NCBI GenBank assembly: GCA_965153285.1
Contig: OZ229111.1
Direction: 5' to 3' (one strand)
Origin: Podarcis tiliguerta
Taxonomy: Eukaryota
Length of the DNA stretch: 64,000 nt
In this document: piece after piece, positions 1-64,000 of the stretch
Layout of the letters: each line of letters opens with the position of its first letter
Numbering within the stretch: the first letter of the stretch is position 1
The notes under the pieces: model-generated
The model's database searches: none
What the model saw: the letters and a program-made list of their open reading frames with translations, nothing else
Told to the model about the DNA's origin: nothing
Program-made: the position numbers and the translations under genes

Positions 1-569
1 GGCAGGGAAGGTATCATTGCCTGTCAAGTGCCGCTACTCCTTTGCAAGAGATCCTGTCAGATGGACAGGACAGAACCCAAACAGCAGGAGGAGCAGGCCT
101 CTCTTTCTACCTGCCTGCCAAGCACCTGGGTAGAAATTAGGCAGAGAGGGCTGCACGCGGCTCCAAGGCCACAGGCTGCCTGTTTACAAGATGTTCATCT
201 TTCCCAGAATGCTCTGGCAGACTCCAAGGCCTTCTGGAAAAAAACGAACAAGCCTCACGCCAGGGAGGGATAAACGTAACCCAGGTGATTCATCCAAGGC
301 CACAGACAAAGGCAGCAGCTGGCCTCAGAATGCACTGCCCCATCCTACACCTCCGGAACAGAGCAGCTGCGGAAGTCTGTCGTAGCAAAAGCAATCAATA
401 TAAGGGTAGCATAAGCATGCTGCGGACTATACGTTGCATGCTGTCCATTGCATAAGGTGCATGGAAGACCACTGGGCAGTGCTTGGTTACCATTAAGACT
501 GGGTTGGAGAAAGTCTGGATAAGGGATTGCACAAGTGGTTGTAACTAGATTCACTAGATTTCCAACAGG

Positions 570-1320
570 AGTACCTGGTATGCCCTACGGAGGACCCTAG
601 AGTCTGCAAACAATAACATCTTGGGAGGACCCGGGCCTCAAGGAGGTTAGGCTGGCCTCGAACCAGAGCCAGGGCCTTTTTGGCCCTGGCCCCAGCCTGG
701 TGGAACACCCTGCTGCGAAAGACTTGACATCTCTCCACAGGGCCTGTAAGACAGAGCTGTTCCGCCAGGCCTTTTGTCAGGGCCCAGTCTGACCCCTCTC
801 CTCCTACAAGACCCTACATATACCGTATTTTTTGCTCTATAAGACTCACTTTTTCCCTCCTAAAAGGTAAGGGGAAATGTGTGTGCATCTTATGGAGCGA
901 ATGCAGGCTGCACAGCTATCCCAGAAGCCAGAACAGCAAGAGGGATTGCTGCTTTCACTGCATCATGATCCCTCTTGCTGTTCTGGCTTCTGAGATTCAG
1001 AATATTTTGTTCTTGTTTTCCTCCTCCAAAAACTAGGTGCGTCTTGTGGTCTGGTGCGTCTTATAGAGCGAAAAATACGGTAATAGGTCTCTCTAATTCC
1101 TCTCACCGGTTCATATAAATAGCTGAGCCTGGTGTGTACCTAAGGTTCCCAAACCCTATAGTCATAATTTGCCGGTTGCCTTCTGATCTTATTTGATTTT
1201 AATCCGATTTTAAGGTGTATTTCAGTCAATTGCTGAATTTTATGTTTTAATGTATTTATATTTTGATGTTAGCTGCCCTTAGCCTGGTTATGGTGGGATA
1301 TAAATAATCATAATTATTAT
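570..1320 (+). mobile_element. L2-like LINE 3' end, interrupted by the MITE at 823-1080
   Basis: Degenerate RAF..LAPAWWN.L...RACKTELFRQAF ORF2 terminus; AT-rich tail near 1300. Confidence 0.6.
823..1080. mobile_element. Tc2/pogo-like MITE, copy 1
   Basis: TIR CCGTATTTTTYGCTCTATAAGAC at both ends, TA duplications; 258 bp. Confidence 0.88.
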
Positions 1321-3629
1321 CATCATCCCCATCATCCTACAACTGAATATAGAACATAAAACATTTTCCAGATGAGAACCTACAGTAAGTGTTGCAGACT
1401 CCTCAGACACCCAAAGTTAAGTAGCCTCATGGCTTTTCAAGACTGGCCCGAGGGTGCTCCCACAGGGGCTCACCTGATCCCTGCCACTCCAAAGGGGGTC
1501 AAAACTCCTATTAACTTTTTACTGGCCATGTCTGTTCCTGGGGGAATCACGGTATGGATTACTCCTGTGAACCGCCCTGAGACCTGCGGGTTTAGGGCAG
1601 TATATGAATTTGATTAATAATAAATCCAACACCTTGAGAAAAGAATTTCACAGGAACTTCCTTGCCTTTGAAAACTCAGTAACCCAAAACTGGTTAGTTT
1701 GCATACAACCGTTTTATATTAGACTAGAAATCCCATGTTATGATTTGTTTCATTCCCTTCCCCTCTATCTCATCCATGGAATTTCTCTCTCTCTTATAAA
1801 CTTTGTTTACTACTCGTACATAAGAATGTGGCATAGTCATTTCTGGAAAGTATGTCTGAGTGAGCAGAGTTCTCTACTGCAGAAGTGTTTAATTATGGAA
1901 GATTAAACGTCAAGCCAGCCCTGCTTTTTATTATTGAGGTTCATAGCCTCTCTTCCATCCCCCCACCCCCAAATTGGCCATGGAGTCTCTCTATTCCTTC
2001 CTTTCTTGCAAAAACAGTCGTCAGTCCCTCCTTGCCAATGCCTGGTACACTTCTGGGTCCGCAGATGGGTGGGGCTACATTGGCCTTTGCCTTTTCATTT
2101 GCAGACATGGAAGGGAGGAAGGGAGGGAAGGAGAAAATATTAAGCCAGACAGAAAGCAGAGAGTTGACCTAAATTGCTGGACAATACAGTGGTAGAGGAA
2201 CAGAGGAAGTTTTGTGGGGTCTCATACAGGGTGGCATACACAGCATACATTTAAAGCACATAACTCTTCCCCCAAATAATCTTAGGAACTGCAGTTTAAG
2301 GGAACTGGGTATTGTAATACCGAGGAATAAACTAGAGTTCCCAAGACATATATGTCATATAACTAACATGCTAAGAACACAAGGCTCTGGGTCTTAAAAG
2401 TATTGTGAAGGTGTAACAAATTACTACTATATTATCTTTGATTGTAAATGGTGGAGTGCAACATGTTAACTGGACCTTTGTAGCTTTGCAAAGTTATGGG
2501 CTAAACGGAGCTGCGCTCCAAGGTTATTTTTCAAAAGCAAACTTGAGAATGGGACCATCTGAACTGCTCACATGGAAGTGCACGGAAGCAGGTGTGTTCA
2601 AAGCCCAGGTACTTATTTAAAGCTCTTATTCTTAACATCTGTGTCCTGAATAACGAATCCAAGATGGTGGGAACCAAAGCAGAGTGACCAAGAAACAAGA
2701 GGGAGGTTGAGCGTGCTCGGCTGAAATCTGCAAATGTACAAAAATATCCTTTAAATATAAAATCTAAAGGGGATCCCCTCTTCCCCATCAATACTTAGCT
2801 CAGTGAGGACAAAGCGTGCTCGCTTGTTGTCAGATGGAAATGAAAAATGTGAAATATATGCGAGGAGCAAAGAAATGGCATATCCTGGAGGGAGGGCAAA
2901 GCTGACTGGCTAGCTGGAAGTGTGAACAAGAGAGCTCATGTTGGGAAGGAGAGAGAGCGCCATGTGGCATATAGTCCAGAGTAAGGAGTTCTGCTTGCGC
3001 AATGGAACAGTCTCCTCTCCTCCTCCTGCCTGCTGTTCTGGAGGTTCTAGAGGAGTGGGGCAAAGCCCTGTTGTGCTAGTGACAAGTCCTTGCACTGGCT
3101 TCTGCTAGCATAACTGAATGTGTGTCATGTGATCAAGGTCTTCCTGTCCTGAGTCCATTCAGCCTAGCATCCTTCTTCCTACAAGAATCAGATCCTAATA
3201 AACGGATGATCTGGCTCAGTAGGGCAGCTCGTGTTGTCTTCAATAATATGTGGTTCAGACTGTTACTAAGTCAGATACATTAGCCTCGCCACAAATTGTA
3301 AACGTTTTAACATACAGTACTGCATTTATGTTAAAACAGTCTTCAAAGAGCCCAGAGAGGAATTTTAGTCTAAATGTACAGTACATGGGAAAACAAACAA
3401 GGGTTTTAGCAAACCACAAGCTAAACTGGAGTCAGAGTTCAATGCAGTGGCTAAAAAGACAAGCGTTTCCAAATGGGTTGGGATTCTTTTTTGGAAAAAA
3501 ACAACAAGCAAATGGATCTGTACATTGGAGGTTTATTTGTATTTTTTTTACGCCCGAGGGGATGTCGTTTTAAAATCTATTTTGTTTTTATTGTATAACT
3601 GCAAATTGCCTTGAGGCTTATGTGAAAGT

Positions 3630-4100
3630 AATAATGCAACCCTGAGCTGCATCAACAGGAGTTTCGGTGTCCCATTCAGGAGTAATGGCACCACTCTAGA
3701 ATGCTTTGGTCACTTCACCTGAGGAACAGGGCACTACAATTTAAGGAAGAGGGCAATAAAGATGATGAGTGAGCCTGAGACCAAGGCTGATGTGGGAAGG
3801 TTGAAGGATCTGGTTTGGCTGTGTGGGGCAGAGCGGACATTACATATTTGACAGGTTGCCAAATAGATGGAGCAGGTTTGTTGCTCCAGAGTGTGTGACC
3901 CAAAACAATGGGTTTAAATTACAAACATTAGGAAGAACGTCCTGAACTGTTTTGACAGTGGACAGTGGACTGCCTCAGAAGGTGGACTCTCATCTATTAC
4001 AGGTTTTTAAGCAGTTTTTACGCTATCTCAGATGCTGCTGTTGTGGGGTCCCTTCATCAGCACTAAATGTACTTTGATGCTCTTCCAGCTCTTTGATTCT
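3630..4100 (+). mobile_element. Old CR1 LINE 3' fragment
   Basis: Degenerate CR1 ORF2 end (CTGCATCAACAGGAG ... ATTAGGAAGAAC ... TTCCAGCTCTTTGATTCTA). Confidence 0.55.
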
Positions 4101-7100
4101 AGCACCCGGTGCAGTAGGTAAAGCTGAGAAACCAGTCCTTCTTGAAAGGGTTCTAAGTGAGCTTCACAGCTGAGCAGGGATTTGACTCCAAGTCAAGAAC
4201 AGAAAAGAAAAAGGATAAGAGAGGAAGGCTGTGATAGGAAGACGTAGCAAATGTAGAAGGCCCAGATAGGAGAAATGAAATAACTGGCTGGTTTGAAAAG
4301 AAAGCTGAAGAAGGATGGGGGAAGAAATTATAGGAGATGGGTAAAAATACTTTTGAGAAGAATGTGGAGGTGGGGAGGGGAAGATATAAAGGAATAAGCT
4401 TTCTGCATTTTGATTCTGATTCGGCAAATTCTGCCTAAAATGGGCAGGCTGAGTCACAAAACCTCCAGAGCAAATGTACTGAACTTGAGGAAAGATGAGC
4501 TCCTAGTCGCACAAAAAAATGCTTCAGCAAAGAATTTAGTCAATTTTCTAACATGGATTAGGTATCAGTAAAAACCATCACCAGTAATTATCAAACTCTG
4601 CTTCCATTTTGTGAGTGGTTCTGCTGCTGCATCACTGTTCGCCTCAGCAATTTTCAGCTGTCTCAAGGTAAGGCAAATGGACTATCCATGATTCTGGCTT
4701 GATTCATCCCCAGAACATAACCCCCATGTAAGTTGAGTCTCACCTCTATGACAATTTTAGCATTTTTACTCTACATGTTAAACAAATGCAGGGGACAGGC
4801 CAACAGGTCACCGTTTCCCAAGTTTACGACAGATGACATGTGGCAAATGTATTCAGTACATTACGTTCCAATAGTCAATTTGCATGATTTAACATTGCAC
4901 CCAGAAACTGCTACGTTAGTTTTAACTGTAAACTGCTTGGAGGCCTCTGTACAGCCCAAAGACCAAATATGATTTCCCCTCCATCTTCAAATTATCAGTT
5001 AGCCTTCTTCTTTGAATGACAAAACAGATATTGCTCAAATTAATGCATTCACCACTTGTTACTCTCTTCTGCTTGTTACGTTACACATTTTGTTTTCTCA
5101 TGTTGTAATCCGCCCTGTGATCCTTGGGTGAAGGACAGTATAGAAATTTTAATAATTAATAATACTACTTACTTATTCCAAGCTTCAAGTTTGTCGGATA
5201 TCTCAGCACTTCCTACTTCTGAAATATCAATCTTTTAGATCAGGAGTGGGAAGCCTTTATTAGCCTGTGGGTCACATCATTCCCTCCTGGGCGACCTCTG
5301 GGGATGGGCAGCAGAGACAAAATGTGGGTGGAACAACAAATGTGAACTTTACCTTTGGTCAGTAGGCTAGCTTCCACATATATATGCAGCCTCTCTGTGT
5401 CCTTCATTCATGCAAGAGGGGCTATAAGAATTCAAGGACACATTTCAGACAGTCAAAAACTAGTAGAGGAGCATGAGAAGCTGGGCCGGAGTGTGTGTGG
5501 ACTGGGGGGAGTCCCAAAGGCTAGAGAGAGAGACCAGGAGAGCTGTACTGAGTCCCCTTAGCCTCAGGTTCTCCACCCATTTAAAACCATGATGGACTCC
5601 CTTAAGGTTGCCAGGATGCCTTTCTTGTTGATTCCAAGTACAAAATGATTCATGACTTAGAAGTTCATTCCGGGGAAGCAAGCTGCTTTAAAATTGTGCA
5701 TGAAATGGAAAGAAACAGACATTTAGGGAAAGAGAGTTTTATTTTTAAGCTTCTATGAGGGTTTTTACAAACAGAGTAAAAAAAAAGCTTTTCAAAAGTA
5801 AGCAAGAATGTCATTTACCTTATACTATTGTAGGTATGTTTCTAAATCCAAAAGTTCCACTAAAATTGATCAGACTGGCCTCGCTGCTTGGAGGCAGGCA
5901 ACTACTTCTGACAAGCTGTTTGGACTGCTGACGGGGAGGTGGGGTGCTGACTAGGAAAAGGAAAGTCTCTGTTCTAAAATTTGGTGCATGCCAAGTAGTG
6001 GGCAGTGAAATTTAGGACAGTGAAATCGCACTGAGAGGTGACTAGCAAACCATAACTGGAAATAAGTGACACTGAACTGTCCTATGTTGCTGGACTGAAC
6101 CTACAAGGTTGGGTCCCATAGGGCACAGAAAAGAGTGTTTCACAAAGACTCTTGAAGACACCCCAGGGAGATACTATTCTCTTATTATCTTTTAAAATCC
6201 AAGGTACAACTGATATTTTAAAAAGGGCAACTGCTCGATTTCTGATTTCTCAGCATGTAGGGAAAGCAATGAGCTCAGCAAATTATCCACTCACCCCCAA
6301 AACTGGCCAGAGGGCCTAGGGCACTCTAAGCCTGAAATCATTTAAAATCAAATCATAAATCAGAACATTCCTCTTCTGAGACAAACTCCAATACTTACTT
6401 TATTGGAATTTACTCAACATGTTATCCCTGGGATAAGCCATTTCCATGCTTTCTGAACGTCATTATAACGTCTAGCATACTAAGCCACATTAAACCTTTT
6501 CTTGCCCGTGACAAATGGCTCTGGGAACAACTGGTGCTGGTGGGGAAAAACCCTCCAACAAGATAAAGAGGGTCCATTAACCGGACATTAAACTGGAAGT
6601 AAGTAAGGAGAGCGACTAATAAAATGGCCTGCTGTGGGGATAGGAAGGAGATGGTTACGCTATTAAAAACTCCACAAACTTCCAAACAAATAACTGAAAT
6701 ACTTTGGTATATAGAGCATTACTTTCTTTTTAAAATGGTTTGGTTTACAGCACCAATGTGAAACTAGAGCCAAATTATTATTTTTTAAAAAATTAAGAAC
6801 CACTCTACAGGTAAGTGTATATATATATATGGTGACAATTTTGTTGTTTTTAAGAAGCTCCCCTTAAGCAGGATAAACAAAACAGGACTTCTCTCCAGAC
6901 CTGATCCCAAAGTTCTCTAGATAACCATTTCTCCAAACTTTACTGTGTGAGTGTACAAACCATCTCTAAAACTAGGATGTGACAGAAACAAGTAATGTGA
7001 ACTGTCTCTCCTAAGTCCCTTTCCTCTACCTACAGGCACCCCCCATCAGTTCATGTTGCATGCCAATTCCTACGCTACCATCCTGAAATATTGTGTTCTT

Positions 7101-9203
7101 GTATTTGGGCAAAATCCACTACAGCTACAGAGGAACAGTATTTTCTCTCTACTTGGGAATAAAACTCAATATTGGCAGGGTGTCTGCAAATTCTCCAACT
7201 CATCTCCTGGTCAATCTTCCTCTTTTACAGGGCTATAAATTCTCATGTTTTTGACTGCAACTCTTGTGAATCGGGTGTTTGGAGAATAACCTAGAACAGC
7301 TTGATCTACATTAGAAAAAAAAATTCTTAAAAGGTAACTGACTAGCACTTGTTCTACATTAAAATTCTGAAGCCAGCAGGCAAGCATAAATATTCAACTT
7401 ATCAGCTTAATTATCATTTTAAAGCAAATTTCATGAATTCTTCAACACAGAGTTTGGTCAATCTGCATAATCATGATTCTCTTGATTTCCAGCCTCAGTC
7501 CTTCTTCCAATATTACCTATGAGCAACTTCACCGACTCTTAGCCTTATGATATTGAATCCTGGGAATTTTAAAGTTACATGATTCCAAGACTTCGCGTGC
7601 CCAACCACAGCCCGAGCATTTCAAGTCTCTTAGAGAAGAATCAAGCACTGGAATTAATTTGGACTGTGGTCTGCAACCTGAAATTAAATCTGTTTGTGAT
7701 GCTCCATTCCTCCACTTTGAGAAAACAGTCTACTCACCAAATACTATAAATGAAAAATACACCCTCCATAAGAAGTCAAAGAAAGGGAAGTTTTAAAAAA
7801 TAAATTAAACACACACACACACAGTTCCCTGTGGGCAATAAATAAATGTGCACAAAAGTGTAGCTTTGATTACTTGGAACTAACATGAGGGAGGTTGGTT
7901 GAGCAAGCAAAGCTAAACTGCTGGCCGTCTGAAACCTTCTGACTGCTCACATGAGTACAGCATTGTCCTGGTGGATGTCCGTAATACAAAGCTTCCAGGT
8001 GTTTCCATGACGCCGATTTCAGTATAACAGGTCAGCAAAGGAAGATACAGCATTGGAGAAGATACAGCAAATTGGCTACTAGTTCTATGGTGGCTGCAAC
8101 TCAAGTCAATTTCGCTGCCACCACTCAGTAGCTCTGCTCTCAAACCCCTCTATGAAACTTTGGATCATGCCCTTTTTAATGAAAAGGCAGCAAAGCAAAA
8201 GTTTGGTGGCTACAAAAATAAAACAAATTACAAAAACAAAATCAAGCAGCCCCTAAAGCTTAAGGTGTTCAGGCAGTCCTGAATCAAGACAAGTGACCAA
8301 ATTTACAAGTAATCCAAAGTTAAAGTCCCTTTCTGTATAAGATAGAAGTTACTTCTATTTACTTTAACATGCAAATTTATAATATATGGTATATAGAGAA
8401 TATAGTGAAATGCTAATGTCTAGAATATAACCATCTACCCAGCTAGTCTCTGCCTTACCTTTGGCATGATTTTTTTTTTACAGTTTTGTTTGTTTTAAAA
8501 TCCCCCTTTTGAATTGCATGCACCACACGCTGCACACCTGTGCCCCACCCACCCCAATATCCCCACACACTTTAAGAGCAGATGTCAGGCAGGCGATTGT
8601 AAACATTTAGCAATCCAGATTAAAAATAACATTAACAAAGATTTGTTCTAAATTAATACATTAAAAAAATAATTTAAAAAATGCAATAAAACTGCATTTT
8701 TTTCCTCAATTTTTCTTGAAAAGACATCCCGTGTTTTTGAACGTTTGAAAAAACCTTTAACGTTTCCCAAACCTATCCCACCCCTGTATGCTCCCCCCAC
8801 CATGGCAAGCTAAATTATAACCTTCTTTTGAGAATGGAAAACACCCTTCCGCATTTGAGAGTTAGGCAATCTCCTGATAAGAGGTTATTCTTGCTTTCTC
8901 TTGAAGTAAAGGGAAGATGAACCAGGCTCTTCAAGAGGTCAATTGTTTTTGGGTGGTCTGCCGTGTTTGAGAGCTTCAAGTCCAAAGGGAAATAGAATAC
9001 TGTATCCAAACTCATTTCTTGAAAGGGACAAATGTGCAATTTTTAAAAGTGAACCCAGAAGCTTTCTGCTTCAAATGCTGAACAACAATCTAATAATTCT
9101 GAACCTGTGTAAATATTATGTTTTATAATCAACCCTCTCCCATTTTTTTCCAACACTTTGGCCATGTTCTCCATCAGGATAAATTGTCAGTTCACGAAAA
9201 ATA

Positions 9204-9462
9204 CCGTATTTTTCGCTCTATAAGACGCACCAGACCACAAGACGCACCTAGTTTTTGGAGGAGGAAAACAAGAGAAAAAAAATTCTGAATCTCAGAAGCC
9301 AGAATAGCAAGAGGGATCGCTGTGCAGTGAAAGCAACAATCCCTCTTGCTGTTCTGGCTTCTGGCATAGCTGTGCAGCCTGCATTCGCTCCATAAGACGC
9401 ACACACATTTCTCCTTGCTTTTTAGGAGGGAAAAAGTGAGTCTTATAGAGCAAAAAATACGG
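9204..9462. mobile_element. Tc2/pogo-like MITE, copy 2 (opposite orientation to copy 1)
   Basis: Same TIRs and TA TSD; near-identical internal sequence. Confidence 0.88.
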
Positions 9463-12400
9463 TATTTTCAATTTTGAATTTTAACCTTAATTGACATTTG
9501 CACAACTTCTATTTTTTTTATATAAAAAAAATCTGATTTAGTTCTGGGACTTTACCAAGTCATTGTACTGCATTTCATCTAATAGTCATTTTATAAATAC
9601 TCAAGTACATACATCACTATGTACTGAAGTACCTGCATGCAAACAGTCTAATTCCCTTGAAGACCCTTGCTGGTATCTTTTGCCTTGCTAAGACAAGAAC
9701 ACAAACTCAGACACCTGGAGAAATCTCTTAGTATCTCTTCTAGCTACTGCTCTGCTGAACATATGATGAAATGTGCAGGAAAAATCTCATACGTCACATT
9801 TCCAAACATGCAGGCAAATTTATTTCACAACTTTGTGGGAGGAGCACTTCTAAACCTTGACGTCTTGAGGCACTAGAGAAAGGAGAGCCAAAAGATTTAT
9901 ATGTTTATTTAATGGCTGGAACAAGCTTCCAGATGGAAAGTTAAAACAGCGCAAGGCTGAAGTTACTTATTTTAAGCAACTTTTTTTTTTAAAGGGCTCT
10001 TTTCTTAAATTCCAAGTTCACAAGATACGACACAAATGTTCAATAAATATCCACTAAAAAAATCAACGGACAAAATAGCTTTTCAGGAGTTACATTACAG
10101 GAGGCACTTATTCATAGGACCTGACAGTTCCATCACTTGGAATCTTAAACGGAATAAAGCTTTTAGGAGCGGCAAAGCAGATACCTACAAATTCTTAAAC
10201 ACCAAGAAGAAACAAAACCCAAAAGCCATCTTTAAAGAGAAAAATCTCATCATTGCAAAGCCAATCCCATCATTAGGGGCACCTGCTTTCCATTAGCACT
10301 AGAAAACCCAGTGCTCTAATAACATTCTTGTACTCTCAACTATCTTCCAACCAATGCTTCTTGATTTAAGATTTCCAGGGCCTAGCCAGCCACTAAAGAT
10401 TAACCAATTCATGCTGGCAACTGCTAATAAAAAAGTTTTGAGAGGCTCTGTGCTCTAAAGCTAAACCATGGTTTTTAGGTCAAGCCAGAAGGTAGATCCA
10501 CTGCTAGTTCCACTTTTAGATATCAGCCACTTTGGAAAGGTACCAGTGCCAGTTGTCATGCCATGCATCACCAATTCTCTGCCAACTAGTATACTTCATT
10601 TCCTAAAGTACATTTCATAGAAGTCCAATGGAAGAACAGGTTGTAGAGCCAAAAGGAGGGCACACCCAGCTTTTAGGATAAGGCGATAAAACCGCTCCCA
10701 TTGGACTGCTTCTACTAACCCTTTCTATTTATCTCTTTCCCACACCTTCTGTACTTCCCAGTACGCACCGCACATTAACTTGACATCCAATTTTAAACAC
10801 CACTTTCTTCTACACACAGCCCAGTGCCGTTCTCAACTTGCACGTGCTGTTCTTCCACCTGGATCTCGAGTCCAACTTTTCACACTTCCAATATCTCCTC
10901 TGTTCCCTCACCTGCGCCAGCATTCTCTACCCAAGGTGCTTCACTTCCCCGACAAAACCACAAGACACGCCCAGACCTTTGATGACTACTAGCCTACTTT
11001 CCAAGATGAATTCTCAAAAGTGGTGATTAACTCCGCAATTGCTGGACTGTGCAAAAGCAAGCAGAAGGGTGAGGGCCTATCACTGAGAAAGACAGGCCAC
11101 CCTGATCATCCATGGAGAAGACTACTGCAACTGGTCCTACTGGTCACCAGGGCTTTAGTTCTCCTATGAGTTTCTCATTATATCTTTCAGACACTCTACC
11201 TTGTCCTCTGCTATAAGGGGTTTTAGCCTCTCCCCACTCCTTCTCTAGGCAGTTCAATATTTTGACAGTGTACTGCTCTTCTTGTCATCTTGTGGAAGAT
11301 GCCCTAGAAAGCATGCTTTACTCTTCTCCAAACCATTTTTTTGTGCAAGTGACATCTCAAATCTGCATCTTTATAGGATCATTCTTGTATCAATTTGAAG
11401 TTGGGAGGCCTGAACAATTCCTAATCAAAACACATTTCTGTGGCAAAATGATCTCCTATGCCCTTCGCCCTGATAGATGATATCTCCAAGTAGTCTTAAT
11501 ATGAGCTTTCTTGTTATTTTGCTCAAGTGAAACACAAAACTGCATTTCTACTATGTTTGTCCTCTACCCAAAGAGCTTCCAATACGGCAAAAAGATCTTG
11601 CTATTGAAGATAACAAAGTCTTGTGCCTATGCAGAACGACCCATTTATTTCTTTTTTTGAAAAGCACGACTCAGTATCTTGAAATCAAAACCACGTCTGG
11701 ATGTACATTACTGACTCTCTAAATCAAAGTTTAGGAAGTCACCAAACATCAGGCATGCATTCTCCCCCTTTACCCCCACCCTGTGTTGATGCAGAGATCC
11801 TGGTTAGTTTCAGCTGCAATTCCCCATTATGTCTGAATTGGCAAACTGTTATTTTACTAACCAGGGTCAAACCATGGTTTATTATTACTGCTAGAGAACT
11901 GTAACAGCTCGGTTTACTATTTCAGATCCAATGGGATCAGATCACTAATGGGAAAGGTAAGTGTGTGAGTTTGTTGTTTGTTCCTGGTTCTTGAACTATG
12001 GTTTAGCACACTATTTTCAAGCTACTTTCAAACTGTGGCATAATGTCTTTGGAAAACACTCAGATTTTCTTAAAATTCTGGAGAGTTTAGGAAGACATCA
12101 TAGCCAAAGTTCAGAGAAGAGGCTAAATAAACATCTTGCTGAAGCCTCCACAATACTAAAGGAATTCATCTTGGAGGCTAGGCATCTCTTAAACATGCAC
12201 CGCAGCACCACCTTGTGTTTTTCATTAGACACCCATAGGTAAACTTCATTGCTTTTCCTACTCCACTTCCATAAAACCATTAATATTCACTCACTGTTTG
12301 GACGCATCTTAAATCTGAAACTTGCTTTCTCTGCTCACTGCCCTTTAGTTTTCATCAGCTCTTCACTTCCAACTTTCTCTCATACAGCAAATGTCTTTTC

Positions 12401-13561
12401 ATATAACACACTCCATCCATTTTCTTTTAGGCACAAAACCACCTACTCATAAAGCCTGTGTGCAAATGAAATTGCCTTCCTTCATATTCCGAAAAATGCT
12501 GCCACATTAACAGCCACTACTGAGGTCAGCAGAATAACTGAACTTCCACACTGTGTTGTAACGATGTCCCGGTCACAAGGAATGAAGACCTCCACCCTCT
12601 CAGGAAATGAACTCTCCATGTCCTCCAAGCTCTTTGGTAACTTGCCTCATTTTGTTAGCAACTATCCACTCTAAAAATCTAATCAGTCACAGAAAACACC
12701 CACCTACTTCTTCGCAAGTCAAGCAAGTGCACTGCCCCAATCTCAAAGGAGCCTCTTGGTCTGGTCTGACTTTCTGGCAGGTTGCCCAGCATCCCCAAGC
12801 ACTTTGTAGGACATACCCAAACATGGATTATGCTATAACTGCTCCTCCCTCCACTAATTCTGCCACTGAATGTACCTAATTTTGGCTCCCCTTGGAAACA
12901 TAATACAATATAGGAGCTCCCCCTTGGAAACAGCCAGAATATAGATGGAATCATGTCTCAAGGAGTTGTACTAAGCAGACAGCCCAGCATCATCAATGAC
13001 CACAGGTGCATCTCCTTTTCAGGACATCCCAAGTACTGTTATGACTTTAGTTTAAAACTTCTGTGTGTGTGTTGGGTTTATGAAGTTGATCTATACATCT
13101 AATATAGTACGGCATCTGACAATGCAGTGAACCGTCATGCCTGCGCCACAAGTAACCACACTAACCCAAATATCCATAAGATTGAGACAAGAGCGAAGAT
13201 TATGGTACTCCAACCTTTGCTAGCAAGAGAAAGCAGGAATAAGCCTCACCTTCAGGTTAACAGTCAGAGCTTCAGGACTGTGCTTTAACCTCTGGACTAC
13301 CTGAAATGCAATTGTTATTGGCAGAATTGACTCAAGAAGAAAACCAGGATTCATTCCCAAAGTCTCTGACCACCTCTCATTCCCAAGGCTGATGGTGGCA
13401 ATTGTTGCCCCTAAAGGTTTATATGACAACTTCAATGACCCAGAGACCTTGGTGCCTACAGCATGGCCCCAACACTTTGGGAATGCCTGTCAATTAGAGT
13501 TGACTGGAATTCTGTCCCTTCTGGCTTCTTATCCTGTTAAAAACACTAGCAGAAAAAAAGC

Positions 13562-13567
13562 TTTATT
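13562..13567 (-). terminator. Candidate proximal polyadenylation signal for MAP2K7
   Basis: First AATAAA seen on the minus strand after the stop, followed by U/GU-rich sequence. Confidence 0.35.
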
Positions 13568-14499
13568 CTGAAAGAGTAGGATTGAGGAGGGTGCTCAGCC
13601 TTCATCCTCCAAGCCTTTTGGATAATTTTAGAATCCCGCCTCTGAGATTTCATGAAGTCTGAGCATCTAGACAGACAGTGCAGATTCTAGCCCATGATCT
13701 CCAAAGAGCAAACTCTGACCAATTCTCAACTGGAGATACACACTTGTGACCAGTTAAGAATCGAGTCCACAATAGGGCATAAATGTGTTACTATTTAAAT
13801 ATATTAAAGAATCCCTAAGACACAGCAGTAAGAATCATTTGGGCTGAATCTTTTTTAAAAAAATGGCTTTCTTGATGCCAGGATTATCTTTTAAGTTCTG
13901 CTTTTCCTTTTCTTAAATACTGGAAGAAAATGAACAAGCATTTATCCTAGCACCAAACACACACTTTGGTAAATAAAACACCACTGACAAAACTTTGTTC
14001 ACGCTCAAAACAAAAGATAGGAACCCCTGAGTTCAAAAAGAATTGAAGAGGGAAAAAATCACTTTAACTGAGCTACTCTTGGATGAGAATAATTCTCAAA
14101 CCTACACTTTCCTGTCTCCCCAAGCCCTAAGAAAAAATGAAACCAAGACAACAGCAACAGCTAAGCTCAGAATCTAAAGCAGCAGACGACCCATCTACGT
14201 CCAGCCCCATTCCCCCTCAGCAAATACAATCCCAAAAACACAAACGAAAAAACAAAAAAACAAAAACAGACATTAATAACGCAGGGATGGGTGAACGGGT
14301 GCAGCAGGCGGCCCGCAGCACCACAAGTCCAAACATAATAAATAAGTGGTAAAAAAAATATCTTCTTTTTCCTTTTGTGTGTTTTGTGTCTGTTCACAGT
14401 GCGTGAGCAAGGGTCACTGTTGAGCCTCCAGACAAGGTGGAGAGAGACAAGCAGGGAGCAGCTGTCACTTCGTGGCAACTCCGGATGGCAGGCGCTCTA

Positions 14500-14635
14500 T
14501 CACAGAAAGATAACAAGCACAGGCTGGAAAAGGCCTTGTATTCTTGGGCTGCCTGGTGCCAGAAACGCCAAAGGCTCTAGAACACACCCACATTCCAGAA
14601 AGACCAGACAGCCACCCCATCTCTTCATGGCAATA
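14500..14635 (-). CDS. MAP2K7: Possible MAP2K7 alternative terminal exon (type-2 C-terminus)
   Basis: Donor AG|gtag overlapping the stop (14815) and acceptor gttgtcttttccttcag| (14636) join in frame to S-IAMKRWGG...PVLVIFL*. Confidence 0.35.
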
Positions 14636-14811
14636 CTGAAGGAAAAGACAACATGGGCAAGGGTGATTTGAGCAGGTGAAGCAAACAATTCATGCCACTG
14701 AAGAGTTGCTGCTGTGAGGGCAGGTGTCTGTTGTGGTGCTCTCTCTTGCCCCACCTTGCAAGCTCTGTCTGCCAAGGGGTCCTTCCCTGGCACAATAGCC
14801 ACTCTACGTGG

Positions 14812-14949
14812 CTACCTGGTGAAGAATGGCAGGTGGTGCTGGCTAAGGATGCTACTCGTGCGGGGTGACTCTGTCTTAGCCATGACATCTTTGAACCAGG
14901 ACGCCACATCCACTTCCAGTGTCTCATAACGCTTGATGAAGTTATGTTC
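14812..14949 (-). CDS. MAP2K7: MAP2K7 last coding exon (type-1 C-terminus)
   Basis: EHNFIKRYETLEVDVASWFKDVMAKTESPRTSSILSQHHLPFFTR*. Spliced CDS is 1320 nt (439 aa) with exon 2, or 423 aa without it. Confidence 0.95.
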   Translation of the reverse strand, partial: EHNFIKRYETLEVDVASWFKDVMAKTESPRTSSILSQHHLPFFTR

Positions 14950-15339
14950 CTGCAAAGGAACAGGCAAAACGAGATGGAAAATAAGCAAGGGAGTCACACC
15001 ACCTGTGTTATTCCTACAGAGCTGTGAGCAACAGTTGTCAGCTATAGCTAAGCAACAAGGAGGATACACTACAGCACCAAACATGAGCAGGGAAAAATCT
15101 GACCAAAGTCAAATAAAAAAGAACTTTCCCTCTCCTTTAAAGAAACTATGTGGAGAAAAGAAAGGATGTCACTTTATTAATCTCAGCTTCCGTGCCAGTT
15201 GGCACAAACTAGTTCCAAGAAATGTTACTGGTTATTTCTAAACTTTAAGGGTTGGCAGAAGCACCCACTGTGGCCTTTTTCCAAGCCCTGGGGGATTTTT
15301 TAAAATATTCACAATGAAAGAGGTGTGACCAATACTTAC

Positions 15340-15385
15340 AAGTAGCTTGTTGTACTTTGGTCTCTTCCTGTGATCTTTAGTAAGG
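15340..15385 (-). CDS. MAP2K7: MAP2K7 exon 11
   Basis: (C)LTKDHRKRPKYNKLL; 46 nt. Confidence 0.95.
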
Positions 15386-16303
15386 CTAGAAATAACAGAA
15401 ACACACATTCAAAACACAGGATCCAATTTATTTTATGGAGCAACCAACACGGCATGTTTCCACTACCTGATGCATAATGGATCCTTGCAAACAGAGCTCA
15501 TATTGACATAGGTCTACTCTAAGTTTCAAACTCTCTCAGCCAAACAGGATCAAGTCCATTATCCTGCCATACCAATAATCTTTCAGGGTCAACTTCCTAT
15601 GCCCAGTATCCCATGGCAGTTTGCAACAATTTTATGTGGGGTTGTTTGATGGAATCCAGGAATGGCAAGTTGGACACATAAGCTCAAAGTTAACTGGAAC
15701 AAAACAATCACTATCAGAAGTGGATTTTCTGTTTGAACATTTGTGGAAGTGTCAATGCCAGTTGCAAGGAGTGCAATTCATTTACGGCTGCCTAATTGTT
15801 GGAATGAATGGAAACAAGGAAAGATGGGGAAATGTAACTAACTTACAACATTACTTTTTATTTCTGTAGCAATGAAGGACTTCTTACACCTTTAGAATCG
15901 GTACATCAGACACAGGAAAGAGGTAAGAGCCAGGAATGTGTAGACAAGAAGAGGTCATACACAACGATGTGCTAGCCCAGAATTTAAGCACAGCTGTCCC
16001 GGAGGCAGATATGGGATTTCCTTTCTAGGTGGAAATCACCAGCACAGGTTGAGTTCAGTCTTTAGAAGAGCATGGTACCAGTTTGAACAAGCAGAACAGT
16101 TCCAGTTCTTTTACCTACACTATTAATAGTACTGAAGATGGGGTGCCCTAGAATGAACATTAACCAATATCTGAGAAAGCAAGTGGTGTGCAAGAGTTGA
16201 GCAGGAAAGTGAGGAACCAGCTGGAACTGCAGGGCTTCCTGTCTCTGTAAGAAATGTTGAAGCAGCCGCTCTACATAACATGAATTTAAGGCACTTCACT
16301 CAC

Positions 16304-16446
16304 CAGTCTTTCACAAAGGACTGGAAATCCACAGAAAATCCCATGTTGTTTGGGAGAAGGGGAGGATCTTCCTGCAACACTTTGGTGAGGACTTCAAAAT
16401 CTGTTTTACAGTTCTTGTAGGGGAACTGACCTGTAGCCAGCTCAAC
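16304..16446 (-). CDS. MAP2K7: MAP2K7 exon 10
   Basis: VELATGQFPYKNCKTDFEVLTKVLQEDPPLLPNNMGFSVDFQSFVKD; 143 nt. Confidence 0.96.
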
Positions 16447-16950
16447 CTGCATTAAGGGTGGTAGAGAAATGAAGAAGAAGTGCTTAAAAATGGGAATAAT
16501 CTAAAAAGCATTATTATCATCAGCATCTCTTCAATGATGCTTCAGTGATGTATACGCCACTATTTGCATATAAGCCGCAGGGCAGTTTACAACAAAAGCA
16601 AATGGATAAAAATCCATACAAACAACACAATTCTAAATGATTGTACAGAAAGAGACGAGAGCAAGAAAGGGAAGAAATGTGGAACAGAATGATCACTTGG
16701 CTTATCCAGCCTCAACAGCAGAGACAAAAATGGGGTTCAGGATAGCCAGAATTCAGCCTCCTTTGAATCAGTTAACTCCATTTTAAAAAACTGAAGAAAA
16801 ACTCACCCCAAAGCTTATTGCTGTTTATGTCATGTATTAAGCACTGCATACATTAAAGGATGGTTGAGATATGATCCAGAACCTGAAGATCCCAACAAGC
16901 ATATTAAGGTACACAAATTTCCTTAAAAATGGGGAGCAGGTTTTACTTAC

Positions 16951-17031
16951 CAGAGAGATGCCCAGGCTCCAAACATCTGCACGGATATCATAATCTGGTT
17001 TTGAGGGATCAGGGGGATCTATTCTCTCAGG
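16951..17031 (-). CDS. MAP2K7: MAP2K7 exon 9
   Basis: PERIDPPDPSKPDYDIRADVWSLGISL; 81 nt. Confidence 0.96.
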
Positions 17032-17820
17032 CTGGAAACAAAAAGATTATTACAAATTCAGTCAAAAATCTTTGCTACTCTTTGCTACTGGTTTCTTATC
17101 TGCACCTAGCAAGATTCCCCTAATTACAGAAGCCTAAACCATGGGTGGAATTGAATGCAGCATGAAGTGGGTGTGTGGGTGTGCACAGAATGAACGCCAC
17201 TCACACAACAAGACTTCCCCCATCCTCCTAAACCTGCTCTGGGGGTTCCCTCAACCTTCCAAAGCAGAGTTAGGGGGAAGCACATGGGAACATGGGGAGA
17301 GGAGGGAGAGTCTCACTGCATGAGTGGGCCTTGTTCCATGCACACAAAAACTTAGCTGAATCCTACTGGATGTTGCTAAGACAAAATGCAGGCTGTTTTG
17401 ATACCGTAACAGCATCTGCGTAATAGTTGCCATACAGTTTCCCAAAAGCTCAGGCCAATTCTAGTGACAACTTTCTATAGTAAAATGCAAGCGATGGAAT
17501 TCTTAGTCCTGGAGAGAAGTTATCGAGACACATGGTGCATTTCAATGGCTGCAACAAAGCGGGTCTGGCCTAGAGCACTGCTAGGATGAGACTGCTAGGG
17601 ATCATACCCAACCCATGCAAAGCAGCTTGGAGGAAGAATGACATAAAAGTTTAACAAATAAAAAGTATTTAATTAAATCATACACAAGCTATTCTGAGCA
17701 ATTTGTAGGAAGAGCAACATACAACGTCAGTTGTTTTTTTTTAGGTTTTTTTTTACTCAGTTCCATCACAGCACAGCAAGATTCCTGCTGCTGTTCTCTC
17801 GCCATCTGCCCATCTCTTAC

Positions 17821-18000
17821 CGCCATATATGCTGCGCAACCAGCACTCCGGGTTTTGGCTTTCGAGTCCACCAGCCTCCCACTGATCCCGAAGTCACACA
17901 ATTTGATTTGCCCCCTCTCATCCAACAAGATATTTGAAGGCTTCACATCCCTATGGATGACACCATGCTTCTCTTTCAGATAGTAGAGCGCTTTGACAAT
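17821..18000 (-). CDS. MAP2K7: MAP2K7 exon 8 (HRD, DFG, SKAKT activation loop)
   Basis: [60 protein letters not shown]; 180 nt. Confidence 0.97.
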
Positions 18001-19244
18001 CTGAAAGCAACACATCGGAAACAATGCGGAAGAATTAATCATTGCTCACTATAAGGAAAACAACTCAGAACTAGTCTAGAACTCATGATACCCTTTTATC
18101 AACGTGCCTGTAAAAACATGTGCTGCTTAGAGAACAAAGGTTATGCACTCAGCAATCAGTCTGAGGCTTTCGTGATACTTGGAAAAGACAGTTTCAGCTA
18201 TCTGGGGCAAAACGTCTTGTATACACAACAACTTGTGGGGAGACAGCGTTACAGCACAGCCCTTCAGTCATGTAGATTACCAAGCAGTTTTCAGAGATAC
18301 CACCGGGGAAAAAGAAAGATGGCATGTTCATGAACTGTTGTTACTATTGAAATGCTGTTACTATTCTTGGAATCCTAAGGTGAGATATTGGGCTTCATAG
18401 TTTTCAGTGGGGTATGATAATACTTCAGACTCTTCAACCGAGCCCTAGATTTTACCACATCTCATTATGCAGCATCAGGGGGGGGGGGCATGGCCAAAAG
18501 GAAATCAAAACAACCACACAGAACAGAGCACCCACTCCTGGGTTCCAGATTTTGCCAAAATCCGCCCAACAGTGCAGTCACTATTTAAAAAATCTTACTC
18601 CCTCTGCTGTCCACAACAGCATTTTGCTCCAAGCAGGGAAGCTTAGCTCATTTCTGTGTGCCAAAAGAGAAACAGACGTGTGAGGCTCAAGTAAATGGAG
18701 GAGAATGGTAGATAAAATAACAAATAACAAGTGGAGAATGGTTGCTGTCCCTTCAAAAACAGCAGAAAACACAGCTGAAAAAGAAAAATACCTGGATGCC
18801 ATAGGCAGGAAGGAGTTTGAAGCACAACACATCTCCTTAAAAGCCGTGATCATGGAAACCTGGAAGCAATTAATGGCTCCTCTGTGTCACAGACAAAACA
18901 AGCCAGATTCTAGCTTGTCATGTTGTGTGGACCTGGACTCAGGGCTTGTTTCCTCCAAACAAACCTCAAGTGGTAACCCAAGAATAAACCTTTGTTACTA
19001 CTCATCAGTTGTTTGGAGGAAACAAGCCATGAGCCCAAGTCCAGGTGACATGACACACCAGATATATAGCTTGTTTTATCTGTGAATCTGCCACAGCTGA
19101 AGCAAGGAAGGAGTACTATTAAGTAGCCTATACCAGCATGCTATTCGTTCCATGTTTAGCATGACATGTGAACTGGGCCAATGTCTAGATGGGGGAAATC
19201 TGGGATCTAAATGTAAAAAGCAAAACAAAAAACAAAACCCTCAC

Positions 19245-19352
19245 CGCCACAGTCATCTTTCCCAAGATCCTCTCAGGGATAGGCCCTTGGATTCGTTTTT
19301 TCAGCTTCTCTGCACATGTGCCCATTAGCTCCATGGCTATAAAAACATCAGT
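19245..19352 (-). CDS. MAP2K7: MAP2K7 exon 7
   Basis: TDVFIAMELMGTCAEKLKKRIQGPIPERILGKMTVA; 108 nt. Confidence 0.96.
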
Positions 19353-19471
19353 CTAAGGGACGGGGGGGATACAAAAAGAAGTAAAAGTTAAGGTTATTAT
19401 GATGTGGCTGTTCTAAATACATTGAAAAATACAGGTGGACTTGAGAAAACAGTAGCATCGCCTTCATTTAC

Positions 19472-19591
19472 ATTTGTGATGAAAGTTCCAAAGCACTGAA
19501 CAATGTAAGGACAGTCATGACTCTTCAGCACCACATCCAGGTCCATCAGAATCCTCTTGTTCTCCTCTTTGTTACCAGAACGACGCATTTG
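19472..19591 (-). CDS. MAP2K7: MAP2K7 exon 6
   Basis: QMRRSGNKEENKRILMDLDVVLKSHDCPYIVQCFGTFITN; 120 nt. Confidence 0.96.
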
Positions 19592-19906
19592 CTGAACAGA
19601 GAAGAGAATGGGAATTAGGAGCAGAAGTAGAAAGAGACTAAAGAGTCGTGGGTGATAATGCTTTGACCCACAAAGGGCCTCATGGCCCTTAACTGCTTTA
19701 TGATTAATTCACAGAGCATCACTACTTTCCATCAAAGAAAGTTAAGGCCCACTTAATCCTGCCCAACTGGATTCTCCCTCAGCAGCTGACACAGGAACCA
19801 AATAATCTGTGGCACCTAAGAGCAATGAACCCTCTAGAAGTCCAACTCTGCCATTTCCTTTCATCTTAAGATATCTTCCACTCAACACCCAGTAGATCTA
19901 CCTCAC

Positions 19907-20020
19907 CTTCACAGCTATGATGTGTCCAGTCTTCTTGAAACGCATTTTCCACACCTGTCCACACGTCCCACTTCCAATCTCACCCAGATTTTCTAGGTCA
20001 TTGATTTCTGCTTGGTATCT
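19907..20020 (-). CDS. MAP2K7: MAP2K7 exon 5 (Gly-rich loop, catalytic Lys)
   Basis: RYQAEINDLENLGEIGSGTCGQVWKMRFKKTGHIIAVK; 114 nt. Confidence 0.96.
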
Positions 20021-20161
20021 CTGTGAGAAGATGAGCACATAGAGAAGCTACTCGTCAATCCATTTTATATTGAAAAGGGTGGGCAGTTGCTTTTGGTTAA
20101 TTCTTAATATACATCAGACTTCCATATATTTTGAACTACTGCACCTGTCAAGTCAGCTCAC

Positions 20162-20228
20162 CTGCCCTCCGATGGTCAAGTAACCCGTTTGCTTCATAAT
20201 TTCCTGCAGTTTCTGATCAATCTCTATA
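20162..20228 (-). CDS. MAP2K7: MAP2K7 exon 4
   Basis: IEIDQKLQEIMKQTGYLTIGGQ; 67 nt; tag|...CAG|gtgag. Confidence 0.95.
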
Positions 20229-21087
20229 CTAGAAAGGGAAAGAGAAAAAAGGAAAAATATTGTGTTTGCTTCCATTTAGCCATGGCATACGAACATCTCA
20301 GACCCTTCTCTTTGCAGAAACAGGCTCCATCTCTGTGGAGAACCACACATTCTTCTTCTCAACAAGGGCATCTAGAGAACCCTATGAACTAGCAGGTCTC
20401 CATCACGAGAGAATTTCTAATATAAATTCAAAGCCAGCAACTCACGTCACTTACATAACAAGACATCTCAATCTGCAGATCAGAACAGTGCAGGTTAAAT
20501 CATGAGTTTTTATTACCTGTTGAAACCCCAAAAAGCAGCAGGTCCTCTACTAACTCCCAGGGCCATTACTGTATATTTTTGTGTGCATGCTATAAATCAC
20601 TCATTTAGCAGACAAACTTAGCCCGTTAATTCACAAACAGGAGAGTTTAAACTTTGCATGGGCTGCTACTGATATTACAAAAAAATAATGCAACTCAAGG
20701 CAACTAGGGGTTATGAAAGTTCCGTATCTACCTAACAAAGATGGTTTGAGACAGGAGCCCTTTTCAAAAGCTCTGCCTCTTACATCAAAAGAACTGTGTG
20801 AAGCAGCTGTTAAGACTGTGGCAATAGCAATAGGCAACAAGATTAAAGTGCCTAGAGAACATTCAGTTCCCCAACACGCTATTATCCACGGCTGTACAGG
20901 CACAAGGACAGCAAACGCTTCATGTATTGTGCGCAGACCTGTCTGATCAAATGGCAAGCACAACATAAAACCATTGCTCCAAACTGCTTCCCTTTCTCAA
21001 AACAAGTTGGCCCCTCCTGTCTCAATACAGCAGAGAAGATGAGCACAGCACACCAGAACCTGCCTCATTTGGTCTAGTTCTGCTTAC

Positions 21088-21238
21088 CTCTCCATGCTCT
21101 TGTTCATGTGGAAGGGGGGCTGAGGAGGCAAGCCCAGAAAGTTTCGGGGGCGTGACGGATGAGTGTGATGATGCTGGGGCGAGCTGTCCAAAGAGGGGGA
21201 ACGGCTACTTCCATCGTTGGCTAAGGGAAGCTGCAATG
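21088..21238 (-). CDS. MAP2K7: MAP2K7 exon 3
   Basis: LQLPLANDGSSRSPSLDSSPQHHHTHPSRPRNFLGLPPQPPFHMNKSME; 151 nt; AG/GT boundaries in phase. Confidence 0.93.
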
Positions 21239-22457
21239 CTGAGAGGAGAGGAGAGGGAAAGTCAGGCAGGGAGGCTTCAATGCATGGGCTCCTGGTTCAA
21301 GCTAGGTTCCTTTGCAGCCCAAGCCCACAATGTTTCTTGTCTTGAAGGCAGGGGTGCTAGAAAACCAGCCTGTGGTTCCAATAAAAAGTCAGTTGTTACC
21401 TTGACTTCTGAGGTGTCAGCTTAGCCCTACTGTACTCCCAAGGTGTTCTAAAATCCCATCTTCTCAAATGTGTGTGGAAGCCACAGCTTTTAACTGTACC
21501 ATCCTGGGGATAGCCCTGGGCACAATAAATAGGTCTTCCCTTGTTTTCCTGAGAGGGTGGCCAGGCTTCACTCATATGAGGATCCATGCAGCAAGTTAAA
21601 CTGGATTGTTGGTACCTATGCATATAGTAAAACAGTAGGCATCTGTTGACTGGGAATAAGCCATAAACTGGCATATTCGTGTTACATTGGTAGGCCTGCC
21701 TGGTAGGCAGATCAATGACTGTGTGGATATTATACTGGCAAGTTGTTTGCAGGCTTAATCTGGGCCTAAGACTAGGAGGGAGAGTATGTGTGGTTTAAAA
21801 TTAAACCCATTTTTAGAAAGAACCTGCTTCTGGAACTAAAAACAAAGCTGCCCATCTTGCCTAGTTTCTTTGCCCAGGGGCTTGTGCAGTGAGTGTGATG
21901 TGAGATAGCACCAAGAACTTTCTTCCTGCTTGGTCTTAGCACAAGCATATTTAGACAGAGGTCTCTCCTAAGCCTGAAGAGAGCTTTCTAAGGGCAACTA
22001 TCCATTTTTGAACAAATCTAAAAGAGGGGACCCTTCAGGGCACCTAGATCAAGAAACTGCAGTATCCTGGGAATAGCACAGGCAAGCAGAAGTCATGCTG
22101 CACAGGTTTTAGAAACATCTGTTAGTAGCTGAATGGTTAGATCTAATCTTTCCAGCACAATGTGTACAATTATTTGATACTGCAATTCTTTCCATAACCT
22201 TTCATATTTTACCTGGTTTCCTGTGTCTACACAGGTTTTAATCCAAAAATAGGAAGACACAGCGAGGCACACAGCCAGAGTACAACAATTCTACACAGAC
22301 ATCCCAACTCACCTCCACTTAGCTCAGAGGCTAAGCAGTGCATCATGAGATCAAGCAGAATACAAAGCCGCAACTCATATTCTTGGTGCCATGGCTTATT
22401 TCTACAAATGGGAACAGGATTGTCCCTTAAATCAACCAGTGAATAAGTTGTAGTGCT

Positions 22458-22582
22458 GTGGTGGGGAAGCTGTGACCCTCCAGAAGCCGGAATCCAACCT
22501 GCATCATCCTTGATCAATGGCCATGCTGGCGGGAGGTGGGAGTTCAACAACGTCTGGCAGGACACAAGTTCCCCACCCCGGC
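22458..22582. mobile_element. Short (~130 bp) hAT-like MITE family; further copies near 26150-26270, 30445-30560, 34428-34567, 42244-42380 and 46935-47200
   Basis: Shared GGGGAAC..CCCTCCAGA..CAACTCCCATC..CAACATCTGG..GTTCCCCACCC consensus with inverted ends. Confidence 0.6.
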
Positions 22583-23889
22583 CCCAGTGGATTTGCTTGC
22601 TCATTTGAAAAATAAAAAGCTCAGCCACACACAATTTCCTTCAACAACCTCAACTTGGCTAAAGTAGAAATACTGACTTCCATATTGCAATCTCACCATT
22701 CAATGACAAGGTTGCTCAAGGGAATTCAGTAACGTTATTTTTTAATTTTAATTTCTGAAACACTTCTATCCCCCCCCCCCCAGGTTGCAAATATTAAGGT
22801 GGGAGAGGCAGAGAGAGAAGTGCTGCTACTGTCAGTTAGTTATGATAGGTTGCCGGTACTCAAGTGGGTTCTCAAGTACCAGTTTCCTGGTACTTTTTAA
22901 AATATAAACAATGAAGCTCTATTACGGTAGCAAAATGTACATCTTCTGTTAAAAGAGCCCCCTTTATATTGCATCCATAATCCTTACAACTGTTGTGTAA
23001 GGTAGATCAGTATAACAGGTGGAGAAAGGGATAGTGAGGCTAGCCAAAAGAGGTCATGAAGTGAGATTGTAACAAGGGATGTCTTAACACTCAGATCAGC
23101 TTGTTCTTGATATGTTTCACTGTAATGTGCAGTGCAGTCCACGCTACAAAGATTTATAGGATGACAAAATCATGGAGGACATGAGACAACCCCCCAACTG
23201 AAGAGTAAGGGGTTTTAAAATTGTGGTTCATCTCAATTAGTACCAGTTCATGAAAACTACTAAAGGTGATGCTTGCTTCTCTTGCAAGTGACCACAAAAT
23301 GCTTGTACATAATCCCTTGGGGCAGAGGATAGGAGCAAACCAATGGAGTACAGGTCATCTGAATTCAACTCCAAAAAGGAAGCTTCCTCAGCTAGAAAAT
23401 TAATTAAGGAGAGCTGACTATTTCTGAGAGAGATATATATATATAGGCATAATCGTTTTTATTGCTAAGGACAAGAGAATTCTAAAATGGCCAGTGCAGG
23501 ATTTTTAAATTCCCTGAAAAGGAGCTTCTAGTATAACCTGAAAGCAAAGAAAGAAAATACAGGAAATGGATGAAAATTTATGCAGTCCAGGTTGGCAAAA
23601 AGTACAAGGCGCCAGATTCAGCTAGATGGTCTCACTAGCAGAAGTCCATGCAAATGCTTCCACCACACAACAGGTTTTCCCCCCAATGCCCACCCAGTGG
23701 CTGGGGGGGGGGGTGTTTTAGAGACTCCCCAGAATGACACAGGGGGAGTGTAGAGGTTGTTCCATCAAACAAGCAGAACTGCTTGCACCGATAGAGCAAT
23801 CTCCTCAGCGTTACCTTGAATTTCTCTAAACTTATTCAATTACCAGAAAGGCAAAGATTAAAGCATTAATTACAATGTATGCTATAAAT

Positions 23890-24241
23890 TGGGGACGTGG
23901 GTGGCGCTGTGGGTTAAAGCCTCAGCGCCTAGGACTTGCCGATCGCATGGTCGGCGGTTCGAATCCCCGTGGCGGGGTGCGCTCCCGTCGTTCGGTCCCA
24001 GCGCCTGCCAACCTAGCAGTTCAAAAGCACCTCTGGGTGCAAGTAGATAAATAGGGACCGCTTACCAGTGGGAAGGTAAACAGCGTTCCGTGTGCTGCGC
24101 TGGCTCGCCAGATGCAGCTTGTCACGCTGGCCACGTGACCCGGAAGTGTCTGCGGACAGCGCTGGCTCCCGGCCTATAGAGTGAGATGAGCGCACAACCC
24201 TAGAGTCTGGCAAGACTGGCCCGTACGGGCAGGGGTACCTT
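23890..24241 (+). mobile_element. Full-length Sauria-type SINE
   Basis: tRNA-like head (A box TGGCGCTGTGGG, B box GGTTCGAATCC), ACCTTT end, 12-bp TSD TATGCTATAAAT (23878-23889 and 24242-24253). Confidence 0.9.
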
Positions 24242-26703
24242 TATGCTATAAATACAACATAAAGGAAATAGTATGGCTTTTATTAAGGTTTTCTGTTGCA
24301 ACAGTGAACACAAATTTCTAATGAGAAGTTTGGAGGATATGTTGGTAGGACTGGTTCTGTGGGCAAAGGAGCAGAAGAATCTAAAGGTGCTTCAATTTCC
24401 ATCAAAGGACTGGGGTATATAGGTGGGTCCTGACTAGCTAAAACACTAATCTTAGAAGCAGCTAACTAGCTGAGGCCTAGTTTCCACAAATAGCAGATCA
24501 AGTATGACAGATCAATGGTAGAAATATAAGTGTCATCATACAAGCATCTGCTCTCCAGGTTGTCTCCACCTAGTAGGTATGAAAAGCATTAACCTTTTTG
24601 CTTATTTTAGGGGATAAAAACTATTTAAAAGAGGTGGAAATGTTATTGCTGCAAAAATGGGAGATTCAACTCTGATGAAGTCTCAAACACTATTGAATTA
24701 CATTAATTTAAGAAACCATTATTTAATGTGATATTCCTTCCTGGTCTCCCATAGTTTTCAGAAACACTGCAGTCTTGCTCATGGAACAGCTATGTTGTAT
24801 TAAAGCTCAGGTTTGGCAACAATTTTTCATAAAGTTTTCAATGGCATAGGCTTTAGATTTAAAGGAGCCACACATAGCATTTCAAAAAACCTTTTCAGCA
24901 CCATAACATATCTTTGGTTTGCCCTGGGAGAGCTATGGAAGAGTGTCCTCAGAAACAATGTAAAGAATAAAAAAACTCATTATGAGTTTATTCCTTTAAC
25001 TGGCTTTTTCATTCTTTTTATAATTTGGCTTTTCTTCCCACACCAGTGTGCATAGGTTAAAGAAAGGGTATATTACTTTGCAAGTGACTTCAAAAGCAAA
25101 GTGCTACAGCAATTAGTGAAGTTAACAGAATTCTGCATTGAGAGGACAGCCCATCCATTTTGAAAATCAACACTACAAAAATGAACAGAGATTGGTCTTA
25201 AGCTCATTAAAAACCCATCTGGTAGGATCCATGTCATTTCAAAGTTTTCTTGGAACATATGCTGATATTCAACATTAGTCATGCTCAGAACAGACCTTCT
25301 CAAATAAATGGACTCTGGCTTGGACATAGGTGCATATCACTATAGTATTTTAAGCCTCTGCAGTTCAAATCCGTCAAACACTTTTGACTGCCATCTAAAT
25401 ATGTACACCATTTCTGTAGATAGTTTCGGGCAATATTCTGTTTATAAGTTAAAGAATCAGGGACATTTTTTTGATTTAGAATTACATTTTGTATCTGTTT
25501 CTTTTACTACAACATTTTTTAATGAGTACCTTAGGGTTCTGAAAGAGCAAGGGATCCAGGGGCCAATATACCAAAAGGGTGAGTCAGGATTATGTCTACA
25601 ACAAAAATGACTGCAGTTATAAGCAAATGATAATTTTCATAATTTTTCTGGATAGAAAATCATCATTTCACCAAGTCCCACACTGAGTAGACATTTACAA
25701 GTGAACTGAGCTACAATCTCAAAAGTTTTCTTCTGGCTTCACTTGGTTTTTTAAAAAATTATCTCTCTTATAAAACATTCAGTCTTACCTCTCCAATGGC
25801 TCTCTATTGCATGCTCTTATAGCAGTGGTTTGGGGCTTCCTACTTTTGGGAACACATTGATTTGTCAAGCACAGATAGGATTGTGCCTATAGCAAACTGC
25901 AAGCAGTAGATTAAAGTTGCTTAAGAATCTCTATTAACAAAAGCAAGCCAATGAAAACCAATGAAGCCAACAAAACCAATGAAGCAGCATAATTTAACCT
26001 TGGAGGGAGTGAAACCTATAAAGTGAAAATAATACCTTAATAAGAGTATTGTGATGGACAAACACTGCAAAGTTTATTGGCAAAGAAGTAGCAGTTTTGC
26101 CATTTAAAAATGTGTTCCAGAAGCCTCTACAGCAGCGGTAGCAAACACAGTGCTCTCCAAATGCTGTTGGACTCAAACTCCCACCAGCCCAGCTGGCTTG
26201 GCTAATGGTCAGATAAGATGGGAATTCAAGTCCAGCAACATATGGAGGGCAACATGTTGGGTACCCCTGCTCTACAGAATTCATTGCTGTTTTCTCCTGC
26301 CTCCTTAGGAACATAATGTTTCTTATACAGTCAGTCTCATGGGACTAAACCAGTTTGGCAGTGAGTAATTCTATTTGGGAATATGGTTTGCCAAGAAACT
26401 GCATTTCAGCTGCCTTGACACACAAACAATTATCTAGGCAGATACGAGTTTTTGTACCAGGCTGGCTTATATCTGAATCATATGTGCCATATCTAGCACA
26501 ATGCAACTGTGCTTGCTTGGCCCCTGGTAGTGGGTCTGAACTATGTGATATGCCTCTCCTGATTGATGGAAGAGGAGTGGCATATATTAATCTCGGGGCT
26601 TACTCATATGTTGTAAGACAGACAGAAGTGGCAGCTTTCACTTTCCCCCCAATTCAACTGTAACTTGGGATTTGTTTATCTCTGAGATCTGCAGGTTCCA
26701 CAT

Positions 26704-26954
26704 TAAGAAGAGAAGAAGAGTTTGGATTTGATATCCCGCTTTTTCACTACCGGAAGGAGTCTCAAAGTGGCTAACATTCTGCTTTCCCTTCCTCCCCCAC
26801 AACAAACACTCTGTGAGGTGAGTGAGGCTGAGAGACTTCAAAGAAGTGTGACTAGCCCAAGGTCACCCAGCAGCTGCATGTGGAGGAGCGGAGACGCGAA
26901 CCCGGTTCCCCAGATTACAAATCTACCGCTCTTAACCACTACACCACACTGGCT
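26704..26954 (-). mobile_element. tRNA-derived CORE/MIR-like SINE (Squam3-like)
   Basis: Minus strand AGCCAGTGTGGTGTAGTGGTTAAGAGC...GGGTTCGCGTCTCC head, TGACCTTGGGC core, (CTT)-rich tail. Confidence 0.8.
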
Positions 26955-29900
26955 TAATGAAGTCTTGAACTTCTTCTTATACCCTTCTTTATAACATAAG
27001 AAAGAGTTTTCAGAACCAGTAGCAGAATCACGTTTGTTGAAGTAAGGAGAAAGAGAGGCAGATATCATGAAAGGACACCGGCTTCTCTCTGGTTTCGCCA
27101 TCTTTAATGGAGCTAAGGTACCCTCCAACACAAGGACAGTCAGGATGCTTCTGCAAACAAAAAAGGGCTTATTCTTCTTGGGTTAAGCACGTGCTTTCTT
27201 TGATGTGTAGTTAGAAAGGTGAGCATATGAACCAAAGTTTCAACTGAACTGTCCAGACTAGCATGGATGGGGACCCTCTGGAGAGCAGCAGAGAATTCTG
27301 CCTGGAAGCTGATGGGCTTGAAGAAAGTAGAGGATTATCAATCATGCTGCACCGAACAGGATAAAGGGTATACTCTCTTAATCCTAGATATCAATATACC
27401 AATTCAGAAACCCAGAAACGTTAATGCTTGTGAAAATACTGTATGGCAAATCTAGCTGCTATTCTCCCCATCACACCCTACTGCACTGCACACCTCCCCC
27501 TTGCATCCAAATATAGTAATAGTCTGTAAAGGAGAAATCCATTCTTATAACACGCTCCCCGCTCAAGCTCTCAATCGAAGAAGTCTGCATGCTACACTAC
27601 AGCTTGATCATGCAAACCTGTCAGCCTCTGTCTGCCAAAAGGAGAACCACAGCAAAGGAGAAAATCATGCTGCAGAAATGCTCAATCAATCCAGTACAAT
27701 ACTGGAAAAGGTTACATTAAAGGGGAAGAAAACGGTTGTAGTGGGAAGAACAGGACATGGAAGAAAGCCAAAACAGAAGCAGAGCAAAGCAGGAAGGTTC
27801 AGTTGATGGGCATAAGCAGGTACTGCACACAGGATGGAAGCAGAGGAAAAGAGAAACACTAGTTAGGCTGCTGACATTGGAGTATTCACCAGATACTTCA
27901 GATGATGTGGTTTGCCAGCTATGGGGCATAACCCTACATGGCCATTTCAGGCCAGCACTGACTGAATTCAACATGAACTCTACTTTGAATGACAATGGCT
28001 AGGAACAGGGAGGCAGAAGTGCAGGCAGAGCAGACTCACACATTTTGCAAGCTTCATAAATCAGCTTAAATTATTGTAATGGTGATAGCTAAGCTAAAAG
28101 GACAACCCAGTTCCAGCTGCTGGCATGCCCATACAAGGCTTTTCTTTAAACCAGCAGTTTAACCAGAGTTGAAACCAGGCTCAATGTACCAATCATATTA
28201 AATGTGATAGAAACTTGCACCAGATGTATTTGAAAAAAAGATCTCTTGTGTTAAGAGCAAATTACCAACTTATTATTTTAAGTCATGGAAATTATTATTT
28301 TTGCAAATCACCTCTAAACTGAGACTGCTGATAGAGCTTATATACCTGACTGCTCAAGAAAGGCACCTGGAGTTTCATGGCATAATAATGTTTTCTTTTG
28401 CTTAAACTTCCCACATTGCAGCTTTAAGGCATTCCCCTAAAGCCAGTTCAAATAGCTCCATATTGTCTCTGCTTGTAAGCCACTAGTTACTTTAAACCAG
28501 GAAGCGGTGGATTTAATGTGATTTAATATTCTGATTAAGAATGCATGAAATAACCACACATGTGATAAAGGGTTAAAATTAAATCGTCATAAACCAGGAA
28601 ATTAAGTCCCTGATGCTTCTAGAGAATGAGTTACAAAGTCAGTATTACTGATATGTTCTCAGTGAAATATGTCTATCTATGCAATAATAAATAAAAAGTC
28701 CTGCATTTTAGCAAAGAGATTTCCATGAAAAATTGAAACTAATAGAAGTCAAATTTCTAAAGCCACAATCCTGCTGGGTTAGGTGGGGAAAATATATCTG
28801 ACCTTCAGAAGTATTAGAAAGATAACTGTGAATCCTCCGTATTTCCAAAAATATTTGGTTATATTTAATTATGCTCTGTGTCAGTCCCCATGCCTTTAAT
28901 TTTAAAAACCCAATCAGTATTCATAGGTTTAGCATTTGTTCAAAATCTGAAGTTACACCAAATATTATCACTATCCTGGAAGTTCAAGGCTCACAAACCA
29001 TGCAGTCACTTCTAAGATCACTTTCTCTCAAGAGATGATGAAATGAAGGCACATACAAATGTATTTCAGCTATCCAGACAAACTGGCATTCTTCTGAACA
29101 TACATTCTTCATGGGCCATGGAGATCGGCTGCCTTTTTATGGAAGGTACTTTAGAGACAGTGACTTATATCCAATGTTAGTCATATCACTGAAATTAATG
29201 GACTTGACCAACTTAAGGTGACCAATTTCAATGGTTCTAAGTAAATGGATAAAATTCCATCACTTGATCCTGTTTCTTCCTGGCATATACTGAATTAATC
29301 CTGTGCCAGGCAAATTACAGATCTGATTATGAGTGAGGTTCAAGGAACGCCAACCAACCACACAGGGAATGAGAATGAAGACTAGACTTAACACTTCCTT
29401 TTAGCTTTCTATTTGAATATTTAAAAAAAAAAAAACTTTTACAAAGAAAAATAGGCCTGGCAACGGAAGTGACAAAAGGAAGAAAGCATGTTATCTCAGG
29501 GTTTTTTTTTTACTTCTAGTGACTGAGACAGCCTTCATGTGGTAGCATGTGGTAGCATTCCAGAGTCACAAATACAGTGAAGCATCATTGGTCTGTTACA
29601 TTTCTGCGAAGGAGTGATTTTTTGCTATATAAGGCCAAGCTGGTCTCTATATAAGCAAGCAATCTTGAATTCTGTGCTTAATTTTCTTTTAAAAATACAA
29701 TCTACAGTTCGTCCCTGTGAAATAATGTATGCAAATAAAATCAAGTGGCATAATTTGTCATCGTTGCTCAATTTGTATGGATTTTTTTTTTTCATTTGGG
29801 GATATTTGAAATTGTTTATTCTCCAATGGTTGTCATGCGGACGGTAGGCAGGACTTCCATAACAATGGGAGGCAAAGGTTCTTTTCACACAAGGAGACTT

Positions 29901-30373
29901 TAAAAACAATATTGCCTAGAAGGGCCATTTTAATAATGTCTACCTCCAACCTGCCGTTCCGCTACTGGACTGCAAGTGCTTCTGTATCTTTTCCCCCCCA
30001 AGACAACAATCTATAGGCCTTTCATAACTCAGGCCTCTTGTGATTGAGAAGACAAGCTAAGCAGGCAAAGGCCAAGACAGCATTTGAATGAAAAAGTTAA
30101 CTAGAGCATGACACAGAATCATCTGTAGAGGGATAAGAGCAGTTTCAGGTTGCAGAAACTGCAAGCTGAGAGATGTGGGCCTGCGTCTTTGCGCTCTGGA
30201 AACTTCCCTTCCATAATGAAGCACAAAAATGGTTTTATTTTAATTCTAGCAGCTGCATTCTATCTTCCTAATCTCCCCATCCTCCAAAACCTGGTCATTT
30301 TTAGCACCAAGCATTCTACTACCTATTCCAAATGAAATGGCTGGGGAAACTCAGCCAGATGGGTGGGATATTA

Positions 30374-30420
<47 letters not shown>
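30374..30420. repeat. (ATT)n microsatellite
   Basis: About 15 ATT units. Confidence 0.95.
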
Positions 30421-30421
<1 letters not shown>

Positions 30422-33339
30422 ATGCAGCATGCTGTCCCACAGAACAGGATGCAGAACTTGTGGCTCTCCAGATGTTCCTGGACTACAACACCCATCATCC
30501 CTCACCACTGGCCATGCTGGTTGGAGCTCATTAGAATCCAACAAGATCCCCCAACCCTGGCTTAGAAAGTGGTTGTACAGCAGTACTTAGTGAAATAACT
30601 CAAGCCTATATTGTTGCCTGCATCCCAAAATGCATATAGCTTATATGCCTTTTCACTTCTACATTAATGAAAAGAATAAAGATTCTGAATATCCATTTTA
30701 AAACAAACAGTCCATCAATCATTGGAGAAGTGTACCAGAGAGGAAAAGTGGCACTGCACCGTTTAAATTGCAAAATGTCTCACTCACTATCCAGCAATAT
30801 GATCCATGAATCCCTTTGGAATTCAAGCAGCAAGCTGCCATGTTCCTCTTTGACTACATTTACCCAGAAAGAAGACATGGAAGTGCACCATTTACAGAAA
30901 AATCCTAGGCATGGCTACTTTTAAAGTCCCAGTGGTCTCTCACATTTCAGGGAGGAACATGTTTTTTGAGACACAGCTAATGTATTTTATACAGGTAGTT
31001 GCCAATCCTATATATTTGCAAGTGTCACCTGGGTTTCTTCATCTGCCAATTCAATAGACAGCTTACAAAATAATATTTGTGGGATTGTTCTTTGTCATTA
31101 GACTTCTAGGCAATAAAAGACACAGTGGTCATATTTTAAACTTTCTATACAGCCACAATAGAAAAAAACAATTCAAAGTTAAAGCTGGAATCTTCCCATT
31201 CCCTCAAATATAAGAGAAATTAACTAAAATTAAGTTTTCCAATAAATAATTGAAAAAAATGAAGCCAAAACGTTGGAGCTGAGATGGGATTTTGTGGCAG
31301 TACCTGATCAGGTGTGCAGACTCAAGTGAAACTAACCCACCTTGCTCGCAAGCTGCTCTGGTTGCATAGTTAACCTTGGTCAACAGTGAGTTGCCTGTAC
31401 CATGTGCACTTCAGATGGCTGCCATGAACTGGCAAGTCAAGAGGAACACATGCTTAAACCTAATAATCATACAAACTATCAATCTGCTGCTTTTAGAAGA
31501 AAGTGTTAGAATAATAACTACTTGAAAATGGAAGGGTAAGAAATTCTGCTGGATGGCAGCTGCAAAGAACAAGTGGCATAGCACAAAAGCACAGGTAAGA
31601 GCTAGTGGAAGGCAAGACTGGAAAGCATTGGAAGGTAATCTAATGAAACACATTCCCATCCTGAAAGGCTTCAAAGCACTGTAAGGCAAGCATCCACTAG
31701 ACAAAATGGCAGACTAGCCCCTGTACTTTCTATACTCAAAGACTGCTGCCTCTAGGGTAGAAAAACAATGCAGTAGCTGTTTCACAATGCACAGCTAAAG
31801 TAGCTCAGGGTAGAAGGTGAAGAAACCCATTTGCATAAACTAAAGACTGTGACATTAACATTTACAGAGCAACCCTCTTCATGTACTACCATGGACTCGT
31901 CCAATCTGCCATGGATGCTTTGGTTGAGATTCCTGCATTGCAAGGACGAGATAACCCTCAGGGTCCTTTCCAACTCTACAGTTTTTGATCCTATGATTCT
32001 ATAAGCACCAATATGCCCAGAACCTAATTAATTCATTAATCTTAATAAGAGATATCGCTACAGCAATATTAACAGTACAGCATCCTTTTAACTTCCAGAG
32101 CATAATTTTAACATCCAGAAGATCAAGGACAGCTCTCTGTAAGAGGCAGGGAAGATTCCAGCACCATGCAACAGCAGCAACTAATTAAAAAATGAGGAAT
32201 TAACTTTATTTCTGCTGTAGACTCCTACCCCGTATCATGTAGGGTATGGCATTAGATCTGTGCTTCACTGAATTTTATTAACTGTTTAATGCATGTTCTT
32301 AAACAATAAAATAAAATAAAGCTATCTCTCACCTGACCGTATATTATCCAATTACAGCTTATTTAGGTAGCAATTATATATTTACGGCACACATCTCCAA
32401 AATATGTGCAATAAAAGCCCCAGTGAATAACACTGGTCCAGAGAATTGTCTGAAATAGCTCATTTAGGTCCATGTCTGAAGCTTAGCATATTTGGGACCA
32501 AATGATACCTAGACAGGAATCTGCATGGAAAACCTGTTAATAGTAATCAAAATTCTTTTGGGGGGAAAGAGGCATACAAAGGTATCAAATACATATAAAA
32601 ATATGCCCTCCTGAGATTATATCAGAAACATAGTCTGGCACCGTTGTGGGATGCAGCAGACACTACTAGGAGCTTCATAGAAATCTGAGCCCTGCTCAAC
32701 TCTAAGGAAAGCTACTCTGTTCCCATCTTAAAATCCCTACAGCAGCTGCCCTTGACTAAGAGGGCAGTCTTGACTTCCTGCCCTAAAGCAAACTAGTGTA
32801 CAACAGCACTGACAGTTTGCTTCTGGGTTCTACCTCAGAGGCAACTGCACATCACAAAAAGCAGAGCCTATTTAATTTTGCTGTATGCAGGTTGACATTT
32901 TGACATTGCCTTTCCATTCAGGAAAATCTAAGGAAATGTATGGCAATATGAATTTCTGCCATTTGCCACTTGAGGGCTCTGGCACATTAAAGTGGAAGGT
33001 GGAAGATAGAAGGTGGGAAATATCAGTGTGAAAATTTAATGGTTACCTGTCTTCAGAAAGTGCTTTGACATCATCAGGAAAGGAAGGTGCTAAGCAACTA
33101 CTGCAGCTGTGGACAATCAAAACATGTTTTCATGCATGGCCTTACATACCGCTTTGCCTAGCCAGTCTTGGCAAGTAAGGCTAGATCAATAGTAAAGGAG
33201 AATACGAAAGTGGGGAAGGAAGCAGGGTCAGACACACACTTGGAAGAGAAGCAGACAAGTGGCAATTCTATGCAGTTGAAGGAAGCATTAAATAAATGAT
33301 GCAAGAAATCCAAGCTGCGATGATAAAAAGTTCTGGTAC

Positions 33340-33387
33340 CTGCACGTTGGGATGGAGCGGGAGCAGGGCTTAGAGTGATCACAATAA
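33340..33387 (-). CDS. MAP2K7: MAP2K7 alternative 48-nt cassette exon 2 (gamma isoform)
   Basis: ccag|TTATTGTG...CGTGCAG|gtacc encodes (I)IVITLSPAPAPSQRA; frame-preserving. Confidence 0.93.
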
Positions 33388-34853
33388 CTGGATTGGGAAA
33401 AGGAAGAAAAAAACACGATAAATCACAACAGAAACAATCAAATCATCAAAATGAAAATAACTCATATTCAAATCAATTTCAGGATAAAGAGTGGAGGTGG
33501 CAAGAAACCAACAAAGGGGACAGACAAGGTGAAAATGTGATGCGTCAAACAGTAAGGAATCAATTCCACAGGTTTCACATCCCTAGCGCTTCTAACATGA
33601 AAAACAGCTATGGTTCTTGTTGTTAGTCAACAATTCCCTTGCACAGCAGTGTTCTGGTCATTGGCCTTCCTTCATTCCAGAAAGCAAAACCCATTCACTA
33701 TGGCGTCATCAACAATCTAGCCCAGTGCTTCACAATCATAGATATACATGAAATGTACTTAAAGGACCCAGGGGCAAAGCTCTAATTTTTCAAAGTCAGC
33801 ATCGTCTATGTTCCAAGATTGCACCTGGCTGACTATATTATGTGCATCAAACTCCACTTCTTTTAGGCACCAATGCCGTTCAAATATTTCATATTCCTAG
33901 ATGCCTAGGAAACCTTTTATCTGTGATGTTCCAAGGTCTGATCACAGTATAAAGACTTGCTTTAAAGGCCATGATCTTGCTATACTCTCAAAATGACGTT
34001 TACTAACAGCATTTTAAACCATAAGAGGTAACTAGGATAATCTAAAGACGATAACATAAATTATGCTCCTTGATTCTATTTATGTTACACAGACCTCTCA
34101 TAAGCAACATCTCATGAAATATTTTCTACTTTAAGGTATCAAAACATTCTAGTTTTTACCCAAGTACTCAGATGCTAATAACTTCTCTTCATTTCCCCTT
34201 GAAAATTGCTTTCTAAAAGACTTCCACCCCAACTGATGCACGTAAGTAATTTCTTTTTTGTTATAAAATATGCCCATTCTCTAAGAAAAAATAAAAGGTA
34301 AAAAAAATCACAAAGTTTTTAGTTGATCCCCAAGACGTAGAAGCAGAAATGATTGCTCCTGCTTTTGAAAGCTAATGAGATTTAAAAACAACTGATAAAA
34401 ACAGTATCTTCTGCTAACAGCCTCTACCTCAGGGATGAAGGACCTGGGGTCCTCCAGAAGTTAATAGACTTCCAACTCCCATGAGACCCAGACAGCACTG
34501 CCAATTGTCAGGGATGATGGGAACTGGATTCAAACAACCTCTGTAGGGCCTTAAGTTCCCCACCCGTACTCTAGCTTATCAAAAGAAAACCGCCACTATC
34601 TGAACCATCACCTTATTTCTTCTTTCATTCTGTTGGACCACCACTACATGCCCTGAAAGGAAACAAGATCTGAAATAGGATATGAACTCCTTGCTTCATG
34701 ATAACACATGGAAGTTAATTAACTGGCTTACTGATCTAAATAATGTTATAAGCAATATGAACAGCAAACAAAGTACACCTGCTCGTAACATCAAATCATA
34801 TACATACAATGAAAAGCTCTCTGGTATTGCTTCTTGCAGACTGAGGCATAAGG

Positions 34854-35332
34854 CAGTGGTTTTCGATCAGTGTGCCATGGCAACCTGGGGTGCCTTGAGT
34901 GATGTTCAGGGGTGCCATGGGCAATACTGGCCTCTGTCCCTCTTTTCCTCCCTTCATCTGATGCTTTCTCACATCTCTGCCTCCAAAAGGTCTGCACAGT
35001 TGTTTGTTGCGGCAGCCTTGGCTACAAGCTCCCAGGTGAATGGTGTGTCTGGAGCTGACCAGGGCGTGCTTCCCAGGCCCCTGTGGGGCAGTGAGAGGAG
35101 GCACCTCTCTTTGGGGCAGGGGAGGCAGCTCAGATACCAGGGGTAGCAGCTGCAGATGCCCAGAGGACTCCCATGGGGAGAAGAGAGGAGGCTGAGGGAG
35201 CCCTCCACAAGGGAGCTGCCAGCTCGGCAGGCAAGGGGTGACATAACTGGGCTCCTGAGCCCCACAGGGGTATCGCACAAAGAATGTAGTTGGTCAAGGG
35301 AGCCATGGACCCCAAATGGTTGAAAAACTGTG
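34854..35332. mobile_element. hAT-like non-autonomous DNA transposon
   Basis: Imperfect TIR CAGTGGTTTTC...GAAAAACTGTG; 8-bp TSD gcataagg/ccataagg. Confidence 0.65.
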
Positions 35333-37178
35333 CCATAAGGATTACTTGGTAGGACTTATGTCACAATGAAATCAATTTTATAACCTACCAATGATGGCAT
35401 CATTCACATTAAAAACCTAGTTATACTTCCAAATATATTCTCTTGAGCTTTTATACTCTTCAAAACCAGTTCAAGACACCATTTATTGTGAATATTAATT
35501 GTAAATGTATAAGAAATCCCAATTTCCACTCCGTTTTTGCAAGTAAGAGCCTGAATAAACAAGAACTGATGCTCACCATCTTAATAAAATAAATCAAGAA
35601 GCCATGTCTCGGTCATCATTTTACTTTCCCCCTCATTTTAGTCATGGGTTCACTAAGAGACATTGGGAAGCAAATCTCTCTAAACTACAGCCCCTTTCTT
35701 AAAAGTGGTACATACAACTTTATAGAGTTGCTATGATCACATTATCACTGAAAAGTGTTTTTACACAAGAGCATTGTTACAAGAATTATAAGTATGAGAA
35801 GTCTATACCAATGTAGCAACTTGTCAAAATTCTACTTGCCTCATGCTAATAATTTTAAAAGGTGTCTTAAATTGTCATTATTAAGTTAAAATGGATTAAC
35901 CTGATCTGCTTTAAAAGAGAGAATTTCAGCAAGGCAACTTTCGAACACTCCATTTTCATCACGTTCATTTACATCTGGCATATAAGCACCCAACAGCACA
36001 AACCAGAAGTCACACATATTCTACAGGAAACTACTATTAACATCTTCTTACAAAAAGCCTGCAATTATGAAGACATGGCCACATAAGTCATTCTCAAATT
36101 TCATTCTCTAAAAGGATACCTACATGCAAAATGAGATGCGATAGCCTGAAATGTGAATCAAAGTGCAGTGTAGAATTCAGGAATTTTATATCAGAAGCTT
36201 GAGAGTACGGCAAAAAACATCAAGTACATAATAGCTTTTTGTTGCCTTTGTGGACTACCCAGAACAAAATAGAAAGAGTTGAAATTCATAAAAGTCACCT
36301 TCAATAAAAACTTTTTATTCTGCATAAAGCAGACTGAAAGACTCACATTACACTTAAGTTTGAGGCTAGTGTGTAAAACAAAAATCCTGGAGGTGCATCT
36401 GGACTCTCCATAAAGCATAAACTTTTGTTTCTCCTTTTAATCTCTCACCTACACTACCCTTGTCTCATTCCACTAGAGAAACCAAGTGTATGTATTGTCC
36501 TTTTTAAATGAATACAAAACCTCCTCTACCTCTACGATCTGGTAAATTAGACTTTCTCTGTTAAATAGCTGTGGATCATCCGACAAAGTAGGAAGGATAC
36601 AGAGCTTGGTTCTAGTTCCACTATACCATATAAGAAGGTCGCATCTATTCTTATGAAGAAATGCTTCTTAATTAGGGAAGGACCATGACTCTGTCACTCT
36701 TGTGAAATATTTTGTAAACATTCTTAAGGTTAATGGGGTACATTATTAGGCATTCGTGAACACTATCTCCCTCACACAAATGTGTGAAAAGTAAGCATAC
36801 AAGATTTCAGAAAGACAGAATGTGACCTAAACAGAAGTACATTGAATAAATATTTAGAAAGCCTAGATCAGAAATGGTTATTCAATTGGATGGGGGGTTA
36901 GTTCAATGACTCTCCCCATGTGTTCAAAGTTAAGGGGTTTGCAGAACCACATGAGCAGGAATTGGCTCTTGCCAATTACACAGCAGGAAGGCCCACTCAC
37001 CTGCAATTAGCACACAGGAGAAGGGGCTCTACAAATATACCAACATCTGTGCATCAAGATCCCAACTTATGTGGAGAACCTTGATGCACACGACTGATGT
37101 TTTACCGTGGTTTCCTATTTTGTTGGAAGCCTCCCACAGTGTTGGGTAACCCAGTCAGATGGGTAGCAAATAAATAAC

Positions 37179-37219
37179 TATTATTATTATTAGTAGTAGT
37201 AGTAGTAGTAGTAGTAGTA
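37179..37219. repeat. (TAT)n(TAG)n microsatellite
   Basis: Seen directly. Confidence 0.9.
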
Positions 37220-40129
37220 TAGCAAGCCTCTTTTCACATAATAAAGTGTGGGGTACAGGGCTGCTAGATGCTGCAATAGAGCCAGGATTAACTCATGCAG
37301 CCCCACAATCCTCCTCACATAGTCTCTGAATACATGGAAGGGTTATCAGAAACCTCCCCTAACTAATTACACACACATAACCTACTAACCTATGGTAACA
37401 TACACAGTGTAATCTCCACTTCCAGCTTCTAGACTCAGGATTGAAAGAAGCTACATCCAAGCCACAAAACCTCAATGGAAAGTGGAACCAGAAAGCATTA
37501 CACTCACATTAAACCCACAACTAGTTGTAGGAGCTAAAGCATCCCTTCCCATCCCCCACCCCCGACATCCTGCACCAGGTGAGCTGATTTGAAAAGTGGC
37601 TCAAAACTGAATCTGTTCTTTGTTCTTTATTGGATATTAAAGAACAATTCAAATATTAGCATTACACTATTGGAACTGCTCGTCTATATCCTGGATTCAG
37701 AAAACCCCAGTACTATGTAGATACAAGAACCACGTGGGTGCATGGGATAATATAATTACTTCCCACACCACCAGGATAAGAAACAACCACATTCCAATTT
37801 CAATCTCAGCAGAGATCATGTAATACAAGGACCAGAAAACAGAAGAGAATCCCATTCTGTCTCTGGCCAGGACAGCAGGGCCACTGGGAACCTGCACCCC
37901 CTGCCTCACAGGAAGTAAGGCAAAAGGGAGACCAGTCTGGCCCCATTCATCAGCCAGAGAATGAGCAGCTGCCGGAATTTGCTTCCTCCCTCCCCCTTGC
38001 TTCTAGAAAGAACACTCAACTTCAATTGCCAGTTGCCCTGAGACTAGAGAGCTGATGAAAAGCAAGCTCTGGTCCCATCCAGCAGCTGCTAGATTGTATG
38101 TGTGAATTGGGGGTGGGGGTGGGGGGTTGTATTGTTACCTCCTGCTTGTAAGTTGCCTTGAAAATTGTTTGATTGAAAGGTGGGACATAAATCATCAAAA
38201 TTAATAAATAAGCATCCACTCACATGATGTTTGTTTGTGCACATTATCACGGCACTGCAGGTCCAGACAGTGTTGAAATAGCTCCCATGCTCCAGAGGTA
38301 ATTCAACTTTAAAAGCAGTGAGGAACAGATGAGCTTCACATTTTTCCTCCTTTAACTGACTTTAAAGGGAAATCTTCCGCCTTTCTCAGTGACATAGCTA
38401 CTTCTGGATTCTGCTCCAGCAGTAGGCAAATGCATGCAGTAGAGGCAAATGCAGGGACAGAGACATCCCAGGCACTATGCTGAATGGGGTAGAGTCTACC
38501 TACCTGCACAGGTAAGAGCCCTGTGCCTGCACCAAAACTTTGAGCTGTCCATGCTTAAATCTCAGTTGTTATAATTGGAGATTTGCTCCAGCCATAGTAA
38601 GACTATCAGAGGTACTCTGATCAACATATTAAGCCATTGGCTTGTCAGAAAATATTTATGATTTAGATTTTTTGTTCATTTAACTCTCGCCCTGGCAATT
38701 TCACCTTGGCCACACAAGTAAGTGCCTTATTCACAGAGACAGACTATACAGCTAGGATAATCTATTGCCAAACAATTAGAAATCAGATTTAAAAATATTC
38801 CAAATCTTTTCAATGTCACTATCATTGTACTATACATTCTATGTTGCTTATGACAAACTTATACATGTTATCAATACACTTTCTAATATTTTGTCCTGTG
38901 TGCCAAGTAAACTAGTAGCAATACAATACAATTACAGGGGGAAATCCTTCAGTGATACAAAAAAATATTATTCCATGTTAAATTTCAGCTCTGTATCTCA
39001 AAACATGGGTCAAACAGCTATAGTAAGCATAAAAACTTGAGCTGTTGGTTGATCATGAAAATTTTAGTCTGTTCAAAACCAGTAGCTCAAGTTTGTAGGT
39101 TTTGGCCCATACTCTACTCTACTGACTGAGCTTTTCTGGCTGTGAACAACCCTGACAACTTTATTAAAGGGAGGCCTATAAATATGCCAAATAATTAAGT
39201 TCCTCCCTCAGCTCTCTTCTAAGTGAATATATTCACATCTTGCCATCAGTGATTCCCAAACTGCATGCTGGAGCATCTAATGTGTCATGAGAGAGGCTGA
39301 AGTGTGTCTTGAAAGAATTAAGTCACCATATTGGATGCCTACACTTGTCTATATCCCTCAGCATATGGAAGCTACAGGTAAGTCCTTGCCATAGTCCATG
39401 GTACAATTGGCAAGTGCTTAGTCTTCCTAGAAACACCAATGAAGATAACTAAACAGAAACAGTAAACCAAGATGCACTATTAACTAGACTATGACACAAG
39501 AAGGATCCCTGACACACATCTGAGTATAGGGTGAAAGATGCATTCAATTTTAATCCAAGATGGGGTGGGGAAACCATATGAGTTTTGGAAGCACTGCTAT
39601 ATACACAATATGGAACTTTCCTGTATTTAAATTAGAACTTAAATAAAGAGCTCTTGTGAACTTCTTTGTTTACAAAAAGATACTAGTCCAGCAAATGACA
39701 GGAACCTGATCTAGAGAAGCATACACTTGGGGACATTTCTGAGCACAGCATATCCCTATTTCATGGTATTCCTAACCCACCCCTCCTCCCTCTCCATTGC
39801 AGAGTGTGAGCAGTTGCTTAGACTTCCCTAACTTTAAAAACATAGTTATAATATGGCAATTGGGGGATCCTAAATCCACTTTTACTTCCTCCAGTATAAC
39901 AGTTACAGTATAACTCCTTGTATATCAGTTTTTCTAATCAGAATACAGTACATGGGAACTCCTCTTGGCCCCACGAAAGCAACTCTGAGCTCTAAGTACT
40001 GTCCTCATTTTTAAAGAAAATCTCAAAGAACCACGGTCCACTAACGCCATCACATCATAAGCTCAACACACAGGTGGTTTCCGATCCCCAGGAAGATCGA
40101 TTAGCCTAAGGTCCCCAATGACCTCCTGT

Positions 40130-41120
40130 CGGTGCCCCCCACTGATACACTCATTTCTTCTCCTTCCACCCTGAGTCCTCCTATAAAAACCCACACGCAG
40201 ATCATAGCCCGGGCACTAGGTCCCAGGTCCCAACTCTGTTCCCTACATGTTCCTTCCTTCCCGAACTCTTCCCCGCCCCCCACGCCCACGCCTTCCTCCA
40301 AGTCCCTTCCCCACTGGATTCTTTACCTTTCCCCTGGGTCTTCTTTCTCCCTGCCCCGGGGTGTCCTGGCCTTGGGCCTCCACCTCCCTCAGACTCCGTG
40401 GTAAACAAGAGCCCCCTTGTTTCCCCGCCCCGGGTTTCCCGACCCCTTCGCTTCTCCGGGAGGACCTTTCTCTACCGGCCCCTCTCCGGGGCAGCTCGGC
40501 TCTTCCCATCCCCGCCCCGCATCCCTCCGGCCCTGGGGCTCCTGTCCAGGCGGGCCCGTGTCAGTCGCCCAAGCAGGGGGGGGGGGCCTTCCGCGGAGCC
40601 TACCCTGCCGCCGCCCCCGTTTCCCCCCTCAAAGCCTCCCTTACTAGGCCGAGTCCTGGCCGGACTGATGTCCAAGTTGAGGTCGATGCGCCTCCGGGCC
40701 TCCCTGTTCTCCTGCTTCAGCTTGGCCTCCAAGCGGGACAGTTTCTGCTCCAGCGAGGACGCCGCCATCTTCCCCCCCCTCCCCCGGAGCCGCCGACGCT
40801 GCCGCCACCGCGCAGCCAGAATACACAAACACCGCAGTGCGCACGCGCCGAAAGGACCAACCAGGCCACCATATTATCATCCTCCTCCTCCGCCCACCGC
40901 AAAGGCACGGCTCCACTTTTGCCCGCTGTGCTTGTTTTGCCTCGCGGCTTTTCCTGGCTCGCGCATGCGCGAGGGCACCAAAGTGCTGCCCGAGCTCAGT
41001 ATCAACGCGGCCGCGCCGTCAATGATATTTTGGACGTTCTCCTCGCCAGTATTCGTGCATCTCCACTCAGCTTTGATGGGGACTAGGGAGCATGTCTGGG
41101 TGTCATGACGGGTCGGAGGC
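40130..41120. promoter_or_regulatory. CpG island / MAP2K7 promoter
   Basis: High GC and CpG around exon 1. NRF1-type GCGCATGCGC at 40961-40970; YY1-type AAGATGGCGGC over the start codon. Confidence 0.85.
40645..40768 (-). CDS. MAP2K7: MAP2K7 coding exon 1
   Basis: MAASSLEQKLSRLEAKLKQENREARRRIDLNLDISPARTRP; Kozak AAGATGG; 124 nt; donor A|gtaagg. Confidence 0.97.
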
Positions 41121-41135
41121 GTGTTAGAAGATGCT

Positions 41136-41274
41136 GCCCTGTTGCTCAGTCAATAGAACCTGAGGCTCTTAATCTCAGGGTCCTGGGTGCAAGTTCCGCG
41201 GGGAGCAAAATATTACTGCAGGCGTTGGAGTAGATGACCCTCTGGGTCCAACTCTACAGTTCTGTGATTCTATG
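41136..41274 (+). mobile_element. tRNA-Lys-derived SINE with CR1-type 3' tail
   Basis: Degenerate tRNA-Lys(CTT) head (CTCTTAATCTCAGGGTC) followed by TAGATGACCC...TCCAACTCTACAGTTCTGTGATTCTATG. Confidence 0.75.
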
Positions 41275-41819
41275 GCACGTACTTGAAGACCAGCGGGAGC
41301 TGAACTGCTCCAAATACGGAAAGAGCATTTTTTTCCCTGTCTGCGCTTGGGTTTCCTTTGTGCTTCTTTAGAATTTGTGTACAGTACTTGTTGCATTTAT
41401 ATGCCGCCTTTTCTCCCGTCTCTCTCCCCCACCCCCCGCCTGCACTGTTCTGGGGGTTCTCCCCACACTCCGGAGCAGGATGCATTGCACTGCAGGGCAT
41501 TGCACTAGTGGGAGCTGTCGCACTGACTTCTGCTAGGTCCGACCTGTTATATCAAATAGGAAACCAGGAAGCGCAGATAGGGAACCAATGGAACCAGCTA
41601 CAACCTCATGAAAGGTCGCTGGGAATCACAGTTTGCTAGGTTTTTTATAAGGTTGTCTATTTCTTGGTATTGTGGAGTACCCATGATAGAATGTTTGCTG
41701 GGACATCCAGAGTACAGGTCTGGGAGTCGAAAGAGCTGGGCTTATATTCCTTATCGGAGTTGCTGTGGATCTGTTTCCCATCTAAAATGTGAACTGCAGA
41801 CTTTTAAGGGTCTGGTGCG

Positions 41820-42062
41820 AACATAAGAAGAGCCTTCTGGCCCATCTAATCCAACATCCTGTTCTCACAGTGGCCACCCAAACACCTGTTGGAAACTCAC
41901 AAGGAGGACAAGGACACAGCAGCTGGTATTCAGAAGCATTTTGTCTCCAGCAGTGGAGGCACAGCTAGTAGCCTCTGACAGCATCCTCCATGAATCTGTC
42001 TAACATTTTGTCCATCACTGCCTCCTGTTTCATAGTTTAACTATGCGCTGCATGAAGAAGTA
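41820..42062 (-). mobile_element. CR1-like 3' fragment
   Basis: acataagaagagcc...ccaacatcctgttctcacagtggcc; reverse complement resembles 62100-62160. Confidence 0.55.
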
Positions 42063-44088
42063 CCCTGGAAAGCATGTTATGAGATAACAGCTACCAAAGT
42101 AAAGAGCAAAGCAAGCCTTTATTGCATTCTCTTATACGGTGATCAAGTTTAAGAAGAAAACTGCGTGTATATTTATATATGTGCACACACGCCTCCATCC
42201 TAAGACAGACACATCTTTCATTTTAAATATATGCCTTCTACTTCAGGGGTGGGGAACCTCGGACCCTCCAGATGATGGATTCCAACTCCCATCACCATCA
42301 GCTGGCATTACTAAGAATCAAGGATGATAGGACATGTAGTCTAGAAATGTGTGGAGAAGGACCATGGGTTCCCCACACCTTACCTACTTGATTCTTACCT
42401 ACATAAAAATACATATACAGATTGTATCAGAAGGAAATGTCGAATCCTTACAGACTCCTAGAATTTTTCTGTGGAAGGTGCAATGCTGGCGGGGGGGGGG
42501 GGGCATGATGCGTCAATTAGTTTTACGTACTGGTTTGACTTTCCTGCCATGGTCTGTCATCTCTAATTCAGATAACATCACCTGCGTGACTTTAGCTACA
42601 GTTAAGGATGTTTTGCCTTCAGCTAGAACATTCTGATAATAATGGTTTCTTCCAAGAAAATGCAAACCATAACAGGCCATTTCATTTCTATGGGAGTACA
42701 GTACTTTTTGTCTTCTGAGTTCTACTATGTTGCTCCTTTCTGTTTTTTGCATTCTTCCTTGTTTGTGTTTAAAATAAGGGACATTGTCCTGAATTGTTTT
42801 TGGAACTGGGGACACCACAGAGCTGTCTCATTTAACTAGAGACTACTAAGGTTACTTTGTGAGCTTGTTCTCCCAGCTTATCCACACTTCCTCTCATCCT
42901 GCTGCTAAAGAGCAGATTTCCAATTGGAAAGGAGCGGGGCAAGGGGGGAACTGCTTGGACCCATGCCTTGAAAGTGTGGGTCATGCAGAAATCTGCAGGA
43001 AACTACTTGGACCCATGCTTTCTAGGCATGACATAAGTGAAAGTGTGGACTAGCCCTTCGTCAATCTGCTTACCAGTTAAGAAGACGGCAATCCTATATC
43101 CACTTACTTTAGGAAGCCCCATTAACCATAATAGAACTTCTGGATAAGCATGTATAGGATTGTGCTGTAAATCATTGTTTCTGACTGCAGGGCTACAAGG
43201 CCTCTCCTTTTTTATATAGGTTATGGTGATTTTTCATTCTTGCTGTAAGAAACACCTCTTTTCTTATGTCACTGCCTCATTGACACATTTTTCATATATC
43301 CTTAAAGTGTCACCCCTCTAAGACAGGCAGGAAAGGGAGATGTAGGAGGACTTATCCTCTTTGTTTTGGCAGAAGGGCTTGTTGAACCCACACTTGTTTC
43401 ATTAACATATGAACGGCTTGGAAATAGAATCATAGAATTATACGGTTGGAAGGGACCCCAAGGGTCATCTAGTCCAACCTCCCGCAATGCAGGAATTCTG
43501 CCCACAGCCGTCCCAACCTTCTGGTTAACAGCCAGGCACACTGATGGCCCATTGTGCCATCAGATGACTAATATTCTCCTTTGGTTTCAGAAAGTGGATC
43601 ACTTCACTACCTACAACTCCTTACACTCTTAAACTGAAACTGTAGAGTCCTGCAATTCTTTTTTTACAAACAAACATTGAAAAGATCATTTGGAGAAAAT
43701 GTTACAGTTTTCTACATTAATTTGTATGTGCTCATGTGTTTACTTTCAGCATAGCTCAGGGAAATCATGCCAACTCAAATCTGCTTCTCTGTTAATATCC
43801 CAGGGCTAGAACAGATGCAATAAATGCTACAGCAATCCTATGCATATTTACTCAAAAGTATGTCCCTATTGGACTTATCCCCAGGTCAGTGTATTATTTG
43901 TTGTTGTTGTTTTAAGCAGAAATACAGAAGAGGCTTTGGTTTCTATTGAAGTTTTCCAATTATTGGTGCCAATTCCTTGATCCCTTCCCCCACCCCCAAA
44001 CACAGACACACACACACAGAGAGAGAGAGAGAGAGCTGTTATTAACCCCAGGGAGGAAAGTTCACAGGCAACACAGGTACCTGTTGTT

Positions 44089-44094
44089 TTTATT
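44089..44094 (-). terminator. Candidate polyadenylation signal of the LRRC8D-like gene
   Basis: Minus-strand AATAAA about 630 nt after the stop. Confidence 0.3.
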
Positions 44095-44459
44095 GCAGAG
44101 CAGCTAATAAAAACTACTGCATTAAAACAGAAACGAAAGTTAAAGGATCCAGTTGTGAATCTGCCTTATCTTCAGCCCTCAGTTAATCAGAATATCAGAG
44201 GCTCCTTAAATTGGATCAGACTATTGCTCTGTCTAGGTCAGTATTACTGACCGGCTGCAGTTCTCCATGGTTTCAGACAGGAGCCTTTCCTAGCCCTAAG
44301 TGGAGATGCCAACGATTGAACCTAGCATCTTTTGCATACAAAGCCCATGCTTAACTATTGAGCTGTACCCCTTCTTCTATATTCATATCCATATGAAATC
44401 CATATTCATAATCCCAGCCCAACAAGGACAGGTCTGAACAGTGCATCTTTCATCTTGCC

Positions 44460-44726
44460 AAAGTTGCTAGAGAGATACTGATGGAGACCCCTGAGAGAGA
44501 CAGCCCCAGGTTGTAATGTCAGGAAATGTGATGTGGAATACTGTGGGCTTTCCTAGGTCAGTGGGTCCCATCTTGACCAATGAGGATTGAGAAAGGTTAG
44601 TATACCTATTTTTCTGGCTGCTTTAGTCTGGGACTGTTTGCAAGCTTTGGGACTTCCATTTCACAGAAGAGGGCCCTAGGTAGCCTGGCAGCTTGTGAAG
44701 CCTTAGTTCTCTGATGCCCTTGAGTA
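44460..44726 (-). pseudogene. Decayed remnant of the first LRRs of the LRRC8D-like gene
   Basis: Collinear peptides in shifting frames: IDTQGH, ELRLHKLPG (44683-44709), LPRALFCEMEVPKL, EKIGILTFL, VFHITFPDITTW, SLRGLHQYLSSNF (about 44460-44498). They match LRRC8[27 protein letters not shown] and [12 protein letters not shown] in this window. Confidence 0.75.
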
Positions 44727-45890
44727 TCAATGCACATGCAGCTGCAGCCCTTCAATACTTGCCTTGTGTTCAAGGCCCACATCCAGCAAAGAGCTCTTGC
44801 TCATGGCTGAGAGGAAGATGGCAAACCGCCAGGAGTATAGTTGGTCGCACTGATCAGCCATGTGCAGGAGGAAAGCAAAGTCGTTGTAGACATCTGGGAT
44901 GCCAAGAAAGTGACTGTCCTCTCGCATTTGCTTAAAGGAATACTTCTGCAGCGGCTGCCGCAGCAGCCACATCAGTGGGTAAGCCCCCACCACCCCATAG
45001 AGGAATACCAAGAACAGGTAGGTCACCATCAACTTCTGCAGAATGAAAGCCAAGCTGTGGTTACAGAGGAAAACAGAGTAGCCGGTGAGGTTCTCTGTGT
45101 CCAGCCAGCAAACATGTTCAAAGGAGATGGCTCCTATGCAGTTGGAGGTGTAGCCCAGCACAGTTAGGATCTTGGCAACTTTGAAGATTGTTTGTCCCAT
45201 GTAGACCATATAAATCAAGCTGGCACCTTCAGCATGTGCCCTGAATCTGCAGATCTTCTCAAAGAGTGCCCGGCCCTGCTCCCTCTCCTTCCAGTCAAGG
45301 ATAGGAGAGGATGAAGGGGAAATAAATTGTTCCTGACACCCTCTAGTATCCGTGGTTTTGGGTAGGTCTACGGAATTCTGGTAGCCCATTTCAGAGACGG
45401 CCTTGATGGTCCAAGGGGACTCGAAGCATTTCATGAGGATGGATAAGAAGTGTTCGATCTTTGAGGACGTCTTAGGGTACCTGAACCAGAAGTTGCTGCT
45501 TGCCATTAAAACCAGTGAGTTGACAAGTGCTAGGTAAGGAAAATACTTGGAGAACCAAGGCAAAGCATTCTGATAGCAGACATGGTTTATGTACAGGTAC
45601 TGCTGGTAGTCAAGGTTGATTGGGCGTCCACTGTTCTCAGCAGAAAACTCTTCATTGGTGGCACTGTCCATAGCTCCAGGCTTGAGCATAGCTGCTGTGG
45701 TCTCATTTAGCTTGTAATTCAGTGGCAAGCAGGTCATATGGTCAACAGAAATCAGCAGAGTACCTGAGAGGAGAGAGACCATAAGCATTGCTACTACCAA
45801 GTAGTCCATCAGGACATCCCACCAAGGCTTTAGAGTCTGGAACCGAGCGTGGGCATCACCGAGGAAGGTCACTTCTGTCAGGTTAAACAT
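44727..45890 (-). CDS. LRRC8D-like paralogue, pore domain only (387 aa, no LRR domain); functional gene or young pseudogene
   Basis: Open ORF MFNLTEV...[12 protein letters not shown]...NLDYQQY...WFSKYFPYL...[15 protein letters not shown]...DFAFLLH...LQLHVH*. Acceptor ctcctag|TG-ATG at 45893/45892. The N-terminus and single coding exon resemble LRRC8D/B rather than A/C/E. Confidence 0.8.
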   Translation of the reverse strand: MFNLTEVTFLGDAHARFQTLKPWWDVLMDYLVVAMLMVSLLSGTLLISVDHMTCLPLNYKLNETTAAMLKPGAMDSATNEEFSAENSGRPINLDYQQYLYINHVCYQNALPWFSKYFPYLALVNSLVLMASSNFWFRYPKTSSKIEHFLSILMKCFESPWTIKAVSEMGYQNSVDLPKTTDTRGCQEQFISPSSSPILDWKEREQGRALFEKICRFRAHAEGASLIYMVYMGQTIFKVAKILTVLGYTSNCIGAISFEHVCWLDTENLTGYSVFLCNHSLAFILQKLMVTYLFLVFLYGVVGAYPLMWLLRQPLQKYSFKQMREDSHFLGIPDVYNDFAFLLHMADQCDQLYSWRFAIFLSAMSKSSLLDVGLEHKASIEGLQLHVH

Positions 45891-45977
45891 CACTAGGAGC
45901 AAATGGTAAGTGGGAATTGAGTAACATCCTTGGCTATTGCACTGAAACAAAGTCTGCTTGTTTAGCACGTTTAGCTA

Positions 45978-45980
<3 letters not shown>

Positions 45981-46036
<56 letters not shown>
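45981..46036. repeat. (TA)n(CA)n compound microsatellite
   Basis: Seen directly. Confidence 0.95.
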
Positions 46037-46503
46037 CCCCCTAAACTGTGAGCAATACAAAGTTACACGGAACAATATAAAAAGTTAAACATTAAAACTG
46101 TTCAGCTATAAATGACTAAAATACAGAACTGGTCACACTTCAAGGAAGGCTTGGTTAAACAGAAATGTGTTTGAAATTACAAAACCGAAGGCGCTTGCAT
46201 AATGCACATTGGGAGGGAGTTCCATCATTTTGATGCTGCCACACTGAATGCTCCTCTCCTGGTAGTTGTACAGCGGGCATTGTGTGGCACTATTGACAGC
46301 GCCGTCATTGATGAACAAAGTGGTCAGGCATAACCCAAACTTAGAGACAGTACAGTTATAGCGAGGCTTTCCATACTAGGAAAGGCTTGCCTTGACCTGT
46401 TGAGTTTCTGCCTGCCATACAGCTTCCAAAGACACAAGAACCTCCTGTTTCCTGAGCGTCAACCATAAACCAAAGTCTAGGCTGCCATCCTGCACCCACT
46501 TAC

Positions 46504-46559
46504 CTGCGAATAAGCCCTGGTAAACACCAAGAGACCTTAGGGAAGATGTATCCTGGCTG
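46504..46559 (-). other. Candidate 5' UTR exon of the LRRC8D-like gene
   Basis: Strong acceptor tttgcccttcttttccccgtag| and consensus donor GCAG|gtaagt; 56 nt. Confidence 0.55.
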
Positions 46560-47215
46560 CTACGGGGAAAAGAAGGGCAAACTAAAGAGAATCCAAAGAC
46601 TATAAATAGGACAGACAGAAACAGGAAAAGTGTGCTAAAGGACAGGGGGATTCCTAATGCCTGGTGTCTAAACAACACATTTATCAATCACAGCTTCATT
46701 CGTTGGTTAAAAGCATTGACAGGCAGCAGCCCCCATCTTGCAGAAATCACTTAGAAGGGTACCTGTATGTTTTGTTTCATAACTTTCCTGGAAGGCTAGA
46801 GCCTTACTTAAAATAAAAAATAAAAGCTCATAATCTGTCCTCCCCCGCCCAGGGGCACCAATGTGGGCAGCAGGGCATCTGTGGATGCTGAGTTGGAACT
46901 GCCATTCCAAATGTGAAAAAATAATAATCTAGGGCAGGGAGGGACTTGTAGCCCTCCAGTTGTCACTGGTCTTAGGCTGGATCTAGACACATGAAAAAAG
47001 TGTTTCAGGAAAACGCGTTGTAAACAACATAGTGGGAAAGCATGTTGGTGAACGACGGAATTCCACAGTGCTATCTGGTGTCACAGTGTTATAACGCATA
47101 TAAAACACTTTTTCCTTACTAATGTAGCTGAGTCCTCAAGCTCCTATCAACCTGAGGAGTCTGCAACAACATCTGGAGAGCCACAGGTTTCCCACCCCTG
47201 ACCTATGGACTCTTA

Positions 47216-47520
47216 CCGTATTTTTCGCTCCATAAGATGCACCTGACCATAAGATGCACCTAGTTTTTAGAGGGGGAAAGCAAGAAAAAAATATTCTGCG
47301 CAGAGCATGTAAGCGGCTTTCGCTTTTCTTGCTTAAAACCCTTCCATCCCTTCTCCCGCTTCACTGTGTGTGGCTCTTGGGGGCTTTTCCGCAAGGTGGG
47401 AGAAGGGACTTGAGGGGCTGCCCTTCTCCATCCTCGGGGAAAAGCCCCCAAGAGCTGCACACACGCTCCACGTGACTCTTTAAAGGGAGCGCTGAGCAGA
47501 GCCGGTATGCATCCCAGGTA
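47216..47520. mobile_element. Related Tc2/pogo-like element with one end only
   Basis: ta-CCGTATTTTTCGCTCCATAAGATGCACC start, then a different internal sequence; right boundary uncertain. Confidence 0.6.
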
Positions 47521-47658
47521 ATTTTTTAAAAACAACCCTGCGTTTTTATTGTGGCTTCCTTGTTATTGTTTTTAACATTGCATTTTAGTTTGTTTTTGTT
47601 ATTATTTTATCCTGCATGCTGTCTTGATTATGCTTTTGGCGCAGAAGAGCAGGATATA

Positions 47659-47917
47659 CCGTATTTTTTGCTCTATAAGATGCACCAGACCATAAGACGC
47701 ACCTAGTTTTTGGAGGAGGAAAACAAGAAAAAAAATATTCTCAATCCCAGAAGCCAGAACAGCAAGAAGGATTGCTGCGCAGCGAAAGCAGCAATCCCTC
47801 TTGCTGTTCTGGCTTCTGGGATAGCTGCGCAGCCTGCATTCGCTCCATAAGACGCACACACATTTCCCCTTACTTTTTAGGAGGGGAAAAGTGAGTCTTA
47901 TAGAGCAAAAAATACGG
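47659..47917. mobile_element. Tc2/pogo-like MITE, copy 3
   Basis: Same TIRs and TA TSD; 259 bp. Confidence 0.88.
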
Positions 47918-48094
47918 TAAATACCTAATTAAATAATAAGAATAATTGCAATGAGATGGAGTGGCTTGAAAAATATTCAATATGTGTTTTTTAAAAAAAT
48001 TCTAAGAATATAATTCATATAGCCATCTGCCGAGATGCTCACCAAGCAAGACCTATCTCCAAGTCATGAATAGCAACAACACTTCCTTACTCAC

Positions 48095-48234
48095 AGTTTC
48101 TCCTTAGATCCTGTAACCAGACTTTGCTTTGTGGAAAGTGGAAAGATGGAAAAATGCCTTAAGGCTGTACAGAGGGTGGTTTACTGTGTGGCGTTTAGGC
48201 AACTTTCCATTTCCCCATCTTTGTCTTCCACATC
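48095..48234 (-). other. Candidate 5' UTR exon of the LRRC8D-like gene
   Basis: Acceptor tttcccccttgcctgatccactgtag| and donor |gtgagtaag; 140 nt. Confidence 0.4.
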
Positions 48235-49150
48235 CTACAGTGGATCAGGCAAGGGGGAAATGGCCTAGGCTTAATGATATCTTACTCTGAGTAGATGGAA
48301 GAATTACTGTTACTTGAAGTTGAAAAGCAGAGATACCAATAAGTGATTTGCACATTTGTGCTACAAGTTGTTTATGAGAGGATCTAATCCTGGTGTCTCT
48401 GATAGCAGCTGTTGCTTTAGTTCCCAATTCCTTTTGGCTGTTGCTGCTGACAATGTTGTTGTTTGTCCACAATACGCGGGGCTCCTCCAGACAACCTGTT
48501 TATTCAACATTCATCCTGATATGCTTGCACAAAGCTTACACAATAGTTGGACAATGTCTGATCTTCATTGAGCGCTTGTTCTGATTTGTTTATGGGGTAG
48601 TTATACAACAACGAGTATTTATCTTACATTCACCCTTATGTGCGTGCAGGGTCTTTATGTGTCATTGAACCGCCCTTAGACCTGCAAGTATAGGGCGTTA
48701 TACAGATTTAATAAATAATAATAATTCATCATCCCACACTTTTGAATGCATTTCCCCATCACTTTGCAAACTGTGAAAAGTCCAATGTTGTTTATTTAAA
48801 GTGGATTTGTGATGCTAGGATGACAGAGGGTTGCAATCCACTTTAACTGTGCAAACCTAAAGTTCCAGTATGTGTTTGTATTCCTCCCACAAAATAGCAA
48901 CAGTTTGGGGGCACCTTAAAACATCCACCAACAAAACACACGCACTCCCAGACACTCAGCCTTGAAACAGAACCACTTCACTGTTGCCAGATCTGCAGCA
49001 GGCTGTCCTTAAATATCATTTAGAAGGGTGGTTTTAGCATGCACAGACACACGCATTTTTTTGGCTGTGGTTATAACACTGGTCGTGGGTTACATGCCAA
49101 GCTTCTCTCCCTCTCTGACTTCCTTATCCCATTTGGCATCAATTCCTCAC

Positions 49151-49400
49151 CTGCAGGCGGTTCTAGACCTCTTCATGCACAACCTCTGCTCTTTTCTCTC
49201 CCGCCGGCAAGGATCTTCCTCTCCCAGACCCTCTCCTTTGCTTGTGCATTAAGCCTGCACACCACACTGTACTCAGTGCAAGAGGCTTTATTCCGTTTCC
49301 ATGGCAGCTCCAGGCAGGACGAAAGGACTGGAGGAAGGAGGAGGGAAGCAAAACTCGTTGCTCGGAATTCATTTGCTTGCAAAGGGATTGCTACCAGCTG
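49151..49400 (-). other. Candidate first exon/promoter of the LRRC8D-like gene (5' boundary uncertain)
   Basis: Donor CTGCAG|gtgagg at 49151/49150; locally raised CpG content upstream. Confidence 0.3.
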
Positions 49401-49465
49401 TGACAAACTCCCTCACTCACACTTCTTATTCTGTCTTCTGTAACTCACTGTGAAAAATGTGAGAG

Positions 49466-49505
49466 GGAAGGAAGGAAGGAAGGAAGGAAGGAAGGAAAGA
49501 AGGAA
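49466..49505. repeat. (GGAA)n microsatellite
   Basis: Seen directly. Confidence 0.9.
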
Positions 49506-52176
49506 GGGGCTAAGCTACGACCACTAAACTACTAGAGAACTCCTCACCCACAAAACATAGTTCCCTGCCTTCATTTTCTCTTCATAACAACCCTGTGAGG
49601 TAGGGAAGGCTGATAATAACAGCCATAAGGTCATCAGGGTTGGGTGGAGTGGCTTGAGCAAGAAATCTGTTCCTGCATTACACAACTGTGAAATAGAGGC
49701 TAAAAGGTTTTCAGAATGAATCAAGGACTAATTGAAACTTTGAAGAATGTGACGCACGTGGAAACTCTAGCCACAAAGGAGAAAGGGAAGGGCACACAAG
49801 TTGATACAGGTCAGTCTGAAGATCCACATATCCCTGGTGTAATACTAACATGATAGCCATCACAGCATACTGGCTCTTGTAGGCTGCAAGCTCCCTGGAG
49901 GCACCCACTGTGTGTGCACAAACCAGGACTCCCAGCAGACTGGTGTCTTAATCTCTGCAGCACCAGGACTCTGCTTTAACTGCACGTTTGGCAGGCTGAA
50001 CTCTGCTTCAACTACATGTAATACTGGTCTACCTGAGCATTCAGTCATGTGACCCTCAAAGGCCAATCCCTGTCCACTAGGCCCAATAAAGCCTTAGCCC
50101 CAGTCTGAGGGACTCTGCTCTGTTGTGATGCCTGCACCCTAAGCTACTGTCCCTGTTTTGGACCACCCACTTGTTCTTTCTTAGCTCCCTCAGCTTCTCT
50201 AGGTCCCATAACAAGCATTGTTAACCTGACTGAGTCATGTCTTTTGCATGTATCAGCTGGTAGGTCCCGCCCTTTCTGATGTGTGGTCAGAGTTGGCACA
50301 GATGCAATATATTTTGATCAAGGTTTTATGTACTGTATTCCTTGATTCAGTTTTGCAAAATCTCTCCTTAAAGTTGCATTATTTTTCACTTGTGCAATAC
50401 AGGAACATAATCACCCACTCTATCCACATACAGTCTTGTAAGACCTGACTCAGCCGAACAATGTGGCTGGTTGTGATCCCAGAAATCTGTATGCTGTGAA
50501 GACTGGTAAGGAGGCTTAGTTCCATATTAGGAATAGAAAGTGGCCACCTATTTATTTATTCCCTTTAAAGATGTATAACCTTCCCTTCCAAAAGGAAGTC
50601 TGCAGCTAATTGATCACATAGGAGAGCAAATCGCAGTGGTGCATAGGCTGAGTCTTCAGTGGGGTTTGAAGAATCGGCTATTTGCCTTATACCTGAAAAG
50701 CCTTGTCTAGTAGAGTTTGAACACCCACCACAAATAAAAGTGCATTTTATGATTGCTCTTTGAGGTGCTTGAATAATTTTAACCACTAGGTGGCATTAGG
50801 CTCCAACACACAGCCAATGAACCTAGTGACATAGCACATAAATGTTTAAGCTGCAACAATCTTCTGTGGTTTCATACACAGGACCCCTATGTAATCCAAA
50901 CAAGTATTTGGGGACCTATTCATTCATTCATTCCATACATTTGTATGGTGGTAGTGCTGCTGTTGTGACCCACCTTAGATCAGGCAACCTGGTAGTGAGT
51001 TCCCAATCCACCAGTTGAAGGCCTCTGATCGAAGAGAGAATATAAATCTGTCGGGTATCCAATACTGGCATAAGTAGCTACTGGAGCAAATGATCCAGCC
51101 CGACATATAATCCATCATGTCTGGACCCTTTCAGTCATTGCCCATATCGAAGGCAGTGGATGTACATAGTGACAATCCCAACTATTTCTGACAGACTCCT
51201 CTGTGGTGCAGTGCAGTGTTTTCCCAAACTCCTTGCCTGAAACCTAAGGTGGTGTATTGCTTAGATGATAATTTATTACATTTGTATACTGTGCCCACAT
51301 ATCTCAGGGCAGTTCACAACCTAAAAATACAATATAAAAGCACAAAATACATGATAAAAACAAGAACTAAAAACCCCACAAACCAATAACCCCGCTCATC
51401 CCCTCCCACACACAATTTTTAAAGGGGTGTAAGATGTCAATCAGCCCAAGGTCTGGTTGAAGAGGAACATTTTTGCTTGGCATCTAAAGGTGTATAATGA
51501 AGGCACCAATTGAACCTCCCAGGGGAACTTCAGACCTGGGCAGGGAGGGAGAGATGCAGGCCCTTCATACCTCTCCCTAGGCCATGCCTCCTCCTCAGGC
51601 CACACCCTTCATTGGCCCTCAGGTGTCTGGTTGGAATGTGCCCTTGAACTGTGCTTCTCGCTTGCCTGGCTTACTTCCAGGTGCTGGGGTTAGGATTGCA
51701 GCCTCTTGGTCTCTGCTCAAATGCATAGGTCATCTTCCAAGGCCCATCTCTAAGTGTTTCAACCTATTTAGGTTAGACTGGTGGCGATCAGAGAAAGGTA
51801 CTTTTCAGTGGTGGCACCGCATTTATGGAATGTCCTCTCCAGGAAGCCCAGCTAGCACTTTATATCCTTTTAGTACCAAGTACATGGGAACATAGGATTC
51901 TACCTTGTACCAGGTAGGGCTCTTTGTCCATCTAGCCCAGTAATGTTTACTCTGAGCAGCGGCTCAAGTAGGTGAATCTTTCCTATCACCTGTTATCCTT
52001 CATCTGGAGACTGAGGTGGCCTTTTGCATGTGCTTTACCACTAAGTTATGCCTCCTACCCAATTAACTGAAGATCTCTTACATTGACTCTGGCCTTTTAC
52101 AATGTTTTACATCTGTTTTAATTCTGCTGGCGTTTCTTCTACCCCCCCCCCCCATGTTATTTAAGTCTTTTAAGTT

Positions 52177-52402
52177 TAGTGGTACCTCAGATTAAAGACG
52201 CTTCAGGTTACAGACTCTGCTAAGCCAGAAATAGTACCTCAGGTTAAGAACTTTGCTTCAGATTGAGAACAGAAATTGCACAACGGCGGCATGGCAGCAG
52301 CGGGAGGCCCCATTAGCTAAAGTGGTGCTTCAGGTTAAGAACAGTTTCAGGTTAAGAACGGACCTCTGAAACGAATTAAGTTCTTAACCTGAGGTACCGC
52401 TG
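52177..52402. mobile_element. Tigger/pogo-like MITE
   Basis: TIR (c/t)AGTGGTACCTCAG ... CTGAGGTACCGCTG-ta; internal CAGGTTAAGAAC repeats. Confidence 0.75.
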
Positions 52403-53235
52403 TAAATGCATTTTGCCAGGAAAACAAAAATGTGAACTGCCAAATAATTACTTTGGTGCATGCTCATGTAAACACCAGGCCTCCCACCACAGAGTTAACA
52501 CCATCAGTGTTATTCATGCTACTAAAGTATGTTCCTGCACAATAGGCCTGTTTTACAACCTTGCTGCAGAACAGCCTCTTCCAATTTTATGGCCTCAGAA
52601 GCACTCCCAAAATGCAGCTATGTTGGTTGGTTTCTCCCAGTGAGTCACATAGCAGGTTCTCCTTCCCACCCATTGCTTCACATTCCCACCCATCTCCTCC
52701 TCCTCCTCCAACCACCATGGCATGAGGAATGAGGCCTATTGTGCCATTCCCAGGTATGAAGCATTGGCTGGCTGGCTGGCTTGTTGCCCCAGTGTAGGGC
52801 ACAGCTCGCTCCTGTCAAAACCAAGGCTCAGCAGCTGAGTCCCAAGGACTGCTGGTAAGAGTGCAAATAGATATGGGTGTCTCCTTGCCACCTTTCTATT
52901 TGGTCTTATGAATGTTGACTCAAGTGCAAGTGGGATTTATTCCCGTTATGTGTGCACAGGACTTCAGCCTTTGTTGTTCAGCAGGCTCTGAATTTAGGAC
53001 TTCATTAACCAAAACAATAATTACCAGGGACTACTGCAACCTCTCCCTTATTGTGTAAGTTCCCTCAAGCAACTAGTTCTCAACAAATGGAAGGTGAAAT
53101 CATCCAACCACCTCTATATATTCAATCCGGCAGAAGACATATGAACTAAACTATTTCGGACCAGGACCAGATTGTGAGGTTTCTAAGGACAAAAGCAACT
53201 CTATGAGCAAAGACAAGTGGGGGGTTAGGAACATT

Positions 53236-53242
53236 ACACACA

Positions 53243-53291
<49 letters not shown>
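53236..53291. repeat. (CA)n(GA)n compound microsatellite
   Basis: Seen directly; a similar one lies at about 44000-44035. Confidence 0.95.
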
Positions 53292-53293
<2 letters not shown>

Positions 53294-53358
53294 TTAGCAC
53301 AGCATCTGCTAAAAGTGTGCACTATTGCTTCTTAATGCCATGCATTTCAGCTCTCTCT

Positions 53359-53569
53359 TAGAATCATAGAATCATAGAGTTGGAAGAGACCACAAGGGCC
53401 ATCGAGTCCAACCCCCTGCCAAGCAGGAAACACCATCAGAGCACTCCTGACATATGGTTGTCAAGCCTCTGCTTAAAGACCTCCAAAGAAGGAGACTCCA
53501 CCACACTCCTTGGCAGCAAATTCCACTGTCGAACAGCTCTTACTGTCAGGAAGTTCTTCCTAATGTTTA
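53359..53569 (-). mobile_element. CR1 LINE 3' end with (ATTCTATG)n tail
   Basis: tagaatcatagaatcatagagttggaag...gaagttcttcctaatgttta. Confidence 0.8.
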
Positions 53570-55025
53570 TTTTTAATAAACTTTTTCTAAACATACTTTA
53601 ACTGGATATGAAGCAGTCTGCTGCCAACAGGTAGGATTCTGAGACCAGCTTTGGGTTGCTTTGCCATTGAGGAAGCAGGGTCCCTTTTCCAATGGCTTTT
53701 ACATGCCCCAAAGTGCTCTGCAATCAGGTAAAGCAGGAAGAGAAGGCCAGGTTATGGTGGGCCCAGAAGAGTCTGCTTGTGTCTCAAGAGGCCATAAGAG
53801 AGCTGAAACCCAAAGGGACGAAACAGAAGCAAGCCCAAGCCACCTGGGAAATCAGCTCAGCCAACTTGAATCAAAGGCTGCGGCAGGCAGGGAGTCCCAC
53901 TTCTCCTTCATGTGCTAAGCAAAAGGCACTTACCTGCTTTGATTACAGAAAATGGGTAGAAAGAATGTCTGTGCTTATAGGAGGAGTGAGAAAGCAACTC
54001 CCCTAATTCAGCCTATGCTGGGACTGGAATATATGGAGAACTGATTAAAGGCTCTAGGGGGGAATGAGGTGGCTTTTCATGTGTGGTAGTGAGGATGGGT
54101 CTTCACAGTGCAGAGTTCCTCCTCTCTTCCATGTGTGATGCTCACCGAAATTACGTGAGAAGGTAATGAGAGAGGAAGTGAATTCTGAAGAGGATCTGAG
54201 GTGCTGGGCTCTACTCTCCTAGCCTGAAGTGGGAAGAGATCTGAACAGCCAGAAAGTTCGGCTCCAGCACTCAAGCAGAACTGATAAACCAATGTCACCC
54301 TGATTAGAATGTGACAAAAACAGAAACCAGAAGGGATTAAGGTATACATGCATATGTACACAGACACACACAAACATAAGATTCCTTACAGTTAGTGGTA
54401 TGTGAAGGCATTGTGCTCTGGCCGTCCAGTGGTAAGGAACACAGCCCTTCTTTGAACAAAGAAGTAAAAGGAATTAGGCTATTTTCCCTGTTGAAGAGTT
54501 GCCTGTCCCTGATTCCCCACCCCATGATATATAGGCATTTGAAACTGCAGAAAAGAAAGTTTTCTAATAAGCTCAAAAGATGGGCTTTGTAAGCTACAGG
54601 CCTGCGAACTGAACACACTGATGAGAAGAAGGGAACAGAGATAGGAGTTTTGAACAAAACAATCCCGCAAAGCCCCAGGGCATTTCACAAAGATACACCA
54701 GTACACAACAAATGTACAAAAATAGCTATAATGATGATTTGGTCAGGTGTAGCTGTGCTTCCGCCCCCGCCCCAATGGATAATTCCTGTGGTCTTATCCA
54801 TTCAGAAAACAGGGTTGTTTATTTTTTAAAAAGTTACTTTCTACTTTTGCTCTTTGTTGTGTCTTTTCAATTCCTTTGCTCCCTTATTAGGGTGAAAAGT
54901 TCCCATTCCCTCCTTGGTTCCAGCCGAAGATAGAACTCCAGCCAGCTCCCCCATTCAGTCCATGCTTGGACTCAAAGGGGCCAACACATGAGCGGACACC
55001 CCTGTCCCCTTTACCATTCTCCTCA

Positions 55026-57278
55026 TCACTGATCCTCCATTTTCTCCCTAATTTCCAAAGGCAACGCCTCATAAAGATTGCTCTCCACCAGCAGGCCACT
55101 CCGCTTGAGCACAGGGCACTGGCCAATCTCCAAGGGAAGGGCCTGAAGGGGGTTTCCTCTCAAGTCTAGCGTGGAGAGCGAAGGCAGCCAACTCACACGG
55201 TCAGAGAGGCGATGCAGTTTGTTGTGTCCTACTTTGAGAACCCTAAGCTGCTTGCAGAAGAAGATTTCATTTGGCAGTGCCTCTAAGGAGTTGTGAGAAA
55301 TGGCAAAATGCTGAAGGCTCTGCAGGACTCCCATCCCGGGGGGGATGACCTGGATATTGTTATAGGAAAGGTCCAAAGTGTGCAGCCTAGAACACTGGAA
55401 TAGTTGGGAAGGGAGGACCTCAATGCGGTTATGGCTGAGGTCAAGCTGCTCTAAGGTCTTGAGCTTGCGGAAGTGTTCAGGAATGCTGGAAATGTGGTTG
55501 TGCCAAAGTTTGAGGCACACCAGCTTGCGGCAATGCTGGAAGCTGATGATCTCCGCAATGGACTGCAGCTGGTTATCCTTGAGGTCCAACCGCTGCATGT
55601 TCACCAGGCTGAAGACAGCATGGGGGATGCGTTCCAGGTTGCAGTTTATCAGCTCCACTTCTTGCACAGAGAAGAGCTTCTTGAGGTTGTTGAGGGTCAC
55701 TAGCTTAGTCCCATCGTTGTAGATCCTGAGCTTCTGCAGATGGGCGGCAACGTCAGACACGCTAGGTGGCAGTTTTGAGATGTTGCTGTGCAGAGTCAAG
55801 GTCTTCAGATTCCTCAGCTCACGCAGGTTCTCCAGAGTTCCTGCCCGGCCCATCTCTGGACTGAAAAGTCCCGAGATGTGCAACTCTTCCAAGCCTCTCA
55901 AGTTGTAAGTCCATAGTGGTATATCTTTGATGTCATCAAACTTCACAGTCATTACCTTCAGCTGCTCACGGAAGAACATAAGAGAGGTGAAAGAGAGCTT
56001 GACGGGAGAGTTGATCAGTGTGAGCTCCTGGAGCTGGGCCAGCTGAGTCACTGAGGGTGGGAATGTCACATCTTTGAGGAGCTCCAGCTTCAGGGACTGC
56101 AGCTCATTCAGCTCAAATGTGGTGTCAGGCAACCCTGGTAGCATGAAGAGATGGAGCTCCAGCCGGCCTTGGGCGTTGGTTTGCAGCTTCTGCCGCAGTT
56201 TGTCCACCGTCCACTCATGACTGAGGTTGATCTGCTTGAGTCTGAACTCGCTGACCTCGGAAAGGAAGACAGCAAAGCGCTTGGAGTAGAGGGAATCATA
56301 CTGGTCAATGAGGTGGAGCATGAAAGCAAAGTCGTTCTTGACGTCAGGAATGTCGCTGATGCCTGTCTCGTTGCGTGCAAATTGAAAGGAGTACTCTTTC
56401 AGCGGCCGGTGAAACAGCCAGTAGAGCGTGTAGAGACACGTCATGCCGTATATGCCAAGGAAGCAGATGTAGCAGATGGCCAGTTTGGAGAAGAGGTGGG
56501 CTTTGGTGTGGTTGCAGCAGAAATGGTCATAGCCCGTCATGTCCTCCATCCTGACAGTGCATGGCACAATGAAGCTGATATTGGAAACCAAGGCTGCATT
56601 GTAGGCAATGATGACGAGAAACTTGAAGACTTTGAGAACGGTTTGGCGGATATACATGGTGTAAAGGATGTCTCCTTTTTCAACGTGGAGCCGGAACTTC
56701 TTCACCTTTTCAAAGAGAGCCTTGGCCTGCTCCCCTTCCTTTTTGTCCAATAGGCTAACCGGGGAGGACTCTGAAACCTTCTTTTCTGACACCGATCCCC
56801 CGGGGGGGTTGAGTTCAGCTGTCTCGCTGGGAGCACTGCTTTTCCTCCTCTGGTACCCCTTCTCTAAGAATGCATTTTCCTGGTTATCCCCGGAGACTTC
56901 AGAGATGGCTCGAGTAGTCCAGGGCGAGTCAAAGCACTTGCTCAGGATGGAGATAAAATGCTCAATCTTGGAGCTGGTCCCAGGAAACTTGAACCAGAAT
57001 GAGGTGCACGCCATGAAGATGAGGGTGTGAATGACCACGAGGTATGGGAAGTATTTAGCGTACCAATGGAGGGCCGTCTCATAGCACATCTGATTGATGT
57101 AGCTGTACTGTTGGAGGTCTAGGTTGTTCTTCAATCCATTCATTCGCTGGTTGGCAGAGGGTCCTACTGGCTCAGAGACATTGGCTCTCTTTTTCGTGAA
57201 ATCTTCACAAGATGCACCAGTGAAGGTTGTGCCATCAGGCACATGGTTGGGAAGGCAGATAATCTTATCTTGTGTCAC
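55026..57278 (-). CDS. LRRC8E: LRRC8E second coding exon (EL1, TM2-4 and full LRR domain)
   Basis: 750-codon ORF starting at acceptor gacag|GTG. Motifs [43 protein letters not shown] and tandem LRRs. Spliced total 796 aa. Position upstream of MAP2K7 matches human LRRC8E synteny. Confidence 0.93.
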
Positions 57279-58426
57279 CTGTCACATCAGGTTAGGAAAG
57301 AGAAGAGAGGAACATGATATAAAACAGAGGCTAGTGGTAGAACGCAACAGTTTATATGAGGTGGGGATGAACAAATACAGCCTTGAAGTGGCTGAATGGA
57401 CTGTACCTCTTCATATATATTTTTAAAGTCCCTGCAGGTAGAAAACTAGCATAGCAAGGAGTAGGCTGGTCTAGAACAGCTCTTTCTGATGTGCTGGTTT
57501 CACTTTTAAGGAGTTTTTGTTCTATATGTTATTTAAAAAGGCATCCTCGCCCAACTGTAGTCTGAAATGATAAAGTCTAATATCTAATACTGCTTCATGT
57601 ATAGTCAAAATGGACCTAATTTAAATGAACTGATAATCTAGTCTTAATACTAAAGGGGCCAAGGGCAAATCTGCCCCTGTATAAATCTGCAAATAACTCG
57701 TCTGCATGCATTTTCTATGCTGTGTCACCTATAGGGCTGCATTTTCAATACTGATTACAGAATGAGGGGGTTGCATGAGACATGTCTTATCTTTCCTTCC
57801 CAAGGATCTAACCCTCTGTGGGCTTCTTTGGATCTGAGGAGAGTTATGATAAAGCACTGGCAAGAGAAGGTGAAGTCATGGCACAGAGGTCCTTCCCAGT
57901 CCTGCTATGGTATCTATCACCCTTCACACGGGATGGAATCTAAAAAGTTGTGGCTCCCGGGCTGCATGAATCCAGTATACTCAGTACTCAATCCCTCATC
58001 TCTGCCACATAGGGTCTTCAACGTTTGGAGAACAGAGCCTCCCTGCCTACGTTACTGAGGCTGCACAGTGCTAGGCCACCACCCCTTACAAGTGGTTGGA
58101 TGCAGAGAATCCAGCCCCCCAGGCTGTAGAAGTTGACCATTTCTGTGCTGGGGTCGTTTCCACCCTTGCCCAGACTGCCCCCAAATATTTAGAGCCTCTT
58201 CTCCCACAGGCAGTGAGTGGATCATCACCCCAAGATTCTAATGATTCCAAGATTCCAATTCTCCTTCCTTGGAGGTTCTTAAGCAGACGTTGGATTGCCA
58301 TCTTTCATAGATGCTCTAGCTGAGATGCCTGCATTGCAAGGGTCCTTTCCAATTCTACAATTCTCTGATTCTATGACACCATGCCAGCATCTAGGCACTG
58401 CGTGGGCTCCCCCCATACTCACTCAC

Positions 58427-58564
58427 CTGCAAAGTGCAGCCAAAAACTCCTATCATCAGCATGGCTATGGTGATGTACTCGGCCAAGACATCCCACCATG
58501 GCTTGAGAACCTTGAAAGCAGGCTGCTGGTCTGTGAACTGCTTGAATTCGGCCACCGGGATCAT
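58427..58564 (-). CDS. LRRC8E: LRRC8E (VRAC subunit) first coding exon, 46 codons
   Basis: Encodes [46 protein letters not shown]. Acceptor ttttggcag|GCAGT-ATG (exon starts 58569); donor CAG|gtgagt at 58427/58426. Confidence 0.95.
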
Positions 58565-61500
58565 ACTGCCTGCCAAAAGACAGTGAAGGATTAGAACAGT
58601 CACCTCTCACTTTTAGCAATGCTCATAGGCTGGCTGCAGGGCCTATAATCTCTCCCTGTTCTTGCACAACCTAGGTGTCCTTTGTCCAATATACATACAC
58701 CACTGGGACAATGCCATGTACATGAAGAGGGAGCTGCCTTCTAGACTGGTGCCTGCCCTAAAACACTTTAATAGCCATTGTTTACACCTGACAGAAAACA
58801 TAGCCAAGTTAGGCAGATTCTGGCATCTACTGCAATAGCATCTCTAGGCCCATAAGGACCCCTTGCAGTGCTTTGACATGCTACTTCATGGGCCAGCATC
58901 CACATCTCACAGTGAGGCAGCTTATCTCAAAGACCAAGAAAACCCATTGTTTCTATATGGCTGCCACACCCAGCACCGAAGCAGGGCAAGGCAGGGCTAT
59001 CTGGTCAGCAACATTGCTGCAGAGGGGACTCACCCAAGGATTCAAGAAACTGCCATCCCTTGCTTGTGTTTGCTAACATATTTAAATACACAGGGAAAAT
59101 AGAAAAATACAGATAGCAACGCTGGCAACCTAACAGCCCCCCAAAGTGATGATGCTAATAGATTTTATTATGGTAGTTTGAAGTACAAGCCTATGTGGAA
59201 GCAAAATTTTATTTTTAGGACAGGTCTTTTTTTGTAGGGTCTGGTATTGAGAGTTGAACAAGAGAGGTATATTCATAGTTTGGACCCTGGTCTTGGGGAT
59301 GGAAGGACCAGACTCAGGGCCACATGCATCTGCCTGGCATATGATGCCACTGAGAATATAATGCCTGATAAATGTCACACTGGAATAACGGGATCAGTGT
59401 TGCCTATTCAGATGATCCCACTATGCTACCAACTATGCTGCCTTCTATGCAAGATTCTCAGAGATCTAAATGCACAGCCATGCCTTCTTCATCGAGGAGG
59501 GCAAGACCTACTCACTCACCCAAATAGAGTACTCATGGTGAAGATGGATCTGGCTTCCAGCACCACCAGGAGAAAATCTAATCTTTGAATGGTCTGGTGT
59601 AGGTATGGCAATCTCCTTGCTATAGCTTATGCAAAGTTCCTTCGTCTCCTCTCTTTTGGTTTAGGATGGGATGGCAGAGTCTGAGTCAGGAGTTACACGT
59701 GTATCTGTCCTCTGGATGACACCTTCTGCAGAAACCCTGAAAGAGCAACCTTCACAGCTACATTCCTGCCCAGCACCTAGACTCTGGCACCATAGAACAG
59801 AGCAGTCTCTGAGATTCTGGTTGCTATAGTAGTGCTCTCGCTACACTGGCCTGGCCAAAGATGTTGGAGGAGCAGCATGGAATGTGCCAAGGAGAACCAA
59901 GGACATGGAAATGCTAATCCTGCCTCTAAAGTCTAGTGCTGCCTCAGCCCCACCAAAATCCAGAAGGACGATACTCTTTAGCAGTATGATCAGAGGGTGC
60001 GATCTGTTTTCATCTCCCTTTCTGTTTATCTAATGACCCCCAACATTGACTTCTCTTCTCTTGGTAGGCATGTAGGATCTGGTTCTGGTGGTCCTTGATT
60101 GCTGTGTGCTAGTCATTCTATCGAAGAGGAACATAAACGGAAACTGCATGGGCAAAATTCAGAACAGCAGAGGGCAGCATGGCAGCAGACTGAGCATCCA
60201 TGGAATCTGGTGGTCCCTGAACGGCTTCATCAGTTTCACCACACATTAACTGTGTGTAGATGGCTGTGGCTTCTCAGTACAATTGCAGGTTCCCAACAAT
60301 GTGCAAACAGTGAAATGTGTATATACGAAAGGTCAGCATGAAGTTTAGGTGTTGGTTAATGGGGGGCGGGGGAACCACGTAGGGAAAACATACTGTGCTT
60401 AGTATGGTACAGAGATTTTCTATATATTTTTTTTCATAACAATAATAATTAATTGTGTTGTGAATCACTTTTCCTCCAACAGAGCCCAGAGTGATGCACA
60501 ACAAAGGATAAACAACAGAAATACATCAATGATGAAAACAAATACAGAGCTAAAAGCAGTCAACTGATGTTTCCATCTCCAGTTCTGAAACATTGCACTA
60601 CTGTACATTGAGACATATGCCGCAGGTGTTTGATTTATCACCATCTACGTCTCATTTTCATCAGGCAGGATTCCTCCAACCTGACTGATGAAGTTATAGT
60701 TCCAAAGTAAATAACACTTTAGAAAAAGTGTGAAAAATATGCTTCTCTCTAGACTCACCCAATACCAACATTTCCTTAATCTAAATCAGACTCCCAAAGC
60801 TGTGTGGTTTAAGAGATGTCAAATTGGACCAGGATAGATTGACCATTGTCATCCATGTACTGGTAACCCTCCCCCCCCCCCCAGTGTATTGCTGCAATAC
60901 AGTCTCTGTAGGGCTCAACTGTTGACTGGGACTAAGACTATCGCCATCATGTTATTCTACTGCATAAATAATTGCACTGGCTGCTGATTAGTTACCAAGC
61001 TAAATTCAAACTGTTGGTTTAGGTATACAGGTTGAGACTAGGATACCTAAATGATAGTCTCTCCTCTTGTATACCCAGCTGGTCATTGCACTCTGAAAGG
61101 GATGGGCTGTTCCATATGATACAGGAATCTGGCTTTTAGTATGGAGGTACCTGCTCTTTGGAATTCCCTCCCATTTACACATCAGGCAGGCACTGTCTCT
61201 ATGATATTTGCAGCGTCCATTGCAGACCTTCCTTTTATTAACAAGCCTTTTAAGTGGAGATCTTTTGTATTAGATTTGAAATCATTTTTCTTGTTGATTT
61301 TTTTTTACTGTGAAATCACTTATCAAGAGATTTTATAGAAAACAATAAATGGAAATGAATAAATAAATGTGCTTTGACTCTACAGACTCAGCCAAATGGT
61401 TTAACTGAGACAGGCCTGGCAGCAACTGGCAAGAGAGTCCTCCAGATCAAAGTCAATTTTGATGGTGGAAAGGCACTTACACAAAGAGACTATTGAAAGC

Positions 61501-61689
61501 GAAAAAAGGTGTTGGTTTCCATTATCCTTCCCAGCCTTCCAAGAGTTGTAGAACTTGTTTTCTCACCGCTACTAACCTGTTACAATAGATCACTGGGTGC
61601 AATTTACTAAGACGCTCCTCAAGGGCAAGTGCAATGATTAACAAGAGGGGTGTTGTTATTGACTGCACCAGGGGAGACCCCAAAATCAC

Positions 61690-62180
61690 CCCAAGGAAAG
61701 GGCAACCAGGATGACCAAGTGGCTTGGAGCAACTTCCACATGAGAAAATCTTACAACATTTGAGGCTTTTTAGTTTCAAAAAGTCAAGTAAGCAGGGGAC
61801 GTGCTAGATAGAATAGATATGGAGTCGAAAAAACAGAAGTTATTCCTCCCTCTCGCATATACTAGAACCCAGAGACATTCAATGAAGCTGAATGTCAGAA
61901 GGTTCAGAACAAAGGAAAGCCCTTCTTCGTGCAGTGCGTTGCTAAACTGTGGAATTTGCTCCCACAAGATTGAGGGTTGGCCACCAATTTGGATAGACAA
62001 ATTTGTGGAGGTTCTGCCTCCCCTGTCAAAGGCAACATGCCTCTGTATACTTGGTTGTGGGAAACACAGGCAGGGAAGTTCTCTTGCAGGATTCCCCTGG
62101 GCATCTGGTTGGCCAATGTGAGAACAGGATACTGGGCAAGATGAATCTTTGGCCAGAACCAATATCCCCGCATGGTAGAT
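61690..62180 (+). mobile_element. CR1 LINE 3' fragment
   Basis: TRTQRHSMKLNVRRFRT peptide plus CR1-type 3' UTR. Confidence 0.65.
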
Positions 62181-62982
62181 CATTGGTGCTGTTCCCCAAC
62201 GTCAATTTGTCTCCTTTTGCTGAGAGCTGGCTCATGCCCTTTCTTAGCTTCTTCCATAAGAACATGTCTGAACAGCTGAAACAGACACAGTCTGCATAAG
62301 GTTCTGGTTTCTATGAGCACCAAACCAGCCGGGTAATTATCTCTGAAGGTTACCATTCAGAGGAAGCAGCCAAGGGAAAAAGAAGCAGGAGGGGGTGAAC
62401 AGAGGGCAAATCCAGCAATTTGAATAATCAAGCTTTTAATGGGACTTGTAAAATGTTCTGAAAGTAATGGAACTTATATAAAAGTTAATGTTATGAGTAG
62501 TAATTTTCCATAGAAAGATCTCTTGGAACAGAAATAGCTTCAGGGCGTCCTAGCTACCAGCTCTTCTGCTTCTGTCTCCGCCCAGTTTAAGGAAAAGAAG
62601 TTTTTTTAAAACAACAACAACAATATGCTTTGGTTCCCAAACTACCTGCCTTCCATGCTAATCTCAGATGGCATATACCTTCCAAAAAAAGAGAGTGGAG
62701 CACCCAGGAACTCTGCCTTCCAAATCATTTCCCACACCTGCTAATCCCTCTGCCTCCTCCTGCTCCTTTCACACGCCACCTTTCATCCTCTCTCCACTAA
62801 AATACATCCCATTATTTATTTCATTTCACCTTTTTTTTAAAAAAAAAAAAAAAAAGCCCCTTGGCGTAAAGCGGGGGTGGGGAACCTCATGCCTGCAGGC
62901 CAAATGCAACCCTTAACCCTCTCTATATGGCCCTTGGGACTCTATCCAGACCACACTTCTCACTATCCCTTCTTCACAGGAA

Positions 62983-63356
62983 CGGCCTCTCCCCATATTA
63001 AACCATCCCGGACTCTGTGTTCATCATCTGAGGCCCTTCTTCGTACACCTCATCCACATGAGGTCCAGAAGGTGGAGAGGGCCTTTTCTGCAGTGGCTCC
63101 CCGTTTGTGGAATGCTCTCCCCAGGGAGGATCACCTGGGCCTTCATTACATATTTTTAGGCACCAGGAGAAAACAATACTCTTCAGCCAGGCCTTTGGCT
63201 GATTAATATCCTATAGCCTTTCAAATGTATCTGTGGGAAGGGGGTTGTTTTGGTTTAAAAATTTTTACTATGTTTTATCGTGAATTTTATTATGTGAACC
63301 ACCCTGAGATCTTTTGATGAAGGGAGGTATACAAATTTATTAAAGAAATAAATAAA
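62983..63356 (+). mobile_element. L2-like LINE 3' end
   Basis: PSRTL.SS...ERAFSAVAPRLWNALP peptide, then tail ending AAATAAATAAA. Confidence 0.7.
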
Positions 63357-63680
63357 TCACACTTTGAGGAGTTTTGCCTGGCTGGAATGTGTCCTTGAAC
63401 TCTGGTAATGCCTCCTGCCTGTGTGGATAAAAGGAAGGAAGGAAGGAAGGAGGGAGGGAGGGAGGGTCTGCAGGTGCCTAGAGAGCGAGAATAAATCAAG
63501 ATGTGTTATAATTAGGGAGGTTCTGTGCCAGACTGACTGTACAAGTCCTTATCCCCCTACTTCCAGTCCAGACTAAATACTTTCTAAATTACAGTCACTC
63601 CGGGGCCTTGTGTCTACGTATTATCTTCGTCAAAGTGGAAACAAAACAAGAGGTACATCAAGCTGTGGTTTCATTGTCTC

Positions 63681-63858
63681 AAGCTGCAGACATGCCATAC
63701 ATTTAAAGCACACCCACCCAGAGAATCCTAGGAACTATGTAATAGTTTGCTAAGGGTGCTAGGAAATGTAGCTCTGTGTAAGCTACATTTCCCATGATTC
63801 TTTTTTGTAGGGGGAGGGGTGCTTTAAATGCACGGTGTGTAAATGTGTTTGCAGCCTT
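63681..63858. mobile_element. Palindromic MITE; partial relative near 2245-2345
   Basis: CATTTAAAGCAC (63700) pairs with GTGCTTTAAATG (63819); internal GGAAATGTAGCT/AGCTACATTTCC hairpin. Confidence 0.55.
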
Positions 63859-64000
63859 TGAATACACAACTGTGTGGGAATAAGCAGCTCCCAAACTCTG
63901 TCAAATAAGCTGAAGAGTCTCCCAGAAATAGGCAGGTAACACTGAAAGGGAGCAGGGAGCAGGAACTGCTAGCCAACCTCCCCCTGTAATTGTTTATCTT

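Follow-up and report, generated by a model that had tools for sequence, protein, structure and literature searches.

As the VRAC literature deals with LRRC8A to LRRC8E and assigns gating and sensing to their LRR domains, an open reading frame that appears to encode an LRRC8 pore with no LRRs attached raises the question of whether such a gene is real, which paralogue it descends from and what its product might do. Sybodies, fluorescent tags, disease mutations and engineered truncations have all served to test what the LRRs do. The frame in question lies in the window analysed here (the whole 64,000-nucleotide stretch of contig OZ229111.1 of Podarcis tiliguerta, assembly GCA_965153285.1) and had been described in an initial annotation, made from the letters alone, as an intact LRRC8 paralogue consisting of the pore domain only.

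The uninterrupted 387-codon ORF was borne out in both coordinates and length (44727..45890) and was assigned to the minus strand, with 387 codons counted from the first ATG (45890) and a TGA at 44727-44729. A longer version can be read from an upstream GTG (44727..45968, minus, 413 codons), its C-terminus being GLQLHVH followed by the stop. Protein searches returned a Podarcis raffonei “LRRC8D-like isoform X1” of 97% identity that is also 387 aa long. A candidate 3′ splice acceptor (pyrimidine tract and AG; 45893..45917, minus), seen by eye 2 bases ahead of the ATG, may be used in vivo, and a candidate AATAAA poly(A) signal, also found by eye, lies at 44089..44094 (minus), approximately 630 nt past the stop. 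The protein proved to be an LRR-free LRRC8 pore domain, as had been claimed: its sole Pfam match was to PF12534, “Pannexin-like TM region of LRRC8” (E 5.9e-110, 368 bits with a cutoff of 25), none of the Pfam LRR families was matched in the ORF, and neither was any pannexin or innexin family profile at E <= 0.01, PF12534 being the only family reported.

The gene had been placed between LRRC8E and MAP2K7, and this arrangement was recovered with all three genes on the minus strand. Its upstream neighbour, identified as LRRC8E by ORFs, Pfam and trees, is full length and LRR-bearing (main exon 55026-57278, N-terminal exon 58421-58564, minus); the LRRC8E ORF matched ten Pfam families, nine of them LRR families, and clustered with frog LRRC8E in trees. 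Downstream, an ORF starting MAASSLEQKL (40472..40828, minus) sits in a G+C-rich stretch (GC 0.56 at 40001-42000) and is taken by us to hold the first coding exon of MAP2K7, a further exon of which would presumably be that at about 17689-18042 (minus). The order LRRC8E then LRR-less gene is also implied in the rattlesnake Crotalus horridus by a fused gene model. A recent duplication of the neighbouring LRRC8E was rejected as the origin of the LRR-less gene, the two proteins being 40% identical and distant from one another in the tree.

Phylogenetic analysis with IQ-TREE (ultrafast bootstrap / SH-aLRT) instead identified the squamate gene as orthologous to a sixth LRRC8 paralogue, old and without a name of its own, which is annotated “LRRC8D-like” (hereafter D-like) and is sister to LRRC8D. 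Sharks, coelacanth, lungfish, salamander, caecilians and turtles all have this paralogue at full length (~790-835 aa), LRRs included. The squamate genes formed one group (100/100) that was sister to the full-length turtle genes (99/99), within a tetrapod D-like clade (98/100) and a clade of all D-like sequences (97/92) that holds the orthologous full-length genes of Emys orbicularis, Chelydra and axolotl, with LRRC8D forming its own clade (97/98). The placement was the same after removal of the turtles, and the possibility that the squamate gene is a copy of LRRC8D was rejected by the AU test (delta lnL 44, p 0.004 for grouping with LRRC8D). The turtle D-like proteins are approximately 792 aa long and LRR-bearing; the Chelydra model is not a fusion, because its LRR domain is closest to D-like LRRs (52-55% identity, versus 42% to LRRC8E). 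The LRR half was lost on the squamate stem. No description of a natural LRR-less LRRC8 or of a sixth LRRC8 paralogue was found in the literature searched, and LRRC8 is absent from the text of a squamate gene-loss paper (PMC13005343).

The squamate protein has kept the pore domain complete: its N-terminal segment, all four TM helices, extracellular loops with four cysteines and a glycosylation sequon, an aromatic filter residue of the D type (Tyr95) and the greater part of the cytoplasmic linker. An AlphaFold model built on 87 aligned rows (pLDDT 63, moderate; an earlier 19-row model with pLDDT 37 was discarded) contained four long helices in agreement with the four TM segments proposed initially: TM1 at residues 23-49 (45744..45824; block-mean pLDDT 77-94 over residues 21-50, squamate entropy 0.27 over residues 21-40), TM2 at 112-133 (45492..45557), TM3 at 225-252 (45135..45218) and TM4 at 281-311 (44958..45050), all minus. 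The four predicted extracellular cysteines correspond to C54 (TCLP), C105 (HVCY), C261 (HVCW) and C276 (FLCNH), which are invariant in 47 LRRC8D and D-like rows, and the NETT sequon is N62. At the constriction of the selectivity filter, where LRRC8A has Arg, mammalian LRRC8D has Phe143 and reptile LRRC8D has Tyr, the squamate protein has Tyr95 (codon 45606..45608, minus), as NLDYQQY aligned with LDFQQY (F143) of bat LRRC8D; a selectivity-filter role has been described for Phe143 of LRRC8D (PMC13586245). The NLDYQQY motif, the N-terminus MF(T/S)LTEV and a YPKTSS motif are common to full-length D-like and squamate proteins. LRRC8D, the sister paralogue, has ~49-50% pore-domain identity to the squamate gene and also has an aromatic residue at the filter position, but it differs in possessing LRRs and in that its first extracellular loop is much longer. 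LRRC8D chains were the best sequence match in the PDB (phmmer, E 5e-120), and the Foldseek matches listed for the pLDDT 63 model were all LRRC8 chains (best E 1.4e-24, TM 0.72), so that the modelled fold matches that of solved LRRC8 pore domains. One 458-aa LRRC8D chain, 9T5P, was considered as a possible engineered truncation and set aside, as the string “truncat” does not occur in its paper, which lists 9T5P as LRRC8D (PMC13586245).

Full-length D-like proteins continue into a complete C-terminal LRR domain of approximately 400 aa, which the squamate proteins are without. In an ungapped alignment to the axolotl D-like protein, “HEW” corresponds to H376-K377-A378 and the stop falls 9 residues after the W position, close to the 10 or so that had been estimated. 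Residues 361-387 (44730..44810, minus) form a drifting tail, what is left of the linker that led to the lost LRR domain. In no other segment are squamates more variable (entropy 1.35-2.24) than both full-length D-like proteins (0.78-0.88) and LRRC8D (0.13-0.36). Squamate stop codons fall 19-51 residues past the linker FLS motif in nine tabulated species, and the remaining tails are also diverse. Directly past the P. tiliguerta stop, frameshift-tolerant alignment detected what remains of the N-terminal LRR region in decayed and frameshifted form (44609..44726, minus; z 2.0-7.9 relative to 40 shuffles against eight D or D-like LRR N-termini, the alignment ending near 44609 for most queries), and colinear tblastn pieces of it were spread over three different frames. 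A possible further remnant at 44515..44541 (minus), VFHITFPDI against VLHIKFTDI of axolotl D-like, was colinear in tblastn (67% identity over 9 aa) with an E of 7 that alone is not significant. A third candidate, at 42802-42966 (E 0.049), was rejected as noise level, a match on the opposite strand reaching E 0.45. Because the ORF has no LRR Pfam match and only frameshifted remnants lie past its stop, the P. tiliguerta gene counts as an LRRC8 on its descent and its pore domain, though not on full architecture.

The same region bears on whether the gene model is incomplete, with the ORF as a first coding exon only, spliced to exons for another C-terminal domain. Such splicing could use a GC-type donor-like AAG|GCAAGT after K377 (~44762), 10 codons ahead of the stop, and the “isoform X1” label in P. 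raffonei implies additional isoforms, while one Crotalus annotation fuses the LRR-less gene with LRRC8E. However, the 3.6 kb from the stop to the MAP2K7 promoter contained no LRR-coding sequence beyond the frameshifted remnants, the region of the GC-donor motif is not conserved in squamates, in which tails and stops vary, and the NCBI model of P. raffonei has its stop at the same position as the P. tiliguerta ORF. We regard an incomplete model as very unlikely.

Pore-only orthologues (359-432 aa, 70-97% identical) were present in every squamate lineage sampled, comprising geckos, skinks, a cordylid, lacertids, an amphisbaenian, anguimorphs, iguanians and snakes, and PF12534 was the only Pfam family in those of Podarcis, Rhineura, Pogona, Phrynocephalus, Elgaria, Varanus, Sceloporus, Anolis, Hemicordylus, Lerista, Sphaerodactylus, Eublepharis, Python, Protobothrops and Crotalus. 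Human is not known to have such a gene between LRRC8E and MAP2K7, and no mammalian counterpart surfaced in protein searches; the D-like clade was seen in neither mammals nor birds. A metagenome contig, the sole match when DNA of a squamate orthologue was sought, was rejected: at 43% identity it is not an orthologue, and it is possibly host or even human DNA.

The case for selection was made from protein trees and ORF integrity. Over the squamate crown tree (3.68 amino acid substitutions per site over 372 codons, 15 lineages), 73-80 nonsense events would be expected under neutrality and 0 were observed (P ~1e-32), a count carrying some ascertainment bias in that predicted proteins are stop-free by definition; the alignment of the squamate proteins over the pore domain, with gaps of only one to four residues, keeps this bias small. 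Site-wise conservation was correlated with that of full-length D-like proteins (rho 0.44, p 1e-19) and of LRRC8D (rho 0.36, p 2e-13), and 71 sites were invariant over 47 vertebrate sequences. That the ORF is a decaying relic, a unitary pseudogene left open by chance, might be argued from an LRR half that is clearly dead and from a substitution rate several times that of LRRC8D; the absence of nonsense changes from all 15 squamate lineages, and a conservation profile like that of functional relatives, bring this reading close to refutation and make it exceedingly improbable. On one species pair compared for both genes, the pore domain changed ~5.6 times as fast as LRRC8D (0.32 versus 0.057), so that the constraint on it is real but looser than that on LRRC8D. 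Comparative sequence evidence thus argues firmly for a protein-coding gene maintained by purifying selection. The initial view of an intact LRR-free pore gene therefore stood, as a gene under purifying selection and not a recent unitary pseudogene, with no stops in the pore region of squamate relatives and an intact ORF in 15 lineages. The gene is not a lineage-specific offshoot of LRRC8E, the trees placing it in the sixth paralogue.

The explanation that we consider probable for the locus as a whole is that a selected squamate orthologue of the sixth paralogue, its LRR half lost, acts as a partner of LRRC8A that alters VRAC gating. The most likely role, as we infer it, would be to remove one LRR domain per subunit from channels containing LRRC8A, so that gating is altered. 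The protein would insert into the membrane as other LRRC8 subunits do, and through its pore domain it would join LRRC8A, and perhaps other paralogues as well, in heteromeric VRAC-type channels in whose cytoplasmic LRR ring each LRR-less subunit would leave one empty position. Because gating and activation have been tied in published work to the way LRR domains pack against each other and to their mobility (for LRR-domain mobility, PMC13586245), such channels might be expected to have a changed basal activity or swelling sensitivity. The change could be in either direction.

Like pannexins, the squamate protein is of the four-TM, large-pore kind and has no LRRs; unlike them, it matches PF12534 only, and it is an LRRC8 that was truncated secondarily rather than a pannexin. 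The pore domains of LRRC8 proteins are themselves said, in work by Abascal and Zardoya from 2012, to be pannexin-derived, and the squamate protein might have regained the ancestral architecture as a self-sufficient channel, homomeric or otherwise independent of LRRC8A, that forms a large pore in the plasma membrane or an organelle and is gated in its own way. Non-A LRRC8 subunits, however, reportedly require LRRC8A to arrive at the plasma membrane (Voss and colleagues, 2014), and there was no sign of a new gating module in the sequence. The whole pore domain with its aromatic D-type filter residue is conserved, solved homomeric LRRC8D and LRRC8C channels exist, and pore-only constructs of LRRC8C gave stable oligomers (PMC11729881), all of which would suit a channel of this kind; homomeric LRRC8 channels are nonetheless described as non-functional or abnormal (PMC10049205). 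A self-sufficient channel is in our judgement unlikely.

For a partner of LRRC8A, a close comparison is with truncations of human LRRC8C, namely the pathogenic LRRC8C-trunc (~400 aa) and the engineered t419 and t379 (PMC11729881). These are, like the squamate protein, pore-only LRRC8 subunits that end in the same linker, and the C-terminus of the lacertid protein lies a single residue beyond the t419 equivalent (I358 corresponding to LRRC8C V390). LRRC8C-trunc and t419 both assemble, with an effect on LRRC8A/C currents that varies with the end point: t419 with LRRC8A gives very low currents, and LRRC8C-trunc, ~19 residues shorter than t419, is constitutively active (PMC11729881). Because the lacertid end point is close to that of t419, which assembles with very low currents, we favour a damping role, in which the lacertid protein would act as a brake. 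This functional analogy is drawn from LRRC8C, a different paralogue from the squamate D-like gene. The LRRC8C truncations are also de novo or artificial variants of human paralogue C, one of which leads to dominant disease, whereas in squamates the D-like product is fixed, under selection and approximately as old as the crown group.

The very low currents of t419, with its nearly identical end point (PMC11729881), would also suit a non-conducting decoy that holds LRRC8A or other subunits back in the ER and so lowers the number of surface VRACs through assembly and trafficking. Assembly and trafficking are compromised in the ebouriffe mouse, whose LRRC8A is truncated after residue 442 (PMC11729881); ebouriffe resembles the squamate gene as a natural loss of most of an LRRC8 LRR domain, but it is a recessive loss of function in the essential A subunit and has not been evolutionarily retained. 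A pure decoy would have no need of the extracellular filter residue, loop cysteines and glycosylation sequon that the squamate protein conserves, and we think it improbable that the protein is one.

The squamate proteins amount to a natural experiment on the role of the LRRs, in which the LRR domain was discarded and the pore kept under selection in all squamate lineages sampled. Only tentatively would we put forward the wider claim that an LRR-free LRRC8 pore has been working in lizards and snakes approximately since crown squamates, as a dedicated VRAC regulator or a self-sufficient pannexin-like channel, together with a sixth paralogue of ancient gnathostome origin that had gone undescribed in the VRAC literature. 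Since the squamate protein ends near LRRC8C t419 and close to the pathogenic gain-of-function truncation, lizard and human proteins can be compared residue by residue. The sixth-paralogue clade bears in addition on the evolution of VRAC subunit diversity and on the naming of the “lrrc8d-like” genes of zebrafish and other fish.

The open reading frame was found to run uninterrupted for 387 codons on the minus strand, from a first ATG at 45890 to a TGA at 44727-44729 (44727-45968 with its upstream extension), and its description as an LRR-free pore domain in the initial annotation was borne out by Pfam, where PF12534 ("Pannexin-like TM region of LRRC8"; E 5.9e-110) was the sole family matched and no LRR family was reported. 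The extracellular cysteines noted earlier were C54, C105, C261 and C276, the NETT sequon was N62-E-T-T, and the protein terminated 9 residues after the W position of HEW, close to the ten first estimated. The four expected transmembrane segments appeared as long helices (23-49, 112-133, 225-252 and 281-311) in an AlphaFold model built from 87 aligned sequences (pLDDT 63, pTM 0.61; with 19 sequences only, pLDDT was 37 and the model unusable). Foldseek placed LRRC8 pore domains at the top (9dx7_E, which is the D chain of LRRC8A:D; E 1.4e-24, TM 0.72), and sequence matches to solved structures reached E 5e-120 for chains of LRRC8D and ~1e-100 for those of LRRC8A.

The proposed gene order of LRRC8E, the window ORF and MAP2K7, all on the minus strand, also stood. 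The minus-strand ORF at 55026-57278 matched PF12534 and nine LRR families and was therefore assigned to LRRC8E. Identity between this neighbour and the window gene was only 40%, so the window gene is not a recent tandem copy of it. The two genes also differ in intron structure: the first ~48 residues of LRRC8E lie in a separate exon (58421-58564, minus), ~1.1 kb upstream of the main exon (55026-57278), whereas the homologous N-terminus of the window gene shares an exon with the rest of the protein. A 1209 aa Crotalus horridus model (P0226, KAL7989310.1) consists of LRRC8E, 79% identical to LRRC8E of the window, followed at residues 818-1209 by a protein 70% identical to the LRR-less one, and thus order and orientation hold in a viper too. 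The fusion itself looks like a public annotation error.

Full-length relatives were sought by exhaustive HMMER and word-index protein searches, and the closest formed a set of "LRRC8D-like" proteins of ~790-835 aa, separate from LRRC8D proper, which was also present in many of the same species. D-like members came from lungfish (two copies), coelacanth, many sharks, rays, a chimaera, Polypterus and gar, from axolotl and two caecilians, and from turtles of both suborders (Emys, Chrysemys, Gopherus, Dermochelys, Eretmochelys, Chelonoidis, Carettochelys, Emydura and Chelydra). The turtle proteins carried LRR Pfam domains and aligned with axolotl D-like to the very C-terminus; the Chelydra LRR domain was 52-55% identical to amphibian and coelacanth D-like LRRs, ~51% to LRRC8D and 42% to LRRC8E and, being nearest to D-like LRRs, is the gene's own and not a fusion artefact. 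A careful IQ-TREE run on 55 rows of pore-domain sequence (LG+C20+F+G4; ultrafast bootstrap/SH-aLRT) gave support of 100/100 for squamates, 100/100 for turtles, 99/99 for the two together, 98/100 for tetrapod D-like, 97/92 for all D-like and 97/98 for LRRC8D, with D-like and LRRC8D as sister clades. As squamate and turtle stems were both long, the tree was rebuilt without turtles, and squamates again grouped with amphibian D-like (SH-aLRT 99); a grouping of squamates with the LRRC8D clade was rejected by the AU test (delta lnL 44, p 0.004). Together, the trees and full-length relatives place the window gene as the squamate orthologue within an LRRC8 paralogue group of ancient gnathostome origin, in which the LRRs were lost only on the stem of squamates (or lepidosaurs). 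The protein searches made brought up no D-like protein from crocodilians, birds, mammals, anurans or tuatara, which is suggestive, not proof, of absence from these groups.

Where D-like and LRRC8D lie bears on whether the split between them arose by whole-genome or local duplication. Coelacanth (Latimeria chalumnae) D-like, LRRC8D and LRRC8B-like (P0225, P0241 and P0216) were recorded on contigs of identical size (172,207,807) and so are probably on one chromosome, a warning against any simple ohnologue account. The contigs that carry D-like and LRRC8D differed in size in sharks, axolotl and a caecilian. The two Protopterus annectens copies (P0050 and P0224; 72% identical, same chromosome-scale contig) are a lineage-specific duplication. 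Fish nomenclature fails to separate LRRC8D from D-like, since two teleost proteins, "lrrc8da" of Xiphophorus and "lrrc8db" of Chanos, fell within the true LRRC8D clade in our trees and ray-finned D-like proteins (Polypterus, gar, Amia and an 887 aa Perca protein) are named "LRRC8D" or "LRRC8D-like".

Squamate orthologues were retrieved by a length-restricted protein search followed by cluster look-ups. They were 359-432 aa long and carried PF12534 alone. Annotation pipelines already predict them, in most cases under the name "volume-regulated anion channel subunit LRRC8D-like". The window comes from a lacertid, and its exact protein was not found in the collection searched; that of Podarcis raffonei, also 387 aa, was 97% identical. 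The search also gave Rhineura, Pogona, Phrynocephalus, Elgaria, Varanus, Sceloporus, Anolis sagrei, Hemicordylus, Lerista, Sphaerodactylus and Python, and the look-ups Eublepharis, Protobothrops and Crotalus, spanning Gekkota, Scincoidea, Lacertoidea, Anguimorpha, Iguania and Serpentes. Two names look like annotation errors, "Lrrc8e" for the LRR-less protein of Crotalus adamanteus (P0349) and "subunit E" for the D-like gene in the Chelydra UniRef entry (P0345). A JGI metagenome contig (Ga0181612_147779) codes for an LRRC8 relative that shares 43% identity with the query and is not an orthologue; the contig is thus vertebrate DNA, which could be host or human. In the literature searched, reviews refer to LRRC8A-E, and no description of a natural LRR-less LRRC8 or of a sixth paralogue was found.

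The squamate proteins were colinear over the pore domain as far as "...FLSAMSES.LLDV.L", after which tails diverged and stop positions differed; in nine tabulated species they lie 19-51 residues past the FLS motif. The 3.6 kb from the stop to the MAP2K7 promoter was searched by tblastn, first with the LRRs of LRRC8E and next with the LRR domains of seven D and D-like proteins, and no LRR-coding sequence was found besides weak remnants. These remnants lie in the 327 nt past the stop, which still look like the beginning of the LRR domain, in shifting frames (z = 2.0-7.9 above shuffles when aligned to eight D and D-like proteins with frameshifts allowed, at least 3.4 for seven). Colinear minus-strand tblastn pieces were 44724-44689 (LKGIRELRLHKL), 44683-44609 (LPRALF..CEMEVPKLANSPRLKQPEK versus LPKAVFEMMDLEVLKLELISDVKLPAK) and possibly 44541-44515 (VFHITFPDI versus VLHIKFTDI); with the ORF they occupy three different frames, requiring at least three frame changes. 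In Hemicordylus the frame still continues into the remnant, where "...VEMRLCKLQGFARG" resembles turtle "LELRLCALPALPQ" (z 3.5). The present stops are therefore lineage-specific, and the change that first disabled the LRR half was probably located further downstream. By eye, SINE-like elements (~44250-44385 and 43440-43520) occupy the expected LRR-exon space, one with a tRNA-like head and another with a "ggactagatgacc" core common in sauropsid SINEs.

Selection was judged from three protein-level tests, standing in for DNA dN/dS. The squamate crown subtree held 3.68 amino-acid substitutions per site over 372 codons and, at the nonsense-to-missense ratio of single-base changes in the window ORF's own codons (0.054-0.058), 73-80 nonsense substitutions were expected were missense changes neutral; none was seen (P ~1e-32). 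The stop-free ORF was checked directly in the window and other squamates were judged from predicted proteins, whose pore-domain alignment gaps were only one to four residues, so gene predictors hid no disruptions in introns. Column entropy in squamates correlated with that in full-length D-like proteins (Spearman 0.44, p 1e-19) and LRRC8D (0.36, p 2e-13), and 71 positions, the four cysteines among them, were invariant across all 47 sequences. The pattern was inverted only at residues 361-387 (1.35-2.24 in squamates versus 0.78-0.88 in D-like and 0.13-0.36 in LRRC8D), as expected where a linker to a lost domain becomes dispensable. A pseudogene is thereby essentially excluded, and Podarcis-Rhineura path lengths (0.32 versus 0.057 for LRRC8D) indicate looser constraint than on LRRC8D.

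At the selectivity-filter constriction, which is Arg in LRRC8A and, in mammalian LRRC8D, Phe143, which forms a wider hydrophobic filter (PMC13586245), the window protein has Tyr95 (NLDYQQY). Reptile LRRC8D also carries a Tyr at this position. Two otherwise highly conserved sites bear changes that are fixed in squamates and specific to them, N for H at 124 and C for Y at 348. LRR-less human LRRC8C variants were studied by Quinodoz, Rutz, Dutzler and colleagues (PMC11729881): the disease variant LRRC8C-trunc (~400 aa) assembled like wild type and with LRRC8A gave channels active in isotonic conditions, the clean truncation t419 assembled robustly with very low currents and little swelling activation, and t379 did not fold, while the Ebouriffe mouse LRRC8A truncation is a loss of function (PMC11729881). 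Activation has been linked to LRR-domain mobility (PMC13586245). As window I358 corresponds to LRRC8C V390 (RFA-V-FLS) and V386 to L419 by ungapped alignment, the lacertid protein is a natural near-equivalent of t419; gecko proteins stop ~8-10 residues earlier. By this analogy, the most likely explanation is that the protein co-assembles with LRRC8A as a modulatory subunit, which would leave positions in the LRR ring empty. Its likeness to t419 tips the balance slightly towards a damping effect, and an activating one is possible. Rivals to the modulatory partner are a self-sufficient channel of pannexin-like type, a decoy acting in the ER and an incomplete gene model.

Minus-strand sequence around the gene offered a pyrimidine tract with AG (45893-45917), two bases 5' of the ATG, as a candidate splice acceptor, an AATAAA (44089-44094) ~630 nt past the stop as a candidate poly(A) signal, and a consensus donor, CAG|GTAAGT (~46500-46515), ~600 nt 5' of the ATG, as the candidate end of a non-coding first exon. 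A long (GT)n(AT)n microsatellite (45975-46045, minus) lies ~90 bp 5' of the start codon, and another repeat was seen by eye in two copies upstream of the gene (~47230-47330 and 47650-47760). Around the first exon of MAP2K7, the G+C-rich stretch 40001-42000 (GC 0.56 versus ~0.42 elsewhere) holds long ORFs that overlap one another on both strands and look like artefacts of base composition.
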